64,000 nucleotides of DNA from an uncultured cyanobacterium (GTDB taxonomy: Bacteria; Cyanobacteriota; Cyanobacteriia; Cyanobacteriales; CAWCAG01). The position numbers and the translations under genes were made by a program. Of this stretch, positions 1 to 64,000 are shown piece after piece; the first letter of the stretch is position 1, and each line of letters starts with the position of its first letter. The stretch is taken from positions 1,984,001 through 2,048,000 of the forward strand of contig CAWCAG010000005.1 in assembly GCA_963793425.1 (NCBI GenBank). The letters are read 5' to 3'. The notes below the pieces were generated by a model that saw only the letters and a list, made by a program, of their open reading frames with translations, searched no databases and was not told the origin of the DNA.

Positions 1-877
1 GTTTGTTTAAGTTTATTGGGGTTTACAGTGCCATTAGTAACTTATTGCTGCAAATCAAGTGGGATGAGTTTGGTTCATGGGCAGAATGGGTTGGTGCTTT
101 AGGGCAAATTTTAATTGCTGTTTTGGCCGTTTATGTAGCTTGGCAGCAGTATGTGATTTCTAAAGATTTAACCATTCGCCAAAATACCATTACCCAACAA
201 CAAACCATTGATGCTTATTTCCAAGGTGTCTCGGATTTGGCCCTGAATGACGAAGGATTATTGGAAGATTGGCCCCAAGAAAGGGCGATCGCAGAAGGAA
301 GGACTGCAGCAATTTTAAGTGGTGTAGATTCTATGGGGAAAGCGAAGATTTTACGTTTTCTTTCCCAATCTAGGTTACTTACTCCTTTAATGCGCGATCG
401 CCATTTAGGAAGACCAATTTTGGATGGTCAAGGTGGTTACGCAGAAGATCGTAGTTATGGTATTCGGGTAATTAGTTTAGGAGTTGTTTTAGCCGGGGCT
501 GATCTGTCTAAAACAGATTTACGTTGGACAGATTTAAGCGAAGCAAATATGGTGCGTGCCAACTTGGCAGGTTGCGATCTAGTTAAAGCTAATCTCTGTC
601 GCACGGTATTATACGAGGCCAATTTAGCAGGGGCTGATGTTAAGGGGACACGCTTTTTTTACGGCTCTATTAAAAGCGCTACTCCTCGTAGTCGTACCTC
701 TGGCCCAATTATAAAACCGGAGCTTGCACAGGTACAGTAATAGAAAAAGCTAACCTCGCTGGGGTAAAAAGAATGAGTGCCGACCAACGCTATTATTGTT
801 GCGCTTGGGGAGGAGAAAAAACCAGGGCAACTATTCCTGGAGGTTGTGAGGGAATTCCTAATAAGTTGGGGAGATGA
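1..877 (+). CDS. Pentapeptide-repeat membrane protein, 5' end outside the window, apparent -1 frameshift at CCC 704-706
   Basis: A(D/N)Lxx repeats. Adding one C at 704-706 continues the frame as PNYKTGACTGTVIEKANLAG...YYCCAWGGEKTRATIPGGCEGIPNKLGR to TGA 875-877, a C-terminus I recognise for this cyanobacterial family. Confidence 0.8.
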
Positions 878-949
878 GAGGGGAAGTAATTAAGTAACAA
901 GTTAAGAACTTACTATTACTTGTTACCACTAGCAACTAGCCATTAGCCA

Positions 950-2239
950 TTAGCCATTATTAATTTCATTCCATTCTTCTGCCGCATCTTTAACTGCATC
1001 CTTGACAGTTTTCTTTTCTAACATTGCTGCTTGTAAGTTTTCGTAAATCAACTTTTGGAGGCTGTTGAGATTCTTCATTGCTGGTACTAAAACCTTGGCA
1101 TCATCAATTTGTTTAGCACTTACTTTGCGGGCATATTCCACAGAAGAAAGATTAGCTTCTTTTCCAGTTTGAGAAATATATTCTTCAATTCCTTCTTGGG
1201 TGGAAGGTAAAACGTTGGCTGCTTTAGCGAAGGCTAATTGGTTTTCTGTATTGGTGACAAAAGTTGCAAAATCTATAGCTTTTTTTGGTTTGCTAGTATC
1301 GCGGGGAATGACTAGATTCATCACTGCCACATTCTTTAAGCCAGTTTCTCCAGTGATTTGGGGTGCAGAAGCTGAAACAGCAGAAATTGCTGGGGCATTA
1401 TTAGCGATCGCCTTTAAAAATTCTGCACCGGAAGAAAGCAAGGCGGTTTCTCCTGCTTGATAAAGTTCAATGGCGTAGCGATGTCCTTGGGTGAGGACTT
1501 CTTTAGGTAAAAGTTCTTGTTGATAAAGGTCTACCCAATATTGAAAAGCAGCTAAACCTTCTGGGGTATCAAAAGCAGCATTCCCTTCTTCGTCTACTAG
1601 CTTAACCCCCATTTGTACTAAAGATTCTAAGACTTCACCAGAATCATCGGGTGCAAAAGTAGCAAAGAAAGCATATTTACCTGTTTTGTCTTTAATTTGC
1701 TTAGCAAACTCAGCTAATTCTTCGTAGGTAGCTGGGGGTTTACTAACCTCGGCTTTTTCTAACAATTCTTGGTTATAAATAGTAACTCTGGTAGTTAAAT
1801 ACCAAGGAAAACCAAAACTAATATCTTCAATAGTGCTAGCTTGCCAAATATTTTCTAAGTAACTTTGTTTCACCTCTGGAGAAATGGCTTCATCTAAGTT
1901 TAACCAGGCATCCCGTGTGGCTAATTGAGAAGCAAAATTAGGATTGAGGTTGACTACATCAGGGGCATTTTTAGCTGATACAGCAGTGAGAATTTTACTC
2001 TCCATAGCCGACCAAGGTACATCTATCCATTTGACCTTGGTTTGAGGATTTTCTGCTTCAAAATCAGCGATTAAACCGTCAAAGTATTCGGTAAACTCTG
2101 GCTGTAGTTGCATTGTCCAAAACTCAAGTTCCTGCCCTGTTGCTGAATTTGGGCCAGGGTTACAGCTTATTAACCAGCTTATTAATAATCCCAATAGCGC
2201 CCATAAGCCCAGACGAGGGAGGTTTCGGATTTTGCTCAT
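950..2239 (-). CDS. Sugar ABC transporter substrate-binding lipoprotein
   Basis: Lipobox-like LISC after a hydrophobic signal; SBP family 1 pattern (FWTMQL, APDVVNLN, FPWYLTT). Confidence 0.88.
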   Translation of the reverse strand: MSKIRNLPRLGLWALLGLLISWLISCNPGPNSATGQELEFWTMQLQPEFTEYFDGLIADFEAENPQTKVKWIDVPWSAMESKILTAVSAKNAPDVVNLNPNFASQLATRDAWLNLDEAISPEVKQSYLENIWQASTIEDISFGFPWYLTTRVTIYNQELLEKAEVSKPPATYEELAEFAKQIKDKTGKYAFFATFAPDDSGEVLESLVQMGVKLVDEEGNAAFDTPEGLAAFQYWVDLYQQELLPKEVLTQGHRYAIELYQAGETALLSSGAEFLKAIANNAPAISAVSASAPQITGETGLKNVAVMNLVIPRDTSKPKKAIDFATFVTNTENQLAFAKAANVLPSTQEGIEEYISQTGKEANLSSVEYARKVSAKQIDDAKVLVPAMKNLNSLQKLIYENLQAAMLEKKTVKDAVKDAAEEWNEINNG

Positions 2240-2410
2240 TTTTACTCAGATTAAGATGATCAATTATTTTAGTGGATATCCCAAAGCAACAGCATAGCCA
2301 TACTGTTCTAATAACATTATGACGTGCAAACAAAAGGACGTACAATAAGCAGCTATGTTGCCTAAATTCAAGTTAAAGGCAGCTTTTCAGTAAGAATATA
2401 GGTTGATTTT

Positions 2411-2668
2411 ATGAATTCTGATCGTCATCGTACCTACTGGCGGGCCAATATCGCTTTAATTAGAAACTTGTTAATAGTTTGGGCTTTAGTTTCTTTAGTG
2501 TTCGGTATTCTCCTCGTCCAACCCTTAAATAATATTCGCTTTTTTGGTGTACCTTTCGGTTTTTGGATCGCCCAACAAGGTTCAATTATTGTTTTTGTCG
2601 GGTTGATATTTATCTACGCTGTAAAAATGGATAAATTAGACCGCAAACATGACAACATTAAACATTAA
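2411..2668 (+). CDS. DUF4212 / solute:sodium symporter small subunit
   Basis: Two TM segments, YW..N and GFWIAQQGS motifs, directly upstream of an SSS permease. Confidence 0.9.
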   Translation: MNSDRHRTYWRANIALIRNLLIVWALVSLVFGILLVQPLNNIRFFGVPFGFWIAQQGSIIVFVGLIFIYAVKMDKLDRKHDNIKH

Positions 2669-2688
2669 ACATTTTATTGAAAATTATT

Positions 2689-4356
2689 ATGTCAGCAGTA
2701 GAAATTTGGACAACTTTATTTGTTGGTCTTTCTTTAATACTTTATGCCTATATTGGTTGGCGATCGCGGGTTAAGGATAGTAAAGGCTTTTTTGTGGCTG
2801 GGCAAAATGTCCCTGCCTTAGCTAATGGAGCAGCAACCGCAGCCGATTGGATGTCTGCGGCTTCATTTATTTCGATGGCGGGGTTAATCTCGTTTTTGGG
2901 TTACGATGGCTCAATTTATTTAATGGGTTGGACTGGGGGTTATGTCCTCTTAGCTTTGTTGCTAGCTCCCTATTTACGTAAGTTTGGTAAGTATACGGTT
3001 CCGGATTTTGTCGGCGATCGCTACTATTCTAATGGTGCTCGTTTAGTGGCGGTGGTGGCGGCGATTTTTGTTTCCCTAACCTATGTCGCAGGACAGATGC
3101 GAGGGGTGGGCATCGTCTTTAGCCGCTTTCTGCAAGTCCCTGTGGAAACTGGGGTTGTCATCGGCATGATCATTGTTGGTTTCTTTGCTGTGTTAGGAGG
3201 TATGAAGGGCATCACTTGGACTCAGGTGGCTCAATACTGCGTCTTAATTGTGGCTTACTTAATCCCAGCAATTGCTTTAGCTTGGATGCTTACAGGCAAT
3301 CCTGTCCCTCAATTAGCCTTTACTTTCAGCGACATCGCCGACAAACTCAATGCCGTTCAAACAGATTTAGGTTTTGCTGAATATACAGCCCCCTTTGCCA
3401 ACAAATCGATGTTGGATGTGTTGTTTATCACCATTGCTTTAATGGTAGGGACAGCGGGTTTGCCCCATGTGATTGTCCGTTTTTACACCGTCCCTGATGT
3501 ACGTGCCGCCAGGTTTTCGGCGGGTTGGGCTTTACTATTTATCGCCATTCTATACACCACTGCCCCAGCTTTGTCAATGTTCGCCCGCTATAACTTAATT
3601 CAATCTCTCCACGACAAGCCTGTAGAAGAGGTACAACAATTAGATTGGGCAACTAAATGGCAGGCGACGGAATTATTACAATTTGAGGATAAAAATGGTG
3701 ATGGACGTTATCAATTAACCCCGGATGAAACCAGCAATGAAATTATTATTGATCGGGATATTATTGTCCTTTCTACCCCAGAAATAGCTAAACTCGCCCC
3801 TTGGGTAATTGCCTTAGTTGCTGCCGGAGGTTTAGCGGCTGCCCTTTCTACGGCTTCGGGCTTATTACTGGTGATTTCTAGTTCCATCGCCCACGATATT
3901 TATTATCGTATTATTAACCCCGAAGCATCGGAAACAAAACGAGTTTTTGTCGGCAGAATTATGGTGGGTTTTGCTTTAGTTATTGCCGGGTATTTTGGCA
4001 TCAATCCCCCCGGTTTTGTCGGGCAGGTAGTCGCCTTTGCTTTTGGTTTAGCCGCAGCAAGTTTCTTTCCTGCTATTTTCCTGGGCATCTTTGATAAACG
4101 TACTAATTCTGAGGGTGCGATCGCCGGTATGATTATCGGTTTAGCTTTTACTACTTTTTATATTGTCGGTGTCAAATTCTTCAACATGGAACCCTGGTTT
4201 TTTGGTGTTTCAGCAGAAGGAATTGGCACTTTAGGAATGATGATTAATTTAATTGTCACCTTAATTGTTTCTCGCCTAACTCCACCGCCTCCCCAAGAAA
4301 TTCAAGACTTAGTAGAAGATTTGCGTACACCAGCAATCATTAACAAACAAGCATAA
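2689..4356 (+). CDS. actP: Cation/acetate symporter (ActP-like, sodium:solute symporter family)
   Basis: ATAADWMSAASF and GTAGLPHVIVRFYTVP motifs, many TM helices; start placed at ATG 2689. Confidence 0.85.
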   Translation: MSAVEIWTTLFVGLSLILYAYIGWRSRVKDSKGFFVAGQNVPALANGAATAADWMSAASFISMAGLISFLGYDGSIYLMGWTGGYVLLALLLAPYLRKFGKYTVPDFVGDRYYSNGARLVAVVAAIFVSLTYVAGQMRGVGIVFSRFLQVPVETGVVIGMIIVGFFAVLGGMKGITWTQVAQYCVLIVAYLIPAIALAWMLTGNPVPQLAFTFSDIADKLNAVQTDLGFAEYTAPFANKSMLDVLFITIALMVGTAGLPHVIVRFYTVPDVRAARFSAGWALLFIAILYTTAPALSMFARYNLIQSLHDKPVEEVQQLDWATKWQATELLQFEDKNGDGRYQLTPDETSNEIIIDRDIIVLSTPEIAKLAPWVIALVAAGGLAAALSTASGLLLVISSSIAHDIYYRIINPEASETKRVFVGRIMVGFALVIAGYFGINPPGFVGQVVAFAFGLAAASFFPAIFLGIFDKRTNSEGAIAGMIIGLAFTTFYIVGVKFFNMEPWFFGVSAEGIGTLGMMINLIVTLIVSRLTPPPPQEIQDLVEDLRTPAIINKQA

Positions 4357-4360
4357 TCTC

Positions 4361-4494
4361 GTAGGGTGGGCAAATAAACCGTGATCTTTGGGTAACTCAA
4401 TTACAAAATTGCTTTGCCCACCTAATAACTATGGTGGGCAAATAAACAATCATCTTGGGCATGACTAATAACGAAAGTATTTTGCCCACCCTAC
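4361..4494. repeat. Tandem pair of GTAG-family REP-like hairpins (GGTGGGCAAA...TTTGCCCACC)
   Basis: Two consecutive inverted-repeat units bounded by GTAGGGTGGGCA and TGCCCACCCTAC, between convergent genes. Confidence 0.75.
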
Positions 4495-4517
4495 TTTTTT
4501 TGTTGCTGAGTTTCTCG

Positions 4518-4754
4518 CTATTTTTGAAAGTTAGTGATAATTTCGCTAATTCCTTTAAGCAATACTCGGCAAAAGTAAGCTAAGGCGAGAATAGTTATTA
4601 TGGTAGAATCGCTGTTGAAATTTGGCAAATCAGCAGGAGTTTCTGTTAGTAAGTTGGGGTCTTGATTAGTTAAAGTGTTGGCAGTTTCTTCAGAGATGAA
4701 AGTGATTTCTCTGGTTTGGTTATAGTGAATGATTTCTGTTTGAGTTTGTAACAT
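4518..4754 (-). CDS. Small hypothetical protein with a C-terminal transmembrane helix
   Basis: 78-aa ORF, AAGGAG Shine-Dalgarno just upstream of the ATG, hydrophobic IITILALAYF segment near the C-terminus. Confidence 0.65.
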   Translation of the reverse strand: MLQTQTEIIHYNQTREITFISEETANTLTNQDPNLLTETPADLPNFNSDSTIITILALAYFCRVLLKGISEIITNFQK

Positions 4755-4838
4755 CTTTTTCTCCTTTATTTGCTAACTAGCTTAGAAATAAATTGTTAGT
4801 TTGACTAGTGAAATAAAGAGAGTTAAGCAGACGTAATC

Positions 4839-4901
4839 TAGCCAGATAGCCAGAGTTAGCCAGAGTCAGCCAGTCAGCCAGAGAATCAATTCTCTGGCTG
4901 A
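4839..4901. promoter_or_regulatory. AGCCAG direct-repeat array ending in a 13-bp inverted repeat; candidate operator
   Basis: Five AGCCAG copies; TCAGCCAGAGAAT-ca-ATTCTCTGGCTGA at 4874-4901; lies between divergent genes. Confidence 0.45.
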
Positions 4902-4908
4902 AATATTA

Positions 4909-5021
4909 AGTCCGTTTAAACGGACTGGTTATTTGTTTGATTTACAGAACTATTGTAGGTTGGGTTAGGCTACAAAATATCTAGAGAAAAACATGATAAC
5001 TTTGTCTTGCCGTAACCCAAC
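4909..5021. repeat. Short palindromic elements
   Basis: Perfect 18-bp palindrome AGTCCGTTTAAACGGACT (4909-4926) and a GTAG-led GTTGGGTTA...TAACCCAAC REP-like element (4955-5021). Confidence 0.6.
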
Positions 5022-5190
5022 AAAACCTCAAAGCAAAAAGCGAACTTTTTTTATCCTATCCTCACAGAAAATACCTCTAAGCAGAAGCAAGTAGAAGGAA
5101 AGAGAAACAAGGTGAAATGACCTTGCAAAGCTTGGTTAAGTAGCAAATAATATGCTTATTGAAACCAAAGTTATTTTTGCTTATAAAACC

Positions 5191-6036
5191 ATGACACTAT
5201 CAATTTATCTCGAACAGGAAGAAGCTTTCTTAGAAGCAATGGCGACTCGCTTCGGATTTCAAGGTAAGGCGAGAATTGTTTTTTTGCAACGCTTTCTTAT
5301 GGCTAATAACGATTTGAACAATCAAAACTTAGCGGAAATTGTTGCTACTGATTTAATTGTGGGGACAAAAAGCGGTGATGCGGCACGTATTTTTAAAGAT
5401 TATTTGAATAAAACTATTTGTCCGCAATTAGCTAAAGAGGGTTGTGATTTTGGTGAGGCGACAAAGGGGAAGTGGAAGATTGCCCAACATTGGTTACAAG
5501 GAGAAGTTTTTCCTCAATGGCAAGCAAAACAACCATCTCTTCCTGTGACAATTAAACAACTTTGGCATCGCTTAGTAGATTTGGCTAAGCCAGGTTTAAA
5601 TATGGGACCAGTTTTAGCGACAGATATTTTGAATATGTGGGGAGAATACGAAGACTGTGTACCCTTGGGGAGTTCTATTAAGTTTGTGGTAAACTTACCT
5701 AATCCAGGTTATTTAATCTTATTAGAACAAGCTACTTCCGGAGATATTTATTGTTTATCTCCTTCGTTTTTTGCGCCGCGACCAAAGTTTCCGGCAGGGA
5801 AAGTTTCTTTGCCGCAATCAGGGGTATCGCGAAAGGCATTTAGAATTACTGGCAACCCTGGTACAGAGAAAGTTGTGGCGGCGATTATGCCAGGAAAGCC
5901 AGCTTTGAGTTGGTTGTTGGAAGGGGAAAGGAAACCTTTAATAATTAGGGAAAGTCATCTACAAGATTTGTTGTTTTGTTTGCAAAAAGAAAAAGCAGCA
6001 AAGATTTTTTATACGGAATATACAGTTACAGCTTAG
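5191..6036 (+). CDS. N-terminal helical (possibly HTH-like) domain plus C-terminal DUF4384-like beta domain
   Basis: C-terminal pattern LGSSIKF..N....GYLILL....SGDIYCLSPS...G.E.V.A matches DUF4384; start placed at ATG 5191. Confidence 0.7.
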   Translation: MTLSIYLEQEEAFLEAMATRFGFQGKARIVFLQRFLMANNDLNNQNLAEIVATDLIVGTKSGDAARIFKDYLNKTICPQLAKEGCDFGEATKGKWKIAQHWLQGEVFPQWQAKQPSLPVTIKQLWHRLVDLAKPGLNMGPVLATDILNMWGEYEDCVPLGSSIKFVVNLPNPGYLILLEQATSGDIYCLSPSFFAPRPKFPAGKVSLPQSGVSRKAFRITGNPGTEKVVAAIMPGKPALSWLLEGERKPLIIRESHLQDLLFCLQKEKAAKIFYTEYTVTA

Positions 6037-6106
6037 TTTTTCTAGGGCAGGTAACTAATTTTGTTTGTGTTGAAGTACTAATTATTTTAAATCAGAGATT
6101 AAAGTT

Positions 6107-9100
6107 ATGAGTGAACGGGAAATAAATGAGCAACGCTACCAAGAATATCTGCAATTGATTGGTGAATTGTTGCAATGTGATGATGGTAAAGAAAGTGAAA
6201 TCTTGGAAGCGAATCAAGATTTATTGGATGCAGATTTTTTAACTGTAGTAGAACAGGTTGCCAATTATTTAACGAAAGAAGGAAAGGAAAATAATGCTAA
6301 CTGGTTGCGTAACTTTGCTGCAAAATTGAGAGGAGAGACAGAAACTAATCCTTGGGAAGAGTTAAATCAACAGGTATTACGACTCTATCAACAAGGACAA
6401 TACAACGCCGCTATACCTTTAGCAGAACAAGCACTCGACTTAGCTAAACAAACTTGGGGAGAAAACCATCCTGATGTAGCTACTAGCCTCAATAATTTAG
6501 CCTGGTTATACAAATCTCAAGGAAGATGGAGTGAAGCAGAACCTCTTTACCTGAATGCTTTACAACTAAGGAAAAAACTATTAGGAGAAAACCATCCTGA
6601 TGTAGCTACTAGCCTCAATAATCTAGCCTTGTTGTACGAATCCCAAGGAAGATGGAGTGAAGCAGAACCTCTTTACCTGAATGCTTTACAACTAAGGAAA
6701 AAACTATTAGGAGAGAACCATCCTGATGTAGCTACTAGCCTGAATAACTTAGCTGGCTTGTACAAATCCCAAGGAAGATGGAGTGAAGCAGAACCTCTTT
6801 ACCTGAATGCTTTACAACTAAGGAAAAAACTATTAGGAGAGAACCATCCTGATGTAGCTACTAGCCTGAATAATTTAGCTGGCTTGTACAAATCCCAAGG
6901 AAGATGGAGTGAAGCAGAACCTCTTTACCTGAATGCTTTACAACTAAGGAAAAAACTATTAGGAGAGAACCATCCTGATGTAGCTACTAGCCTCAATAAC
7001 TTAGCTGGCTTGTACAAATCCCAAGGAAGATGGAGTGAAGCAGAACCTCTTTACCTGAATGCTTTACAACTAAGGAAAAAACTATTAGGAGAGAACCATC
7101 CTGATGTAGCTACTAGCCTCAATAATCTAGCTGGTTGTACAAATCCCAAGGAAGATGGAGTGAAGCAGAACCTCTTTACCTGAATGCTTTACAACTAAGG
7201 AAAAAACTATTAGGAGAGAACCATCCTGATGTAGCTACTAGCCTCAATAATTTAGCAATTTTGTATGCAGCCAGCGATCAGACTAAAAAAGCTTTCTCTT
7301 TAATGCAACAAGCAACCACCATAGAAAATAAGCTTATTAGTAACCTCTTCGCTGCTAGTTCCCAACAAACCCGTTTTGCTTACTTAAAAACAGTTAGAGG
7401 TAATTTTGAAGCTTTTCTCTCCCTGATCCTCAACCACTTAGCAGACAACAACGAAGCAGTAACCGCCGCCTTTAACTTAGTCTTGCAACGCAAATCTCTC
7501 ACTGCTGCTGCCTTAACTGCCCAAAACCAAGCCCTTTATAGTGGACGCTATCCCCATTTACAAAAGGAATTTAGCGAATTGCGTCGTTTAAGTGATGAAA
7601 TTGTCCAGTTGACTTTCGCGACTCCAGCAGAACAAAGCCATAACCAAACTAACTTAGTAGAGTTGCAACAGCAATACAATGAATTAGAAAGGCAACTAGC
7701 AACCCAAGTACCAGAAATTGCTTTGCAGGAACAAACCGTTAACCATGAAACTGTTCGGACTATTTTGCCCAGGGGAACTAGTTTAATTGAGTTTGTTTGT
7801 TTTAAAATCTTTGACTTTAAAGCCCCTGCTAAGGAAGAATGGCAACCTGCCCGCTACGTTGCTTTTATTGTTTCTGGTGGTAGCAAAACAATAGGCTTAG
7901 TAGATTTAGGAGTTGCTACAGAGATCGATAATTTAATTCAAACCTGTCGTCAATCTGTTGCTGTGGGGGGCAGGGTTTTAGAGATGTGGGATGAAGAAGC
8001 AACGGCAACATTTCCCTTCCGAATCTACAATCCCTCTACAGCAAAGGAACTCAGCCAAAAAATCTTTGCCCCCTTGGTTTTAGAATTAAAAGGACAAACT
8101 CAATTAATTTTTGCCCCCGACGGTGCTTTAAACTTGCTGCCCTGGCAAATTATGCCCCATCCTACTAACCCAGAAACCCTGTTGTTAGACAATTACCAAA
8201 TTAGCTATCTTAGTTGTGGGCGAGATTTGTTGCGATCGCAACTTAAAACAGAACGTCCCGTAGCCCAACCTCTAATCCTCGCCGATCCTGACTTTGACCT
8301 CGATAACTCCAACCCTGACAAAACTCCTGCCACCAGCTTGCTAGATAGCTTAGATGGAGTTTTTGCCCCTGCCCCCGGCACTCGCTATTTAGGGGAAAAG
8401 GTAGCGACGATGTTGGGAGTTAAACCTTGTTTAGGTAAGGATGCTGTAGCAACTCTGCTGACTAATCATAAAGCCCCTCGCATTTTACTGATTGCGACTC
8501 ATGGCTATTTTTCAGGGCTTAAACAGGTTGGGCATTATTGGCAGTTAATTATGGCTTTGTTAACTTCTCCCGACAAGGCAGATAGGATTTTAAAAAGTAA
8601 CCAAAACTTGTTAGATCAAGAGTTACTTACGCAAATGGCAGAAGCAGTAACTTTGCTTCAAGAAAGAGAACAAGAAAATGCTGCTCAATACCTAAGAAGT
8701 ATAACTGTCGCAATTACCGAACTACTGCAAAAATTACCTGAAGACAGACTCTCCAACGCCCCAGCAGAAAACCCGATGTTACGTTCTGGATTAGCTTTAG
8801 CGGGGGCGAACGCTTGGTTAAAGGGGCAACAACTTCCCCCACAAGTAGGTAAAGGTTTCCTCTTCGCCCAAGAGGTTGCGGGGTTGGATCTTTGGGGGAA
8901 TGAAATCACGGTACTTTCTGCTTGCAATACGGCTATGGGAGATATTCAAGTTGGGGAAGGAGTTTTCGGCTTGCGTCGTGCCTTCGCGGTTGCGGGGGCG
9001 AAGACTTTAATTATGAGTTTGTGGCCCGTTCCCGACAAAGCAACTGCCCTGTTAATGGAACAGTTTTTCAGCAATCTACAAGCAGGTTTAGGGAAAGGGG

Positions 9101-9297
9101 AGGCGTTACAAACCGCCCAAAACTACATCCGCAACATCACTGTTAAGGAGTTGCATCAGTCGGAGTTAGGGAAAGAGGTTTTAGAAGAGTTGTTGCAACA
9201 CAAAAAAGATGAGGTTAAGTACCAAGAAGATGATCTGCCCTTAAATCATCCTTTTTACTGGGGGGCTTGGGTTTGTCAAGGAGAGTATCAGATTTAG
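6107..9297 (+). CDS. TPR-CHAT caspase-like protease, split by a 1-bp deletion at about 7131-7135
   Basis: 42-aa TPR repeats (HPDVATSLNNLA); CHAT motifs APDGALNLLPW, ATHG (His 8500-8502), LSAC (Cys 8923-8925), SLWPVPD, HPFYWGAW; ORFs 6107-7183 and 7135-9297 join within repeat 6. Confidence 0.88.
6458..7257 (+). repeat. 126-bp near-identical tandem repeats encoding TPR units (6 full units plus 1 partial)
   Basis: Units start at 6458, 6584, 6710, 6836, 6962, 7088 and 7213. Confidence 0.95.
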
Positions 9298-9485
9298 AGG
9301 CCAGGTAAGGCAAAGTTAATTTCCAAAGTTGTTTTTATGGCGATCGCAACATAGAGATGGGGAAGCTGGTTTGAAAACTCTCTGGCGAGGACTTTCTACC
9401 TTCTATCATCTACTCGAAGGAGTAAACCTTGCTTCCACATCTTAGTCTGGGCATACTTTTCTCCTACTTTGCCTTATAGACATCT
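9298..9485 (+). ncRNA. ssrS: Probable 6S RNA (ssrS/ssaA); ends approximate, strand less certain
   Basis: About 185 nt: closing stem 9306-9316/9466-9476, central bubble, inner stem 9356-9372/9424-9441, two terminal hairpins (9373-9396, 9399-9420); resembles cyanobacterial 6S RNA as I recall it. Confidence 0.7.
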
Positions 9486-9503
9486 TCGGAAAAGAGGGTT
9501 GAC

Positions 9504-9540
9504 TAATCTGCGGTAATTGAAAAGCAATCGCCGCAGATTA
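9504..9540. terminator. Hairpin between the 6S-like RNA and acnB
   Basis: TAATCTGCGG...CCGCAGATTA inverted repeat. Confidence 0.55.
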
Positions 9541-9573
9541 ATTCAGCAACGTCAGGGAGAGAAGTTAAATAAC

Positions 9574-12177
9574 TTACTTCCCACTCCCCACCGGCATACC
9601 TAAAATATCTTCAATCTTAGGCATATCTTCTATAGGAATCACTCTACCTTCATCTTCAAAGTTAGCGATTTGGTTAAAGTTAAGATAACGATATAACTCT
9701 CCGGCAAAGGGGTCAATTTTCTCTTTGACAATCTCTAAATACTCCTCAACAGAAGGGATGCGCCCCAACAAAGCACAGACTGCTGCTAACTCTGCTGAAC
9801 CCAAGTATACCCTTGCACCTTTACCCATGCGGTTGTTGAAGTTGCGGGTGGAAGTAGAAAAGACTGTTGCCCCATCTTCAACCCTAGCTTGGTTGCCCAT
9901 ACATAAAGAACATCCCGGCATTTCAGTCCTGGCCCCAGCAGCAGCAAAGACACCGTAAACCCCTTCTTCTCGCAAATGCTTCTCATCCATACGGGTAGGA
10001 GGACAAACCCACAAACGCACTTTAACCTTACCTGCTTCTAATACCTTAGCAGCAGCGCGGTAATGACCAATGTTGGTCATACAAGAACCAATGAAAACCT
10101 CATCAATCTTGTCTCCGGTGCATTCCGACATCAATTTAACATTATCAGGATCATTGGGGGCTGCAACAATGGGTTCAGTGATTTCATTCAAGTTCACCTC
10201 AACCACATCAGCATACTCGGCATCAGCATCAGCAGACATTAATTCAGGATTAGCCAACCATGCTTCCATTTTGGCAACCCGACGCATTAAAGTACGGGCA
10301 TCAGAATAACCCCTTGCTGCCATGTTTTTCAACAGGGCAATGTTAGACTGCAAATACTCCTTAACTGTCTCTTCTCCCAATTTTATCGTAGAACCAGAAC
10401 AAGAACGTTCCGCCGTAGCATCCGTAAGTTCAAAGGCTTGTTCTACTTTAAGATCCGGCAAACCTTCCATTTCCATAACTCTGCCGGAGAAAACATTTTT
10501 CTTATTCTCCTTAGCAACGGTTAACTTACCTTCTTGCATGGCTACATAGGGAATAGCATTAACAACATCCCGCAAAGTCACTCCCGGTTGCAAATCACCC
10601 GTAAACCTTACCAAAACCGACTCTGGCATATCCAAAGGCATCGCCCCTAAAGCAGCAGCAAAAGCGACTAAACCAGACCCAGCCGGAAAGGAAATTCCCA
10701 AAGGAAAGCGGGTATGAGAATCGCCCCCAGTCCCCACAGTATCTGGTAAAAGCATCCGGTTTAACCAAGAGTGAATGATACCATCTCCCGGACGCAAAGC
10801 AACCCCACCCCGCACCGCAAAAAAGTCTGGTAAGTTTTTGTGGGTGGTGACATCAACGGGTTTAGGATAAGCAGCCGTGTGGCAAAAGGTTTGCAAGACT
10901 AAATCAGCACTAAAACCCAAACAAGCCAACTCTTTTAATTCATCGCGAGTCATCGGCCCTGTAGTATCCTGGGAACCAACGGTTGTCATCAAAGGTTCAC
11001 AACTTTGTCCTGGACGCACTCCGACAACACCACAAGCTTTGCCGACCATTTTTTGCGCTAAGGTAAAGCCCTTGCCTGTATCTTGAGGAGGAGTGGGGCG
11101 AATGAACAGGGGACTAGGTTCCAAACCTAATGCAGCGCGGGTTTTATCTGTCAAACTACGGCCAATTAACAGAGGAATACGCCCCCCAGCCCTAACTTCA
11201 TCGGTGATGGTTTCGGGTTTTAGTTTGAAAGTAGAAATTACTTCCCCGGCTGCGTTGGTGATTTCCCCTTTGTAAGGATGAATAGTAATTACATCCCCGG
11301 TATTCATTTTGGTAACATCACACTCAATAGGCAAAGCCCCAGAATCTTCTGCGGTGTTGAAAAAGATGGGTGCAATTCCACCACCTAAAATATAACCCCC
11401 AGCCCTTTTATTTGGAACAAAAGGAATATCTTCTCCCAAATGCCAAAGTACCGAGTTAATAGCAGATTTACGAGAAGAACCCGTACCCACTACATCCCCA
11501 ACATAAGCCACCGGATGTCCTTTTTCTTTCAACTTAGCAATAGTTGCCAGACCCTCTGGCATACTCGATTCCAGCATCACTAAAGCGTGGAGGGGAATAT
11601 CTGGGCGAGTAGTAGCATGGGGGGCAGGGGATAAATCATCGGTGTTGGTTTCCCCAGGTACTTTAAACACCGTCACCGTAATTGCTGCTGGTAATTCCGG
11701 GCGAGTCGTAAACCACTCAGCATCAGCCCAAGCATCCACTACTTGTTTAGCGTAAGAGTTAGTTTCTGCAAGTTCAAGAACGTCATGAAAAGAATCATAA
11801 ACTAAAAGGGTCTTACTCAAAGCTTTAACTCCAGCCGTAGCTAATTCAGCCTTAGCAGAAAGCAAATCTACCAAAGATTGTACGTTATAACCCCCCACCA
11901 TAGTTCCTAAAAGCTCCGCCGCTTCAAGAGGAGAAATAAGCGGACATTTCACCTCCCCTTTCGCCACAGAAGTTAAGAAACTAGCCTTAACATAAGCTGC
12001 CTGATCTACCCCAGGAGGAACACGATCCCGTAACATCCCTAAAAGTGCTTCTTCTTCTCCTGATGGAGGATCTTTAAGTAAATCGCATAACTGGGCAGTT
12101 TGTTCAGTATCCAAAGGGAGAGGGGGAATTCCTAATGCAGCCCTTTCTGCAACCTGTTGACGATATTCTTTGAGCAT
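9574..12177 (-). CDS. acnB: Aconitate hydratase B
   Basis: 867 aa; [26 protein letters not shown] and [10 protein letters not shown] motifs. Confidence 0.98.
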
Positions 12178-12285
12178 TAAATTCTATCTCCTCTAAAACC
12201 TGGTTAAGCTAACTTCAATTTATTATCGGTCTAAGTCTTTTAATTTACGGAATAAGAAACTATTTTGTTGTTCATTAGACACTAA

Positions 12286-12321
12286 AAAAGAGCGAAACTC
12301 AACTTAAGGAGTCGCTCTTTT
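12286..12321 (-). terminator. Intrinsic terminator of the DUF4278 genes
   Basis: AAAAGAGCGA...TCGCTCTTTT hairpin with a U-tract on the minus strand. Confidence 0.6.
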
Positions 12322-12349
12322 AGAGAAATTTTTTTCTTGACCTTAAATC

Positions 12350-12763
12350 TTACATTGATAAGGTTAACTCTTTTCCTTCTTCTTCTAATATACAAACCAA
12401 ATTTTTATCACCATTAGCTTTAGCAACTTCCATGCGGTGTTCTAAGTTATGGCGAATATTGTTTAAATGGGCTTTGGTTAATTCCTGGGCAGTTTTTTGA
12501 ACTGGCTTCTTTCTTCTTCTAATCTGTTGACGACTAAGTTTTACCAATTCAAAGGCTTTCCTGGCTTCTGTTTGGATTGCCGGATAACGATTGTAGCGAA
12601 CGCCACGATACTGCAAATTTAATTTGGGGGCGAGTTGAGGAACGTGTTTGGGATAGTGATGCTTCCATTCCTTGCCGCGATACTTGCCCGCAATTTCCCC
12701 TTCGCTCACTTCTAAAGATAAAGGTTCGCGTTCGTAACTAACACCGCGATAGCAATATTTCAT
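12350..12763 (-). CDS. DUF4278 domain fused to a PirA-like C-terminal domain
   Basis: Three YRG motifs; C-terminal H..NIRHNLEHRMEVAKANGD..LV..LE.E resembles the PII-interacting regulator PirA. Confidence 0.75.
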   Translation of the reverse strand: MKYCYRGVSYEREPLSLEVSEGEIAGKYRGKEWKHHYPKHVPQLAPKLNLQYRGVRYNRYPAIQTEARKAFELVKLSRQQIRRRKKPVQKTAQELTKAHLNNIRHNLEHRMEVAKANGDKNLVCILEEEGKELTLSM

Positions 12764-12799
12764 TTCTTCACCTCTAAGTGCTATAGATATTAAGCTTAT

Positions 12800-12979
12800 T
12801 TAATGAGTATAGGTAATGCCGCGATAAGTAAATTTACCTGATGGTTTGCTACGAGTAGCACCTTTAACACGATGTACTCTCCATTCATGTCCACGGTATT
12901 TCCCACCAACTTCCCCTTCTGCAACTTCTAAGTCATGGGGATGGGAATTATAATTAATGCCACGGTAAGTAAGTTTCAT
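12800..12979 (-). CDS. DUF4278 small protein, 59 aa (not in the ORF track)
   Basis: MKLTYRGINYNSHPHDLEVAEGEVGGKYRGHEWRVHRVKGATRSKPSGKFTYRGITYTH; GGAG upstream; paralogous to the next gene. Confidence 0.88.
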   Translation of the reverse strand: MKLTYRGINYNSHPHDLEVAEGEVGGKYRGHEWRVHRVKGATRSKPSGKFTYRGITYTH

Positions 12980-13035
12980 TGGTAATCTCCAAAAATATTG
13001 TTTTGATGGGCATACCGCCTATCTCAATTTATTTC

Positions 13036-13051
13036 TGTATCTATTGTGACA
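13036..13051. promoter_or_regulatory. Imperfect NtcA site
   Basis: TGTA-TCTATTGT-GACA, one mismatch to GTA-N8-TAC, about 57 bp upstream of the DUF4278 start. Confidence 0.5.
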
Positions 13052-13201
13052 TTTCTGCAAAAAAACTGCAACTAATCAGAAAAGCTGAATAAAAACAAGG
13101 ACACAAATGCTCAATCCACTTCCTAGCGAGGGATTAGAGTATCCTGCTTTTATTCCCTTGATACCAATTTATCAAGAAAGCTTAACTTAATCTAGTCAAA
13201 A

Positions 13202-13217
13202 TGTATTTTTAGATACA
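13202..13217. promoter_or_regulatory. NtcA consensus site
   Basis: TGTA-TTTTTAGA-TACA. Confidence 0.6.
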
Positions 13218-13297
13218 GAAAGTAATTATTTCTTTAAAAAGCTCGACTTCACATTCTGTAGATAAATGAACAGAGTCAAGCTAATAGCTAAAAAATA

Positions 13298-13558
13298 TTA
13301 ATGAATTTCTTGTAAAATCTGTAAAGCTAACTGAGCAAAAGGATCATCTCCCAACCTTCCTAAAGCTTCTTGCAATACTTCCCAATCAATCTCTGTCCCT
13401 GCTGTTGAAGGAACTAGTAAACCTATGTGTAAAAGCATTTGTCGTAAATCGTCTCGCATTCGCTGCCGTTTGGTTTCTAGAAGCGACATAGTACGGCGTA
13501 CGGAACGCTCTTGACGAAACGCTGTTGTTAAAGCGCCTGTTTCTGGGTCGTTATCCAT
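13298..13558 (-). CDS. Hypothetical protein
   Basis: 86-aa helical ORF with ATG start and a purine-rich upstream segment. Confidence 0.7.
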   Translation of the reverse strand: MDNDPETGALTTAFRQERSVRRTMSLLETKRQRMRDDLRQMLLHIGLLVPSTAGTEIDWEVLQEALGRLGDDPFAQLALQILQEIH

Positions 13559-13770
13559 CTAGATTATTCCCGTCTACCTTAAGGTATAAAAATACTGAAC
13601 GAGTAAATTAATATCTTTATAGGCATTAAAAACGATTTTCTAGGGACTATGACCTCGTGCTTAAAAGAAGTTTAGATATATAAAAATAGCAACAACTTAA
13701 TCTAGAGATAGTTACAAAACTTGGATCATCTCTAGATATAAGTTCACACATCGCAATATAAACTTTAAAT

Positions 13771-14583
13771 TCAAGCAAATACTCGATGATTTAAACAAGG
13801 CATTTGCCGCCTCACTTGTTGAAGTCGTTCAGGATTAATTTCTGCGATCGCCACTCCTGGCTCTTCCCCCGCATCGGCTAAAATAGTACCCCAAGGATCA
13901 ACAATCAAAGCATGACCGTGGCTTTGGCGCATTTTGTAGTGGATGCCAGTTTGGGCTGGGGCGATTATGTAACAGGTGTTTTCAATGGCTCTTGCTTGGA
14001 GAAGTACTTGCCAGTGATCCTTACCAGTGTAGGCAGTAAAGGCCGCAGGTACAAACATCAAATCCGCCCCCTTGCTAGCTAAATGGCTATATAACATCGG
14101 AAAGCGCACATCGTAGCAAACAGAAAGCCCGATGTTACCTAACTCTGGGGAAGGATATACCGGAGGCAACTTGCTACCCGCCATAACGGTACTAGATTCT
14201 TGATAAGTGTTACCGTCTGGTAAATCAACATCAAAGAGATGAACTTTTTCGTAACGGGCTAATTCTGTACCGCTAGAATCGATTAACAGAGCGGTATTGT
14301 ATACCTTGTTATCCTTGACTGGAACTGGGAAACCACCACCCAGAAGAGTAATTTGGAAACGCTGAGCCATGGTTTTGAGAAATTTCTCAGTTGCTTGGGC
14401 GATCGCCTCTCCTTGAGCAATTTTACTTGCTTCTGTACCGAGGAAAGAGAAGTTTTCTGGCAAACCCACCAACTCAGCCCCACGGCGTACAGCAAGTTCG
14501 ATCAATTCTTCTGCCTGAACCAGATTTTTTTCTAAATCTGGTTTACTTGTCATTTGAATGGCGGCGGCTAAATAAGATTTCAT
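13771..14583 (-). CDS. Carbon-nitrogen hydrolase (Nit1-like, deaminated glutathione amidase family)
   Basis: LPE, YEKVHLFD and VCYDVRFP (Glu-Lys-Cys triad). Confidence 0.93.
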   Translation of the reverse strand: MKSYLAAAIQMTSKPDLEKNLVQAEELIELAVRRGAELVGLPENFSFLGTEASKIAQGEAIAQATEKFLKTMAQRFQITLLGGGFPVPVKDNKVYNTALLIDSSGTELARYEKVHLFDVDLPDGNTYQESSTVMAGSKLPPVYPSPELGNIGLSVCYDVRFPMLYSHLASKGADLMFVPAAFTAYTGKDHWQVLLQARAIENTCYIIAPAQTGIHYKMRQSHGHALIVDPWGTILADAGEEPGVAIAEINPERLQQVRRQMPCLNHRVFA

Positions 14584-14926
14584 TTTTTTCTAGATGCCCA
14601 AGCGCTACAGACAGCTTACAAAGATTTTCAACAATGGAAATCAAGGTTAAATGCGACTTAGCAACAAATTTTCTGGAAAATCGCGATTCATCATTGTAGC
14701 AACAAATCTACCTTTAATCAGAAAAAACCCTCTTGGAACAAAGAAGGCTTTAAGCTAGTCTGTGAAAGCTGTCATCTTTAATAATTTATAATCCTACAGC
14801 ACTTATTTCCTTTGATAGAGGATAAAAATGCTTTAAATCTTTATAATTCTTAAAGACTGTTTTGTTTTTTCTTTCTTTGTGCTGTGGGAAAACTATTTAA
14901 CCTTAAATTGAGGAGAACTTATTGTA

Positions 14927-15169
14927 ATGGGTGTAATGAGAGAAATAATCCAACAAGCCCTGAATAGTGGCTATTTGACCATAGAAGACGAGAATAGACT
15001 GAGACAATTTTTAGCTCAAAAGTATGATTACCAAGATTTTCTGGCTTTTATGACTCTCCAGCAAGCAGCTATGGAAGGTAAAGTCAAGCAGGAATCTCGC
15101 GAGGTAGTCTATGGTAACCTCAACCCCATGGGACAGCTTCGTCGTCAGCCTATGCCAGTTGCTTCATAA
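14927..15169 (+). CDS. Small hypothetical protein, paralogous to the N-terminus of the next gene
   Basis: GAGGAG RBS; 36 of 56 aa identical (hand count) to the N-domain of 15211-15729. Confidence 0.85.
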   Translation: MGVMREIIQQALNSGYLTIEDENRLRQFLAQKYDYQDFLAFMTLQQAAMEGKVKQESREVVYGNLNPMGQLRRQPMPVAS

Positions 15170-15210
15170 AATCAATCAATAGTTATTAGGTAATTGTGGG
15201 AAATTTCTAA

Positions 15211-15729
15211 TTACGAAGAAACTTTTAGAGGTGTAAAGACTCTCAGGGGATCTTGAATCACAGCATTTATACCCCAGCGTACTGCTATAGAAATTTTGTC
15301 ACCAAGTTCTTCCTTGGCTTTCTGTTGTTGCCGCTGCCAACCCTCTTCACTGGTAGCATAAAGAGCAGGCAAGCGGTTGAGAGCATAAGCAATGGCTTGA
15401 TGAGGATTAATGTAGAAAGCTAGTTTAGCAGGTAGTTTCTGAATTTGCTCCTCTACTTCTTGCCGAACCAAGGGTTCTAAGGCATTACAATAAATGGAAG
15501 TAGGGGCCTTAACTAATTCACGAGATTCTTGTTTAACACCACCTTCCATAGCTGCTTGCTGCAATTTCAAGAAAGCATTGAAATCTCCTTGGTCATAACT
15601 TTGCTTCAAAAGCTCCCGTAAGCTATTTTCTGCTTCCACGCTTAGATACCCTGTGTCTAGTGCTTTTTGTACAATACCGCGAATAGTTGTCTGTTCCGGA
15701 AACACGGCATAACTTGTTTGAGTACTCAT
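15211..15729 (-). CDS. Unknown N-domain fused to a ComFB-family (c-di-NMP receptor) domain
   Basis: NALEPLV..EV...AYALNRLPALYATSEEG ComFB pattern. Confidence 0.82.
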   Translation of the reverse strand: MSTQTSYAVFPEQTTIRGIVQKALDTGYLSVEAENSLRELLKQSYDQGDFNAFLKLQQAAMEGGVKQESRELVKAPTSIYCNALEPLVRQEVEEQIQKLPAKLAFYINPHQAIAYALNRLPALYATSEEGWQRQQQKAKEELGDKISIAVRWGINAVIQDPLRVFTPLKVSS

Positions 15730-16056
15730 AGTTTTGCTACTAAAGAGTTAAGTTGGTTTAACACTGAATGCTCTGACTCAGTATAATCTCTACTTAGTAT
15801 AATTGTTTTTCTCAGAAAAACACTGTGTATTTGCTGAAAAAATGGGTTTTCTCAGCCAAATAACTTATGTTTAAGAAATATTTGCACCATTTGGCTGAAA
15901 TAGAAGCCAGTTTCAACTGCCTCGCAAGATAGATAAATTTTACTGAGGGATCTCACTCTCAAGACTGAAGAAATCATCGCTTGAGGGTAGAGGCAAAATT
16001 GAGTAATATTCTTCACAATTGAAATTAGAACCATTGCCATCAGACTTAACACAATC

Positions 16057-17133
16057 ATGTCGGAAGGATTTTTGCTCAGTCGTATTTTACTTCGTTTCAA
16101 CAAAGAAGACGAAGACTTAATCAATGAACTATCAGCAGCAGCTTTAACTCCTGACGGTAGTCTATGGGTGGGTTCAGATGAACTACTTGGAGTTGAACGC
16201 CTTTCCACCCTTGGTTCTCATATTTACGGTAACGGTCAACATTTTCATTTAGGAGATTTTATTAACCTTTTTAATACAGAAGATGAAATTGACATAGAAG
16301 GAATGGACTATGCCAATAACTATCTTTGGTTCACAGGTTCCCATAGTTATAAACGTAAAAAACCTAAAGATAAAAGTCCTGAGAAAGATATTCACAGGTT
16401 AAGCCAAGTTAAAACTGATATTAACCGCTTTTTATTAGGGCGTGTTCCTGTGATTGGAGGAGAATTAGTTAAGTCTTATTGCCCCTCAGATGACTCAGAA
16501 AATAAAGTTTCAGCAGCTTCTTTACAAAAGGTTGGTAATAGCAACTTACTCATAGAAGCCCTTAAAGAAGATATCCACCTTGCTCCTTTTCTTACTAACT
16601 CTATACCTTCTAAAGATAACGGTTTAGATATAGAAGGTTTGGCAGTGCAAGGAGATAAAATCTTTTTGGGTTTGCGGGGGCCAGTGTTACGAGGTTGGGC
16701 GATTATTCTAGAGATAGAAGTTGAAGAAACTCAAGCCGATACTTTAGTTCTCAAAGAGATTAGTAATGAGGGGAAGAAATATAAAAAACATTTTGTTTAT
16801 CTTAATAGTTTGGGGATTAGAGAATTATGTTTTAAAGATGAAGACTTAATTATTTTGGCGGGGCCGACAATGGACTTAGAAGGAGTCATGGAAGTCTTTC
16901 GTTTAAAAGAGGTTTTAAGTCTCACTGAAGATAGTATTCATCATCCAGAATCAGACCAATTGGAAATGTTATTTAATCTTCCTTTTACCATCGGTTCTGA
17001 CCATGCAGAAGGGTTAGCTCTTTATTCTTGTTTAGGGGAAAAAGATTCCCTTTTGGTAGTTTATGATTCGCCAGATAAGAGCCGAAAACCGAGCAAGAGA
17101 GAAATTTTTGCTGATGTTTTTCGTTTGCCATAG
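16057..17133 (+). CDS. DUF3616 family beta-propeller-like protein
   Basis: EIDIEG, GSHS.KR, NGLDIEGL, GLRGP and HAEG motifs. Confidence 0.8.
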   Translation: MSEGFLLSRILLRFNKEDEDLINELSAAALTPDGSLWVGSDELLGVERLSTLGSHIYGNGQHFHLGDFINLFNTEDEIDIEGMDYANNYLWFTGSHSYKRKKPKDKSPEKDIHRLSQVKTDINRFLLGRVPVIGGELVKSYCPSDDSENKVSAASLQKVGNSNLLIEALKEDIHLAPFLTNSIPSKDNGLDIEGLAVQGDKIFLGLRGPVLRGWAIILEIEVEETQADTLVLKEISNEGKKYKKHFVYLNSLGIRELCFKDEDLIILAGPTMDLEGVMEVFRLKEVLSLTEDSIHHPESDQLEMLFNLPFTIGSDHAEGLALYSCLGEKDSLLVVYDSPDKSRKPSKREIFADVFRLP

Positions 17134-17163
17134 AAATCTAAAATTAATATAGAGGAAATAGCC

Positions 17164-17937
17164 ATGTCAAATTCTGTTAAAGAGCAAATCACTAATGATC
17201 TTAAAAAAGCTAAAGAAGAAGGAAATGTAAGGACAGAACGTATTCGAGAAATTGTCAAAGCTGCTGTTTCTCAGGCCGCTTCTGAACTTAAAGAAGGCGC
17301 TAGCGAAATCCGAACTTTAGTTAAAGATGCCGTAGCTACAGTAATTGAAAATGTCCAGGATAAAGGAGAAAATCTTAAAGAAGATGTGACTGCTTCTTTA
17401 GAAGGTGCTATTGAAGGAGTTAGTAGTAAAAGAAGAGAAATTATTACTAAAACTCAAGCAGAAATCGAACAACTACAAGCGAAAGTTGATGCTGAGGAAG
17501 AAGAGTTACGCTCAGAAATTGATGGTGCTTTAGCGGAGGTAGAAGAAACCGGAAAAGATAACCTTTCTGGTGTTAAATCGGCTGTGGAGTCTGCGGTAGA
17601 TAGCGTTAAAGATACTGAAGAAGTAGCTTTAATGCAAAAGCGTTATGCTCAACTTAAAGCTCAGTTGGCTATTGTACAAGCTAACTTATCAGCGAGGTAT
17701 GGAGATCGTTATGAAGATGTAAAAAAATATTTGGATGAGGCTAAAAGTTGGTACGAGCAAGCTAAACCTAAAGCCGAAGAAGTTACTGGCAAAGTGAAGG
17801 ATAAAAGTACCGACTTTGAAAATAAATTAGCAGAAGCCGGTACAGCTTTAGCGCAGAAAGAGCAACGCCTTAAAATTATTTTAAAAGAACTCTGGCGCTC
17901 AATTACTGAAACAGAAACAGATTCCCTTAAAAAGTAG
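17164..17937 (+). CDS. Highly charged all-helical (apolipoprotein-like) protein
   Basis: E/K/A-rich amphipathic helices; GAGG RBS; 30 bp after DUF3616. Confidence 0.8.
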   Translation: MSNSVKEQITNDLKKAKEEGNVRTERIREIVKAAVSQAASELKEGASEIRTLVKDAVATVIENVQDKGENLKEDVTASLEGAIEGVSSKRREIITKTQAEIEQLQAKVDAEEEELRSEIDGALAEVEETGKDNLSGVKSAVESAVDSVKDTEEVALMQKRYAQLKAQLAIVQANLSARYGDRYEDVKKYLDEAKSWYEQAKPKAEEVTGKVKDKSTDFENKLAEAGTALAQKEQRLKIILKELWRSITETETDSLKK

Positions 17938-17956
17938 TTTTTAAAAAGCTAATCAC

Positions 17957-17993
17957 AAATAAAGGACAACCTACTGTAGGTTGTCCTTTATTT
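17957..17993. terminator. Bidirectional terminator hairpin
   Basis: AAATAAAGGACAACCTAC-t-GTAGGTTGTCCTTTATTT. Confidence 0.75.
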
Positions 17994-18013
17994 AATTTTA
18001 TTTATCTATTTAA

Positions 18014-18211
18014 TCAGCTATATGGCTTCGGATCTTGAGCCATTTTTTCTCCCTGCTTGACGATAACCCAAACAGCATGAATAGAACCAGGAAGCCAACC
18101 AAGTACAGTTAATAAGACATTAATTAATAAAGCTGTGCTAACTCCGCTGGTTAAGAAAACACCTAGAGGAGGTAAAAGAATACCTAAAACAATTCGTAGT
18201 ATTAGTGGCAT
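18014..18211 (-). CDS. YqaE/Pmp3 family membrane proteolipid
   Basis: LLPPLGVFL...LLTVLGWLPGSIHA. Confidence 0.92.
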   Translation of the reverse strand: MPLILRIVLGILLPPLGVFLTSGVSTALLINVLLTVLGWLPGSIHAVWVIVKQGEKMAQDPKPYS

Positions 18212-18513
18212 AAGATTATTTTTTTCATCCCTACTTTTATTTATCTCTAATTATCCTCTAAATTTCTCTATATTGACTTCTTTCTAGAGAAACATTTTAT
18301 GAGGTTAAGACTTAAAGATATATTTTACAAAAGAAGTAGATTAAGGATTGAGAAAATCTTTCTTCCTGGAGAGGTAGGTTGTTTTTCCGCCTATTACAAT
18401 TGAAGATAAATAGAAAAAAGAACGAAACATGATAGCCAAGCTCAGTTTGATTTAAGCTTAAATCTATCTACTTACGTTTGTCACCTATAAAAATCTTCAT
18501 CGAGGAAAAATTT

Positions 18514-18921
18514 ATGTTAGCAGCTTTTCTAACTTTATTAGCTACAGCCTTAAGTTTACTAGTAGTTGACTTAGCAGTCCCAGGGGTTAATATAGCTACC
18601 TTTGCAGCAGCCTTAATCGCTGGTGCTTCTTTAGGGGCCGTTAATAGCGTTATTAAACCAGTATTGTCAACTCTATCCCTGCCTCTTAATTTCGTTAGTT
18701 TTGGGGCGTTTACATTAATAGTTAATGGTATTTGTTTTTGGCTAGCTTCCTTATTTGTACCAGGATTTAGTGTTACTGGTATCTTAGGAATTATTATTGG
18801 ACCAGTTGTTCTTTCTTTTGTTAATACTTTCATTCTTACCTATTTTGCTGAGAAAAATCCTCAGTTAAATCTTGGTGGTACAAGTCAAACTACTACAGAT
18901 TCTTTACCTCCTCAATCTTAA
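18514..18921 (+). CDS. 4-TM phage-holin-like (YvlD/DUF360) membrane protein
   Basis: VNSVIKPVL..LSLPL....FG.F.LIVN; start placed at ATG 18514. Confidence 0.85.
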   Translation: MLAAFLTLLATALSLLVVDLAVPGVNIATFAAALIAGASLGAVNSVIKPVLSTLSLPLNFVSFGAFTLIVNGICFWLASLFVPGFSVTGILGIIIGPVVLSFVNTFILTYFAEKNPQLNLGGTSQTTTDSLPPQS

Positions 18922-18999
18922 GCATAAGGAATTACAAAAACCAAATATTTTGTAAGGTGGGCATTGCTCACTTAACTTAAGAAACTAAATTAGAGAATG

Positions 19000-19827
19000 C
19001 TATTCTCTAATTTTTTTGTTCCTAATATACCAAGCCAGAATACTTAAAAACAGTAATCCCATTGCCCCCGCAAGGGGATTTTTATCAACTCCTGTAACCC
19101 AAGGAGAAACTTGATTAGTGTAGGTAATTAAGCCACCAACATTAATGATGTAGTAACCCCAAATCAAACCGCCATGTATGCCTATAGATAGACCTAATTT
19201 CCCTTGTTGTGATCTCTTTGCCCAAACTAAGGTTAAACCAAGCAAAACTAAGGCAGGAAATTGGGGAAAAGTGCGAATAATTTCTGGAATTGGTTTAATA
19301 AAATGCAAAACTGCGAAGCTGAAACTATTAAGCCAAAGAGAGATTTTCAGATTATAATCTCGCTGCAATTCTGCTAACAGCCAACCTCGGAAAACTAATT
19401 CTTCTGCCGTCGCTACCAAAACAGCACTTAAAAATCCTTCAGCAATTATCCGCAATAAAAATACAGGAGGATTGGTGAAGGTAAGCCAGCCCAATATTCC
19501 TTCTAATATAAATAAACTGAGGGTTAAAAGTAGCCCCAGGCTTAAGCCATTCAAGAAACGAATACCGTTGCTTCGAGTGAATTCTAAGCCATAGCTTTTA
19601 ATTATTTGTGGTTGCTGATAAACTTTTTTTCCCCACCAAGGCAGCAAAAAGAGAAACTCTATAAATAAGATTCCCATTGCTACTATGGTGAGTAAATTGG
19701 AGTCACTTTTTAAAGTAAAATAGATAGGTATAGCGAAAGGAAGCCAAATCAGCACCAAAGTTGAGAGGAAAACAACTAACCTAACTAATACTGGATAAGT
19801 GGCAATAGTATTTATTTTAAAAGGCAA
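19000..19827 (-). CDS. CPBP (Abi/CAAX) intramembrane metalloprotease
   Basis: EELVFRG, FAVLH and H.G motifs. Confidence 0.9.
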   Translation of the reverse strand: MPFKINTIATYPVLVRLVVFLSTLVLIWLPFAIPIYFTLKSDSNLLTIVAMGILFIEFLFLLPWWGKKVYQQPQIIKSYGLEFTRSNGIRFLNGLSLGLLLTLSLFILEGILGWLTFTNPPVFLLRIIAEGFLSAVLVATAEELVFRGWLLAELQRDYNLKISLWLNSFSFAVLHFIKPIPEIIRTFPQFPALVLLGLTLVWAKRSQQGKLGLSIGIHGGLIWGYYIINVGGLITYTNQVSPWVTGVDKNPLAGAMGLLFLSILAWYIRNKKIRE

Positions 19828-19965
19828 TTTGCTTGTACTTATAGATGATATTCCTTGCTCATTACTGTTGAGGCTTACCTAAGTTCCTGATTTAATTTAA
19901 GGTTGAAAGTTGCTCTCTTTAAAGAAGTAAAAAAAATCAGCCTTTCAACCTTTCAAACCAAGTGC

Positions 19966-20271
19966 TTATTCATCAGGTTCAATAGTACTCGTTAAGCCAT
20001 TATTTTTTAGGGTTTCACAATAAAACTCAGCAGGCTCTAAAGCACAAGTAATAACTAAAGCTAAACCATTAGTATGAGCCTCCATCATAATATCTACTGC
20101 TTGGGGTTGAGTCATCCCACCTATGGTTGTCATGAGAGTTTGCACCACATGCTCCATACTATTAAAATCGTCATTATGAAGTAATACTTTATAGCGTGGT
20201 GCTGGCTTACGGACTGTGGAAGTTTTTTCTACTGTCGTTGTAGAAGGCTTTTCAATAGTTTCTGTGGACAC
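19966..20271 (-). CDS. clpS: Clp protease adaptor ClpS
   Basis: YKVLLHNDDFNSMEHVV, MMEAHTNG. Confidence 0.95.
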   Translation of the reverse strand: MSTETIEKPSTTTVEKTSTVRKPAPRYKVLLHNDDFNSMEHVVQTLMTTIGGMTQPQAVDIMMEAHTNGLALVITCALEPAEFYCETLKNNGLTSTIEPDE

Positions 20272-20369
20272 TTTTAGCTCCTTATTGCAGTGCTTTTTGT
20301 TACCAGGTAATCTGGTAACTATTTGACATTCTTTAATATTCTAGTATGCCAAAAAAAGACAAATTTAAC

Positions 20370-23300
20370 CTAAACTTCTGATTTTTGTAACCAACTAGAG
20401 ATCCCTTCACTATCCACAGGACGAGAGTATAAGTAACCTTGTCCAAAATGGCAACCTAAAGCTTTCAGTTCCTTCTGTTGTGCTTGGGTTTCTATACCCT
20501 CAGCTACCACTTTTATACCTAAATTTAAACCTAAATTAATAATCGTTTTAACTATTTCCTTATTTTCTAGACTTATCTCTAATTGAGAGATAAAAGAACG
20601 GTCAATTTTAAGGGTATTAATCGGGAAAATCTTCAATCTACTTAAGCTAGAATAGCCAGTACCAAAATCATCAATGGACAATTCCACCCCTAATTTTTGG
20701 AGTAAAAAAAGCTTGGCAGTGACAGATTCTATGTTTTCCATAATCAAGCTTTCCGTAATTTCTAAGCACAAATTCTGGGCTTTCAATCCAGAATAATCTA
20801 AAGCTTCTTCAATTTCTTCAACAAAGTTTTTTTGAGCAAATTGTTTACCTGTCACATTAACGCTAATAGTTACCTGTTTATCTAATAGTCCCTGGCTTTG
20901 CCAAAGAAACATTTGTTGACAAGCTTGGCGCAATACCAAATTATCAATCTTGACAATTAAGCCAGTCTCTTCGGCGAGGGGAAGAAAATCCTGGGGATAA
21001 ATCAAACCCCGCTGACTATGTTGCCAGCGTACTAAAACTTCTAAACTAGTAACTTTACCTGATCTCAAGGAAATAATCGGCTGGTAATGTAGTTTTATCT
21101 CCTGCCTTTCAAGAGCTTTTCGCAAATCTGTTTCTAACTCCAGCCCACTAGGGAGATCAGTTTGCATGGAATTATCAAAAATTTCGTAACGGGCTTTACC
21201 TAAGTGTTTAGCTTGGTACATCGCCCTATCAGCATCTTTGAGTAAATCTTTGGGTTCTTTGTAAGGCTTACCCGTAGCACCATTATAGCTAAGGGCAATA
21301 CCAATGCTAGCACTAGCAAAAACTTCATGTCCTTGTAAATGAAAAGGTAAACTCAACTGTTGTTGGATGTGATCAGCAACCCTCGTAGCATCTTCTACTT
21401 GAGAGATTTTGTTCAAGAGAATAGCAAACTCATCTCCACTTAAGCGGGCAACGGTATCCCTACTACTGATGCAGTCTTCAAGGCGTTGACTAATACCAAT
21501 CAAGAGTTGATCCCCTACTAAATGCCCTAAACTATCATTAACAGCCTTGAAACGGTCTAAATCAATAAATAGGACAGCAAACACAATCCCTCCCTTACGT
21601 TGAGAATGAATAAGCTGACTTTGCAGCCTGTCCATAAATAAAGAGCGATTGGCAATGCCTGTGAGAGGATCGTAAAAGGCATTGCGTAGTAGTTGTTCTT
21701 CTACTTCTTTCCTTTTGGTAATATCTTCAAAAGTGCCTTCATAGTAAAGAAGATGCCCCTCACTATCTTTGACATTGCGAACATTTTCTGAGATCCAAAT
21801 TTTACTACCATCTTGACAATAGGCTTCAAACTCAAAATTAGTAATGGACTCATTTTGCGCCATCAAAGCAATAAATTCCTCTCTTTTTTGAGGATTAATA
21901 TAAAGTTGACTGCCAATATCCTGGATTTTTGCCATTAATTCTTGGGGGGAATTATAGCCCAACATCCTAGCGAAAGCAGGATTAACATCAAGATAGTAAC
22001 CATCAGGAGTGGTGCGGAAAATACCCTCAATAGCATTTTCAAAAATACTGCGATACTTTTCCTCTGCTTCCCTTAAAGCTTCTTCTGTTTGTTTGTGTTC
22101 GGTAATATCTGTGGCAATACCATCGATCCGCACTGGAGTACCATCATTGCTGTAAATCAGACGAGTGCGATCGCGCAGCCAACGTATTTCTCCATTGGGG
22201 CGTACAATTCTGTATTCTACATTCATGCTGCCTTCCTGGTGCAAAGATTGCAATGCCCTCCTCACAGCTTGTCTGTCTTCTGGGTAAACTATTTCTATGC
22301 CTAAATTGGAGTTGTTAACCAAATCAGCAATGGGCCTACCATAGACTTCCTCCGCAGCAGGGTTAAGATAGAGAAGTTGGAAAGTTTGTGCCGACGCTGA
22401 CCAAATAACATCTTCTAAGGAAGCAAGAATGCTATGCAAGCGTTGTTGGCTTTCTTGCAGGGCTTCTTCTGCTTGTTTGCGCTGGGTAATATCGGTAACA
22501 ATCTCCATAGAGCTGTCGTTGGTTAAGGGAGTTCGACTAACTAGCCACCACAACTTATTGCCAGATTTTTGCTGAACTTGAATTTCATACTGTTGGGAAA
22601 TACCTAGCTGACATTGTTGTCTTTTCCGGTTAAGTAAGCGGTTATCTATTCGGTTAACTAATAAATTTTTTTCCGGTTTACCAACTAATTCTGCTGAAGA
22701 ATAACCAAGAATTTCACAATAGCGTCTGTTAACGAAATAGAGCCTTCCTTGTTGATCTGTCAAAGATAGCCCTTCATTCATCATTTCTATTAAAGTGCGA
22801 TATTTTTTCTCACTCGTCCTTAACTCTTCCTCTGCTCGCTTGCGTTCAGTAATATCAGTAATTAAACTTTTTACTTCTTCCCTTAATAGTTGGTTGGAAG
22901 CAGAAAGATTGGCAGTTCTTTGTTGTACTATCTGTTCTAATTCAGTATTATCTAAAAGAGAATCTACTTCTTGAGGAACTAGCGGTTGATAGCGATTCCA
23001 AAACTCTTCTAATCGAGGCTCTTTCTCAATTAATTTTCTACGATCAGAACTAATTTTAGGATAGTTTTTCATCTCTGAAGCTAGTTCTGGATAATTGCCA
23101 GCCCATTGATGGCAGACTTTAATAAAAGCAAAAAGGTTAACTAAATGAAGATACTTTTCTTCTCCTAAAAATCGACGCAAAGCACTAGCACATTGTGAAC
23201 TTTGATGAGGGTAAAGAAAAATAAATACTCCTACCCTTAACAAACTACTTTCATGCTCAGAATCAGTTTCAGGTAATTGGGAGAAAGAAGACTGTTTAAG

Positions 23301-23624
23301 TAAATGCAAATCTGTTTGTAAGGTAACAAAATCATGGGTAGCAGGTTCTTGAAGAAACTGGAGAATTTGGCTAGGGGAGATACCCAAATCATTAAGAATA
23401 CTACAATGAAAAATTAAACAAGAAGCAACAGAACAATAACGAGACAAATAAGTACAAAATTTCTCTTTCAACAAATCCGGTAAAGGGTTCTCAACATAAG
23501 CAGATAAGGTTTGCTGCCTTAAACTAGCCAAAATTTCTGGATTGTCTAGGGCTGGAGCAAAGAAAGGAGGAAAAAGCCCTAGTTGAGCTTCAATCTCCGC
23601 CTTAATTTGTCTAGTAGTTCGCAT
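20370..23624 (-). CDS. AhpD-like N-domain, 3 PAS, GGDEF (SGDEF) and EAL protein
   Basis: Three PAS/PAC blocks ending DIT; RLSGDEF; EVL and DDFGTGYSS; start placed at ATG 23624. Confidence 0.9.
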   Translation of the reverse strand: MRTTRQIKAEIEAQLGLFPPFFAPALDNPEILASLRQQTLSAYVENPLPDLLKEKFCTYLSRYCSVASCLIFHCSILNDLGISPSQILQFLQEPATHDFVTLQTDLHLLKQSSFSQLPETDSEHESSLLRVGVFIFLYPHQSSQCASALRRFLGEEKYLHLVNLFAFIKVCHQWAGNYPELASEMKNYPKISSDRRKLIEKEPRLEEFWNRYQPLVPQEVDSLLDNTELEQIVQQRTANLSASNQLLREEVKSLITDITERKRAEEELRTSEKKYRTLIEMMNEGLSLTDQQGRLYFVNRRYCEILGYSSAELVGKPEKNLLVNRIDNRLLNRKRQQCQLGISQQYEIQVQQKSGNKLWWLVSRTPLTNDSSMEIVTDITQRKQAEEALQESQQRLHSILASLEDVIWSASAQTFQLLYLNPAAEEVYGRPIADLVNNSNLGIEIVYPEDRQAVRRALQSLHQEGSMNVEYRIVRPNGEIRWLRDRTRLIYSNDGTPVRIDGIATDITEHKQTEEALREAEEKYRSIFENAIEGIFRTTPDGYYLDVNPAFARMLGYNSPQELMAKIQDIGSQLYINPQKREEFIALMAQNESITNFEFEAYCQDGSKIWISENVRNVKDSEGHLLYYEGTFEDITKRKEVEEQLLRNAFYDPLTGIANRSLFMDRLQSQLIHSQRKGGIVFAVLFIDLDRFKAVNDSLGHLVGDQLLIGISQRLEDCISSRDTVARLSGDEFAILLNKISQVEDATRVADHIQQQLSLPFHLQGHEVFASASIGIALSYNGATGKPYKEPKDLLKDADRAMYQAKHLGKARYEIFDNSMQTDLPSGLELETDLRKALERQEIKLHYQPIISLRSGKVTSLEVLVRWQHSQRGLIYPQDFLPLAEETGLIVKIDNLVLRQACQQMFLWQSQGLLDKQVTISVNVTGKQFAQKNFVEEIEEALDYSGLKAQNLCLEITESLIMENIESVTAKLFLLQKLGVELSIDDFGTGYSSLSRLKIFPINTLKIDRSFISQLEISLENKEIVKTIINLGLNLGIKVVAEGIETQAQQKELKALGCHFGQGYLYSRPVDSEGISSWLQKSEV

Positions 23625-23737
23625 AGGGAGGAGAGGGTGCAAATAATACTGTTGTTTCCTTATACCTTAGATTAGAAAAATCTTGAGGAAAGTTCACCAA
23701 GAAATAGCGATAAAATACTTAACATTAACTTTAATTA

Positions 23738-24652
23738 ATGAAAACTGTGATTATGCAAACAGAGCAAGCTATTTCTAGCCCAGCAATTCCTGGTCAATAC
23801 TGGCAATGGCGAGGACATACTATTTATTATCTTAAAGCCGGGGCAGAAAAAAGCAACCATCCCCCCTTATTATTAATCCATGGTTTCGGTGCTTCTACTG
23901 ATCACTGGCGTAAGAATATTGCCGAACTCAAAAGTAATTTTGCAGTTTGGGCGATTGATCTTTTAGGTTTTGGACGTTCTACGAAAGCAAATATTGCTTA
24001 CACCGGAGATTTATGGCGAGATCAAGTCAATGATTTTATTCAAGAAGTTGTTGGTGAACCAGTTATTTTAGTAGGAAATTCCCTTGGCGGCTATACCGCT
24101 TTGTGCGTAGCCTCCCAACGTCCTCAATCTGCTCAAGGGTTAATTTTACTTAATAGTGCTGGCCCCTTCACTGATAGCGAACCCCAGGCTAAAACAAGTT
24201 TTGCTCGTGAATTGATTGGTAAGGTTAGCCGCTCTATTTTGTTGCAACCTTGGGCTAATTATCTTCTCTTTAAATACGTACAACGCCCTGCAACTATTCG
24301 CAAAACTTTAGAAAAGGTTTATTTAGATAAAAGTGCGGTTACAGACCGTTTAGTGGCAGAAATCTATCGTCCTTCTTTAGATAAAGGTGCTGTGGATGTT
24401 TTTGCTTCTGTGTTTAAAACTCCTCAAGGAGAGAAGAATGATGTTTTATTGCAACAGTTACAATGTCCTTTATTAATGTTGTGGGGAGAAGGTGATCCTT
24501 GGATGAACTGTCAAGAAAGAAGCGTTAAGTTTCGGCAATATTATCCTAATTTAACAGAATATTATTTACAAGCAGGTCATTGTCCCCATGATGAAGCCCC
24601 AGAAAAGGTTAATAGTTTAATTAAGGAATGGGTTTTAGCTATAGAAAAGTAA
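23738..24652 (+). CDS. Alpha/beta hydrolase (pheophytinase-like family)
   Basis: HGFGAS, GNSLGG, GHCPHDE. Confidence 0.9.
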   Translation: MKTVIMQTEQAISSPAIPGQYWQWRGHTIYYLKAGAEKSNHPPLLLIHGFGASTDHWRKNIAELKSNFAVWAIDLLGFGRSTKANIAYTGDLWRDQVNDFIQEVVGEPVILVGNSLGGYTALCVASQRPQSAQGLILLNSAGPFTDSEPQAKTSFARELIGKVSRSILLQPWANYLLFKYVQRPATIRKTLEKVYLDKSAVTDRLVAEIYRPSLDKGAVDVFASVFKTPQGEKNDVLLQQLQCPLLMLWGEGDPWMNCQERSVKFRQYYPNLTEYYLQAGHCPHDEAPEKVNSLIKEWVLAIEK

Positions 24653-24733
24653 GGGAATCGCGAACAGAAATGATAAAGTGAGATTGTCTATCAGCAATTA
24701 GCTATTAGCCATTAGCCATTAGCCATTCCCTAA

Positions 24734-26470
24734 ATGAGTCTTCGTCAGAAAACCCTACTGCTTATTAGCCTTGTTTTGCTTGGCTTAATTGCTGTTTTAT
24801 CTGCTAGTCTTTCGGCTATATTACTAAACAGCTTCACAAGGTTAGAAGAAAAGAACGCCCGCAAAAATGTCCAAAGAGTTAAAGAAGCACTATATGACAA
24901 GACTCAAGAATTAGCTAATTCAACCAAAGATTGGGGAGCTTGGGACGATACCTATGAGTTTATTGAAGATAAAAACGAGCGGTTTTTTCAGGGCAATTTA
25001 AGGGCAAGCACCTTTGCCAATTTACAACTTAATTATTTAATTTTATTAAATAAGACAGGACAACAAGTTTATGGTCAAGGTTTTGAGCTTGCCAAAGGAA
25101 CAGAAATACCAATCACTGCTAGCTTAAGTAAATACCTTAATCCTGATAGTGTATTACTAAAACATACTAATACTCAAGATGTTAATGAAGGTATTATTGT
25201 TCTTGAAGACAGTTTACTCTTAATTGCTTCTCACCCCATTGTTACTAGTGATCATGAAGGGCCTATTCGGGGTAGCTTGATTATGGGGCAATATTTAAAC
25301 CCAAGCAAGATCAAATCTTTAGAGAAGCAAACTCAATTATCTCTGAATTTATATTCCTTAGCCAACCCTCAATTAGCTAGTGGATTAAAAGAGGTAGTAT
25401 CAGAATTAAGACAAACAGAAGAAAATTTTCCCGACAATCTATTAGAAGCACCCATATCAGTTGAACCTTTTAACAAAAAAGTTATTTTCGGTTATGCTTT
25501 ACTGCCAGATATAACAGGAAAACCCGCAATACTTTTGCGGGTGGAGATGCCGAGAGAAATTTATCAGCAAGGTCTTAACAGCTTGAGCTATTTGATTATT
25601 TCTCTTCTTTTAGTGGGTATAATTTTTGGAGCCGGAACTTTATTTTTATTAGAAAAAGTTGTGCTATCTCGCCTAGCTAACTTGAGTCAAGATGTTCAGG
25701 AAATTGGTACTACTGGCGATCTTTCTTTGCGAGTACAGACCCTTGGCAAAGATGAATTAACCAGCCTTGCTACTACCATTAATAGTATGGTGCAGCGATT
25801 AGAAATTAGTAGTAAAGAACTAGCTTTAGAAAAAGATAAAACCGAAAATTTACTCCTCAATATTCTTCCTGAACCCATAGCCGGAAGGTTAAAAGCTCAA
25901 GAAGGTACTATTGCTGATAATTTTGCGGAAGTAACAGTGATGTTTGCCGATATAGTCGGTTTCACCACTTTTTCTGAACAAATGCCTCCAGCTAAATTAG
26001 TTCGTCTCCTCAATAATGTTTTTTCTCGCTTCGATGGGTTATTAGAAAAGCATGGTTTAGAAAAAATTAAAACCATTGGTGACTGTTATATGGTGGTTGG
26101 TGGCTTACCCATAGAAATTCCTAACCATGCAGAAGCGATCGCAGAAATGGCCTTAGAGATGTTAATAGAAATTGAAAAATTCAACCTGGAACAGGGTCAA
26201 GAATTTGCCATGCGTATGGGGATTAATACCGGCTCTGTCGTAGCTGGAGTTATTGGCTTGAAGAAGTTTGTTTATGACCTCTGGGGAGATACCGTAAACA
26301 CTGCCAGTCGGATGGAATCCCACGGTATACCTGGACGCATCCACGTTTCTAGTACTACTTATGAACATTTGCAGCATAAGTATGAATTTGAAGCAAGGGG
26401 AACTATTAATATTAAAGGCAAAGGGGAAATGGCAACTTTTCTACTCATCAAGAAAAAATCAACAGTCTAG
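24734..26470 (+). CDS. Membrane adenylate/guanylate cyclase (CHASE4-HAMP-class III cyclase)
   Basis: DWGAWDDTY (CHASE4), HAMP DEL..L, FADIVGFT, KTIGDCYM, YDLWGDTVNTASRMES. Confidence 0.93.
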   Translation: MSLRQKTLLLISLVLLGLIAVLSASLSAILLNSFTRLEEKNARKNVQRVKEALYDKTQELANSTKDWGAWDDTYEFIEDKNERFFQGNLRASTFANLQLNYLILLNKTGQQVYGQGFELAKGTEIPITASLSKYLNPDSVLLKHTNTQDVNEGIIVLEDSLLLIASHPIVTSDHEGPIRGSLIMGQYLNPSKIKSLEKQTQLSLNLYSLANPQLASGLKEVVSELRQTEENFPDNLLEAPISVEPFNKKVIFGYALLPDITGKPAILLRVEMPREIYQQGLNSLSYLIISLLLVGIIFGAGTLFLLEKVVLSRLANLSQDVQEIGTTGDLSLRVQTLGKDELTSLATTINSMVQRLEISSKELALEKDKTENLLLNILPEPIAGRLKAQEGTIADNFAEVTVMFADIVGFTTFSEQMPPAKLVRLLNNVFSRFDGLLEKHGLEKIKTIGDCYMVVGGLPIEIPNHAEAIAEMALEMLIEIEKFNLEQGQEFAMRMGINTGSVVAGVIGLKKFVYDLWGDTVNTASRMESHGIPGRIHVSSTTYEHLQHKYEFEARGTINIKGKGEMATFLLIKKKSTV

Positions 26471-26523
26471 AGAAGTTAAAGAAACTCTAGAGATACAGGG
26501 TATTTCTCCTTAGATGGCTCTAA

Positions 26524-27591
<1,068 letters not shown>

Positions 27592-27677
27592 CACTCTGTC
27601 AATCTTTAATTTAAGGGTAAGGGGTAAAGAATTATCCCTCTGTTCAATATTATTATTGTAGCCAATCTTGGGCAAAA

Positions 27678-27716
27678 TTTTAGCTACCTAAACTAACACT
27701 GTTTGGGTAGCTAAAA
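27678..27716 (+). terminator. Hairpin after gap1
   Basis: TTTTAGCTACCTAAAC...GTTTGGGTAGCTAAAA. Confidence 0.55.
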
Positions 27717-27785
27717 AGTATTATTTTGGTGCAAATTTTTCTCTGTCCAAGCTATATTGAGCAAAAACCCTCTGTAATTCTCTTA

Positions 27786-28862
27786 ATGAACCAACCTCCT
27801 GTATTTTCCTTTAGACAAAAATATAAACGCCTACAACAGGAGATGATTTTCGGTATTGCCGCCCTAGCTGGTGTTTTCTTAGTTGGCACTCTCTGGTATT
27901 GGTTAGTTGAGGGGTGGGAATTTATTGAAGCTGTTTACATGACAGCAATTACTCTTTCGACTGTTGGTTTTTCAGAAGTACATCCTTTAGAAAATAAAGC
28001 TCGTATTTTTACTATTTGCTTGATTTTCATGGGTTTGTTTAGCTTCGGTTACATTGCTAATCGCTTTACAGAGGCGCTTATTCAAGGCTACTTTCAAGAA
28101 GGAATCAAAATGAGACAACAAAAGCTCTTGATAGACTCTTTAAAAAAGCACTATATAGTCTGTGGTTTTGGTAGGACAGGGCGACAGGTTGCTTTAGAAT
28201 TTCAAGCTGAAGGCATACCTTTTATTGTGATTGATTCTAGTCTTGAGAAGATAGAACAAGCTCAAGAATTAGGTTGCATAGCGGTCTATGGTGATGCAAC
28301 CCTAGATGAATCATTACAGAAAGCTAGTATCGACAAAGCCCTTTGTCTTGTTACAGTACTTCCTTCCGATGCAGAAAACCTCTACACTGTACTTTCTGCC
28401 AAAACTTTTAATCCTCATATTCGGGCGATCGCCCGCGCTAGTACAGAAGAAGCGGAACAAAAGTTGCAAAGGGCAGGGGCAGATGGAGTTGTTTCTCCTC
28501 ATATTACCGGAGGAAGACGTTTAGCTGCTGCTGCTTTACGCCCTCAAGTGATGGATTTTGTTGATGGTATTTTAGCGGGTTCCGATAAGTCTTTTTATAT
28601 GGAAGAGTTACGCCTAGATTCTGAGACTTGCCCTTATATAGATCAGACTTTAAGTCAAGCAAAATTAAGGAAAAAATCCGGTGCTTTAGTGTTAGCAATT
28701 CGCAGAAATGATGGCGTTTTAATTGTTGGTCCCACAGGGGATACTTACTTGCTATCAGGAGATTTACTCATTTGTATGGGAACTGCTGAACAACTAAGAA
28801 CTCTTAACAGTATCCTTGATCCTATTAATTCTGCTCATCCAAGGTTGCCTAAGCATATTTGA
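27786..28862 (+). CDS. Potassium channel with RCK (TrkA-N/TrkA-C) domains
   Basis: 2 TM plus pore TLSTVGF; CGFGRTG; start placed at ATG 27786. Confidence 0.9.
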   Translation: MNQPPVFSFRQKYKRLQQEMIFGIAALAGVFLVGTLWYWLVEGWEFIEAVYMTAITLSTVGFSEVHPLENKARIFTICLIFMGLFSFGYIANRFTEALIQGYFQEGIKMRQQKLLIDSLKKHYIVCGFGRTGRQVALEFQAEGIPFIVIDSSLEKIEQAQELGCIAVYGDATLDESLQKASIDKALCLVTVLPSDAENLYTVLSAKTFNPHIRAIARASTEEAEQKLQRAGADGVVSPHITGGRRLAAAALRPQVMDFVDGILAGSDKSFYMEELRLDSETCPYIDQTLSQAKLRKKSGALVLAIRRNDGVLIVGPTGDTYLLSGDLLICMGTAEQLRTLNSILDPINSAHPRLPKHI

Positions 28863-29034
28863 GAAAAATCCTGCCCTTGTTGCATGACTTACCTGCTATT
28901 CATGTTTATGAGAAAATAGGCTTTATTCGTGAAGGTGTCAAGGGTGATCTCCTATTTTGGGACAGCAAGTATCACAATGCAATCATTATGAGTATACTGA
29001 AACCTGACTACGATAAATTAATATTTAATCATCA

Positions 29035-30960
29035 ATGAGCAATAAAAAAACTGTTCCCTTTGGTTCCTGGAAATCACCTATCACCTCAGCTCTAATCGTT
29101 GCAGGAAGCATTAGATTAGGCGGCGTTGCTGTTGATGGAAAAAACCTTTATTGGTTGGAAGGGCGACCTAGTGAAGGGGGGCGCAACGTCTTAGTGCAAC
29201 AAGATGCCCAGGGAAACATTACTGATATTACTTCTGCCCCTTACAATATTCGTACCAAAGTTCATGAATATGGTGGTGGTGCATTTTTAGTAGTTGCTGG
29301 AACAGTCTATTTTAGTAACTTTGTAGATCAGCGAATTTATCAACAAAAAATTGGCACTGAACCCCAACCCCTAACCCCAGAGTCCCCGCGACGCTATGCT
29401 GATGCAGTTTTAGATCAACAAAGGAATCGCTTGATTTGCGTTTGCGAAGAAAAGCTGGAAAGGCAAGCTGAACCCACAAATACTTTAGTTACTGTTGATC
29501 TTGATTCTGGGGAAGTGCAAACCTTGGTATCTGGTAGCAACTTCTATGCTTCTCCTCGCCTTAGCCCCGATGGTTGCCAATTAGCTTGGTTAGATTGGCA
29601 ACATCCTAATTTACCTTGGGATGCCACCCAGTTGTGGATTGCGAATATGCAAGGAGATGGTTCTTTATCTGAGGTGCGATGTCTTGCTGGAGGGGAGGAA
29701 GAAGCTATCTTTGAACCTCGATGGAGTCCTGATGGTAAGTTGTATTTTGCCAGCGATCGCACAGGCTGGTGGAATTTGTATCGTTGCAATGGGGAAGGAG
29801 AAATTGAGGCTTTGTGGGAGATGGAGGCAGAGTTTGGTTATCCTCATTGGGTATTTGGTTTATCTATGTACGGCTTCCAATCCTCAGATAAGTTGGTTTG
29901 CACTTATTTCCAAGGGGGGAGAAGTTATTTAGCTAGCTTGGATCTCAATACTAAAGAAGGGCAAATGATTACTACTCCTTATACTAGTATTGATTATCTC
30001 CAAGTAACTCCTCACCAACTCTTCTTTTTAGGAGGATCACCAACAGAGTCTGCTGCGGTACTGCAATGGCAAGAAGGGGAGGTTGCAGTCATTAAAACAA
30101 GTAGTGATTTAGCCATAGATTCCGGTTATCTCTCCCTTCCCCAAGAGATTACTTTTCCGACAGATCATAACCTAACTGCCTATGCTTGGTACTATCCCCC
30201 GCAAAACAAGGATTATACCCCGCCACCAGGAGAACTTCCCCCCTTATTAGTGAAAAGTCATGGTGGCCCCACAGCAGCAGCTTCCCCCACTTTAAGTTTG
30301 AAGACTCAATACTGGACGAGTCGGGGTTTTGGGGTGGTGGATGTTAATTATGGCGGCAGCAGTGGTTATGGTAAAGAGTATCGGCAAAGGTTAGATAAAC
30401 AGTGGGGTGTGGTGGATGTTCATGACTGTGCCAATGCTGCTCAATATTTGGTAGAAGAGGGTAAAGTTGATAGAGAAAGATTAGTGATTTCTGGGGGTAG
30501 TGCCGGAGGTTATACGACTTTGTGCGCTTTAACTTTTTTGGATATTTTTAAAGCTGGGGCTAGTTATTATGGGGTTAGTGATTTAGAAGTTTTAGCTAAA
30601 GAAACTCATAAGTTTGAATCGCGATATTTAGATAGATTAGTGGGGAAATATCCCCAAGAAAAGGATTTGTATGTGGCGCGATCGCCGATTCATTTCACCG
30701 AAAGGCTTTCTTGTCCTGTGATATTTTTTCAAGGTTTAGAGGATGAAGTAACCCCTCCTAACCAAGCAGAAAAGATGGTGACAGCGATTAAAAATAAGGG
30801 TTTACCTGTTGCTTATGTTACCTTTGCTGGGGAACAACATGGCTTCCGTCGGGCTGAAAATATTAAACGTGCCTTGGATGGAGAATTTTATTTCTATTCC
30901 CAAGTTTTTGGTTTCAAACCAGCAGAAGAAATTGAATCTGTGGAAATTTTTAATGGTTAG
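29035..30960 (+). CDS. S9 family (prolyl oligopeptidase-like) peptidase
   Basis: HGGPT, GGSAGG, EQHGFR. Confidence 0.93.
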   Translation: MSNKKTVPFGSWKSPITSALIVAGSIRLGGVAVDGKNLYWLEGRPSEGGRNVLVQQDAQGNITDITSAPYNIRTKVHEYGGGAFLVVAGTVYFSNFVDQRIYQQKIGTEPQPLTPESPRRYADAVLDQQRNRLICVCEEKLERQAEPTNTLVTVDLDSGEVQTLVSGSNFYASPRLSPDGCQLAWLDWQHPNLPWDATQLWIANMQGDGSLSEVRCLAGGEEEAIFEPRWSPDGKLYFASDRTGWWNLYRCNGEGEIEALWEMEAEFGYPHWVFGLSMYGFQSSDKLVCTYFQGGRSYLASLDLNTKEGQMITTPYTSIDYLQVTPHQLFFLGGSPTESAAVLQWQEGEVAVIKTSSDLAIDSGYLSLPQEITFPTDHNLTAYAWYYPPQNKDYTPPPGELPPLLVKSHGGPTAAASPTLSLKTQYWTSRGFGVVDVNYGGSSGYGKEYRQRLDKQWGVVDVHDCANAAQYLVEEGKVDRERLVISGGSAGGYTTLCALTFLDIFKAGASYYGVSDLEVLAKETHKFESRYLDRLVGKYPQEKDLYVARSPIHFTERLSCPVIFFQGLEDEVTPPNQAEKMVTAIKNKGLPVAYVTFAGEQHGFRRAENIKRALDGEFYFYSQVFGFKPAEEIESVEIFNG

Positions 30961-31018
30961 TTGCTAGTTGCTAGTTGCTAGTGGTCTAAGACTATAATTC
31001 TTTACTTGTTACCTAAAT

Positions 31019-33535
31019 TTAACTCAAAAATAAACAAGGTTCTGCGATCGCAAATCCTTGAGCATAATTTAGACCTAAAGATTTTATATAAGTTAAAATT
31101 TCTTCATTTTCCACAAATTCAGCGATGATTTCTACTCCCATTGCTTGACCAATATTGCTAATTGCATTGATAATTGATAAATCTATAGGGTTGTTAGCAT
31201 TTTTAATAAAATTACCGTCAATTTTGAGGTAATCTAAGGGTAGATTTTTTAAGTAAGCTAAAGAAGAAAAGCCGCTGCCAAAGTTATCTAAAGAGAAGCG
31301 ACAGCCTAATGATTTGAAATCTCGCATTAATTCTGCTGTTTTACTGAAGTTACTAATAGCAACGGTTTCAGTGATTTCAAAACAAATGGAACGAGGGGGG
31401 ATTTTATACAGAGTAAATTGCTCGTGGAGAAAATCTCTAAATTGTTCGTCGTTGATGCTGGCATTAGAGATATTAATTGTGTAGACAATTTCTTCTTGGG
31501 TTTTAGGGGGCAAACCACTGTTACAAAAAACCTTTATTGGGTCTACAAAAGCTTGAGCCGGGTTTAAAGGAGGGTCTACGGCTAAATAGCTAAAAATGCG
31601 ATGAATGACCCAACAATCGATAGCAGACATCAAATTGTAACGTTCTGCGGCGGGGATAAAAGCCATCGGGGGAACCAGCTTTTCTCCTTCAACTAAACGC
31701 AGAAACAATTCATAATGTTTCTCTTGTTTATCCTTAGTAATTAAAGGGGTAATAGGCTGACAATATAAACAAAAATGATTTTTTGCTAGGGCTTCTGTGA
31801 GGCGAGATAACCAATGTATCTCGGCAACTTGCTGTTCCCCTACTTCTTCATTTACCGGGGCCAAACTAACGCGATTGCGTCCTTGATTTTTGGCGGTATA
31901 ACAAGCTGTATCGGCTGCTTGTAAAACCTGATCTAAACTTTTTGTTTCTGAATTGATGGCCACCAAACCAACACTAACCCCTACAGCAAATACTTTGTCT
32001 TGCCAAGCGAAGCGAAATTCATAAATAGCTGAACATAAAGTATTCGCTAATTCTAAAGCTTTTTCAAGGGGGCATTGATGTAATAAAACTCCGAATTCAT
32101 CCCCTCCCAGGCGTGCCAGAGTATCACTTTTACGTACCTTACTTTGCAACAAAACAGTAACTTGTCGCAACAGCTCATCCCCAGCCGCATGACCACAAGT
32201 ATCATTAACAATTTTGAAGCGATCTAAGTCTAAATAACAAAGAGCGTGTTGATAATTTTTTATGTTGGCATCTTGTAAAGCAACTTCAACCCGGCGACTA
32301 AATTCCCGGCGATTAACTAAACCAGTTAAGGCATCGTGGTTAGCTTGCCAAGACATTTGTTTTGCCATATTGCGCTCTTCTGTGATATCAATAAATACCA
32401 CCACAGCCCCCACAATTTCACCATCCCTGGCTCGAATAGGGGCGCTAGAATCATCTATGGCAAATTCCTGCCCTTGGCGAGAAACTAAAACTAGGTGATG
32501 GTCAGAGTTAACTACTCTTCCTTCTTTAATGGCAATTTCAGCGGGGTTAGCAGCAGGTTGGCGCGTGGTTTCCTCAAAAATGTGACATACTTCCCTCATC
32601 AATTTGCCTTTAGCTTCCTGGAAAGACCAGCCTGTAAGCTTTTGTGCTGCTGGATTAAAAGATTCAATTCTCCCTGCTACATCTGTGGCAATGACAGCAT
32701 CCCCAATGGATGTTAAGGTGACTTGAGCAAGTTCTTTTTCTTGGAAAATAGCTTGTTCTAAGGCCTTGCGTTCGGTAATATCAGTTTGGGAACCAGCGAG
32801 GCGATAAGCTTTGCCGTGGCTATCCCAAATTGCTTGTCCTCGACAAAGCATCCAACGATAACTTTGATCGTGATGTAGAATGCGATGCTCGTTTTCTAGG
32901 TGAGAAGTATCTCCCCTTAAATGATTAACAATGGCGGCTTGTAATTCACCTGAGTCTTGGGGGTGGACACGATTAAACCATTCTTCTGGTTCCTGCCACA
33001 ATTCTTGCTCACTACACCCCAGCATCCTCTTCCAACGGGGAGAAAAGTAGATTTGGTTAGTTTTAAGGTCCCAATCCCAAAGTCCATCCTTAGCACCGCT
33101 TACTGCTAGGGCATATCTTTCTTCGCTGCGTCGTAAGCACTGAAGCATTTGTCCCCGTTCAACAGCGTAACGCAAAGCCCTCATTAAGAAACTGCCCTGA
33201 ATTTCCCCTTTAATTAAATAATCCTGGGCCCCTTCTCTTACTGCTTCTAGGGCGGCTTCTTCATCATTAAGACCGGTTAAGACAACAATAGGGGTTTCTG
33301 GTACAGCTTCATGGGTACGCCGCACTGTTGCTAGTCCCTGTTCATCGGGGAGAGATAAGTCTAATAAAATAATACTAAACTCTTCTTTGGTTAGCTTTTG
33401 TAGGGCTTCTGCAAGGGTTTCGACATGAACCAATTCCCAGTTGACATTGCTTACCTCTTCCAAGTGTTCTTGAAGGAGATCCGCATCAACAAAGTTATCT
33501 TCTACAAGCAGGATTTTTAAGGGTTCTGCAATCAT
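31019..33535 (-). CDS. REC-PAS-PAS-GGDEF-EAL protein (intact GGDEF, degenerate EAL)
   Basis: LLVED/LLDL receiver, RLGGDEF, ELF and DNFGSG in place of EAL and DDFGTG. Confidence 0.92.
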   Translation of the reverse strand: MIAEPLKILLVEDNFVDADLLQEHLEEVSNVNWELVHVETLAEALQKLTKEEFSIILLDLSLPDEQGLATVRRTHEAVPETPIVVLTGLNDEEAALEAVREGAQDYLIKGEIQGSFLMRALRYAVERGQMLQCLRRSEERYALAVSGAKDGLWDWDLKTNQIYFSPRWKRMLGCSEQELWQEPEEWFNRVHPQDSGELQAAIVNHLRGDTSHLENEHRILHHDQSYRWMLCRGQAIWDSHGKAYRLAGSQTDITERKALEQAIFQEKELAQVTLTSIGDAVIATDVAGRIESFNPAAQKLTGWSFQEAKGKLMREVCHIFEETTRQPAANPAEIAIKEGRVVNSDHHLVLVSRQGQEFAIDDSSAPIRARDGEIVGAVVVFIDITEERNMAKQMSWQANHDALTGLVNRREFSRRVEVALQDANIKNYQHALCYLDLDRFKIVNDTCGHAAGDELLRQVTVLLQSKVRKSDTLARLGGDEFGVLLHQCPLEKALELANTLCSAIYEFRFAWQDKVFAVGVSVGLVAINSETKSLDQVLQAADTACYTAKNQGRNRVSLAPVNEEVGEQQVAEIHWLSRLTEALAKNHFCLYCQPITPLITKDKQEKHYELFLRLVEGEKLVPPMAFIPAAERYNLMSAIDCWVIHRIFSYLAVDPPLNPAQAFVDPIKVFCNSGLPPKTQEEIVYTINISNASINDEQFRDFLHEQFTLYKIPPRSICFEITETVAISNFSKTAELMRDFKSLGCRFSLDNFGSGFSSLAYLKNLPLDYLKIDGNFIKNANNPIDLSIINAISNIGQAMGVEIIAEFVENEEILTYIKSLGLNYAQGFAIAEPCLFLS

Positions 33536-33542
33536 ATCATTT

Positions 33543-33983
33543 TTACTGGGAAGGTAATTTCACTACAGATAACCAAAAATCTTCAATTGAATTCACTACC
33601 TCAATGAAACGCTCTAAGTCAACTGGTTTGGTAATATAGCAGTTGCCATGAAGCCTATAGCTTTTGAGAACATCTTCTTCATCAGCAGAAGTTGTCAGGA
33701 TTACCACAGGAATCGTCCTTAATTCAGGATCATTTTTGATTTCTGCGAGTACTTCATGCCCATTTTTTTTAGGCAGGTTTAGGTCTAGTAGGATAACATC
33801 AGGATGCACCTGATTACTGTATTTTCCCTGACGACGTAGAAATTCTAAAGCTTCGACTCCATCCTCTACTATATGAAGACTATTAACCAGATCGCTCTCA
33901 CTAAAAGCTTCCTTGGTTAAATCAGCATCAGTAGGGGAGTCTTCTACCAGAAGAATTTCCCAAGATTCTTTGGGTATTGGCAT
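33543..33983 (-). CDS. Single-domain response regulator (Rcp1-like)
   Basis: [28 protein letters not shown]. Confidence 0.93.
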
Positions 33984-34006
33984 AAAAGTGTTTTGGTTAA
34001 TTATAA

Positions 34007-35617
34007 TTACATATCTTGCTTAAGAAAAGGAAAAGAAAAGTAAAAAGCGCTACCTTCTCCTAATTTTGAATCTAACCAAATTTTACCTTTATGTCTCTCC
34101 ACAATTTTTTTACAGATAGCTAAACCAATGCCTGTACCGGGATATTTACTACGACTATGGAGGCGCTGAAATATTAAAAAGATGCGTTCGGCGTATTGTG
34201 ATTCGATACCAATACCATGATCTCGGATACAAAAATGCCAAGCTTGAGACTCTTTGGTAGCAAAGACGTGAATGTCAGGGGGTTTGTTGCCACGAAATTT
34301 AAGGGCATTACTAATTAGGTTTTGGAATAGTTGAACTAGTTGAGTTTTATCTCCGGTAATTGTTGGTAAGGTGTCATAGGTTATTTTAGCTTTTGTTTCA
34401 GCGATGGCGACTTTGAGATTAGAGAGGACTTCTTGAACTATATTTTCAGTGGCAACAGGTTGGAAACTTGCTCCTTTTGTCCCTACCCTGGAGTAGTTAA
34501 GCAAATCGTTGACTAGCTGTTGCATTCTTGTGCCACCATCAACAATATTAACAATGTATTTTTCTGCCCTTTCATCTAATTTATCTTTGTATCTTTTGTC
34601 TAATAGTTGAGCATAGCTAGCAACAGCCCTTAAAGGTTCTTGTAAATCGTGGGAAGCTATATAAGCAAACTGTTCTAATTCTTGGTTAGAACGGGCTAAA
34701 TTATTGTTACTTTGTCTGAGGTTTTCTTCTGCTTGTCTACGTTCGGTGATTTCTGCTTGAAGTTCAGCAGTGCGGGTAGAGACTAATTCTTCTAAATGTT
34801 CTTGGTATTGTTGTAAGCGAATTTCCACTTGTTTACGTTCGGTTATATCTATACAACTTCCTAAAATTTGTTTAACTTCACCATGATCATTAAAAGCAAA
34901 AGTTGTATCTCGGCTATAAAGCCAGCGCCATTCTCCACTACGATGAATTGTCCGATATTCAACTTCTAAGCTGTCATCTTTTTTAGTACTGGCTAAGTTT
35001 TGGTGATGTTGATTAAGTTTACTCAGATCATCTGGATGAATTACCTTAGCTAATAATTTGTCTCCCATTTCTTTAATTTCTTGAGGAGAATAACCTAGTA
35101 CATCTCCGATAGCAGAATTACTATAAATATTACGCTTTTCTTCTAAGTCATATATGTAGAGAATAGTGGGGGTGGTATCAGTGATTTGCTTGATTAAATA
35201 CTGACTTTCTTTGAGTTTGGCTTCTACTTCTTCTCGCTCACGAATTTCTTGCTCAAGTTCACTCCAGCTTGGTAAAGATAAAGCTGAGGGAATTAATTTG
35301 ATTAAAACAATAGCTGTGTAAACAGAAACTAAAGCAGTGAAGGCTTTCACCAGACCAGACAACCAATAGTCAGGATGCCAAACTGTCCAAACTTCCATTA
35401 AATGAGTAGTACCGCAAGCCAGAATAAAAGTACTAAATAAAAGAAGTATTCCCTGAAAAGGAGTCTCTTTTCGTTGGCGAATAAAATAAACTAAAAGCAA
35501 GGGAATGGAATAATAAGCTAGGGCAATTAGGAGATCAGAGATAACATGCAAGCTAACAAGATTAGTTTGCCAAAGGTAGCAGTGTCCGTGGGGAACATAG
35601 AAATTAAGCAGAAGCAT
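34007..35617 (-). CDS. Histidine kinase with an ETR1-type ethylene-binding TM domain and PAS
   Basis: [13 protein letters not shown] and [18 protein letters not shown]-box; N, G1, F and G2 boxes. Confidence 0.88.
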
Positions 35618-35856
35618 ATAGTTTTGGTTATTGCTGGTTAGTTATTGATGGTAAAGAGAAATAGAAAGAACTTTTTAATTGTTGATTGATTTTGGTTAAC
35701 TCTTCTGTAGGATTAGTAACCAATCTTTCTCAGACTTCATGGTTTTGTTGCTATGTTGAAAGGCAAGCACAGAACGAAACACTTCAGTTTGAATTTGTTG
35801 GTAAAATAATCATCTAAGAATATTAAAAATATTTATTGCTCAAAACTAAAAACCTG

Positions 35857-37026
35857 ATGAATCATCTTAAATCTTCTTTAAGCCCAAGCCTAGCCCCATC
35901 CGTTGATACTATCCTCGAAAAAGCTTTAGGAGGTGAGGATATATCTCCTGAAGCTGGATTATTTTTACTGCAACAACAAGAACCAGCAATATGGGCAAAA
36001 ATTCGCACCACAGCAGATATTCTTCGGCAACAGCAAGCAGGAGAAATAGTCACATACATTATCAATCGCAACATCAACTTTACTAATATCTGTGAACAAC
36101 ATTGTAGCTTCTGTGCCTTTCGCAGAGATGAAGGAGAAGAAGGGGCTTTTTGGTTAGATCAAGAACAAATCCTCACCAAAACTGCTGAGGCAGTAGGGAG
36201 GAAGGCAACAGAGATATGTATGCAAGGGGGCTTACACTTAGGGGCGAAACTTAACGGTGCTTCTTTACCTTACTATCTTCAATTGGTAGAAACGATTAAA
36301 AATAACTTTCCTCAACTACATCTTCATGGCTTTTCTCCCCAAGAAGTACAATTCATCGCCAGGGAAGATCACTTAAGTTACGAAGAAGTAATTACCGCAT
36401 TGCAAAAAGCGGGACTTGGTTCAATGCCAGGGACTGCAGCAGAAGTATTAGATGATGAAGTGCGGCGTATTCTTTGTCCAGAAAAAATTGATACGGCTAC
36501 TTGGTTAGAAATTGTCACCACTGCCCACCGCTTAGGAATGCCTACCACCAGCACCATGCTTGCAGGGCATATTGAAACACCCCAACAGCAAATTACTCAT
36601 TTAACTAAACTGCGATCGCTACAACAAACTGCGGTTAACCAAGGTTATCCTGCTCGTATAAGCGAGTTTATCATCTTACCCTTTGTCGGACAAGAAGCCC
36701 CTAAACCACTACAACACCGTGTAGGTAGGGATCAACCTATTCTTCAAGATAACCTACATTTAACAGCCGTAGCTCGTATCTTTTTGGGCAACTGGATACC
36801 CAACCACCAGCCAAGTTGGGTGAAATTAGGTTTGCAAGGTGCAACAGAAGCCTTGCAATGGGGTTGCAATGACATCGGCGGGACTTTAATGGAAGAGCAT
36901 ATCACAACGATGGCTGGAGCAAAAGGAGGAACCTGCATGGAAGTTGATCAATTGCAAGCAGCCATCACTTCAATAAATCGCCCCCATTGTGAAAGAACAA
37001 CTTTGTATCAATTTGTGACGAGCTAG
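35857..37026 (+). CDS. cofH: FO synthase subunit CofH (radical SAM)
   Basis: [39 protein letters not shown]. Confidence 0.92.
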
Positions 37027-37193
37027 GGAGCTAGGGAGCTGGGGAGAAAACTATTAGCAACTAACCATTAGCAACTAGCCACTAGCCATGATCAATTATT
37101 AAAATTTCCCCCATAACAAATAAACCACTGCTATAATCCCCAGATTGGGTGGGCAATGCCTACAGGCTAAAATTGATAAATAGTAAACGATAA

Positions 37194-38444
37194 ATGATAA
37201 ATGATCTAGAGTGGCAGCAAATTAGTGGGGGTGTCACAGCCCCTAGGGGTTATCAAGCAGCAGGAATTGCAGCAGGGCTTAAACCATCAGGAGCAGAAGA
37301 CTTAGCTTTGATAGTTTCAGAAACCGAGGCGATCGCCGCTGGAGTTTTCACTACCACAGAAGTTAGGGCTGCTTGTGTAGATTATTGTCGCCGACGTTTG
37401 CAAAAAAAAGCTAGTGCCAAAGCAATTTTGTGTAACGCAGGGCAAGCTAATGCTGCTACGGGAGAACAAGGTTGGCAGGATGCAGCCGAAACGGCGGAAC
37501 TTTTAGCCAAGGAGTTGAAAATCTCCCCCGACGCTATCCTCCTCGCTTCCACCGGAGTAATTGGGCAGCGCATGGCTATGGATGCTTTTCGGGCGGGTAT
37601 ACCGAAATTAGTTGCGGCGGCTTCTTCTGATGGGGGAGAGGCGGCAGCTAAAGCTATTGTTACCACAGATTTAGTTACCAAGTCCATTGCCTTAGAAACT
37701 ACCATCGGCGATCGCCCGGTGAGGATAGGAGGTATTTCTAAAGGCTCAGGGATGATTCATCCTAACATGGCAACCATGCTAGCTTTTGTTACCTGTGATG
37801 CCACTGTTTCTACTTCTCTTTGGCAGGAAATGTTAGCCAGGGCAGCAGATAAAAGTTTTAATCAAATCACAGTAGACGGCGATACTAGCACCAATGATAC
37901 CCTCATTGCCTTAGCTAATGGACAGTCTCGCACTGCGGCCATTACGGAAATGGGAGCAAATGCCCAGAAATTGGAAGCAATGTTAACAGCAGTTTGTCAA
38001 CACTTAGCCAAGGCGATCGCACGAGATGGAGAAGGGGCAACTTGTTTAATTGAGGCGCGGGTTTCTGGAGCAGAGGATGATCATGCCGCCCGTCAAGTTG
38101 CTAGAACTATTGTTGGTTCATCTTTGGTTAAATCAGCCATTTTTGGCCGCGATCCTAACTGGGGGAGAATTGCAGCAGCGGCTGGCAGGGCAGGAGTTAC
38201 CTTTAAGCAAGAAAATCTCAAAATACAATTAGGAGATATTTTGTTAATGGAATATGGACAGCCTTTACCCTTTGACAGAGAAGCTGCAAGTAATTATCTA
38301 CGACAAACTGCCGAGGGAAAATACTTGCAGGAAGATACAGTCTTCATTTCTGTATCATTGGGTAATGGTTCGGGTGAAGGAGTAGCTTGGGGCTGTGATT
38401 TAAGCTACGACTACGTGAAGATTAATGCAGAATATACAACTTGA
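37194..38444 (+). CDS. argJ: Bifunctional ornithine acetyltransferase / N-acetylglutamate synthase
   Basis: KGSGMIHPNMATML, DGDTSTND, DPNWGR, YVKINAEYTT. Confidence 0.97.
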   Translation: MINDLEWQQISGGVTAPRGYQAAGIAAGLKPSGAEDLALIVSETEAIAAGVFTTTEVRAACVDYCRRRLQKKASAKAILCNAGQANAATGEQGWQDAAETAELLAKELKISPDAILLASTGVIGQRMAMDAFRAGIPKLVAAASSDGGEAAAKAIVTTDLVTKSIALETTIGDRPVRIGGISKGSGMIHPNMATMLAFVTCDATVSTSLWQEMLARAADKSFNQITVDGDTSTNDTLIALANGQSRTAAITEMGANAQKLEAMLTAVCQHLAKAIARDGEGATCLIEARVSGAEDDHAARQVARTIVGSSLVKSAIFGRDPNWGRIAAAAGRAGVTFKQENLKIQLGDILLMEYGQPLPFDREAASNYLRQTAEGKYLQEDTVFISVSLGNGSGEGVAWGCDLSYDYVKINAEYTT

Positions 38445-38565
38445 AATATAGGGAGATGGGGGAATTTTTAATAATGGCTAGTTGCTAGTTGCTAATTGTT
38501 GTTGGCAGGGAATAGTATTATTACTCTACCTCCCTAGCCCCCCAGCTCCCCAACTCCCCATCTCC

Positions 38566-38721
38566 TTACCAATCCCTCCTATCTGTTGAACCATGGAAAG
38601 GTTCACCGGAAAAAGGTTGTACTCCAATAACAGGATAATAATCATCACTAGGAGAAAATATTCTCGCTATTGCTTCTGAGAGGAATTGACCAACGCTATC
38701 CAATAACTGATAAACTTTCAT
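38566..38721 (-). CDS. atpT: 51-aa micro-protein, AtpTheta/Norf1-like (not in the ORF track)
   Basis: MKVYQLLDSVGQFLSEAIARIFSPSDDYYPVIGVQPFSGEPFHGSTDRRDW; GAGG RBS; family assigned from memory of the SEA.ARIF.P.DD.YP..GVQPF.G motif. Confidence 0.65.
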   Translation of the reverse strand: MKVYQLLDSVGQFLSEAIARIFSPSDDYYPVIGVQPFSGEPFHGSTDRRDW

Positions 38722-38951
38722 AGGAATTGCCTCATTCTGAATCGTAAAATAGCAACTGTCTTCAACAACAAACTTAAGAGAGTTGGTGATAAAATATCTA
38801 ACAGTTTTGAATTTTGCTATTTCTTCTATTGTTAGCAGAGAATCTTCCTTAAGAGTCTACCTGAATTCAGTTTCGCAATACTAATTTGAAAGTCTTATTA
38901 CTAATTACTTATTATTAACAATTGTTGGTTTTTCTTGAGGAAAATATATAG

Positions 38952-39079
38952 TATAGAAATTCCCATACTGCTGAGGTACATTTAGTCTATTTCTATATTT
39001 CCACTCTTCTACGCTTCTACTAGCAAAAGCGCAAAAACCCGCATCTAGATTGTACCTCACGCTTACTAAAATTGCTATA
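38952..39079. mobile_element. 128-bp MITE-like element with bipartite terminal inverted repeats
   Basis: TATAGAAATT-N10-TGAGGTACA ... TGTACCTCA-N10-AATTGCTATA. Confidence 0.6.
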
Positions 39080-39533
39080 TTTTTTTGTTAAGCTTGAAGA
39101 GGCAAAAAAAGTCTTTCAGTTCACATTAGATTGAGTGAACACCAGTAGTATATATACTGGGTTGATCAAGAGGGGCTACAGCAAGCTGGTAATATTACCA
39201 GCCATGATTAATGCTTGAATTTAGACCAAATACTTTGAGCGATCGCAGTGAAATCTCTCCTTTTAGTTAATTAGCTTTGTACTAATTAACTTAGACAGGA
39301 AAAGCAATTGATGACATTGTGCATAACCAAATAAATTAACAACTAGAGGCTCATCAATAACCTCCATTTCGCGATTTCAACTCCTTTGATATAAATGCCA
39401 GTTTGTGAATTTAGCCAAAATGCTTGAAAAGCACCAGGATGATAGTTTCAAAAATAGTTTCAAAATTAACCAAAATCACGGATGTAATAACAAATCTTTG
39501 ATGAAGACAATAGGAGAATAGCTGAGTCGAGCT

Positions 39534-40085
39534 ATGACTGTACCACCGGAACCGATTATGAGCCAAACAATCGCCTTAGCGAGGCCAGGAGTGAAAGCAT
39601 GGAATGAGGCAAAAAAGCTTGATTCTCAACGAAACCTTAACTTTATCGGAGCCAATTTAATCAAAGCTGACTTAAGAGAAGCAAACCTCCAAAGAGCAAA
39701 ATTTGCTGGTGCTAACCTCACAGAAGCAAACCTAATTGGTGCAGACTTAAGAGAGGCCGATTTAACAGGAGCTAATTTATCTTTAGCAACTCTCAAAGGC
39801 ACTCGTTTAAAAAGAGCGGATTTAAAAGCAGCTAATCTCATTGAAGCAAACTTATTAGGCGCTCATTTACGGGAAGCAAACTTAATTGGTGCAAACCTTA
39901 GCCAGGCAAGCCTTATTGGTGCAGATTTCATGGGGGCAGATTTGCGAGGGGCCAATTTATTGGGAGTTAACCTTACAGCATCTCAATTTAGAAATGCTAG
40001 GTTCAAAATGAATCACGGCATTTCTGAACCCATGAAGCGAAAGTTGCTGCAACTAGGAGCTATTTTTGAAGATATCCATAGTTAA
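39534..40085 (+). CDS. Pentapeptide-repeat protein
   Basis: Continuous A(N/D)Lxx repeats, C-terminal GAIF. Confidence 0.9.
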   Translation: MTVPPEPIMSQTIALARPGVKAWNEAKKLDSQRNLNFIGANLIKADLREANLQRAKFAGANLTEANLIGADLREADLTGANLSLATLKGTRLKRADLKAANLIEANLLGAHLREANLIGANLSQASLIGADFMGADLRGANLLGVNLTASQFRNARFKMNHGISEPMKRKLLQLGAIFEDIHS

Positions 40086-40228
40086 TAGTTAGATATGGTT
40101 GTTATGCAGATAATCAAAATCTTTATTATTTCTCAGGTTATAGTTGCCTCTACAAATATGGTTCAAATTTTGAACTAAGAGTGACTATCAACAAAGTATT
40201 CCTAATTTACCAAAACCACAATACTTTT

Positions 40229-40251
40229 ATAGGGACACATTGTGTCCCTAT
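40229..40251. terminator. Palindrome/terminator-like hairpin
   Basis: ATAGGGACACA-t-TGTGTCCCTAT followed by TTT. Confidence 0.5.
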
Positions 40252-40493
40252 TTTAATGTTTGTTTTTGAAAGTAAAAAGCCTTCCTGCAAAGCCAAAATT
40301 CTCGTGCATTGACATCTAAAGCAGCATCGGCTGCAATCTCTTTTAAAGCAACTAATTCCTTTTCCCCTTTTGATAAATCATTTTCACCTAAGCTATGGCA
40401 AGGGCGAAGTGCTAAACTTCTTGAAGATATTCAAACTGGGGTTCAGGTTAAAGAAGTAATGTTTAATGATAAATGATCAATGTTTAATGACCG

Positions 40494-42734
40494 ATGCGAA
40501 TTTTACTGATTGAAGACGATGAAATTCTTATTCAAGTGCTGGTTAAATCTCTTGAAAGTCAGCATTATACAGTGGATATAGCTGAAGATGGACAGTTAGG
40601 TTGGGAGTATGCCCAAGATGGTCATTATGAACTGATTTTGATTGATGTTGGTTTACCAAGGTTAGATGGTGTTACTTTGTGTCAGCGTTTGCGTAGTGAA
40701 GGCTGTGCTATCCCTATTTTACTTATTACTGCTCAAGATGCTAGCGCTGATCGCATTAAGGGGCTTGATGCAGGCGCTGATGATTATTTAACAAAACCCC
40801 TCGATTTAGGAGAGTTGCAAGCTAGGGTTAGGGCTTTGTTACGGCGGGGAGAGGTTGCTTTTACTCCAGTTTTAGAGATGGGAGAATTAGTTCTTGACCC
40901 CAACAGCTATCAAGTACATTATAGAGAACAACCCTTAAAATTAACCCCCAAGGAATATAGTTTACTGGAACTTTTATTAAGAAATCCGGCACGGGTATTT
41001 AGTCGGGGGCAAATTATTGAACGCCTTTGGAATTATGATGATCCGCCCCTCGAAGAAAGCGTTAAGGCCCACGTTAAGGGGTTGCGACGTAAGTTGAAAA
41101 AAGTGGGTGTTGCAGATTGGATCGAGAATGTTTATGGTATTGGTTATCGCCTCAGTCCTAAACTGGCCCAGGAAGGAGAAAAAGCTGAAAATGCTTCTGT
41201 ACAACAGAGGTTTGATGAGGCAATGGCTCAGATGTGGCAGCAATATCGAGGCTTGATGACTGAACGGTTGGAGGCATTGCAAGAAGCTGCTGCTGCGATA
41301 CAGCAAGGTCAAGCTTCTTCGGAATTAAACTATTCGGCACAAAAAGCGGCTCATAAATTAGCCGGAGTGCTGGGTATGTTCAATAAAGAAGCAGGGACGA
41401 AGGTTGCACGGCAAATTGAAGACTTGTTGCAGGATAAATCAGAGAAAGTGCCTCAGCGAGGAGAGCAGTTGTTAGCTTTAGTGCAGCAGTTAAGGGAAAT
41501 GCTAGAATTACCAGCTTCTTCTGCTACTTCCACAGCTAGGTTATTGTTGATTGAGGGCGATGAAGAATTAGGTTCTCAACTACAAGAATTAGCACAGTTG
41601 GTACAAAGCAGTTGGCATCAGGTTCCCAACTTAACCTCAGCAAGGGATTGGTTGAAAACTCAAGCACCGGATGTAGTGGTGTTGAGTGTAGCAGAATCTG
41701 GGGAATGGCAGGGAAGTTTCACAATCTTAAAAGATTTAGCTGCCCGCACACCCCCAATACCTGCCTTGGTTATAGCCTCAAATCCTGACTTGGTAGATAG
41801 AGTTAGTATAGCCCGTTGCGGTGGCAGCCGCGTTTTAGTTAAACCAACTACCGCGACTCAAATTTGGCAAGTTGTACAGCAACTGTTGCAAAGTTATCAA
41901 GATCAAGAAACGAAGATATTAGTAGTTGATGATGATCCTGCTTTCTTAGCTGCTTTGCAGACAATTTTGACCCCTTGGGGATTAAGGATAACAGGATTGC
42001 AAGAGCCGGAATCCTTTTGGGAAATACTCAATTCAGTAAAGCCGGATCTCTTAATTTTGGATGTAGAAATGCCGGAAATTAATGGTATTGAACTTTGCCA
42101 AGCAGTACGCACAGATCCCCAATGGCAAAATTTACCTATTTTATTCCTGACAGCACATCAAGACAGAGAAACAGTGCAACAGGTTTATAGTGCGGGGGCA
42201 GATGATTATATAACCAAACCGATTATTGGGCCAGAATTACTCACCAGAATTACTAACCGCTTAGAAAGAAACCGCATTTTGAAGAACTTTTCTGGTAAAG
42301 ATGCCTTGACCCGATTGGCTAATTATCCCTGTTCTCGTATTGATTTGGCAACTTTGCTGCAACAGCAACCCAGTTGTTTAGCTGTTTTAACTATAGCTGA
42401 ATTGCCAGAAATTAATCTTCGCTACGGACACCAAACCGGAAACCAAATTCTACAAAGTTGGGGGAGGTTGTTGCAAACTGCTTTTAGTGGTAAGGAAGTG
42501 GTGGGGTATTGGGGTTATGGAGAATTTGTGGTTGGTATTCCTGGTGTGAATAGCCAACAAGCGGGTGATCGCCTAGCAAGTCTTCTGACAACCCTCAGAC
42601 AGCAAGTCTTCACTGCCCCAGATGGTACAAGGTTTCAAGTTACTTGTAATTGGGCAATCGCCCAATCTCCTCGCCAAGGAACAACTATTCAATCTCTCTA
42701 TCAAGCTGCGATCGCATCTCAAGCTAGAAGCTAA
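40494..42734 (+). CDS. Multidomain response regulator REC-wHTH-HPt-REC-REC-degenerate GGDEF (RcaC-like architecture)
   Basis: OmpR-type N-terminus, AHKLAGVLG (HPt), ILVVDDD/LILD receiver, GYGEF. Confidence 0.9.
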   Translation: MRILLIEDDEILIQVLVKSLESQHYTVDIAEDGQLGWEYAQDGHYELILIDVGLPRLDGVTLCQRLRSEGCAIPILLITAQDASADRIKGLDAGADDYLTKPLDLGELQARVRALLRRGEVAFTPVLEMGELVLDPNSYQVHYREQPLKLTPKEYSLLELLLRNPARVFSRGQIIERLWNYDDPPLEESVKAHVKGLRRKLKKVGVADWIENVYGIGYRLSPKLAQEGEKAENASVQQRFDEAMAQMWQQYRGLMTERLEALQEAAAAIQQGQASSELNYSAQKAAHKLAGVLGMFNKEAGTKVARQIEDLLQDKSEKVPQRGEQLLALVQQLREMLELPASSATSTARLLLIEGDEELGSQLQELAQLVQSSWHQVPNLTSARDWLKTQAPDVVVLSVAESGEWQGSFTILKDLAARTPPIPALVIASNPDLVDRVSIARCGGSRVLVKPTTATQIWQVVQQLLQSYQDQETKILVVDDDPAFLAALQTILTPWGLRITGLQEPESFWEILNSVKPDLLILDVEMPEINGIELCQAVRTDPQWQNLPILFLTAHQDRETVQQVYSAGADDYITKPIIGPELLTRITNRLERNRILKNFSGKDALTRLANYPCSRIDLATLLQQQPSCLAVLTIAELPEINLRYGHQTGNQILQSWGRLLQTAFSGKEVVGYWGYGEFVVGIPGVNSQQAGDRLASLLTTLRQQVFTAPDGTRFQVTCNWAIAQSPRQGTTIQSLYQAAIASQARS

Positions 42735-42785
42735 AATCTTTATATCAAAAGCTAATGGGATAAAGATGGAAAAGGAGTTGGCACT

Positions 42786-44750
42786 ATGTTAGACCATTTG
42801 TTAGACAACCGTTATCATGTCATCGAAATCTTAGGCTCTGGTGGATTTGGTAAAACCTATATAGCTGAAGACATCAAACGATTTGAGGCCAAATGTGTTG
42901 TCAAGCAACTCAAGCCCCAAGTACCTAGTCCAGAAATTTTAGAGGTGGCAAAACGCTTATTTGAAGCCGAAGCAAAGATATTAGGTCGTTTGGGTGACAA
43001 CCCGCAAATTCCAGCACTTTTAACCTACTTTAGCAATGAGCAAGAATTTTACTTGGTGCAAGAATTCATCGAAGGCCATGAGCTAACTCAAGAATTGACC
43101 TTTGGTAAGCAATGGAGTGAATCAGAGGTAATTTCCTTTTTGATTGATATTTTAACTCCCTTAGCTTTTGTTCATCAAAACCAAATAGTTCACAGAGATA
43201 TCAAACCTCCCAATCTGATTCGACGCAAGCAGGATAGCAAAATTGTCTTAATTGACTTTGGGGCGGTAAAGGAACTTTCTGCCACTCAAGTCCTCAATAC
43301 CCAAGGACAAACAAGAATTGGCACAATTATTGGTACTCCTGGTTATATGCCCAGTGAACAGGTTAGGGGAACTCCCAAATTTAGTAGCGATGTTTATGCG
43401 GTGGGCATTATTGCCATTCAAGCCTTAACCGGGAAAAGGCCCCCTAGTGAACGTGGTCTGCCTGAAGAACTACAAAAAGACCACAATAGGGAAATTATTT
43501 GGCGTGGTCAAGTGCAAGTCAGCCCTGGGTTAGCAGCGATTTTAGACAAGATGGTACGCTACAATTTCCGTCAACGCTATCATTCAGCAGTAGAGGCATT
43601 GCAGGCTGTGGAGAAGTTAGCAAATCAAGCTGTTGCTCCTACTGAACAAGCTAGCTCCCCCCATGAATTAACTTTACAATGGCTCGAAGCCTCTCAATTA
43701 AGAACTCAAACCATTAGAGACGGTCAAGCCACTAAAAATCCCGGCACTTTTCGTATAGGGCGCGATCGCAACAGGTGTGATCTTGTTTTATCTTCACCAA
43801 CGGTATCTGGTTTACATATAGAAATATATTTTAATCAACAACAGCAAAGCTTTTATTTAAGGAATCTACGGCCCACGAACCCCCCTGTGGTTAATGGACA
43901 ATCTCTAACAACTGGTGAGGTACTCTTGTTTCCAGGTAGTCGTTTGCAGTTGGGTCAACAGGAACTGATGGTAAAAAAGATTATTCCTCAACAGCAGCAG
44001 TATTTACAGGAACATATACCAACGCCACTTCCTCAACCAGCCTCTCCTCAACCTCCTCAACCTCCTCAACCTCCTCAACCAATTCAAACAGCCTCACCAT
44101 CCCCAGTTATTACTCCCAACTTTACTCAACAAACTCAACAAACTCAACAATCTCAACAAATCTCCCTCACTCCTTCTTCTCCCCGCAAATGGCCTTTGAT
44201 GATCGGGGGTGGTGTTATTTGTGTTCTAGCTGTGGGGATAGGGGCAATTTTAGCTAATCCCAATTTTATGGGAACAATCTTGAATGAACCAGAAGTCAAC
44301 AATGAACCAGAAATAACTCCGGAGGTAATTCCTAATCCAACTCCAGATGCCACTCCCAGTGTCATCCCTAATACCAATACACCAGAATCTAACTCAGAAA
44401 ATTCAACTGTTCCAGATATTAATATTACTCTGTACCTTGCAGACGACCAATGCCAAGATTTTGTCCCCACATCTGCTCAAGTTTCCTCAAAGCAACCAGC
44501 AACCGAGGCAGTAGGTAAGCTGCTAGATTCTCAAAGAATTAGCAACTTTCAGGTAGAAACTCATCAGGTTAATATTAACGAACAAGGACTAGCCACTGTT
44601 GATCTACGTTTGGCTAGCAATTCAAGAACTATTGTTTCTTTGGCCTCCTGTGAAAGTTTTATTCTCTTCAATCCAATTACCAAAACTTTAACTAGCAACT
44701 TTGAGAGTATCAAAGATGTTACCTTTTTAATTAACGGGAAACCGTATTAG
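42786..44750 (+). CDS. Ser/Thr protein kinase with FHA, Pro/Gln linker, TM and GerMN-like C-terminal domain
   Basis: GSGGFG, VVKQ, HRDIKPPN, DFG; FHA IGRD...VSGLH...N; TM near residue 480; C-terminal TLT......V.FLING. Confidence 0.9.
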   Translation: MLDHLLDNRYHVIEILGSGGFGKTYIAEDIKRFEAKCVVKQLKPQVPSPEILEVAKRLFEAEAKILGRLGDNPQIPALLTYFSNEQEFYLVQEFIEGHELTQELTFGKQWSESEVISFLIDILTPLAFVHQNQIVHRDIKPPNLIRRKQDSKIVLIDFGAVKELSATQVLNTQGQTRIGTIIGTPGYMPSEQVRGTPKFSSDVYAVGIIAIQALTGKRPPSERGLPEELQKDHNREIIWRGQVQVSPGLAAILDKMVRYNFRQRYHSAVEALQAVEKLANQAVAPTEQASSPHELTLQWLEASQLRTQTIRDGQATKNPGTFRIGRDRNRCDLVLSSPTVSGLHIEIYFNQQQQSFYLRNLRPTNPPVVNGQSLTTGEVLLFPGSRLQLGQQELMVKKIIPQQQQYLQEHIPTPLPQPASPQPPQPPQPPQPIQTASPSPVITPNFTQQTQQTQQSQQISLTPSSPRKWPLMIGGGVICVLAVGIGAILANPNFMGTILNEPEVNNEPEITPEVIPNPTPDATPSVIPNTNTPESNSENSTVPDINITLYLADDQCQDFVPTSAQVSSKQPATEAVGKLLDSQRISNFQVETHQVNINEQGLATVDLRLASNSRTIVSLASCESFILFNPITKTLTSNFESIKDVTFLINGKPY

Positions 44751-44837
44751 GAGTATGTCATGGATAAATCCCTCTAGGCAAATTCTTTTCCCTAAGCTAG
44801 GATGTGCCAGAACTGTTTTGTTTAGGAGTTAAACCAA

Positions 44838-46313
44838 GTGTCCTATGTCAACGGTACAATGATGCAGTTCTTTCACTGGTATTACCCCAGTGATGGCACT
44901 CTCTGGACTGAAGTTAAGCAAAAAGCAACTGAACTCGCCCAAGCCGGAGTTACTGCCCTTTGGCTGCCTCCTGCTTATAAAGGAGGTAGTGGGGGCTATG
45001 ATACGGGTTATGGGGTGTATGATCTCTTTGACTTAGGAGAGTTTGACCAAAAAGGGACAATTCGTACAAAATACGGCACTAAAGAAGAATTTTTAACTGC
45101 GGTTAAAGCGGCGCAACAAGCAGGTGTGCAAATTTATGCAGACATCGTTTTAAACCACAAAGATAGTGCTGATGAAACAGAAGAAGTTTATGCCACAGCT
45201 TATTACGAAAATAATCGTAACTACAGAGTAATGTCTGATGGCAAATTAGAAAAAATTCAGGCTTATACCAAGTTCACTTTTCCTGGTCGCGGTGATAAAT
45301 ATTCCAGCATGAAATGGCATTGGTGGCACTTTGATTCTGTGGTTTATAATAATTGGCGACCGGGAGAATATCCCTCAAAGATTTACTTATTTGAAGGGAA
45401 AGGTCATGATGATTTTGTTAACTTAGAAAAAGGTAACTATGACTTTCTCTTGGGTTGCGACTTGGATATGCAAAATGACCAAGTAAGGAAAGAATTAGAT
45501 TATTGGGGTGAATGGTTTTTAGAAACCACCGGAGTAGATGGTTTTCGCCTTGATGCTGTTAAACATATTCCTGCTTGGTTTTATGAGCAATGGTTAACCA
45601 AAATGCGAAACCATGCTCAGAAAGAACTTTTTAGTGTAGGGGAATATTGGGAAAATAATCTTGGTTCTTTGCTTAATTATCTTGATTTTACCGACGGCAA
45701 AATGTCTTTGGTGGATGTTCCTTTACATTACAACTTTCACTTTGCTAGTAAGGTAGGTGGTTCCTATGATTTACGCCGCATTCTTGATAATACCTTGATG
45801 CAAACGAAGCCAGAATTAGCAGTTACTTTTGTAGAAAATCATGATTCTCAACCCCTACAATCTTTGGAGTCTGTAGTTGAATCCTGGTTTAAGCCCCTCG
45901 CTTATGCTTTGATCTTGTTACGAAAAGAAGGCTATCCTTGTCTTTTTTATGCTGATTATTATGGCGCACATTACAAAGATAAAGGTTATGAAATTTGGTT
46001 AGATTCCCATCGCTTTTTAATTGATAAGTTTCTCCACGCCAGACAAAATTATGCTTACGGGGAACAATATGACTATTTTGATCATTGGGATATTATTGGT
46101 TGGACTCGTTTAGGAAATGGAGAACATCCCCAAGCTATGGCAGTAATTATGAGTAATGGTGCTGGGGGTTCAAAGTGGATGGAAGTAGGCAAACCAAACA
46201 CAGAATTTTATGATTTAACGGAACATATTTCTGAACCTATTAAAACTAATGAACATGGTTGGGGAGAGTTTCGTTGCAACGGAGGTTCGGTTTCAGTATG
46301 GGTACAACGTTAA
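44838..46313 (+). CDS. amyA: Cytoplasmic alpha-amylase (GH13)
   Basis: TMMQFFHWY, DGFRLDAVKH, VGEYW, FVENHD. Confidence 0.92.
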   Translation: MSYVNGTMMQFFHWYYPSDGTLWTEVKQKATELAQAGVTALWLPPAYKGGSGGYDTGYGVYDLFDLGEFDQKGTIRTKYGTKEEFLTAVKAAQQAGVQIYADIVLNHKDSADETEEVYATAYYENNRNYRVMSDGKLEKIQAYTKFTFPGRGDKYSSMKWHWWHFDSVVYNNWRPGEYPSKIYLFEGKGHDDFVNLEKGNYDFLLGCDLDMQNDQVRKELDYWGEWFLETTGVDGFRLDAVKHIPAWFYEQWLTKMRNHAQKELFSVGEYWENNLGSLLNYLDFTDGKMSLVDVPLHYNFHFASKVGGSYDLRRILDNTLMQTKPELAVTFVENHDSQPLQSLESVVESWFKPLAYALILLRKEGYPCLFYADYYGAHYKDKGYEIWLDSHRFLIDKFLHARQNYAYGEQYDYFDHWDIIGWTRLGNGEHPQAMAVIMSNGAGGSKWMEVGKPNTEFYDLTEHISEPIKTNEHGWGEFRCNGGSVSVWVQR

Positions 46314-46319
46314 AAGCAA

Positions 46320-47090
46320 TTAAGCAGCTTTGAAGAAACGAATAATTTCTCGCACATGATTGAGAACTTGACTATCTTCAGTTAGTTGGGCGATCGCACT
46401 TTGAGATTCCCTTAAAAGGCGTTGATGCTCGACTTCGTTACGGGCTTCTAATTGTTCTAATGTTGCCCTTAATTTGTTTAAGTTGTGGCGATTTTCTTGG
46501 GTATCACTTTTGATTTGAGAGAGAGGAGAGTTAGCTTGTTTGAGGTCAGTTTTGCTGGTTAAGTTTCTGATTTGTTCTTCTATAATTGTGAAGCGTTGAC
46601 GTAGTTCTAAAACATCTTCTCTAGGATATTTTATTTCTCTACGAATCATAGCCAATCTTGCTGCTAAGTATTGATATCCCCGTATAGCAGGGCGCAAGGC
46701 TGTTAACAATAAAGTAGCTACTGAACTAACATAACCAACCACACTTATTCCTGCTGCGGCAAGAATATAAAGTGTCACAGCGGAAAGAAAATGAAGGGCG
46801 ATCGCAACTATTAATGACCAACGAACCAGCTTTTTTACATAGCTGGTTTTTTGAGGTTCTACGGTTAAACCTTTTTCCTGGGAAGTATTGGCTTCTACTA
46901 ATACTTCCCTCGCTTCAAAATAGATGTTCCAAGGTATAGTAGCAATCGCAATCAGCCACCAAAAACTCGCAATCCCAATCAACCAATCTGCTAAGTTTCC
47001 CGCCGGAATATGTAACCATTGTAAAATACCAAAAACACATAAAACCAAGAATCCTAAACCAAAGCTATAACCGAAATAAGGGATAAACAT
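46320..47090 (-). CDS. Hypothetical membrane protein with C-terminal coiled coil
   Basis: Four hydrophobic segments followed by a heptad-rich tail. Confidence 0.8.
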   Translation of the reverse strand: MFIPYFGYSFGLGFLVLCVFGILQWLHIPAGNLADWLIGIASFWWLIAIATIPWNIYFEAREVLVEANTSQEKGLTVEPQKTSYVKKLVRWSLIVAIALHFLSAVTLYILAAAGISVVGYVSSVATLLLTALRPAIRGYQYLAARLAMIRREIKYPREDVLELRQRFTIIEEQIRNLTSKTDLKQANSPLSQIKSDTQENRHNLNKLRATLEQLEARNEVEHQRLLRESQSAIAQLTEDSQVLNHVREIIRFFKAA

Positions 47091-47338
47091 CTTTCTTATT
47101 TCCTTTTTCCTTAATGAAGCTGTTTTTTTTGATTGTGGATGATTAATTAGTTATTTTCTTAAAGGGATGTGATGATTTTTTAAGCTTCACATTCACAGTT
47201 GCAGAGAATTTTGTGGTACAATAGCTCTATCATAATGGGAGTGGTGGCTCTAATATTTAAACGCTAATATTCCCATTATGAAAATATTTTTTTATCATTA
47301 AAACAATACCATAAAATCAACCTTATTAACCTAATTTT

Positions 47339-47902
47339 TTAAATTAAATATTCATAAATTCCTAAAAAGACTAACAAAATTCCCGAAATAAGCTCCAACC
47401 TATGACCAGAATAATAAGTAGCAAATGCTTTGCCGAGAAATGCTCCTCCTCCTATCATTAAAAGGCTGGAAACAAAACTTAAACAACTAGTTAAGACTAA
47501 ATTTAATTGAGCAATTCCTGCCCCTATTCCTGTACCTAAGTTAGTAATAGTTAAAGCCAATCCTAATATAGTCGCTTCTTGCCAAGTCATATTTTTGTTA
47601 GCAACATCATCAGAAAGAGTTTCCTGGTTTAACTGTTGCTTCACAATTTTGCCAATAGTAACTAAACCAATCAAAATTAAAATTCCACTACCAAGTTTAT
47701 GAGCTAAATTTGGTGCGAAGAAATGATTAATTACATCTCCTAAAGACATAGAGGCAAATGTGCTAATACCAGATAGGAAAGCAATGATCAGGTTACCCAC
47801 AAGGCCAACATTTAGTTTTTTGATGCCATAAGCTGTACCAACAGCCAAATTATCTATATTAGTAGAAAGAGATAGTATGATTGAAGCTATAATTGTTTCC
47901 AT
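47339..47902 (-). CDS. YtaF/MntP-family membrane protein
   Basis: SLSTNIDNLAVGTAYG, EA.ILGLAL...N.G.G, ISGILL..LG; start placed at ATG 47902. Confidence 0.8.
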   Translation of the reverse strand: METIIASIILSLSTNIDNLAVGTAYGIKKLNVGLVGNLIIAFLSGISTFASMSLGDVINHFFAPNLAHKLGSGILILIGLVTIGKIVKQQLNQETLSDDVANKNMTWQEATILGLALTITNLGTGIGAGIAQLNLVLTSCLSFVSSLLMIGGGAFLGKAFATYYSGHRLELISGILLVFLGIYEYLI

Positions 47903-47946
47903 AAATTCTAAAATTCTTGGTGATTGATTACAATGTTTAATCATAA

Positions 47947-48510
47947 ATGACAAACGATTTTCCTAAGCTAGAAACTGAAAATTTGCAATTGAGAGAATTA
48001 CAACGTGATGATCTCCTAGCTATAAGAACAATCTTCAGTGATCCTCAAGTAACCAAATATCATGTTTATGAAACCACCACCGGACTAGAAAAGATTGATT
48101 TTATTATTCAATCTAGACTTGATGTTTGGTATCAAGGGCAGGGAATACCTTGGGTAATTATTAAAAAAGACGAGCAAAAAGTTATCGGTTGTTGCGCTTA
48201 TGTTTCTATAGACAACCAAAACCGTGAAAGTAGATTAGTTTACGAACTAGCTAGTCAATATTGGCGACAAGGCATTATGACAGAAGCTTTAACAGAAGTA
48301 ATTGATTTTGGTTTTAAATCCTTACAATTAAACCGCGTCGAAGCCTTTGTAATGACAGAAAATATAGCTTCTAGCAAACTATTGGAAAAGTTAGATTTTA
48401 GTTTAGAAGGTGTTTCGAGAGAAAAAGGTTTCTGGAAAGGAAAGTTTCACGATTTAAAGTTATTTTCTCTATTAGCCAAAGATTATCAACTCAAAAATAA
48501 AACACTATAA
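47947..48510 (+). CDS. RimJ/RimL-type GNAT acetyltransferase
   Basis: FPKLETENL.LR, YWRQGIMTEAL, N.AS.KLLEKL.F..EG. Confidence 0.9.
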   Translation: MTNDFPKLETENLQLRELQRDDLLAIRTIFSDPQVTKYHVYETTTGLEKIDFIIQSRLDVWYQGQGIPWVIIKKDEQKVIGCCAYVSIDNQNRESRLVYELASQYWRQGIMTEALTEVIDFGFKSLQLNRVEAFVMTENIASSKLLEKLDFSLEGVSREKGFWKGKFHDLKLFSLLAKDYQLKNKTL

Positions 48511-48583
48511 TTCAATACCCCATCATACCAAATCCAGTTATGATATACTTTTTATAACTAGCTGAATATATTTCAGGAAAGAT

Positions 48584-48625
48584 TTATTACTTATTACTTA
48601 TTACTTATTACTTATTACTTATTAC
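48584..48625. repeat. TTATTAC heptamer tandem repeat (STRR-type)
   Basis: About six copies; similar short arrays near 925-955, 24700-24727, 30958-30983, 37022-37090, 51936-51965, 58110-58192 and 61008-61050. Confidence 0.8.
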
Positions 48626-49810
48626 TCACTCCTCCAGCCGCCTCTCCAAAGCATTTAGAGAATCACTAAACTGAGGTAAATCTACATTTCCTGACATCAT
48701 TGGCAACTTACCAAACTTCTCCGCAGCCCATTTCGCCGTTTCTTGTACTTCAGGATCAGGATCATCACAAGCCATTTGTAAAAGCCGATTTACTTGGTTA
48801 ACCATGTCATAAACTTTAGTTAAATCCCGGATGGCATTTTTGCGTACTTCAGGATTATCATCCTGCAAAGACATGGCTAAAGCCCGATTAACTGGTTTGA
48901 GGGTACGGATGCTAATTTGGGAAAGGGCTTCTAAAATTAAACTACACTGCTGAGAATCAGAATCAATAATTAAATTAGATAAAGGTTTAACCGCCCTAGA
49001 ATCACCTTTTTGGGCTAACTCCCAAATTGCTTGGCGGCGCTTAATCCTGTCGGATTCTTGCAAATCTTTGATTAATTCTTCAATACGATCTACCTTCGCT
49101 AAAGGAGATGATGTTCTTACTTGTAAAGCTTTTTGAGGTGCTGGATTTGGTATGGAATGATTTTCAGCGTTGCCATTACTGCTAGGTAATTCATGATTTT
49201 CCTGGGAGAGAAATTCTTCAGATTCTTCATCTGTTTCTTCTTCCCAATCTTCTTGAGAAGCCTTCTTAAAGCGAAGTAGCATCAAAACCCCCCCTGCTAA
49301 AGCCCCTAAAATTGCTAAGGCAGCAACAATTGTGAGTAACGATTTTCTGCTAAATCTACTTGGTGGGGGGGATTTCTCTGGCTGAGCATCTTTTTTGTCC
49401 CCAGTCTTCTTTTCTGCGATCGCTTCCCCAATTAGCTTCTGAGTAATTCCCCCAGCAACACCGTCATCTTTCAAGCCTTGCCCATCTTGAAACTTAGCAA
49501 CGGCTTGCTTGGTTTTGAGGTTATATTCTCCATCGGGTTCTGTTTCAAGATAACCTAGTTCTTGCAGTTGATTTTGCAGGTTTTTAACCTCTTCTCCCTT
49601 ATCCCCTAATTGTAAAAGTTCTGGTTTTGCTTCTTTCTCTTCTTCTTCTGTGGCTTGGGCTTGAATGAATGTATTTTGAGATACTTTCCCTTCTGTTTGT
49701 AGTGAACTTGCCAAAACCAATTCTGGTTTTAGACTATAAATGTTGCTAGAAAAGAAACCGAAACAAGTAACCCAAGTAGCAATTAATAAAGGGAAACGAT
49801 AGCGAATCAT
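48626..49810 (-). CDS. Peptidoglycan-binding domain, TM and HEAT-repeat protein
   Basis: GD.G.EV..LQ..L..LGY....DG.Y...T..AV..FQ...GL..DGVAG; TM; HEAT-like VR..A motifs. Confidence 0.85.
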   Translation of the reverse strand: MIRYRFPLLIATWVTCFGFFSSNIYSLKPELVLASSLQTEGKVSQNTFIQAQATEEEEKEAKPELLQLGDKGEEVKNLQNQLQELGYLETEPDGEYNLKTKQAVAKFQDGQGLKDDGVAGGITQKLIGEAIAEKKTGDKKDAQPEKSPPPSRFSRKSLLTIVAALAILGALAGGVLMLLRFKKASQEDWEEETDEESEEFLSQENHELPSSNGNAENHSIPNPAPQKALQVRTSSPLAKVDRIEELIKDLQESDRIKRRQAIWELAQKGDSRAVKPLSNLIIDSDSQQCSLILEALSQISIRTLKPVNRALAMSLQDDNPEVRKNAIRDLTKVYDMVNQVNRLLQMACDDPDPEVQETAKWAAEKFGKLPMMSGNVDLPQFSDSLNALERRLEE

Positions 49811-49952
49811 AAACTCTCCGGCTGAAGTTGTGAGCCAGCTTTTTTTGGTGATGTGTACTAACAGTTATTAGCGCACCCATTTTAGATTACCCACCACTGT
49901 AACTCTTAGTCCTACTTAATTGAACATTAAACATTAAACATTAAACATTTAT

Positions 49953-49987
49953 CATTATTGGCGCTAGCCTTGCACCCTGGCTACATT
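49953..49987. repeat. 35-bp dispersed repeat, copy 1
   Basis: CATTATTGGCGCTAGCCTTGCACCCTGGCTACATT, identical to 58062-58096, within ACATTAA heptamers. Confidence 0.9.
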
Positions 49988-49993
49988 AAACAT

Positions 49994-50995
49994 TTATGTA
50001 GATGTGCTGGGGGGTTTGATTGTTTCTTTTCCAGAAAAGTAGGAATTCAATTTTAGTGCGATTTCTTCCCTTTGATTAATTAAATAAATACTAATTAGTG
50101 TTAGGCAAACTCCTGCTGATTGGATGGGGCTAAGAATTTCTGCTAAAAAGAGGTTGCCAAAAAGCAAAGCAAAAATAGGAGTGAGAAAAGTTAGGGAGCT
50201 AATACTCGTCAGATTGCCAGTAGAAGCTAAATGGAAAAATAAAGCGTAGGCGATCGCACTGCCAAAAACCGTAGCATAACTCAAGCCTAACCAACCTTGG
50301 GCATCAATATTCACCCACTGCCCGGATTCCCACAATCCTGAACCCATAAATAAAGGTAATCCTCCCAAAACCATATGCCAGCCTGTGGCAGCCACAGGAT
50401 CAGCATAACGACTCACAAAGCGAATTGTCACCGTACCTACTGCCATAGCCAATGCCGCTAAGAGCATTAACCACTGCCCGTTGTGCAGTAAATTTTCCAG
50501 ATTTAATGATATCTCAACCCCAGTTCCTTGCCAAAGTCCCGAAATCCATTCATCAGGCAACCCAATTAAACTAATACCCACAATACCTAAAATTAAACCT
50601 AACCAGCCCCAAAGACCAATTACTTCCCCAAACAACCAACTAGATAGCAAGGCAACAGCTAAAGGCTGGGAATCAATCATCACAGAACCCAAACCTGCGC
50701 TAGTATTAACTAGCCCTTCAGCAAGAAAACCTTGAAATAAAGTTCCATCCACCAAAGCAAAAAAGCTAATCCACAACCAAGCTTTCCAGCCACGAGGTTG
50801 AGAACGACCTAAAATAAGACTAACGGCAATCACCAAAAGTCCCGCCGGTAGTAAACGCACTCCCGCTAAAAATAGAGGGGTGGTTTGGGGAATGACTCCT
50901 TTCATCGCTACCATAGCTGTTCCCCAAAGGAAAAAAGGAGAGATTAATAATAAAGAGGATATGGGGAGTTTAAACTTAGTAAGTACTGACTGCAT
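49994..50995 (-). CDS. DMT/EamA family transporter
   Basis: About 10 TM segments in two EamA repeats (FFLWGTAMVAMK, SQPL.VA, FLTPIFA). Confidence 0.9.
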   Translation of the reverse strand: MQSVLTKFKLPISSLLLISPFFLWGTAMVAMKGVIPQTTPLFLAGVRLLPAGLLVIAVSLILGRSQPRGWKAWLWISFFALVDGTLFQGFLAEGLVNTSAGLGSVMIDSQPLAVALLSSWLFGEVIGLWGWLGLILGIVGISLIGLPDEWISGLWQGTGVEISLNLENLLHNGQWLMLLAALAMAVGTVTIRFVSRYADPVAATGWHMVLGGLPLFMGSGLWESGQWVNIDAQGWLGLSYATVFGSAIAYALFFHLASTGNLTSISSLTFLTPIFALLFGNLFLAEILSPIQSAGVCLTLISIYLINQREEIALKLNSYFSGKETIKPPSTST

Positions 50996-51109
50996 GGATA
51001 ATAAGTAAATATTGGCAGATTTTCTTTACCCAATGTTAACGTATTGTGTAGTTTTGTAAATAAAATCTATTTAACTTTCCCTCTTTCACCACTTAAATCT
51101 TTAAACATA

Positions 51110-51931
51110 ATGATCTGGCCTTTTAAACCAAAACCTTCTCGACAAATCGCCCGCATAGAAATCACTGGTGCGATCGCCTCAGAAACCCGTAACCGAGTTC
51201 TCAAAGCGCTAAAAACCGTAGAAGAAAAGAAATTCCCCGCTTTGTTATTACGTATTGATTCTCCTGGGGGTACGGTAGGAGATTCCCAAGAAATTTATTA
51301 TGCCCTGAAGAAGTTACGAGAAAAGCTGGTTATTGTGGCTAGTTTTGGTAATATTTCTGCTTCTGGTGGGGTTTATATTGGCATGGGGGCAGAACATATC
51401 GTCGCCAACCCTGGTACTATCACTGGTAGCATTGGAGTTATTCTCCGGGGTAATAATTTAGAGCGGTTATTAGATAAAATCGGTGTTTCTTTCAAAGTAA
51501 TTAAATCTGGTCCCTACAAAGATATTTTAGCTTTTGATCGAGAATTAACCGAAGCAGAAGAAGTTATCCTGCAAGAGTTAATTGATGTTAGTTATAAACA
51601 ATTTGTTCAAACAGTAGCCGAAGGAAGAAACCTAGCAGAAGACACCGTAAGAACTTTTGCTGATGGTCGTATTTTCACCGGGGAACAAGCTTTAGGCTTA
51701 GGAGTTGTCGATCGTTTAGGTACAGAAGAAGATGCCCGTTGTTGGGCAGCAGAGTTAGCCGGATTAGATCCAGAAAAAGCTAAATGCCAAGATATTGAAG
51801 AAAAGAAATCTCGTTTAGCACGTTTGTTATCTGGTAGCAAGCAAAGTTCTTCTAGTGTGGGCAAGGCAGTAAACTGGTTAGAGTTTGAACTTGCTACGAG
51901 TGGGCAACCTTTGTGGCTTTATCGACCTTAG
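51110..51931 (+). CDS. sppA: Signal peptide peptidase SppA (short form)
   Basis: RIDSPGG, SASGGVY, TGSIGV, KSGPYKD; start placed at ATG 51110. Confidence 0.93.
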   Translation: MIWPFKPKPSRQIARIEITGAIASETRNRVLKALKTVEEKKFPALLLRIDSPGGTVGDSQEIYYALKKLREKLVIVASFGNISASGGVYIGMGAEHIVANPGTITGSIGVILRGNNLERLLDKIGVSFKVIKSGPYKDILAFDRELTEAEEVILQELIDVSYKQFVQTVAEGRNLAEDTVRTFADGRIFTGEQALGLGVVDRLGTEEDARCWAAELAGLDPEKAKCQDIEEKKSRLARLLSGSKQSSSSVGKAVNWLEFELATSGQPLWLYRP

Positions 51932-52009
51932 TTTTGGGTGACAGGGTGACAGGGTGACGGGGTGAATTGTAAACTCTTAACCCTATTTTCTACAAATGAT
52001 AAATGATAA

Positions 52010-52417
52010 ATGATTGAGGATTTTGTTGTGGAATGGAAGGTACGAGGTATTCGTGGGGCAACAACTGTTTCTCAAAACACAGTTGAAGCAATGACAGAAG
52101 CGGTTAAGGAATTATTAGATGAAATTGAAACTCGCAACGAATTAGATCCAGAAGAAATTGTCTGTGCTTTTTTCACTGCGACTAAAGATTTAGATGCTAT
52201 ATTTCCGGCGGCAGTTTGTCGGCAACGCCCTAAATGGGATGATGTCCCTTTATTAGATTTCCAACAAATGAAGGTAGAAGATAGTTTGGAACGTTGTATC
52301 AGAGTTTTGATTCAAGTTAATAGTCCAAAACCTCAAAAGGCCATGATTCACTCTTATTTACGGCAAGCAACAAATCTTCGGCCAGATTGGAGTTTGGTGG
52401 AAATGGCTAATGGTTAA
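52010..52417 (+). CDS. aroH: Chorismate mutase, AroH class (true start may be GTG 52028)
   Basis: VRGIRGATT, DLDAIFPA, RCIRVL, YL....LRPD. Confidence 0.93.
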   Translation: MIEDFVVEWKVRGIRGATTVSQNTVEAMTEAVKELLDEIETRNELDPEEIVCAFFTATKDLDAIFPAAVCRQRPKWDDVPLLDFQQMKVEDSLERCIRVLIQVNSPKPQKAMIHSYLRQATNLRPDWSLVEMANG

Positions 52418-52420
52418 TTG

Positions 52421-54130
52421 CTAGCAACTAGCAATTAACAAACTACGAAAACGATTAATCGCCGCAGCCAATTCAAAACGCCGAAACATAGCTAAATCTC
52501 CTTGAGGGAAATTAGTAATCACATCTAAACCTTGAGAAGCAATATCGGCCATAATTAAATCTAAAACCTCGGCTAAAGTTTTTTGTTCATCCAAATAATT
52601 CTCTTTGCCATAAACAATAGCTGCCGCGATCGCCTTTAATTGTCCCGCTTCAACAATTTGGCTTACTGCCCCTAAATCGATATCTTCCTTACCAAAAGCA
52701 ATTTCATCGTCCCTAACCTTAAAACTCACTGCCTTTTTGCCACGACTGGGGTCAATGCTACTCCCTAAAGGTATTCTAGGAGTAATCTTACCAAAACCTG
52801 ACCCTCCTTCTGCAAGACGCTGAGTCGCATTGCTGCGGCTAATTTCCTTAGCTTTAGCTGTCACATCAAAAGGAACAAAGTTTTCCATCGCTATAACCGT
52901 ATCTGCCACATCAAAATAATCTCCGCTTCCCCCCATCACCAAAATTGTTGACACCCCACAATCTTGATTTAGTTGCTGCACTTTATCAATAAAAGGAGTA
53001 ATAGGTTCCTTTTCTTTCGCAATTAATTGTTGCATCCGGCGATCGCGAATCATAAAATTCGTCGCGGCAGTATCTTCATCAATTAATAGCAACTTTGTCC
53101 CCACTTCCAAAGCCTCAATAATATTGGCAGCTTGAGAGGTACTGCCGCTAGCATTAGGAGTAGAAAAATTAGTAGTTGAACGTCCTTGGGGTAAATGATT
53201 AATAAAAGGGGAAATATCCACCCCCACAATCCCTCTACCATCTTCTGCCCGTATTTTAACCGCCGTTGCTTCTGTTACCACCAACTCCCTCCCATCCCCA
53301 GGAATAGAGTTATAAACCCCCAATTCCAAAGCCCGCAGTAAAGTAGATTTGCCATGATAGCCACCCCCCACAATTAAGGTTATACCTTGAGGAATTCCTG
53401 TACCAGTAATTAAACCCTGATTAGGAAGATTAAATTCAACCTTTAAAGAAGAAGGTGTTTGCCAGGGAACAGAATTATTTTCTAACGGACGCTCATCAAT
53501 ACCACTGCGTCGAGGTAAAATTGCTCCATCGGGAATAAAAGCAACTAAACACTTTTTCACTAACTGTTGCCGCAACCAATTTGCATCCTCAACAGTTTTT
53601 ACTTGTTGTTGTATAGCTTGGGCATCCAAAGCAGAATATTTAAGGGTGCGATTAACAATTTCTGGGACATTTTCTAACAGCATTTCTGCTGCTTGGCGAC
53701 CTAAAATTCTCCTTCCCCTAGCAGGTAATCCTACTAAAAAGCGTATCTCCACTTCCTGAGCATTAACTGTCGCGGCATTACGAGAAATGACTTCTTGTCC
53801 AAAACGAGTAATAGCAATTAACCCACTTTTACCAGAACCTCGTTGACAACTAAATCCTTGAACAAGTTTAGCAAACCGCCGAATTAAATAATCTTCTAAA
53901 GCAATTTTCCGACTCAAAGATTGATAAAGTTGACCAGGGAAATTAGCGATATTTTGAGGTACTTTAACCCGCAACTTACTAGGGGAGGCAAAAGGATCAC
54001 CTTGAACGCGATCTACAATTAAGATAAAGTCAGGAAATTGGTAACTCCCTTCAATATCCCGATAAGCTTTGTAGCTGCAATTATCAAGTTGTAATAATTT
54101 AGAGTAAAGATTTTCGTGATTTTTCATCAA
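52421..54130 (-). CDS. Predicted ABC-class ATPase (ABC_ATPase family)
   Basis: VQGDPFASPS, GGGYHGKST, ASGSTSQA, LLIDED. Confidence 0.9.
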   Translation of the reverse strand: MMKNHENLYSKLLQLDNCSYKAYRDIEGSYQFPDFILIVDRVQGDPFASPSKLRVKVPQNIANFPGQLYQSLSRKIALEDYLIRRFAKLVQGFSCQRGSGKSGLIAITRFGQEVISRNAATVNAQEVEIRFLVGLPARGRRILGRQAAEMLLENVPEIVNRTLKYSALDAQAIQQQVKTVEDANWLRQQLVKKCLVAFIPDGAILPRRSGIDERPLENNSVPWQTPSSLKVEFNLPNQGLITGTGIPQGITLIVGGGYHGKSTLLRALELGVYNSIPGDGRELVVTEATAVKIRAEDGRGIVGVDISPFINHLPQGRSTTNFSTPNASGSTSQAANIIEALEVGTKLLLIDEDTAATNFMIRDRRMQQLIAKEKEPITPFIDKVQQLNQDCGVSTILVMGGSGDYFDVADTVIAMENFVPFDVTAKAKEISRSNATQRLAEGGSGFGKITPRIPLGSSIDPSRGKKAVSFKVRDDEIAFGKEDIDLGAVSQIVEAGQLKAIAAAIVYGKENYLDEQKTLAEVLDLIMADIASQGLDVITNFPQGDLAMFRRFELAAAINRFRSLLIASC

Positions 54131-54170
54131 CTTAATTGTTAGTAAAGGGGATAATTTAAGGTTTTATTAT

Positions 54171-54263
54171 TTACTCTCCCATTGATGCTAGTGCTTTGCT
54201 TATTATCTGCAACAGCTGTAGTAAGCTCCCTTTGCTTAAGAAAATTGCAGGAGACTTAGCCAA
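54171..54263 (-). pseudogene. Internally deleted DUF3368/PIN toxin remnant (30 codons)
   Basis: TTG start overlaps the antitoxin stop; reads (M)AKSPAIFLSKGSLLQLLQIISKALASMGE, resembling the two ends of DUF3368 proteins. Confidence 0.55.
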
Positions 54264-54507
54264 GATTTAACTCCCTTTGTAGATCCTCAAAATCAACGCT
54301 GAAGACATCAACTTGTTCACGGGCAAGGGCAGCTAAAAAGTCTCTACGGTTAATTCCGGCAATTTGAGCAGCTTTTTCTTGGGATATTTCACTCTTTTGA
54401 TACCAGAAAATGGCAGCAGCTAAACGCATTTCCTGTACAAATTCTTGGGGAGGAAGACGGCGGGTAGAGAAAACTTCTTCTGGTAGGTTGATAGTTATTT
54501 TTGACAT
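54256..54507 (-). CDS. UPF0175 family putative antitoxin
   Basis: EMRLAAA..WYQ...ISQEKAAQIAGINRRDFL. Confidence 0.9.
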   Translation of the reverse strand: MSKITINLPEEVFSTRRLPPQEFVQEMRLAAAIFWYQKSEISQEKAAQIAGINRRDFLAALAREQVDVFSVDFEDLQRELNLG

Positions 54508-54554
54508 GACGGTTATTATAAGAGATAAATTGCTTATTTACTTTCTTAGTAGCA

Positions 54555-55181
54555 ATGACTGCAACCTTAATTCAAAGTCCAGATCGAGTCTTATTAGAAA
54601 ATATTAGCTGGAATACGTACAAATCTTTAGTCCAAGACTTTGAACAACAGCCAGCAATTCGTTTAACCTATGATCAAGGTCGATTAGAAATAAGAATGCC
54701 TTTAGATCCCCACGAAACCTACAAGAAACTTCTAGGGCGCTTAGTAGAAGCATTAACAGAAGAATTAGGTGTAGAAATTCGTAGCTTGGGTTCGAGGACT
54801 TGTGCTAGGGAAGATTTAATACAAGGATTAGAACCAGATCAGTGTTACTACATCCAAAATGAACAAGCCGTATGGGATAAAGAACAAATTGATTTAGAGC
54901 AAGATCCACCTCCAGATTTAGCTATTGAAATTGATATTACCAGTAGTTCCATTAATAGAATGGAAATTTATTTGAACTTAGGTGTCCCTGAAATCTGGCG
55001 TTATGATGGGCAGTTATTGAAGATGTATGCTCTCAAAGACGGGCAATATCAACCTTGTAGTTGTAGCCTTGCCTTTCCCTTCTTAAAAGGTGAAGAGATT
55101 GAGAGGTTTTTGACTCTGAAGAAAACCACTAGGGAGAATGCTTTAATTAGTATGTTTCGACAGTGGGTGCGTAAATTGTAA
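54555..55181 (+). CDS. Uma2 family (PD-(D/E)XK) endonuclease-like protein
   Basis: ISW..Y, EPDQCYY, PPPDLAIEIDIT, LGVPEIWRYDG. Confidence 0.93.
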   Translation: MTATLIQSPDRVLLENISWNTYKSLVQDFEQQPAIRLTYDQGRLEIRMPLDPHETYKKLLGRLVEALTEELGVEIRSLGSRTCAREDLIQGLEPDQCYYIQNEQAVWDKEQIDLEQDPPPDLAIEIDITSSSINRMEIYLNLGVPEIWRYDGQLLKMYALKDGQYQPCSCSLAFPFLKGEEIERFLTLKKTTRENALISMFRQWVRKL

Positions 55182-55241
55182 AAAATCATTTCTTAAAACC
55201 ACAACTCCACCTCCCAAATTTATAATCTTTAGTTATTTAAG

Positions 55242-55724
55242 ATGAAATTACGCCCCGCTACTCCCAGCGATTTGACTCTACTGCAACACTGGGATAAACA
55301 ACCTCACGTAATTTCCTCAGATCCTAATGATGACTGGGATTGGCAAATAGAACTTAACCGTAATCCAGACTGGAGAGAGCAATTAATTGCTGAAATTGAT
55401 TATCGTCCCATCGGATGTATCCAAATCATAGATCCAGCCCGTGAGGATAGCCACTATTGGGGTGAAATTGAGGCTAATCTTCGTGCTATTGACATTTGGA
55501 TTGGGGAAGAAACTGATTTAGGTAAAGGTTATGGCACAAAAATGATGCACCTTGCCCTTGCCCGATGTTTTGCTGATCCCCTGGTGACAAGCGTACTCGT
55601 TGATCCCCTTGCCAGTAACACTCGCGCCCACCGTTTCTATGAACGTCTTGGCTTCCAATTTGTTGAAAAGCGGCAATTTGATGATGATAACTGCTTCGTT
55701 TATCGCTTAAATCGGGTAGATTAG
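55242..55724 (+). CDS. GNAT acetyltransferase (AAC(6')-like subfamily)
   Basis: AIDIWIGE...GKGYG, DP...N.RA.RFYERLGF. Confidence 0.85.
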   Translation: MKLRPATPSDLTLLQHWDKQPHVISSDPNDDWDWQIELNRNPDWREQLIAEIDYRPIGCIQIIDPAREDSHYWGEIEANLRAIDIWIGEETDLGKGYGTKMMHLALARCFADPLVTSVLVDPLASNTRAHRFYERLGFQFVEKRQFDDDNCFVYRLNRVD

Positions 55725-55835
55725 CTAGTAAGAAAGCACAATTGCATAGTCATCAATAAACCTCTCTCGTACCCCTGCTCCTTGCTATATAATCTTTGGT
55801 TACTAAGCTAATTTGAACACAAAGGAAAATAACCC

Positions 55836-56144
55836 ATGCCAGAAGCAGTCGGAGTCATCCAAACATTAGGCTTTCCTGGAATTTTAGCAGCAGCAGACGC
55901 AATGGTTAAAGGGGCGCAAGTTACTGTAGTTCATTGCGACAAAGCAGAAAGCGGCAACTTCTTTGTGGCTATTCGTGGTAGCGTTTCTGAAGTTAAAATG
56001 GCTATGGAATCAGGATTAGAAGCCGCTACAGAAACTTTTGGTTCTCAAGTTACAACTCACTATATCGTTCCTAATCCCCCAGAAAACATTGTCGCTATTT
56101 TACCTATAGCTTATACAGAAGAAGTAGAAGTGTTCCGAATATGA
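55836..56144 (+). CDS. ccmK3: Carboxysome shell protein CcmK3
   Basis: BMC domain AVGVIQTLGFP..LAAADAMVKG; first of a satellite pair. Confidence 0.88.
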   Translation: MPEAVGVIQTLGFPGILAAADAMVKGAQVTVVHCDKAESGNFFVAIRGSVSEVKMAMESGLEAATETFGSQVTTHYIVPNPPENIVAILPIAYTEEVEVFRI

Positions 56145-56255
56145 CAAATGCTGGTGATTCTTCTATATAAATGCCCAATGGTGCGTAAAGACCCGTAAAA
56201 TTAAAGTTTAGGTTTTATTGCTATCTAATATTAAATTATAAAAGGGAGGGAACTC

Positions 56256-56618
56256 GTGACACAACAAGCAGTTGGCTCAATTGAAACAAAAGGTTTTCCA
56301 GGAATCTTAGCAGCAGCAGATGCCATGGTTAAAGCTGGGCGAGTTACTCTAGTGGGATATATCAGAGTTGGTAGCGCCCGTTTTAATATCAACATCCGAG
56401 GGGATGTCTCAGAAGTTAAAAGATCAATGGAAGCTGGTATTGATGCGGTGGAAAAAGTTGCCGGGGCTACTTTAGAATCTTGGGTAATCATCCCTCGTCC
56501 CCACGAAAACGTAGTTTCAGTTTTACCAATTGATTACAGTGAATCCGTAGAAGTGTTCCGAGAAGCGGTAGAAATGCCTAGGATGATAGGGCCAAATGGC
56601 GGCTTGCGAGGAAGGTAA
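56256..56618 (+). CDS. ccmK4: Carboxysome shell protein CcmK4
   Basis: AVGSIETKGFPGILAAADAMVKAGRVT...IIPRPHENV. Confidence 0.9.
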   Translation: MTQQAVGSIETKGFPGILAAADAMVKAGRVTLVGYIRVGSARFNINIRGDVSEVKRSMEAGIDAVEKVAGATLESWVIIPRPHENVVSVLPIDYSESVEVFREAVEMPRMIGPNGGLRGR

Positions 56619-56719
56619 TCAATTATCAATGTACGGTTTGCCGTTGCTGTTGGGTATTAATTGATCAGTTATTAGTTGTTGACTTACGGCTTAGTGTTGC
56701 GATTGAGCATTAATGATAA

Positions 56720-58045
56720 ATGTTCAATGTTCAATGTATTGGTTTTTTGGGGATCTTTTTATTTTCTCTTGGCTTGAGATTTTGGGGCTTGGGGCGTTTT
56801 GATGAGCTTGTTTTTGATGAAGTTTATTTTGCTAAATATGGCTATAACTATCTTCAACAAATTTCTTTTTTTGATGTCCATCCCCCTTTAGGAAAATACT
56901 TAATTAGCCTAGGAATATGGCTGCATACTTACCTTTTTAAGCAAGGGGATACAGCCGTAGCTTATCGTTGGTTAAATGCGTTCACAGGTTCTTTTCTGCC
57001 CTTAATTGTTGGTGGAATCGCCTATCAATTAACTCGCCGTTCTAGTTATGCTTTGATTGCTAGTTTCTTAGCAGCTACAGACGGTTTATTATTAGTAGAA
57101 TCTCGTTATGGCTTAATTAATATTTATCTGCTGGCTTTCGGTTTGTTGGGGCAGTTATTATTTCTTCTTGCTCTCAACTTACCTCATAAACAGCAATTTT
57201 ACTTCCTTTATTCGGGCATCTTTTTCAGTTTTTGCCTTGCTGTTAAATGGAATGGTTTAGGATTTTTGTTAGGAATTTATTTATTTTATGGCTTAGTCAA
57301 AGGAACAGAAAAGCTAAAATTCTCTTTACATCATTCTTTATGGCAACAATTAAGCAAAATAAATCTTTTAGATTTTCTTCTCAACTTCGCCATCATTCCT
57401 GCCTTAATTTACCGCCTCTTATGGATTCCTCATTTAGCCATAAACCAAGAGTTTGATTTTTGGCAAGTACATCAACAAATCTTTGGTTATCACAACAGTA
57501 TCGGCAACACAACCACAACCCATCCCTACTGCTCAGCTTGGTATACTTGGCCTTTAATGCTTCGTCCTGTGGGCTATTATTATCAACAAGTTGAAAATTC
57601 TGTAGGGAATGTAACTATCTATGACGTTCATGCTATAGGAAACCCCTTACTTTGGTGGCTTTCTACTGGGGCAATATTAATATTATGCGTAGGTTTATTT
57701 GTACAATTAACAAAGTATCTGAGAAAGAGAAAAATTCATTCCGAAAACTTTTGTATCTCGATTTTTCTTATCTTAAATTATGCAGCCAACTTTTTACCTT
57801 GGCTTAAAGTAACTCGTTGCACTTATATTTACCATTATATGGGGGCTTCTCTCTTTGCTTTTCTTGCCCTAGCTTGGTTAATTGATAAATGTTTCAATAG
57901 TTCTCTAAGCCAATACAAATATTTTGGAGTGATTGCGATCGCCTTCATTTTTTGCGCTTATCTATTTTGGCTACCAATTTATCTTGGTTTACCCCTTTCC
58001 CAACCAGAATTTGCTACTCGTATGTGGTTATCATCTTGGCGCTAA
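56720..58045 (+). CDS. Protein O-mannosyltransferase-like (PMT, GT-C) membrane glycosyltransferase
   Basis: VFDEVYF, DVHPPLGK, VESR, HPYCS.W..WPL, YHY. Confidence 0.9.
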   Translation: MFNVQCIGFLGIFLFSLGLRFWGLGRFDELVFDEVYFAKYGYNYLQQISFFDVHPPLGKYLISLGIWLHTYLFKQGDTAVAYRWLNAFTGSFLPLIVGGIAYQLTRRSSYALIASFLAATDGLLLVESRYGLINIYLLAFGLLGQLLFLLALNLPHKQQFYFLYSGIFFSFCLAVKWNGLGFLLGIYLFYGLVKGTEKLKFSLHHSLWQQLSKINLLDFLLNFAIIPALIYRLLWIPHLAINQEFDFWQVHQQIFGYHNSIGNTTTTHPYCSAWYTWPLMLRPVGYYYQQVENSVGNVTIYDVHAIGNPLLWWLSTGAILILCVGLFVQLTKYLRKRKIHSENFCISIFLILNYAANFLPWLKVTRCTYIYHYMGASLFAFLALAWLIDKCFNSSLSQYKYFGVIAIAFIFCAYLFWLPIYLGLPLSQPEFATRMWLSSWR

Positions 58046-58061
58046 ATCATTAAACATTAAA

Positions 58062-58096
58062 CATTATTGGCGCTAGCCTTGCACCCTGGCTACATT
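58062..58096. repeat. 35-bp dispersed repeat, copy 2
   Basis: Identical to 49953-49987. Confidence 0.9.
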
Positions 58097-58271
58097 GAAC
58101 AGCCATCACCTATTACCTATTACCTATTACTTCCCCAGCTCCCCATCTCCCCATCTCCCCATCTCTCCATCTCCCCATCTCTCCATCTCCCAGTAGGCGA
58201 GTTAGCAATTAGCCGCCCAATTAGACTAGGATCAAAATAGAGTTGTGAAAAAAAGTATCAAAAGGTGAACT

Positions 58272-58511
58272 ATGTCTACAATGGCACTGACTCCCGATAA
58301 CGTTGAACAAGTACTTGATGAAATGCGTCCCTATCTAATGGCAGATGGTGGCAACGTGGATTTAGTAGAAATAGATGGTCCCATTGTTAAATTAAGGTTA
58401 CAGGGGGCTTGTGGCTCTTGTCCTAGTTCTGCTATGACTTTAAAAATGGGTATTGAGCGCCGTCTTCGGGAATATATTCCTGAAATTTCTGAAGTTGCAC
58501 AGGTTATCTAA
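58272..58511 (+). CDS. nfuA: NfuA/NifU-like Fe-S cluster scaffold
   Basis: [18 protein letters not shown]. Confidence 0.93.
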
Positions 58512-58679
58512 TTGTTTTTTCTGGGCAGGGATAAGTACATCTGGAGAATTTTAAATTACTCCAAGGATGAAAATATACTCCTGTAGATCGCAAGGGTAGA
58601 GCAAATTGTTCTGCCCTTATTTAATATAATTATCATCAAAAATCAAACGCAATATTCTAGAGGATAGGCTCTTAAGATT

Positions 58680-59309
58680 GTGGTAAAATTCGTTGCCTTT
58701 GAAAATAGCCAAGATCCTGATTTCGCAGCAGTCATTAATATTTATCAGGAGGCTTTTCCGCTTAGTGAAAGGATTGCTAATTCTTGGGTTAAACAAAGAA
58801 TTGACAACGGCGATTATAAATTATTTGTTGGCTATCAAGAAAAGCTGGTAGCTTTTATGGCTATACTTTCTCCTATAACTGATACTCAATTTGTTTTACT
58901 TGCCTACATTGCTACCCAAGCAAACTACCGCAATCAAGGAATTGGTAGCAAATTTCTCAATTATATTTTGCCAAAGTTGCAGCAACAAGAAAAATATCTC
59001 CTTCTAGAAGTAGAAAATCCTCAATATGGTGATGATCCCCAATTAAGAGAACGCAGACTTAACTTTTATCGTAGAATAGGAGCGCAGCAATTAAAAAATG
59101 TCAGGTTTGCTATACCACCTTTGGCTGAAAATTCACCTGTGGAAATGCTTTTAATGATTGCCCCTCCTTACCACCAAAAATCACTGTCAGAGAAGATAGT
59201 TAAAAAGATGATTACTTGGCTTTTCGTTGTCGGTTATCAAGGCTCTCCTGACAGCACTTTATTGACAGAATTACTTAACGAAGTTGAGGAGATTGTTGAA
59301 TTAATTTGA
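58680..59309 (+). CDS. GNAT acetyltransferase
   Basis: IY.EAFP..ER, YRNQGIGS, LLEVE, RR..FYRR.G. Confidence 0.85.
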   Translation: MVKFVAFENSQDPDFAAVINIYQEAFPLSERIANSWVKQRIDNGDYKLFVGYQEKLVAFMAILSPITDTQFVLLAYIATQANYRNQGIGSKFLNYILPKLQQQEKYLLLEVENPQYGDDPQLRERRLNFYRRIGAQQLKNVRFAIPPLAENSPVEMLLMIAPPYHQKSLSEKIVKKMITWLFVVGYQGSPDSTLLTELLNEVEEIVELI

Positions 59310-59445
59310 AACAAATAATTTAAACCAGAGCAATTTAATAATGTCCTGCTTCTGGTAATATGAAATAGAAAGGTGGAGAAGTTAACTAAAAATCCTCTGC
59401 ATTTAAACTTAGGTACATCAACACATAATTTATAGCAAACACTGA

Positions 59446-60915
59446 ATGACTGTTCGAGTTCGCATTGCCCCAAGCCCCACTGGAAACCTCCATATTGGTA
59501 CAGCCAGGACAGCATTATTTAACTGGCTATTTGCCCGCCATCAAGGTGGTAAGTTTGTTTTACGCATCGAAGATACTGATCAATCGCGATCGCGCCCTGA
59601 ATATACAGAAAATATCCTTGAGGGCTTAACTTGGTTGGGGCTAGATTGGGATGAAGGGCCTTTTTTCCAATCTCAACGTCTGGAACTATATCAAACAGCA
59701 ATTCAAACCCTGATTGATCAGGATTTAGCTTATCATTGTTACTGCACAGAAGCAGAACTTAATCAACTTCGGGAAGAACAAAAAGCCAAAAAACAAGCTC
59801 CCCGCTACGACAATCGTCACCGCAATTTAACCACCGAAGAAAAAGCCGCTTTTGAAGCAGAAGGTCGTCGTCCGGTGATCCGTTTTAAAATTGATGATGA
59901 TCAGAAAATTGTTTGGCAAGATCAAATTAGAGACCAAGTTACCTGGAGAGGTAGCGACTTAGGCGGGGATATGGTTATTGCCCGTACCTCAGATCAAGCA
60001 GATTTTGGTCAGCCTTTATATAACCTGGCGGTGGTGGTAGATGATGTGGATATGGGCATTACTCATGTTGTTCGAGGCGAAGATCATATTGCTAACACTG
60101 CCAAACAAATTTTACTCTACGAAGCGATAGGGGCAGAAGTCCCGGAATTTGCCCATACTCCTTTGATTTTGAATCCAGAAGGGAAAAAACTTTCTAAAAG
60201 AGATGGAGTTACATCTATTGATGATTTTAAAAAGATGGGCTTTTTACCAGAAGCCTTAGCTAATTATATGACTTTGTTAGGTTGGACTCCTCCGGATGCC
60301 ACAGAAGAGATTTTTACTATTTCTCAAGCCGCAGAAACATTTAGTTTAGATAGGGTTAATAAAGCCGGGGCTAAGTTTGATTGGGATAAGTTAGATTGGT
60401 TAAATTCTCAATATCTCCACCAAATTCCTGGGGAAGAATTAGTTGATTTATTAATTCCCTATTGGCAAGCAGCAGGGTATGAATTTGATGCAGATAAGGA
60501 ACGTTCTTGGTTAGTACAACTTGCGACCTTAATTGCTCCTAGTTTAACTCGTTTAACCGATGCGGCCGAAGAAAGTCGTCAAATTTTTAATCCTGCTTTC
60601 TCTTTAAAAGAAGAGGCGATCGCTCAATTACAAAAAGAAGGGGCAACCGAAGCAGTAAAAGCGATTAAAACCGCTTTAGAAGCAAGCAAAGAAGAGTTAA
60701 CCGAAGCTGATGCGAAACAACTAATTAAACAAGTAACTAAAGAACAGAAAATCAAAAAGGGCCTACTCATGCGTTCCTTACGGGCAGCCCTATTAGGTGA
60801 ACTCCAAGGCCCCGATTTGATGCAATCGTGGCTATTACTTAATCAAAAAGGCTTGGATAAGGAACGTTTGTCAATGATGTCTACGACAACGGCAAAGCCG
60901 AACAATGATGCCTAA
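59446..60915 (+). CDS. gltX: Glutamate--tRNA ligase
   Basis: [22 protein letters not shown]. Confidence 0.97.
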
Positions 60916-60945
60916 CGGAAACGGTAAAACCTTACAATTATTCGT

Positions 60946-61005
60946 GTAGGGGCGACCCGTTTCCTTTAATATTATTAACAAACCAGAGTTTAAATTGGGT
61001 CGCCC
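60946..61005. repeat. GTAG-family REP-like element
   Basis: GTAGGGGCGACCC...GGGTCGCCC. Confidence 0.6.
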
Positions 61006-61038
61006 ATCAACTAGCAACTAGCAACTAGCAACTAGCAA

Positions 61039-61566
61039 CTAGCAATTAGCAATTTTCCCATACTCCTGTTCAGTAAACATATCTTGAGTACTTTCTAAGC
61101 GATCTACAAAAAGTATGCCGTTGAGATGATCTAATTCGTGTTGAAAAATGCGGGCGACAAAACCTTCTAACTCCAGACGCTGTAAAATTCCTTCTTGGTT
61201 GGTATACTCTACTTCAATAGCTTGATATCGAGGAACCAAGCCGCGAATACCAGGTATACTTAAACAACCTTCCCAATCCTTGACCATTTCAGTAGAATGG
61301 CTCAGTACTTTGGGGTTAATCATGGCTGTAGGTTCCATTTCTGGGGCCTGGGGATAGCGAGGGTTGGGGTGAGAAGCAACAATAAATAAGCGGTAAGGTT
61401 GGCAGATTTGAGGGGCAGCAATACCAACACCATTAGTCAAAGCAGCCTTAGCAATAAGATCATCAATGAGGTTGTGGATTTCTTCCCTTTGAGGATCTTC
61501 GACTTGATTCGCTATTCGGCGTAAAAGAGGATTGCCCAACTGAGCAATTTTAGGAAGTTCAGCCAT
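61039..61566 (-). CDS. def: Peptide deformylase
   Basis: GVGIAAPQ, EGCLS, QHELDH. Confidence 0.96.
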   Translation of the reverse strand: MAELPKIAQLGNPLLRRIANQVEDPQREEIHNLIDDLIAKAALTNGVGIAAPQICQPYRLFIVASHPNPRYPQAPEMEPTAMINPKVLSHSTEMVKDWEGCLSIPGIRGLVPRYQAIEVEYTNQEGILQRLELEGFVARIFQHELDHLNGILFVDRLESTQDMFTEQEYGKIANC

Positions 61567-61648
61567 GAGAAAACAATTTGTCTATCAATTAAGAACTATT
61601 TTTATTGTGGCTTAATTGTTTAGTTTCGCCCATCGTTAAGCAAAAACC

Positions 61649-63010
61649 GTGAATATAGCCCCGGAAAAGCTTTGGAGGCAAGTATTAAAACGCCTTCAGC
61701 AACAGCTAAGTCAACCAACTTTTGATACTTGGATTAAACCGACTCAGATTCAAGAGTTAGATGATAACCATGCCGTTATTGCTACCCCTAATCCTTTTGC
61801 TCGTAATTGGTTACAAAAACATTACATTAATACTATTGCTGAGGTGATAGAAGATATCCTCGGCCATCCTGTAGAAATTAAACTTGTTGCCGCCAAAGGA
61901 GATAATGTTTATGCCGGGGTTAAAAAGGATATTGCTTGGTCGATGCCTGTTACCAATGGTAAAAAGGAGGGTAATCGCGGCCAAAAAACGACTGAGTTAA
62001 ACCCAAAATATGTCTTTTCTCGCTTTGTGGTGGGGGCAAATAATCGTATGGCCCATGCGGCTTCCCTTGCGGTGGCAGAAGCCCCTGGCAGGGAATTTAA
62101 CCCCTTGTTTCTGTGCGGAGGGGTTGGTTTAGGTAAGACCCATTTAATGCAGGCTATTGGGCATTATCGCTTGGATATCCATCAGGAGGCTAAAGTTTTT
62201 TATGTTTCTACAGAACAGTTTACTAATGATTTAATTGCTGCTATTCGCCAAGATAGTATGGAAAGTTTCCGCGAACATTATCGCGCAGCGGATGTATTGT
62301 TGGTGGATGATATTCAGTTTATTGAAGGGAAAGAATATACTCAAGAAGAATTTTTCCACACTTTTAATACCCTCCACGAGTCAGGAAAACAAGTTGTAAT
62401 CGCTTCAGATCGTCCTCCCAATCTGATTCCCAGTTTACAAGAAAGATTATGTTCTCGTTTTTCCATGGGCTTAATTGCGGATATTCAAGCACCAGATTTT
62501 GAAACTAGGGTAGCAATTCTGCAAAAAAAGGCAGAATATGAACGGATGCGTTTACCCAGGGAAGTAATTGAATATATTGCCAACAATTTTACTTCTAATA
62601 TTCGCCAGTTAGAAGGGGCTTTAATTCGGGCAGTGGCTTATATTTCCATTTCTGGCTTACCGATGCAGGTAGAAAATATTGCCCACATTTTAAATCCTCC
62701 TGTAGAAAAGGTGGTTGTCTCCCCAGAAGCAATTTTACATACCGTCGCTGATACTATGAATATTCCGGTTGAAGATTTAAAAGGTGTTTCCCGCCGTCGA
62801 GAAATTAGTACCGCCAGACAAATCGCTATGTATTTAATGCGACAACATACAGATTTAAGTTTGCCTAGAATTGGTGAAGAGTTTGGGGGGAAAGACCACA
62901 CTACGGTTATGTATAGTTGTGAAAAAATCACTCAACTACAGAAGAAAGATGCTAACTTAAATAGAACTCTACGACAGTTAAGCGATCGCCTCAATTTATC
63001 TGGACAATAA
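61649..63010 (+). CDS. dnaA: Chromosomal replication initiator DnaA
   Basis: [32 protein letters not shown]. Confidence 0.98.
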
Positions 63011-63042
63011 TTGCTTAGATTAAGCTCTAAGTATAAATACCC

Positions 63043-63081
63043 TGTGGAAAAATAAAGGCGTTTTTCCACAGTTTTTCCACA
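63043..63081. promoter_or_regulatory. Three DnaA boxes (oriC-like)
   Basis: TGTGGAAAA at 63043-63051; TTTTCCACA at 63062-63070 and 63073-63081. Confidence 0.8.
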
Positions 63082-63082
63082 G

Positions 63083-63926
63083 CTATTGTTTTAATAGCTG
63101 CTTCTGTTTGCGTTTCACTATTGCAATACCAAAAGCACTTAAGGATAATAAGCCTAGCAAAGAATTTGGTTCAGGTACATCAGTAGGTTTTGTTGAAGGG
63201 ACTGTAGTAGCTAGTGATGCAGCACCAGCAATACCACCAGTGCCACCTGTCACTAACTTATCAAAAGTACCTACTCCTGTGTTTAAATCAATAATAATCT
63301 GTTGTCGGTTGAATGTATAACCGTACAAAGTGCCAGCTTCAAAAAACAAACCTAAGACATCCTTGAAGCCAATATTGCCAATTTGGGTAGCAGTCCCATC
63401 TAAAGCAATAGAGAATAAAGTGCTATCATTAGTTGTTTCAGAAGTAGCTAGAAATTGACCACTTGAAGGATTGAAAACTATATCCCCACTACTCAAGAAA
63501 CCGGGAATGTTGCTAATAGTTGTAGCTAATGGGTCAGGAGGTGTAGTATTAATTTGGAAGAATTTGTTGCTATTGGAAGAAGCACTATAAAGTACATCAG
63601 CTTTTGTAAAACCCAAAGCATTGACTGAAGAATTTACCTAGCCTGCCAATCAGAGTAGATTGACCTACATCATCTATCTTGTATAAGTTAGAAAAGGTAA
63701 CTCCAAAAAGATTACTTTTACTATCTAAGGCAATATCAGTAAACCATCTGCTATCGTTATTAGCTAATGGTGTAAAAACACCTGTTGCGGTGTTAATAGT
63801 TCCTACTTGTCCTGTCCTGGTAGAAAGGAAAGATATAGCCTGGGCAGAAGAAAAAGCAGACATACCGATCAGTATACTGAATGCGGTTATAGAGGAATTA
63901 AGCAAGAGAGAAACTGTTTTGTTCAT
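63083..63926 (-). CDS. PEP-CTERM surface protein, frameshifted at about 63633-63635
   Basis: Signal peptide ending SAQA, beta-rich body, VPEP-TM-KRK tail; removing one A joins ...GRLG to NSSVNALGFT. Confidence 0.8.
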
Positions 63927-64000
63927 TATTTTTAAACTAAAAAGATTCATAGAATATTTATAACATTTACTTTTGTATTTATACACTTCTTTATGAATTT

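Follow-up and report, generated by a model that had tools for sequence, protein, structure and literature searches.

The 64,000-nt stretch of contig CAWCAG010000005.1 analysed here (the window) holds, at 4518..9297, three genes and a repeat array that we inspected. All of the features listed for this segment by an earlier note are present in the sequence. They are given below with those added by the present analysis.

4518-4754, minus strand: 78-aa ORF; AAGGAG lies 6-7 nt upstream of the ATG, and the C-terminus includes a hydrophobic segment
4839-4901, between the divergent genes: short repeat array, from sequence repeats
5079..5118, plus strand: operator-like array of four tandem 10-nt units, read from sequence
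5123..5151, plus strand: promoter-like site TTGCAA-17-AATAAT of the partner/TPR-CHAT operon
5152-6036, plus strand: partner, 294-aa ORF
5191..5544, plus strand: partner N-domain (aa 14-131 of the 294-aa ORF), helical, candidate sigma-4/LuxR-like HTH
5545..6036, plus strand: conserved C-half of the partner, comprising a helix, a DUF4384 beta-sandwich (Pfam 5665-5880) and a C-terminal helix plus strand
5602-5604 (aa 151) and 5635-5637 (aa 162), plus strand: conserved Met/Leu codons of the partner, from alignment
6107-7183, plus strand: 5' part of the TPR-CHAT gene (TPR_12, E 1e-93), with an N-terminal helical motif (6143-6328) followed by TPR units
6458..7256, plus strand: 126-bp tandem repeat, 6.3 copies with 97% matches, one TPR_12 unit each
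7135..9297, plus strand: 3' part of the TPR-CHAT gene, with the last TPR units, a helical middle region and CHAT (Pfam E 8.6e-55)
8500-8502 (His456) and 8923-8925 (Cys597), plus strand: catalytic codons of the second ORF, from alignment
Module flanks: solute-binding protein, DUF4212 and SSF symporter pair, aconitase B, DUF4278 and nitrilase-type hydrolase, from Pfam

A two-domain partner and a split TPR-CHAT gene

The Pfam assignments of the flanking genes bear out that the block sits among housekeeping genes, and the suggested CRISPR-independent setting also holds, with no CRISPR or cas genes within ~5 kb of the module. Among the PADLOC defence models, the four proteins matched none other than one generic TPR model and, weakly, SspG (E 0.029). 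The divergent 78-aa gene has the strong RBS and TM-like tail described for it. Its proposed role as third module member is not supported: no relative was found in 13 related loci or in the genomes of relatives (0/60) and a search of 5.8 billion proteins matched only the protein itself; the gene is an orphan, and the three-gene reading is right only in part. The array at 4839-4901, also put forward as part of the module, is a dispersed REP-like element that occurs beside an IS200-like Y1 transposase gene as well and is not special to this locus.

An alignment of 22 homologues places the true start of the partner at ATG 5191, giving a protein of 281 aa (5191-6036). ATG 5152 is excluded because of the position of the promoter-like site (5123..5151), which 5191 fits. 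The DUF4384-like reading of the gene stands, with a Pfam match at aa 172-243 (37.2 bits; cut-off 27), as does the layout of N-domain, linker and DUF4384 C-domain found in one Csx30 group. The C-half was modelled at pLDDT 89 and its fold matches macroglobulin MG domains (Z 7.3-7.7, rmsd ~2.2, 82-88 aligned). Residue 162 is Met or Leu in 22/23 sequences and sits in a loop with pLDDT < 50, while residue 151 is Met in 12/23 and Leu in 4/23; the Met equivalent to residue 151 is invariant in the set-B partners (10/10). The C-half alone recurs joined to other N-domains, at least three N-domain types in all. Judged by sequence, the partner is a constant DUF4384 C-half carrying a swappable N-domain. 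An N-terminal hydrophobic segment, looked for in the translations, is absent from both the partner and the TPR-CHAT protein.

The protease ORF starts at 6107, co-oriented with the partner and separated from it by 70 nt, so that the ORF coordinates agree with the spacing and orientation first reported. Its catalytic residues had been called intact: in a 29-sequence alignment His456 is nearly invariant and Cys597 invariant, and the window protease has both. Between them lies an inserted copy of the N-terminal helical motif (8533-8715; 37% identity, E 5e-10), which the CHAT paralogues in this genome lack. Against the subfamily HMM the module CHAT scores 624 bits and the best of ~20 paralogues in this genome 142, and the module CHAT belongs to a distinct subfamily. 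The TPR units, almost identical to one another, have the look of a rapidly evolving sensor arm.

The protease is split by a one-base deficit at 7134/7135, in unit 6 of the 126-bp repeat. The frame is lost after 7134; at the corresponding point units 3-5 read GCTGGCTTGTAC. Four sequencing runs were consulted. Run X2 has one contig with an extra C behind 7134, and the other three have no contig there. Over the covered parts of 4.3 kb, coverage being thin or missing over 6828-7115, the four runs hold no other indel except a 9-nt in-frame insertion at 7992 (two runs). The deficit could be genuine, or it could stem from faulty assembly. As the protease reads as frameshifted in this genome, the module may be inactive here.

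Pairing, distribution and promoter repeats

The earlier note named rare co-occurrence of the two large genes as grounds for refutation; the neighbourhood survey found the reverse, a conserved co-oriented pair. Among 13 loci with a full-length partner, ten have a co-oriented CHAT protein downstream; in the remaining three, one TPR ORF is truncated at a contig end and two contigs stop directly after the partner, leaving 11 informative loci (10/11). CHAT lies downstream in 12 of the 15 loci fetched with the C-half only, and in a 13th it lies 7.3 kb off, with a group II intron RT gene in between (13/15). In a further 11 loci CHAT is present wherever at least 3 kb follow the partner (8/8). Searching in the reverse direction, we found that 16 of 20 non-self CHAT-subfamily matches have a partner match no more than 8 kb upstream of them, on the same strand of the same contig; two others are at contig ends and two are partnerless. 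As far as gene order can tell, the core of the module is a conserved two-gene operon, partner then TPR-CHAT.

The distribution of this operon is patchy and the operon is often disrupted. The CHAT subfamily is held by 18/401 genomes at E <= 1e-70, and the flanking genes differ in every locus, which marks the pair as an independent unit. The module is missing from the two nearest genomes, one of the same genus (G401, 97% complete) and one of the same family (G402, 98% complete). Partners without CHAT occur at L064, where the protease was lost beside a transposase, and at L075; the L038 protease is likewise frameshifted, and at L063 an IS has inserted in the protease gene.

Short phased repeats adjoin the partner promoter and switch with N-domain type. 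The window promoter has 9/12 consensus matches, promoter-region matches overall being no richer than in shuffled sequence. Phased GTAGA arrays lie at about -115 to -70 in L031, L033, L034 and L035. The motif was initially defined post hoc from five loci; as a prediction made beforehand, GTAGAR was then present in 9/11 new loci, against ~0.1 expected per 200 nt. These 11 test loci represent about seven independent lineages, because L084, L085 and L087 have near-identical upstream sequence and the L093 partner gene is 88% identical to that of L034, a member of the first set. In two whole genomes (8.6 and 7.7 Mb) a triple-phased array was found solely at the module promoter; in G000 the strict phased pattern is no commoner than its control (6 vs 11). 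The GTAGA arrays of set A abut the -35 element on its upstream side. In set B the array lies across the promoter and consists of four copies of a 10-11-mer flanking the -35 element. The window array is the most degenerate seen: it has one exact GTAGAA (5091-5096) and three degenerate units, does not show the strict phased pattern and ends 4 nt before the -35-like hexamer.

This degeneracy, the protease frameshift and the absence of the module from G401 and G402 would all be expected of a pseudogene pair without present function, and for this copy, as opposed to the family, decay is a serious possibility at somewhat under an even chance. Against it, the only run contig over 7134 has the frame-restoring base, though perhaps from another repeat unit, the runs are otherwise free of indels as described above, and the partner ORF is intact.

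The partner N-domain

The helical N-domain is undescribed: none of its 19 members has a Pfam family, and a Foldseek search with the model (pLDDT 86.7) returned nothing at E < 2.7. LuxR/NarL/GerE and sigma region-4 HTH domains make up most of the top VIA-align rows, and all rows have Z <= 6.2, below the noise mark of Z 8. From these fold matches the window N-domain is a weak candidate for a sigma-4/LuxR-like HTH. In the sister partners of Nostocaceae-like relatives the same position is taken by a Cro/C1 HTH; HTH_26 matches 7/12 of them, two above cut-off, and the sister-partner profile matches the HipB HTH (E 0.0012). One protein places the N-domain after a REC receiver domain.

The suggestion that 5191-6036 might encode an HTH next to DUF4384 was upheld for DUF4384 and only in part for the HTH, which the window protein shows solely through low-Z matches. 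Indirect support for DNA binding comes from these HTH-type matches, weak as they are, from the Cro/C1 variants, from the REC fusion and from the promoter-proximal repeats that track N-domain type. On balance, we infer that the partner N-domain binds DNA.

Interpretation and known systems

The variety of N-domains, together with promoter repeats that change with them, suggests an autoregulating DNA-binding protein coupled to a protease. Our favoured reading, to which we give about an even chance, is that filamentous cyanobacteria carry the two genes as an accessory operon that regulates itself and in which a DNA-binding partner is cut by TPR-CHAT. The first gene would encode a small cytoplasmic protein whose N-domain binds the short phased repeats at the promoter of its own operon, with the DUF4384 sandwich half serving as the handle that couples it to the second gene product. 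In that caspase-fold protease the TPR arm would catch a ligand and activate CHAT, which would then cleave the partner in the stretch that joins its DNA-binding domain to the DUF4384 half. Either conserved Met/Leu position, aa 151 or aa 162, is a candidate for the P1 residue. The cut would alter transcription of the operon and release the protease, the N-domain or both. Partner cleavage, protein contact, the trigger and any defence role are all putative.

It is possible but unlikely that the partner is instead an antitoxin-like inhibitor, an HTH autorepressor whose DUF4384 half keeps the protease inactive, as in the type II antitoxin HipB. A trigger that removes or displaces the partner would then free CHAT to degrade proteins of the cell or of an invader, in a form of abortive infection or programmed cell death. 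The gene order (a small HTH protein, then a large enzyme after a short spacing), the operator-like repeats, the HipB antitoxin HTH as best match of the sister-partner profile and the frequent knock-out of the protease, as expected of a costly gene (window, L038, L063, L064), are all consistent with this. However, toxicity is so far putative, and the enzyme, which has ~1060 aa and a long TPR arm resembling a sensor, is unlike the usual toxin. The two readings also overlap, as the partner could be inhibitor and substrate at once.

The same promoter repeats and HTH evidence fit a partner whose sole task is to regulate transcription of the protease gene. DUF4384 would then sense a ligand or dimerise, and the protease would act on unrelated substrates; contact between the two proteins is, after all, conjectural. 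We regard this as quite improbable. The part that stays constant across at least three N-domain types is the C-half and not the DNA-binding domain, which is odd for a mere regulator; moreover, the other two DUF4384 proteins of this genome are Peptidase_C14-DUF4384 fusions, with the domain in cis to a caspase-fold protease, and some Csx30 substrates have DUF4384 as their C-terminal domain.

Very improbable, finally, is a role of the N-domain as an effector-associated (Death-like) adaptor. By homotypic pairing with its counterpart on NACHT NTPases it would recruit the DUF4384 protein and protease to an NLR-like complex, after the 'EAD principle' for which the consulted part of Kaur et al. 2020 (PMC7159879) is cited. 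In 8/9 fetched fusions and in 13/16 longer N-domain hits scanned, the domain does form the very N-terminus of a NACHT, NB-ARC or AAA_35 protein, and one partner variant has NNH5, another NACHT N-terminal domain; but this genome has only one copy (E <= 0.1, 25 candidates scored) and so nothing for it to pair with, the repeats that change with N-domain type fit DNA binding better, and HTH domains are themselves among the NACHT N-terminal 'adaptors' in the accessible part of bioRxiv 10.1101/2022.07.19.500537.

The favoured reading, partner cleavage by TPR-CHAT, has several relatives. In the consulted portion of the report on DdvA/DdvS of Myxococcus (PMC11506125), DdvA connects a protein that bears CHAT with the transcriptional control of defence genes; that system is exported or membrane-bound, whereas here there is no N-terminal hydrophobic segment and the partner has a cytoplasmic DNA-binding-type domain. 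DUF4384 makes up 23/316 of the accessory domains of cyanobacterial orthocaspases (PMC8283722, Table 1, the part of that source used here). These likewise join DUF4384 to a caspase-fold protease, as do the two fusions in this genome, but in cis and with Peptidase_C14, where the module has two proteins, CHAT and an added DNA-binding-type domain. HipB/HipA (PDB 2wiu and others) resembles it in the small HTH protein encoded first, the operator repeats at the promoter and the sister-partner profile match, which covers the HTH only; gene 2 here is a sensor-like protease and no small toxin.

A protease gene next to that of a small HTH regulator is also seen, in the extracts consulted, in IrrE/DdrO (PMC12828697), where the regulator is inactivated once its C-terminal domain is cleaved off, in CapP/CapH (bioRxiv 10.1101/2022.04.27.489752; PMC13228613), which controls immune operons, and in ImmA/ImmR. 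According to those extracts, the peptidase there is a COG2856/M78 zinc enzyme, in contrast to the Cys-His CHAT with TPR arm here, and the promoter regulated here is, as far as seen, the pair's own.

The likeness to Csx29/Csx30, drawn from the available part of the preprint (Kato et al., bioRxiv 10.1101/2022.08.17.504292), extends to the adjacent genes for a caspase-fold TPR-CHAT protease and a two-domain protein with a flexible linker, and to a transcriptional outcome (RpoE). Csx29 cuts the Csx30 linker after Met, between AVGM and KKDK, and here the stretch between the two domains has a conserved Met/Leu; one group of Csx30 C-terminal domains is DUF4384. Unlike type III-E systems, the module lacks a nearby Cas7-11, crRNA or CRISPR array. 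Going by the same part of the preprint, the constant DUF4384 half and variable N-domain are reversed in Csx30, whose N-domain is sigma-factor-binding where that of the partner looks DNA-binding, any homology between the two N-domains being conjectural. The module further differs in the operator-like repeats of its own operon and in the helical insert between the CHAT His and Cys.

Conservation and genomic setting of the gene pair

A DUF4384 protein gene (the partner) and the gene for a caspase-fold protease (TPR-CHAT) form a conserved gene pair, with linkage checked in both directions. The locus is composed of the following features.

5123-5151, + strand: promoter-like site of the partner
5152-6036, + strand: partner ORF, its start placed at the ATG at 5191 by alignment with 22 homologues
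6107-7183, + strand: TPR-CHAT 5' ORF, with six TPR_12 units (Pfam)
7135-9297, + strand: TPR-CHAT 3' ORF, with CHAT (PF12770; E 8.6e-55, 186.6 bits against a cut-off of 24)

The start at 5191 agrees with the position of the promoter-like site. DUF4384 (PF14326) covers aa 172-243 of the partner (37.2 bits in Pfam against a gathering cut-off of 27; 40 bits in the genome search), and a 29-sequence alignment places the catalytic dyad in the 3' ORF, with Cys597 invariant and His456 nearly so. An earlier note had read here a DUF4384-like gene 70 nt upstream of a co-oriented TPR-CHAT gene with both catalytic residues, set among housekeeping genes; Pfam and the alignment bear this out, the flanking genes being transport and metabolic ones. 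If read through, the protease would have approximately 1060 residues, compared with 1022-1071 in intact relatives, and TPR families and CHAT are the only Pfam families found in it. Both proteins look cytoplasmic, because neither begins with a hydrophobic segment. PADLOC-DB 2.0 offered only a generic TPR model for the TPR half and SspG for the CHAT half (E 0.029), with no family for the partner or for a divergent 78-aa ORF, giving no assignment to a known defence system. NCBIfam returned no specific family for these two or for either TPR-CHAT ORF, and Rfam gave no match over 4200-9700 at E ≤ 1.

Relatives of the partner fall into 39 clusters among 5.8 billion proteins, all of the taxon-named ones being cyanobacterial, and the partner profile matched 39 of 401 cyanobacterial genomes. 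Set A takes in every locus whose match is near full-length, 13 in number: a co-oriented CHAT gene lies directly downstream in ten, a TPR ORF cut at the contig end follows in one, and two contigs stop after the partner. Set B holds 15 loci that match only the C-half (helix plus DUF4384), fetched from 28 such rows, with 13 rows not fetched. A co-oriented CHAT gene was found downstream in 12 of these 15 and, in a thirteenth (L067), 7.3 kb off behind a group II intron reverse-transcriptase gene; two loci (L064 and L075) were without CHAT. Eleven further loci came from 185,579 species genomes; three are short contigs, and all eight with at least 3 kb downstream carry a CHAT gene. Intact orthologous pairs include those of Oscillatoria sp. 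PCC 10802 (L085) and Argonema antarcticum (L088). In the reverse direction, the CHAT region (aa 200-720, E ≤ 1e-70) was found in 18 of the 401 genomes, and 16 of 20 non-self matches had a partner match upstream on their contig, in the same orientation and no more than 8 kb away (of the others, two are at contig ends and two are partnerless), a search that undercounts because just three candidates were scored per genome. The neighbourhood survey called for by the earlier note finds the two large genes together (10/13, 13/15 and 8/8; reverse, 16/20). The neighbours of the pair differ at every locus (UDG, GNAT, RNase III, TauD, GUN4 kinase, AcrB, transglutaminase). The protease of the pair scores 624 bits against the subfamily HMM, and the best of approximately 20 paralogues in the source genome 142. 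In all, TPR-CHAT has approximately 4,000 close homologues.

The pair is accessory DNA. In a same-genus genome (G401, 97% complete) both flanks are present at 88-89% identity, on different contigs, and the equivalent of 4339-9554 is missing. The partner is absent from this genome and from a same-family genome (98% complete), and in the 401-genome search its nearest relatives belong to other families. A metagenome scan for related loci returned one spurious 23-residue match only.

Two loci have layouts of their own. In L035 (G274:C1:1736817-1738806) a single 1507-aa TPR-CHAT gene is preceded by a tandem pair of partner paralogues, of 262 and 291 aa. L073 (G280:C2) has three genes, encoding in order a DUF4384 protein of 332 aa whose N-terminus is Cys-rich, a 526-aa TPR protein and a 962-aa CHAT protein.

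The earlier note had counted two more elements in the module, and neither belongs to it. The divergent 78-aa ORF has a good Shine-Dalgarno site; relatives were found in none of 13 related loci and none of 60 relatives' genomes (same genus included), and among 5.8 billion proteins it matches itself alone (99% identical, three contigs). The AGCCAGAG array flagged between the divergent genes at 4839-4901 was rejected as an operator, as it is part of a dispersed composite REP-like element.

4839-4934: composite element, with the hairpin AGTCSGTTTAAACSGACT at 4909-4926, a 13-nt palindrome and AGCCAGAG-type octamer repeats

Copies of this element at 1.762 and 1.768 Mb of contig C5 (1761900-1762860 and 1768070-1768160) flank an IS200-like Y1 transposase gene (L076:4007-4450; Y1_Tnp, E 1.7e-31). 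The source genome contains the hairpin 10 times, including a 183-nt-spaced row of three beside another CHAT gene (C5:150512-150895). The composite element and the transposase gene look like a REP/RAYT-type system. Two other dispersed repeats lie nearby: paired GTAGGGTGGGCAAA / TTTGCCCACCCTAC hairpins after a symporter gene (4361-4494, a small repeat), and an 80-nt repeat (4955-5036) that matches several places in G401 at 77-85% identity.

The partner's N-domain and the promoter repeats

Across partner sequences the C-half is constant and the helical N-terminal part (N-domain) is swapped.

N-domain types
Type 1: window type; no Pfam family common to its members (0/19)
Type 2: Cro/C1 HTH, in set-B proteins of 239-255 aa; HTH_26 in 7/12, two above cut-off; profile resembles HipB (E 0.0012)
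Type 3: NNH5 (NACHT N-terminal helical domain), in library protein P0039

Alignment of the window-type and Cro/C1-type profiles with hhalign detected no homology. In a confident structural model of the partner (pLDDT 89) the N-domain is helical, the chain is poorly ordered at aa 160-163 (pLDDT < 50), and a beta-sandwich follows. This sandwich resembles macroglobulin MG domains (complement C5, C4 and alpha-2-macroglobulin; Z 7.3-7.7, rmsd approximately 2.2 Å over 82-88 residues), which is a generic likeness of fold.

For 5191-6036 the earlier note had suggested an HTH joined to DUF4384. The DUF4384 assignment stood, and the HTH showed only as fold matches, with no Pfam HTH in the window's partner. 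Modelled alone (pLDDT 86.7), the N-domain had as best matches mostly HTH domains of the LuxR/NarL/GerE and sigma region-4 kinds, at Z 4.4-6.2 (Spo0A-C, Z 6.2; NarL, Z 5.5, rmsd 3.0; SigF region 4, Z 5.0, rmsd 2.4). As all of these fall under the noise mark of 8, and Foldseek against the PDB gave nothing usable for the whole partner or the N-domain, the fold evidence for an HTH is by itself only suggestive. Against all PDB chain sequences, a search bearing also on likeness to the conserved N-terminal domain of Csx30, the partner profile found nothing under E 0.4, and a single set-B partner nothing under E 1 among PDB sequences; the ESM Atlas returned only clusters of the N-domain's own family (score 0.75).

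The window-type N-domain was found in 65 proteins among 1.84 billion representatives scanned, most of them partner-like. It is followed by a STAND NTPase (NACHT or AAA_16) in eight of nine fetched genomic fusions, the ninth having TPR only, and by NACHT, NB-ARC or AAA_35 in 13 of the 16 longer proteins from the representative scan. Of the other three, one has pentapeptide repeats, one a PRK kinase, and in one (P0044) the N-domain comes after a REC receiver. P0044 (545 aa) has an unassigned 260-aa N-terminal part, then REC, then the N-domain at aa 405-519. In response regulators the output domain sits after the REC receiver, and P0044 is possibly such a regulator with the window-type N-domain as its output. 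The source genome has one N-domain match at E ≤ 0.1 and no second copy, which argues against an effector-associated (EAD/Death-like) adaptor of the kind treated by Kaur et al. 2020 and 2021.

The promoters of the partner genes carry repeats whose form differs between the two sets. The set-A loci closest to the window (L031, L033, L034 and L035) carry, between approximately -115 and -70, three to five tandem GTAGA units in 10-nt phase, and the array runs up to a TTGCCA- or TTGACG-like -35 element. The window has an array of the same kind.

5079-5118: four units, one an exact GTAGAA, just before a TTGCAA -35 element

More distant set-A arrays use other words (ATGTCGC in L036, GATGTCT in L039). 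Set B has four copies of a 10-11-mer, spaced 12 + 21 + 12 nt, which surround a TTGAC -35 element and also cover the -10, and the word differs by lineage, being TATATGAGTT-like or TATATAACTT-like. The set-B copy number was reached by 0 of 200 shuffles for L064, 7 for L061, 8 for L065, 16 for L066 and 20 for L070, and was not significant against shuffles at five other set-B loci.

Because the GTAGA motif had been defined post hoc on these loci, it was tested on the 11 new ones. Nine of the 11 have GTAGAR in the 200 nt upstream of the partner (background 0.00049 per nt, or approximately 0.1 per 200 nt), and the other two have GTAGAT, GTAGAC or GTAGGT arrays. Among the nine, the upstream regions of L084, L085 and L087 are near-identical, and the L093 partner gene is 88% identical to that of L034, so that approximately seven independent lineages are left. 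In two whole genomes (8.6 and 7.7 Mb) the triple-phased array occurs only at the partner promoter, and a third has none by the strict pattern. A wider GTAGA regulon in the source genome was considered and rejected, the phased pair being no commoner than a control (6 vs 11).

Protease/HTH-repressor pairs have operator sites at a controlled promoter, and as sequence features the phased repeats here correspond to such sites. Repeats that change along with the N-domain type would be the trace expected of a sequence-specific autoregulator, and this covariation is the strongest argument that the N-domain may bind DNA, an activity that we infer from four indirect lines of evidence.

Damage and variation in the protease gene

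The protease copy in the window reads as frameshifted, which may be real or an assembly error. One base is missing at 7134/7135, within unit 6 of a tandem repeat with a 126-bp period (6.3 copies, 97% matches), and the frame breaks there. The locus is present as contigs in four metagenome DNA runs of one study, and no RNA run is listed as carrying it. The contigs break in this repeat; the sole contig spanning 7134 (run X2) has an extra C that restores the frame and may derive from another repeat unit. Several strains are evident from the many substitutions across runs and from nine nucleotides inserted in frame behind 7992 in two of the four. A dense cluster of substitutions was also seen at 6130-6260, the start of the TPR-CHAT gene.

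Across loci, the protease gene of the pair is frequently damaged: L038 has a frameshift, L063 an IS (DUF772 + DDE) inside the gene, and L064 a transposase without CHAT. In L031 and L043 the protease gene is split by runs of N.

The TPR units at 6458-7256 differ in the residue that follows NNLA (W, L, G, G, G, G, I) and at one K/E position. In an array of near-identical units, under what may be concerted evolution, these positions are candidate ligand-facing sites, and the near-identity of the units suggests a sensor arm that evolves fast. The TPR-CHAT protein has its N-terminal helical motif (6143-6328) a second time at 8533-8715, between the catalytic His and Cys (37% identity, E 5e-10). Members of the partner-linked subfamily keep this His-Cys insert; the source genome's paralogues lack it, and some of them carry the motif before the CHAT domain instead.

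Proposed mechanism and comparison with known systems

Few protein families have expanded as much in multicellular cyanobacteria as the CHAT proteases, for almost none of which, to our knowledge, a substrate or trigger is known. A CHAT subfamily with a dedicated neighbour offers a concrete substrate candidate for such proteases. The source genome (5.3 Mb) has 34 CHAT matches, several of them split, and in a CHAT-rich stretch of contig C1 (L077, C1:195000-214000; L078) a DUF928 gene adjoins a CHAT gene.

The gene pairing, the domain architecture and the promoter repeats are direct observations. Contact between partner and protease, followed by cleavage, is suggested by the constancy of the DUF4384 half, by fusions in cis to caspase-fold proteases and by the existence of a DUF4384-type Csx30 group. 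Both other DUF4384 proteins in the source genome, 735 and 756 aa long, are such fusions, of the form Peptidase_C14-DUF4384. DUF4384 accounts for 23 orthocaspase accessory domains in PMC8283722. A complex prediction with alignments for both proteins (CHAT ORF aa 40-720, partner aa 14-294) scored 0.00, which is no answer and evidence neither way.

The TPR units would serve as the sensor arm, and the cut in the partner would fall at a candidate Met/Leu, at aa 151 or 162. Tentatively, and as a reading that we consider possible rather than probable, the pair could be a CRISPR-independent craspase-like switch, in which the TPR arm senses an invader or stress ligand directly, CHAT cuts the DUF4384-docked autoregulator, and the freed DNA-binding domain, of a type not named before and shared with NACHT (NLR-like) proteins, reprograms transcription, with DUF4384 as a general docking domain for caspase-fold proteases. 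If true, docking by DUF4384 would account at once for the DUF4384 tails of some Csx30 proteins and for the orthocaspase-DUF4384 fusions.

The literature searched held no characterisation of DUF4384 function, no report tying a CHAT domain to cleavage of a helix-turn-helix repressor, and only unrelated work on TPR-CHAT in cyanobacteria; DUF4384 goes unmentioned in the main texts of Kaur et al. 2020 and 2021. The pair would bring a proposed role for the DUF4384 domain and a new candidate DNA-binding domain, one that also heads NLR-like NACHT proteins and for which predicted operator sequences are available. If it works as proposed, it would also provide a compact protease-controlled transcription switch as a tool.

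Among known systems, type II toxin-antitoxin pairs are alike in gene order and in the HipB-like HTH of the sister variants, but their toxin is small, whereas the second protein here has approximately 1060 aa. In ImmA/ImmR, IrrE/DdrO and CapP/CapH the protease is a COG2856/M78 zinc metallopeptidase, unlike the CHAT with TPR families found here. Csx29 and Csx30 of type III-E are accompanied by a Cas7-11 (gRAMP) gene and by a CRISPR array, and the pair has neither nearby. Independence from CRISPR, as the earlier note had it, holds at this locus: no PADLOC Cas model was matched by its proteins, 4300-9400 contains no CRISPR-like array, and when all ORFs of at least 50 aa in 1-14000 were listed, the larger ones scanned proved to be transport or metabolic genes, with no cas gene among them. 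The pair would bear on whether Csx29/Csx30 logic exists without CRISPR, and hence on the origin of the craspase module.

According to Kato et al. (bioRxiv 10.1101/2022.08.17.504292), Csx29 cleaves Csx30 after Met427 in an inter-domain linker, and one group of Csx30 C-terminal domains is DUF4384. The partner likewise has conserved Met/Leu positions in its inter-domain stretch: Met or Leu occupies aa 162, in the disordered low-confidence loop, in 22 of 23 sequences; at aa 151 there are 12 Met and 4 Leu among the 23, and the equivalent Met is invariant in 10/10 set-B partners. By analogy these residues may point to the cut, and we class the pair as a protease-gated regulator of the craspase-like type, in which the DUF4384 protein would be the one cleaved.

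Follow-up and report, generated by a model that had tools for sequence, protein, structure and literature searches.

Organization of the locus

The window, a stretch of 64,000 nucleotides from an uncultured cyanobacterium, carries two adjacent genes on the forward strand, whose features are collected in Table 1. The upstream gene encodes a small protein, the candidate substrate, here called the partner. Its reading frame is open from 5152 (ORF 5152..6036, 294 aa); the ATG at 5191 is the likely start, since homologues, of which 39 were found, begin at the equivalent methionine. The downstream gene encodes a TPR-CHAT protein. A base is missing near 7134, inside an array of 126-bp repeats, and splits this gene into two overlapping reading frames, 6107..7183 and 7135..9297, a feature that the earlier note on this DNA did not mention. 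The pair is flanked by genes for an SSF symporter and aconitase B, and no CRISPR array was found in the window.

Table 1. Coordinates of the features of the partner and TPR-CHAT genes
Feature	Position	Strand	Remarks
Partner gene (candidate substrate)	5191..6036	+	281 aa from ATG at 5191; ORF list
Partner helical N-terminal domain	5197..5583	+	Helices at model residues 3-131 (AF2)
DUF4384 beta-sandwich, partner C-terminal domain	5602..6030	+	Pfam PF14326; strands at model residues 138-280
Partner motif ILNMWGE	5626..5646	+	Predicted cut ILNM↓WGE; Met162 of 294-aa ORF
5' part of TPR-CHAT gene	6107..7183	+	N-terminal helical region and KLC-like TPR repeats; stop after frameshift
Tandem TPR array	6458..7256	+	126-bp (42-aa) units, 6.3 copies, 97% alike
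Frameshift site	7130..7140	+	gctggttgtac here, gctggcttgtac in other units; one base missing
3' part of TPR-CHAT gene	7135..9297	+	Last TPR unit, helical middle region, CHAT protease domain
Disordered protease loop GGRVLEMWDEEATATF	7966..8013	+	pLDDT <50 at model residues 203-218; translation checked
Protease motif VLEMWDE	7975..7995	+	Copy of the partner's site
APGTRYL segment, then G-E	8371..8391	+	Translation
Catalytic His456 (ATHG)	8500..8502	+	Invariant in 33-sequence alignment
Catalytic Cys597 (LSAC)	8923..8925	+	Invariant in 33-sequence alignment

Domains of the partner and the protease

The AlphaFold2 (AF2) model of the partner (pLDDT 93.8) displays the plan known from Csx30: a helical N-terminal domain, a linker and a beta C-terminal domain that starts with an exposed hairpin. 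The C-terminal domain matches DUF4384 at residues 172-243, scoring 37.2 bits where the cut-off is 27, and 40 bits when the whole genome was searched. DUF4384 occurs twice more in this genome, both times fused to a C14 domain. The fold of the partner's copy is Ig/macroglobulin-like, with a middling Z of 7.7. A wide structure search with the partner returned generic sandwiches of this kind (Z ≤7.7), Csx30 being absent from the best 50 rows; Foldseek with the whole model gave noisy rows, and a sequence search of PDB chains gave no match. The N-terminal domain also heads NACHT and NB-ARC STAND NTPases elsewhere in cyanobacteria: its matches (profile positions 1-150) are the N-termini of proteins of 850-1440 aa that combine NACHT or NB-ARC with HEAT or TPR repeats (Pfam). 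A Pfam/NCBIfam search with this domain at E up to 0.01 found no family, the named NACHT N-terminal and effector-associated domains (NNH/EAD) included, and an Atlas look-up returned its own DUF4384 cluster alone, at 0.75.

The CHAT domain (PF12770) of the protease covers residues 302-716 of ORF 7135..9297 (186.6 bits against a cut-off of 24) and has the His/Cys dyad of CHAT proteases. A Foldseek search reveals a Csx29-like fold: the best 15 matches are Craspase TPR-CHAT (Csx29) chains (E 5.5e-10 to 4.8e-7, TM 0.35-0.43), ranks 16-37 are separase, a CHAT-related fold, and SAVED-CHAT matches weakly (E 0.044). At the sequence level, searching PDB chains with the protease retrieved KLC-type TPR matches alone, its TPR units matching those of KLC1/2 with E 3.4e-28. 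Likewise, a profile of 33 protease orthologues run against PDB sequences at E up to 10 retrieved no Csx29 chain.

A short motif shared by linker and loop

An earlier note on this DNA had proposed that the linker of the partner and a linker of the protease share a motif that is a cleavage site. Translation confirms both motifs, ILNMWGE and VLEMWDE, at the coordinates in Table 1. The partner motif (model residues 146-152) lies within the lowest-confidence block of the AF2 model, in the loop between strands 138-142 and 156-158, the first two strands of the beta-sandwich. The protease motif (model residues 206-212) lies in a loop that joins two helices N-terminal to the catalytic part; in the AF2 model this loop is undocked and gives no contacts. 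The predicted cut in the partner takes its register by analogy with the AVGM↓KKDK site of Csx30.

The two motifs form the best-scoring 7-mer pair between the two window proteins (BLOSUM62 sum 27), a score reached by 29% of 1000 shuffles and thus within chance for the window alone. A scan of this genome for [ILVM]L[NEDQ]MW[GDEN][EDQ], covering 1.68 million residues in frames of at least 100 aa, found exactly two occurrences, which are the two sites. Their DNA has 15 of 21 bases in common; the flanks are unrelated and the leucine codons differ. The shared bases set within unrelated flanks argue against recent gene conversion between the sites. The significance of the match derives from other genomes, not from the window.

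The earlier note had further drawn on the segment APGTRYL, which it compared with the usual CHAT segment LPxxxxE and took to have no Glu. The Glu stands two residues further on: the family reads APGTRxLGE in consensus, and 20 of 33 sequences have Glu at +8. We therefore rejected this segment as an explanation of specificity. Searching the other CHAT paralogues of the genome with an LPxxxxE regular expression returned one row.

Linker and loop co-vary across orthologous gene pairs

The gene pair is conserved. Of the 81 loci at which a partner homologue occurs, 63 carry a strong orthologous TPR-CHAT gene just downstream on the same strand, 10 have a weaker CHAT and 8 have none (3 of these 8 at contig ends). 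A further 20 loci were found via the protease; a partner-like gene lies upstream in 10, 7 are cut by a contig end and 3 have none. The length of the protease loop goes with the presence of a partner: it measures 26-63 aa in the 62 orthologues linked to a partner and 15-19 aa in 8 paralogous TPR-CHATs, all of which lack one.

Aligning orthologous pairs, as the earlier note had suggested, uncovered the co-variation it expected. Across the 63 pairs, linker and loop switch motif class together (LDMW, LGARR, LGWGK, LDMGE, LGRYRP, LDLE), at least eight classes switching in both proteins. Matched classes, given as linker/loop, are LNMW/LEMW, LDLY/LDLW, LGARR/LGARR, LGNRR/LGNRK, LGWGK/LGWGK, LDMGE/LDMGG, LGRYR/LGRYR, LDLE/LDLD, LGMW/LGMF and DRDLV/DRDLV. 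In 36 representative pairs the best 6-mer score was 18.9 for cognate and 13.9 for non-cognate combinations (z 7.7), and none of 20000 permutations reached the observed cognate score. Furthermore, when 24 sister pairs were compared, the cognate pairing came out ahead in 12, the swapped pairing in 2, and 10 were tied (p 0.0065). When whole proteins are compared, the top 6-mer pair joins linker and loop in only 4 of the 36 (0.2 would be expected). The cognate is outscored by no other partner in only 5 of the 36, because relatives have classes in common.

The signal is concentrated within the core. Identity at its five positions, cognate against non-cognate, is 0.67/0.49, 0.58/0.46, 0.75/0.26, 0.61/0.35 and 0.19/0.22, so that the third residue, Met in the window, is the most partner-specific. 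It is identical in 48 of the 63 pairs (M/M 22, A/A 10, W/W 8, L/L 4). This partner-specificity makes the hydrophobic P1 predicted by the earlier note, here Met, the best-supported register of the putative cut, although over all pairs the third residue spans M, A, W, L, N, R and I, a wide range for a P1. Exceptions exist: the swapped pairing is favored in L081/L090 and L101/L102, the loop of L082 is degenerate (LDPSW), and one of the two partners at L060 is mismatched. In a distant partner family with W-I/L-x-F linkers (L108, L119-L123, L132) we saw no clear shared motif, save GIVIP/GIVLP in L121.

Residues beside the catalytic dyad track the motif class

We asked which of 487 alignment columns of the protease track the class of the third core residue. 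The column that does so best is the one following the catalytic cysteine (Cys597+1, N598 in the window), with a mutual information of 0.51-0.54, a value that kinship inflates. Of the top 20 columns, 6 lie within 5 residues of His456 or Cys597, where 22 such columns exist (p 1.1e-4); the classes and the ±5 window of this design were picked after a first look. The earlier note had suggested a test for co-variation with the S1-pocket residue; here, residues beside the catalytic Cys and His track the class of the putative P1. Other high-scoring columns (residues 540, 316, 375 and 182) are remote from the dyad along the chain. For the third residue the top 20 includes not one of the 42 TPR-unit columns, and for the other three motif positions it includes 0, 1 and 0; the highest TPR-unit value is 0.31, compared with that of Cys+1, with the unit consensus serving as a crude stand-in for the groove.

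A candidate protease-substrate module

Together the results point, with a probability of about 0.6, to a two-gene protease-substrate module resembling Csx29/Csx30, in which the protease loop is a pseudosubstrate or self-cut copy of the substrate site. The first gene would supply the substrate, a helical N-terminal domain joined by an exposed hairpin loop with I-L-N-M-W-G-E to the DUF4384 beta-sandwich. The second would supply the TPR-CHAT cysteine protease (His456/Cys597), with V-L-E-M-W-D-E in a disordered loop of 30 residues of its own. At both sites the core L-x-Met would be read by the active-site cleft. A cut after the third core residue, Met, would free the N-terminal domain, which may then have a role of its own, from its DUF4384 anchor. 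The protease's own copy would compete for the cleft as a built-in pseudosubstrate or self-cut site, and so may set a threshold for, or limit, an activity that the TPR array presumably switches on. For this copy the data fit self-processing, pseudosubstrate inhibition and bait alike. In this genome the module would act outside any CRISPR locus. What speaks for the cleavage-site reading of the earlier note is the co-variation, the dyad-adjacent residues and the Csx29 background; its APGTRYL argument is not supported.

Two functionless origins of the similarity, chance with shared ancestry or gene conversion, were already disfavored and we regard them as highly improbable: the score within the window falls inside the shuffled range, yet the permutations and sister pairs, the joint switching of classes in both proteins, the unrelated DNA flanks and the differing leucine codons all oppose them. 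A functional alternative is that the motif is a docking peptide for the KLC-like TPR array of the protease itself, the loop holding the TPR closed and the partner copy competing with it. KLC-type grooves bind W-acidic motifs, which displace an autoregulatory linker, according to the accessible part of the source (PMC13078783); LEMWDEE and LNMWGEYED look Trp-acidic, the TPR units resemble those of KLC1/2, and docking accounts equally well for one motif in two proteins and for its co-variation. We nevertheless find it unlikely, as the TPR-unit columns, a crude stand-in for the groove, are all but absent from those that best track the motif, and as the TPR unit hardly varies although many motif classes are basic or without Trp (LGARRNK, LGRYRP). 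Co-variation points to a common reader and no more than that. The motif could also engage an exosite of the CHAT or middle domain by strand pairing, or it could be read by a third protein that binds both, for instance a phage factor or a CRISPR effector complex, with any cut lying elsewhere. The high-scoring columns far from the dyad would suit such a reader, as would the finding that in Craspase positioning by the C-terminal part of Csx30 outweighs the site residues, and the location of the pair within a type III-B locus in one clade. The top rank of Cys597+1 and the enrichment of columns near the dyad favor the cleft instead; moreover, the two-gene pair is kept without a constant third gene (clustering of neighbors found none kept beside it across clades), and the window neighbors are housekeeping genes. 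We judge an exosite or third-protein reader to be quite improbable.

A different concern is that the protease gene is frameshifted, so that the module may be dead in this strain. The pair would then be a decaying remnant in this genome, with the TPR sensor parted from the protease and the motifs reflecting conserved history. The missing base and the stop of the 5' reading frame at 7183 favor decay, as do TPR-CHAT matches in more than one ORF at 8 of the 63 loci and the lack of a partner match in a genome of the same genus (G415) and one of the same family (G431). Against this, both reading frames are otherwise intact, with dyad and motif present, and assembly or polishing errors are common in near-identical 126-bp repeats. 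Metagenome contigs from 3 of 4 runs have an extra C after 7134; these are 54-69 nt long and may stem from other repeat units, which leaves them ambiguous. We hold decay in this genome to be less likely than not.

The motif classes look mutually exclusive, like Craspase orthologues, which might make them usable as orthogonal protease/tag pairs. Little is known of the substrates and cut sites of bacterial caspase-like proteases; in the present case, sequence alone points to a substrate, a probable scissile bond and a residue for specificity in over 60 orthologous pairs. It likewise suggests a regulatory principle known for separase, a substrate mimic inside the enzyme, which we did not find described for a prokaryotic CHAT protease in the literature searched. 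In one clade (L066-L075) the pair lies inside a type III-B CRISPR (Cmr) locus, with RT-Cas1, an array and Cmr genes, not Cas7-11, as neighbors, suggesting Craspase-like proteolysis beyond type III-E. We offer, tentatively, a broader idea: DUF4384 and its opening hairpin may be a general presenter of cut sites to CHAT and C14 proteases, fused or adjacent; the TPR-CHAT pair may be a Craspase-like output arm, linked to type III-B in some lineages and alone in others; and a co-evolving decoy in each protease may gate its activity. On this idea nature would have produced eight or more protease/site pairs, orthogonal to one another, with M, A, W, L, N, R or I at P1 and readable directly from sequence.

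Comparison with known systems

The closest relative is the type III-E Craspase. Its protease Csx29 shares the TPR-CHAT architecture and is the nearest solved fold to the window protease, and Csx30, like the partner, is encoded adjacently and joins a helical N-terminal domain through a linker to a beta C-terminal domain. The accessible parts of the sources describe that Csx29 cuts Csx30 at AVGM↓KKDK, that this site belongs to a hairpin with which the C-terminal domain begins, and that one group of Csx30 C-terminal domains is DUF4384. Csx29 orthologues cut at L↓D, M↓K or A↓S, with no cross-cleavage; they thus have M, L or A at P1, and their site varies from one orthologue to the next, as the motif does in our pairs. 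The Met or Leu P1 that the earlier note named for Csx29 holds within those sources, with AVGM↓KKDK in Csx30 and L↓D in an orthologue. Single substitutions around the site of Jc-Csx30 did not stop cleavage, so position may matter more than sequence. Differences are also evident. No Cas7-11 (gRAMP) gene is found among the genes flanking the pair, which has housekeeping neighbors in the window and a type III-B Cmr setting in the related clade, and the profile of the window protease has no sequence-level match to Csx29 chains in the PDB. The Csx30 N-terminal domain binds Csx31/RpoE; that of the partner is instead of the NACHT-protein type, and no sigma factor gene is adjacent. A co-varying copy of the substrate site inside the protease was not found in the descriptions of Csx29 in the literature searched.

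SAVED-CHAT (PCaspase, type III-B) is likewise a CHAT protease tied to type III CRISPR loci; it differs in its weak fold match and in being driven by cyclic oligoadenylate. For DdvA, an anti-sigma TPR-CHAT protein with an incomplete dyad, self-cleavage of its own linker in trans has been proposed in the part of the source available. Kinesin light chain offers KLC-like TPR units, a short Trp-acidic-looking ligand motif and an internal competing segment, as far as the accessible text goes (PMC13078783); in our module, by contrast, TPR-unit columns are all but absent from those that best track the motif, and most classes are not Trp-acidic. In orthocaspase (Peptidase_C14)-DUF4384 fusions, DUF4384 also travels with a caspase-fold protease, to which it is fused, whereas in the window it is a separate gene. 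Separase has a fold related to the CHAT fold of the window protease. Its cleft is blocked by the pseudosubstrate securin, and it also cleaves itself, at substrate-like sites. It is eukaryotic, with Arg at P1, a separate protein as inhibitor and no DUF4384; in the window protease the putative substrate mimic is built into the enzyme.

A conserved gene pair with a shared linker motif

Two co-directional genes sit in the window between those for a sodium:solute symporter and aconitase B. The earlier note placed one motif both in the linker of the first gene's product, the partner, and in a loop of the TPR-CHAT protease encoded by the second, and translation confirms both copies. The protease retains both catalytic residues, His456 and Cys597. 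The partner model (pLDDT 93.8) displays helices (residues 3-131) and a beta-sandwich (138-280), with the motif in the loop following the first strand; in the protease model (pLDDT 82.9) a disordered loop, residues 203-218, contains it. The top Foldseek matches of the protease are Craspase TPR-CHAT/Csx29, followed by separase and then DdvA, and among the matches listed for the partner's C-terminal domain only generic Ig/macroglobulin-like folds appear. The helical insert of the CHAT domain resembles the protease's own N-terminal helical region (match at locus L025, E 6.1e-4), a likeness accompanied by a weak DUF7273 match. Intergenic DNA preceding the partner gene also holds a run of short 'agccaga'-like repeats.

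Coordinates of features in the window and at related loci (L, homologous loci from cyanobacterial genomes; G000, the window's own genome)
Feature	Coordinates	Strand	Remark
Repeated element and short repeats upstream of partner gene	4360-4500 and 4840-4900		'ggtgggcaaataaac', two copies, matching 'ttgcccacc' arms
Partner gene	ORF 5152..6036, likely start 5191	+	helical N-domain and DUF4384 domain
Partner motif ILNMWGE	5626-5646		translation agrees
TPR-CHAT protease gene	overlapping ORFs 6107..7183 and 7135..9297	+	frame broken
N-terminal helical region	6140-6331		
Frameshift site	7130-7140		within TPR array 6458-7256; one base; protease gene split
Protease motif VLEMWDE	7975-7995		translation agrees
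CHAT helical insert	8530-8735		between His and Cys; model helices 390-458
Other DUF4384 copies	G000:C1:202551-202820; G000:C5:564109-564378		L152, L154; the only others in the genome; both fused to Peptidase_C14 caspase domains
N-domain on STAND NTPase	L137:505-4830		example from L137-L144
Pair between CRISPR genes	L074:9229-15459; L176:3057-10494		type III-B Cmr set on one side, RT-Cas1, array and second Cas1 on the other
CdiA_C toxin-domain protein	L074:1949-3778; L071:13252-15087		610 aa, just past protease gene

Of all 7-mer pairs that the two proteins can form, ILNMWGE/VLEMWDE scores best, but an equal score is reached in 29% of shuffles, so that the match within the window is not beyond chance. 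Genome-wide, the seven-residue pattern occurs at just these two sites; CHAT matches across the genome number about 24. Partner homologues are cyanobacterial (39 proteins). Of two samples of 401 genomes each, the one drawn from the phylum gave 38 genomes with a match and the one drawn from the order gave 111; the same-genus and same-family genomes searched gave none. We collected 80 loci with a partner homologue, 81 with the window. A strong orthologous TPR-CHAT gene lies directly downstream on the same strand in 63 of the 81; a weaker CHAT is present in 10 and none in 8, three of these at contig ends. Searching from the protease side added 20 loci, with a partner-like gene upstream in 10, a contig end in 7 and neither in 3. 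The partner is absent from all eight loci of a paralogous TPR-CHAT family, whose loops measure 15-19 residues, versus 26-63 (median 33) in 62 partner-linked proteases.

Linker and loop change together

Across orthologous pairs, the partner linker and the protease loop switch motif class jointly: LNMW with LEMW, LDLY with LDLW, LGLR with LGLR, LGARR with LGARR, LGNRR with LGNRK, LGWGK with LGWGK, LDMGE with LDMGG, LGRYR with LGRYR, LDLE with LDLD, LGMW with LGMF and DRDLV with DRDLV (partner named before protease). Clustering the 63 pairs at 65% identity left 36 representatives, in which the best ungapped linker-loop 6-mer score averaged 18.9 for cognates versus 13.9 for non-cognates, a mean attained by none of 20000 permutations (z 7.7). 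Since relatives have motif classes in common, the cognate came first, alone or tied, in only 5 of 36. A sister-pair test controlling kinship (n=24) gave 12 wins for the cognate, 2 for the swapped pair and 10 ties (p 0.0065), and in an unbiased whole-protein scan the top 6-mer pair joined linker and loop in 4 of 36 representatives versus 0.2 expected. This co-variation was the test that the earlier note had proposed, and its interpretation of the shared motif as a predicted cleavage site is largely upheld at the sequence level; both cleavage and any function of the self-copy are predictions.

Exceptions are L081/L090, L101/L102, L082 and one of two L060 partners. The L090 and L081 proteases are 89% identical and both loops read LG[AN]RK, while their partner classes differ (LGLRH, LGARR), a pattern that suggests a partner swap. 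The two motif sites bear no sign of gene conversion in their DNA. Loops of LDMW-class proteases (L056, L082-L084, L089, L094, L105) carry N-L-G-x-R and then L-[DE]-M-W in tandem, and may have retained an older site, of LGxR type, next to the partner-matching one.

What reads the motif

When the conserved Leu in the partner alignment is used to set the motif cores, position three, the putative P1, shows the largest cognate-specific agreement (identity 0.75 cognate versus 0.26 non-cognate), and 48 of 63 pairs have the same residue there. We compared the class of this residue with 487 protease columns. The one ranking highest directly follows the catalytic Cys, and 6 of the top 20 are no more than five residues away from His456 or Cys597 (p 1.1e-4, in a design fixed after a first look and inflated by kinship). 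This is supportive, not decisive, of reading by the active site. A serious alternative is that the motif is a TPR-docking peptide, since the protease's TPR units are kinesin-light-chain-like and, according to PMC13078783, Trp-acidic peptides bind in KLC grooves, which an internal linker autoregulates. Against docking, the top 20 include no TPR-unit consensus column (42 compared), and many motif classes are non-acidic. An exosite or a third-party protein could conceivably be the reader instead. The earlier note had also argued for shifted specificity from an APGTRYL segment lacking Glu; this is not supported, as G-E follows directly and the family consensus is APGTRxLGE, and the segment is uninformative on any such shift.

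A missing base near 7134, inside a 126-bp TPR tandem array (6.3 copies, 97% identity), makes the protease gene read as two overlapping ORFs. The module may thus be broken in the window strain, but an assembly error is also possible: an extra C after 7134 appears in metagenome contigs of 3 of 4 runs, contigs that are short and ambiguous either way. At 8 of the 63 orthologous loci, the TPR-CHAT matches are divided between two or more ORFs.

Possible association with conflict systems

The partner's helical N-domain matches no Pfam family; it also heads NACHT-HEAT and NB-ARC-TPR STAND NTPases, and the partner therefore fits an effector or adaptor of a conflict system, as judged from domain architecture. 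In other cyanobacteria (L137-L144) the proteins that it heads are 850-1440 aa long and of NACHT-HEAT-NCC-H/NCAB1 or NB-ARC-TPR architecture. Partners of clade L066-L075 have a different N-domain with the same linker and DUF4384 domain, and here the pair adjoins RT-Cas1 in 10 of 10 loci. The clade also has a second Cas1 gene and a CRISPR array (at least 25 repeats of 36 nt) near the pair. Cas10/Cmr2, Cmr3 and RAMP genes also lie at the locus in G306, the one genome checked for Cmr genes. On other contigs, the window genome carries RT-Cas1 genes. At two loci of this clade, a CdiA_C toxin-domain protein is bordered by small ORFs (133 and 150-158 aa), which together may form a downstream effector/immunity set.

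Comparison with Csx29/Csx30

Neither the cyanobacterial gene-pair family nor a substrate-site copy inside the protease was found in the main texts searched, including the available parts of PMC11506125 and PMC12669027. In the preprint by Kato et al. (bioRxiv 10.1101/2022.08.17.504292), Csx29 cuts Csx30 at AVGM↓KKDK, in a C-terminal-domain hairpin right after the linker, and only mutation of the P1 Met impairs cleavage. For the orthologues, van Beljouw et al. (PMC11106740) report the cleavage sites L↓D, M↓K and A↓S and no cross-cleavage. The window pair is alike in logic and layout, and the putative P1 residues of the cyanobacterial pairs are mostly M, A and L, compared with M, L and A in Csx29/Csx30. 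The shared layout and this P1 spectrum together point to a predicted register of ILNM↓WGE.
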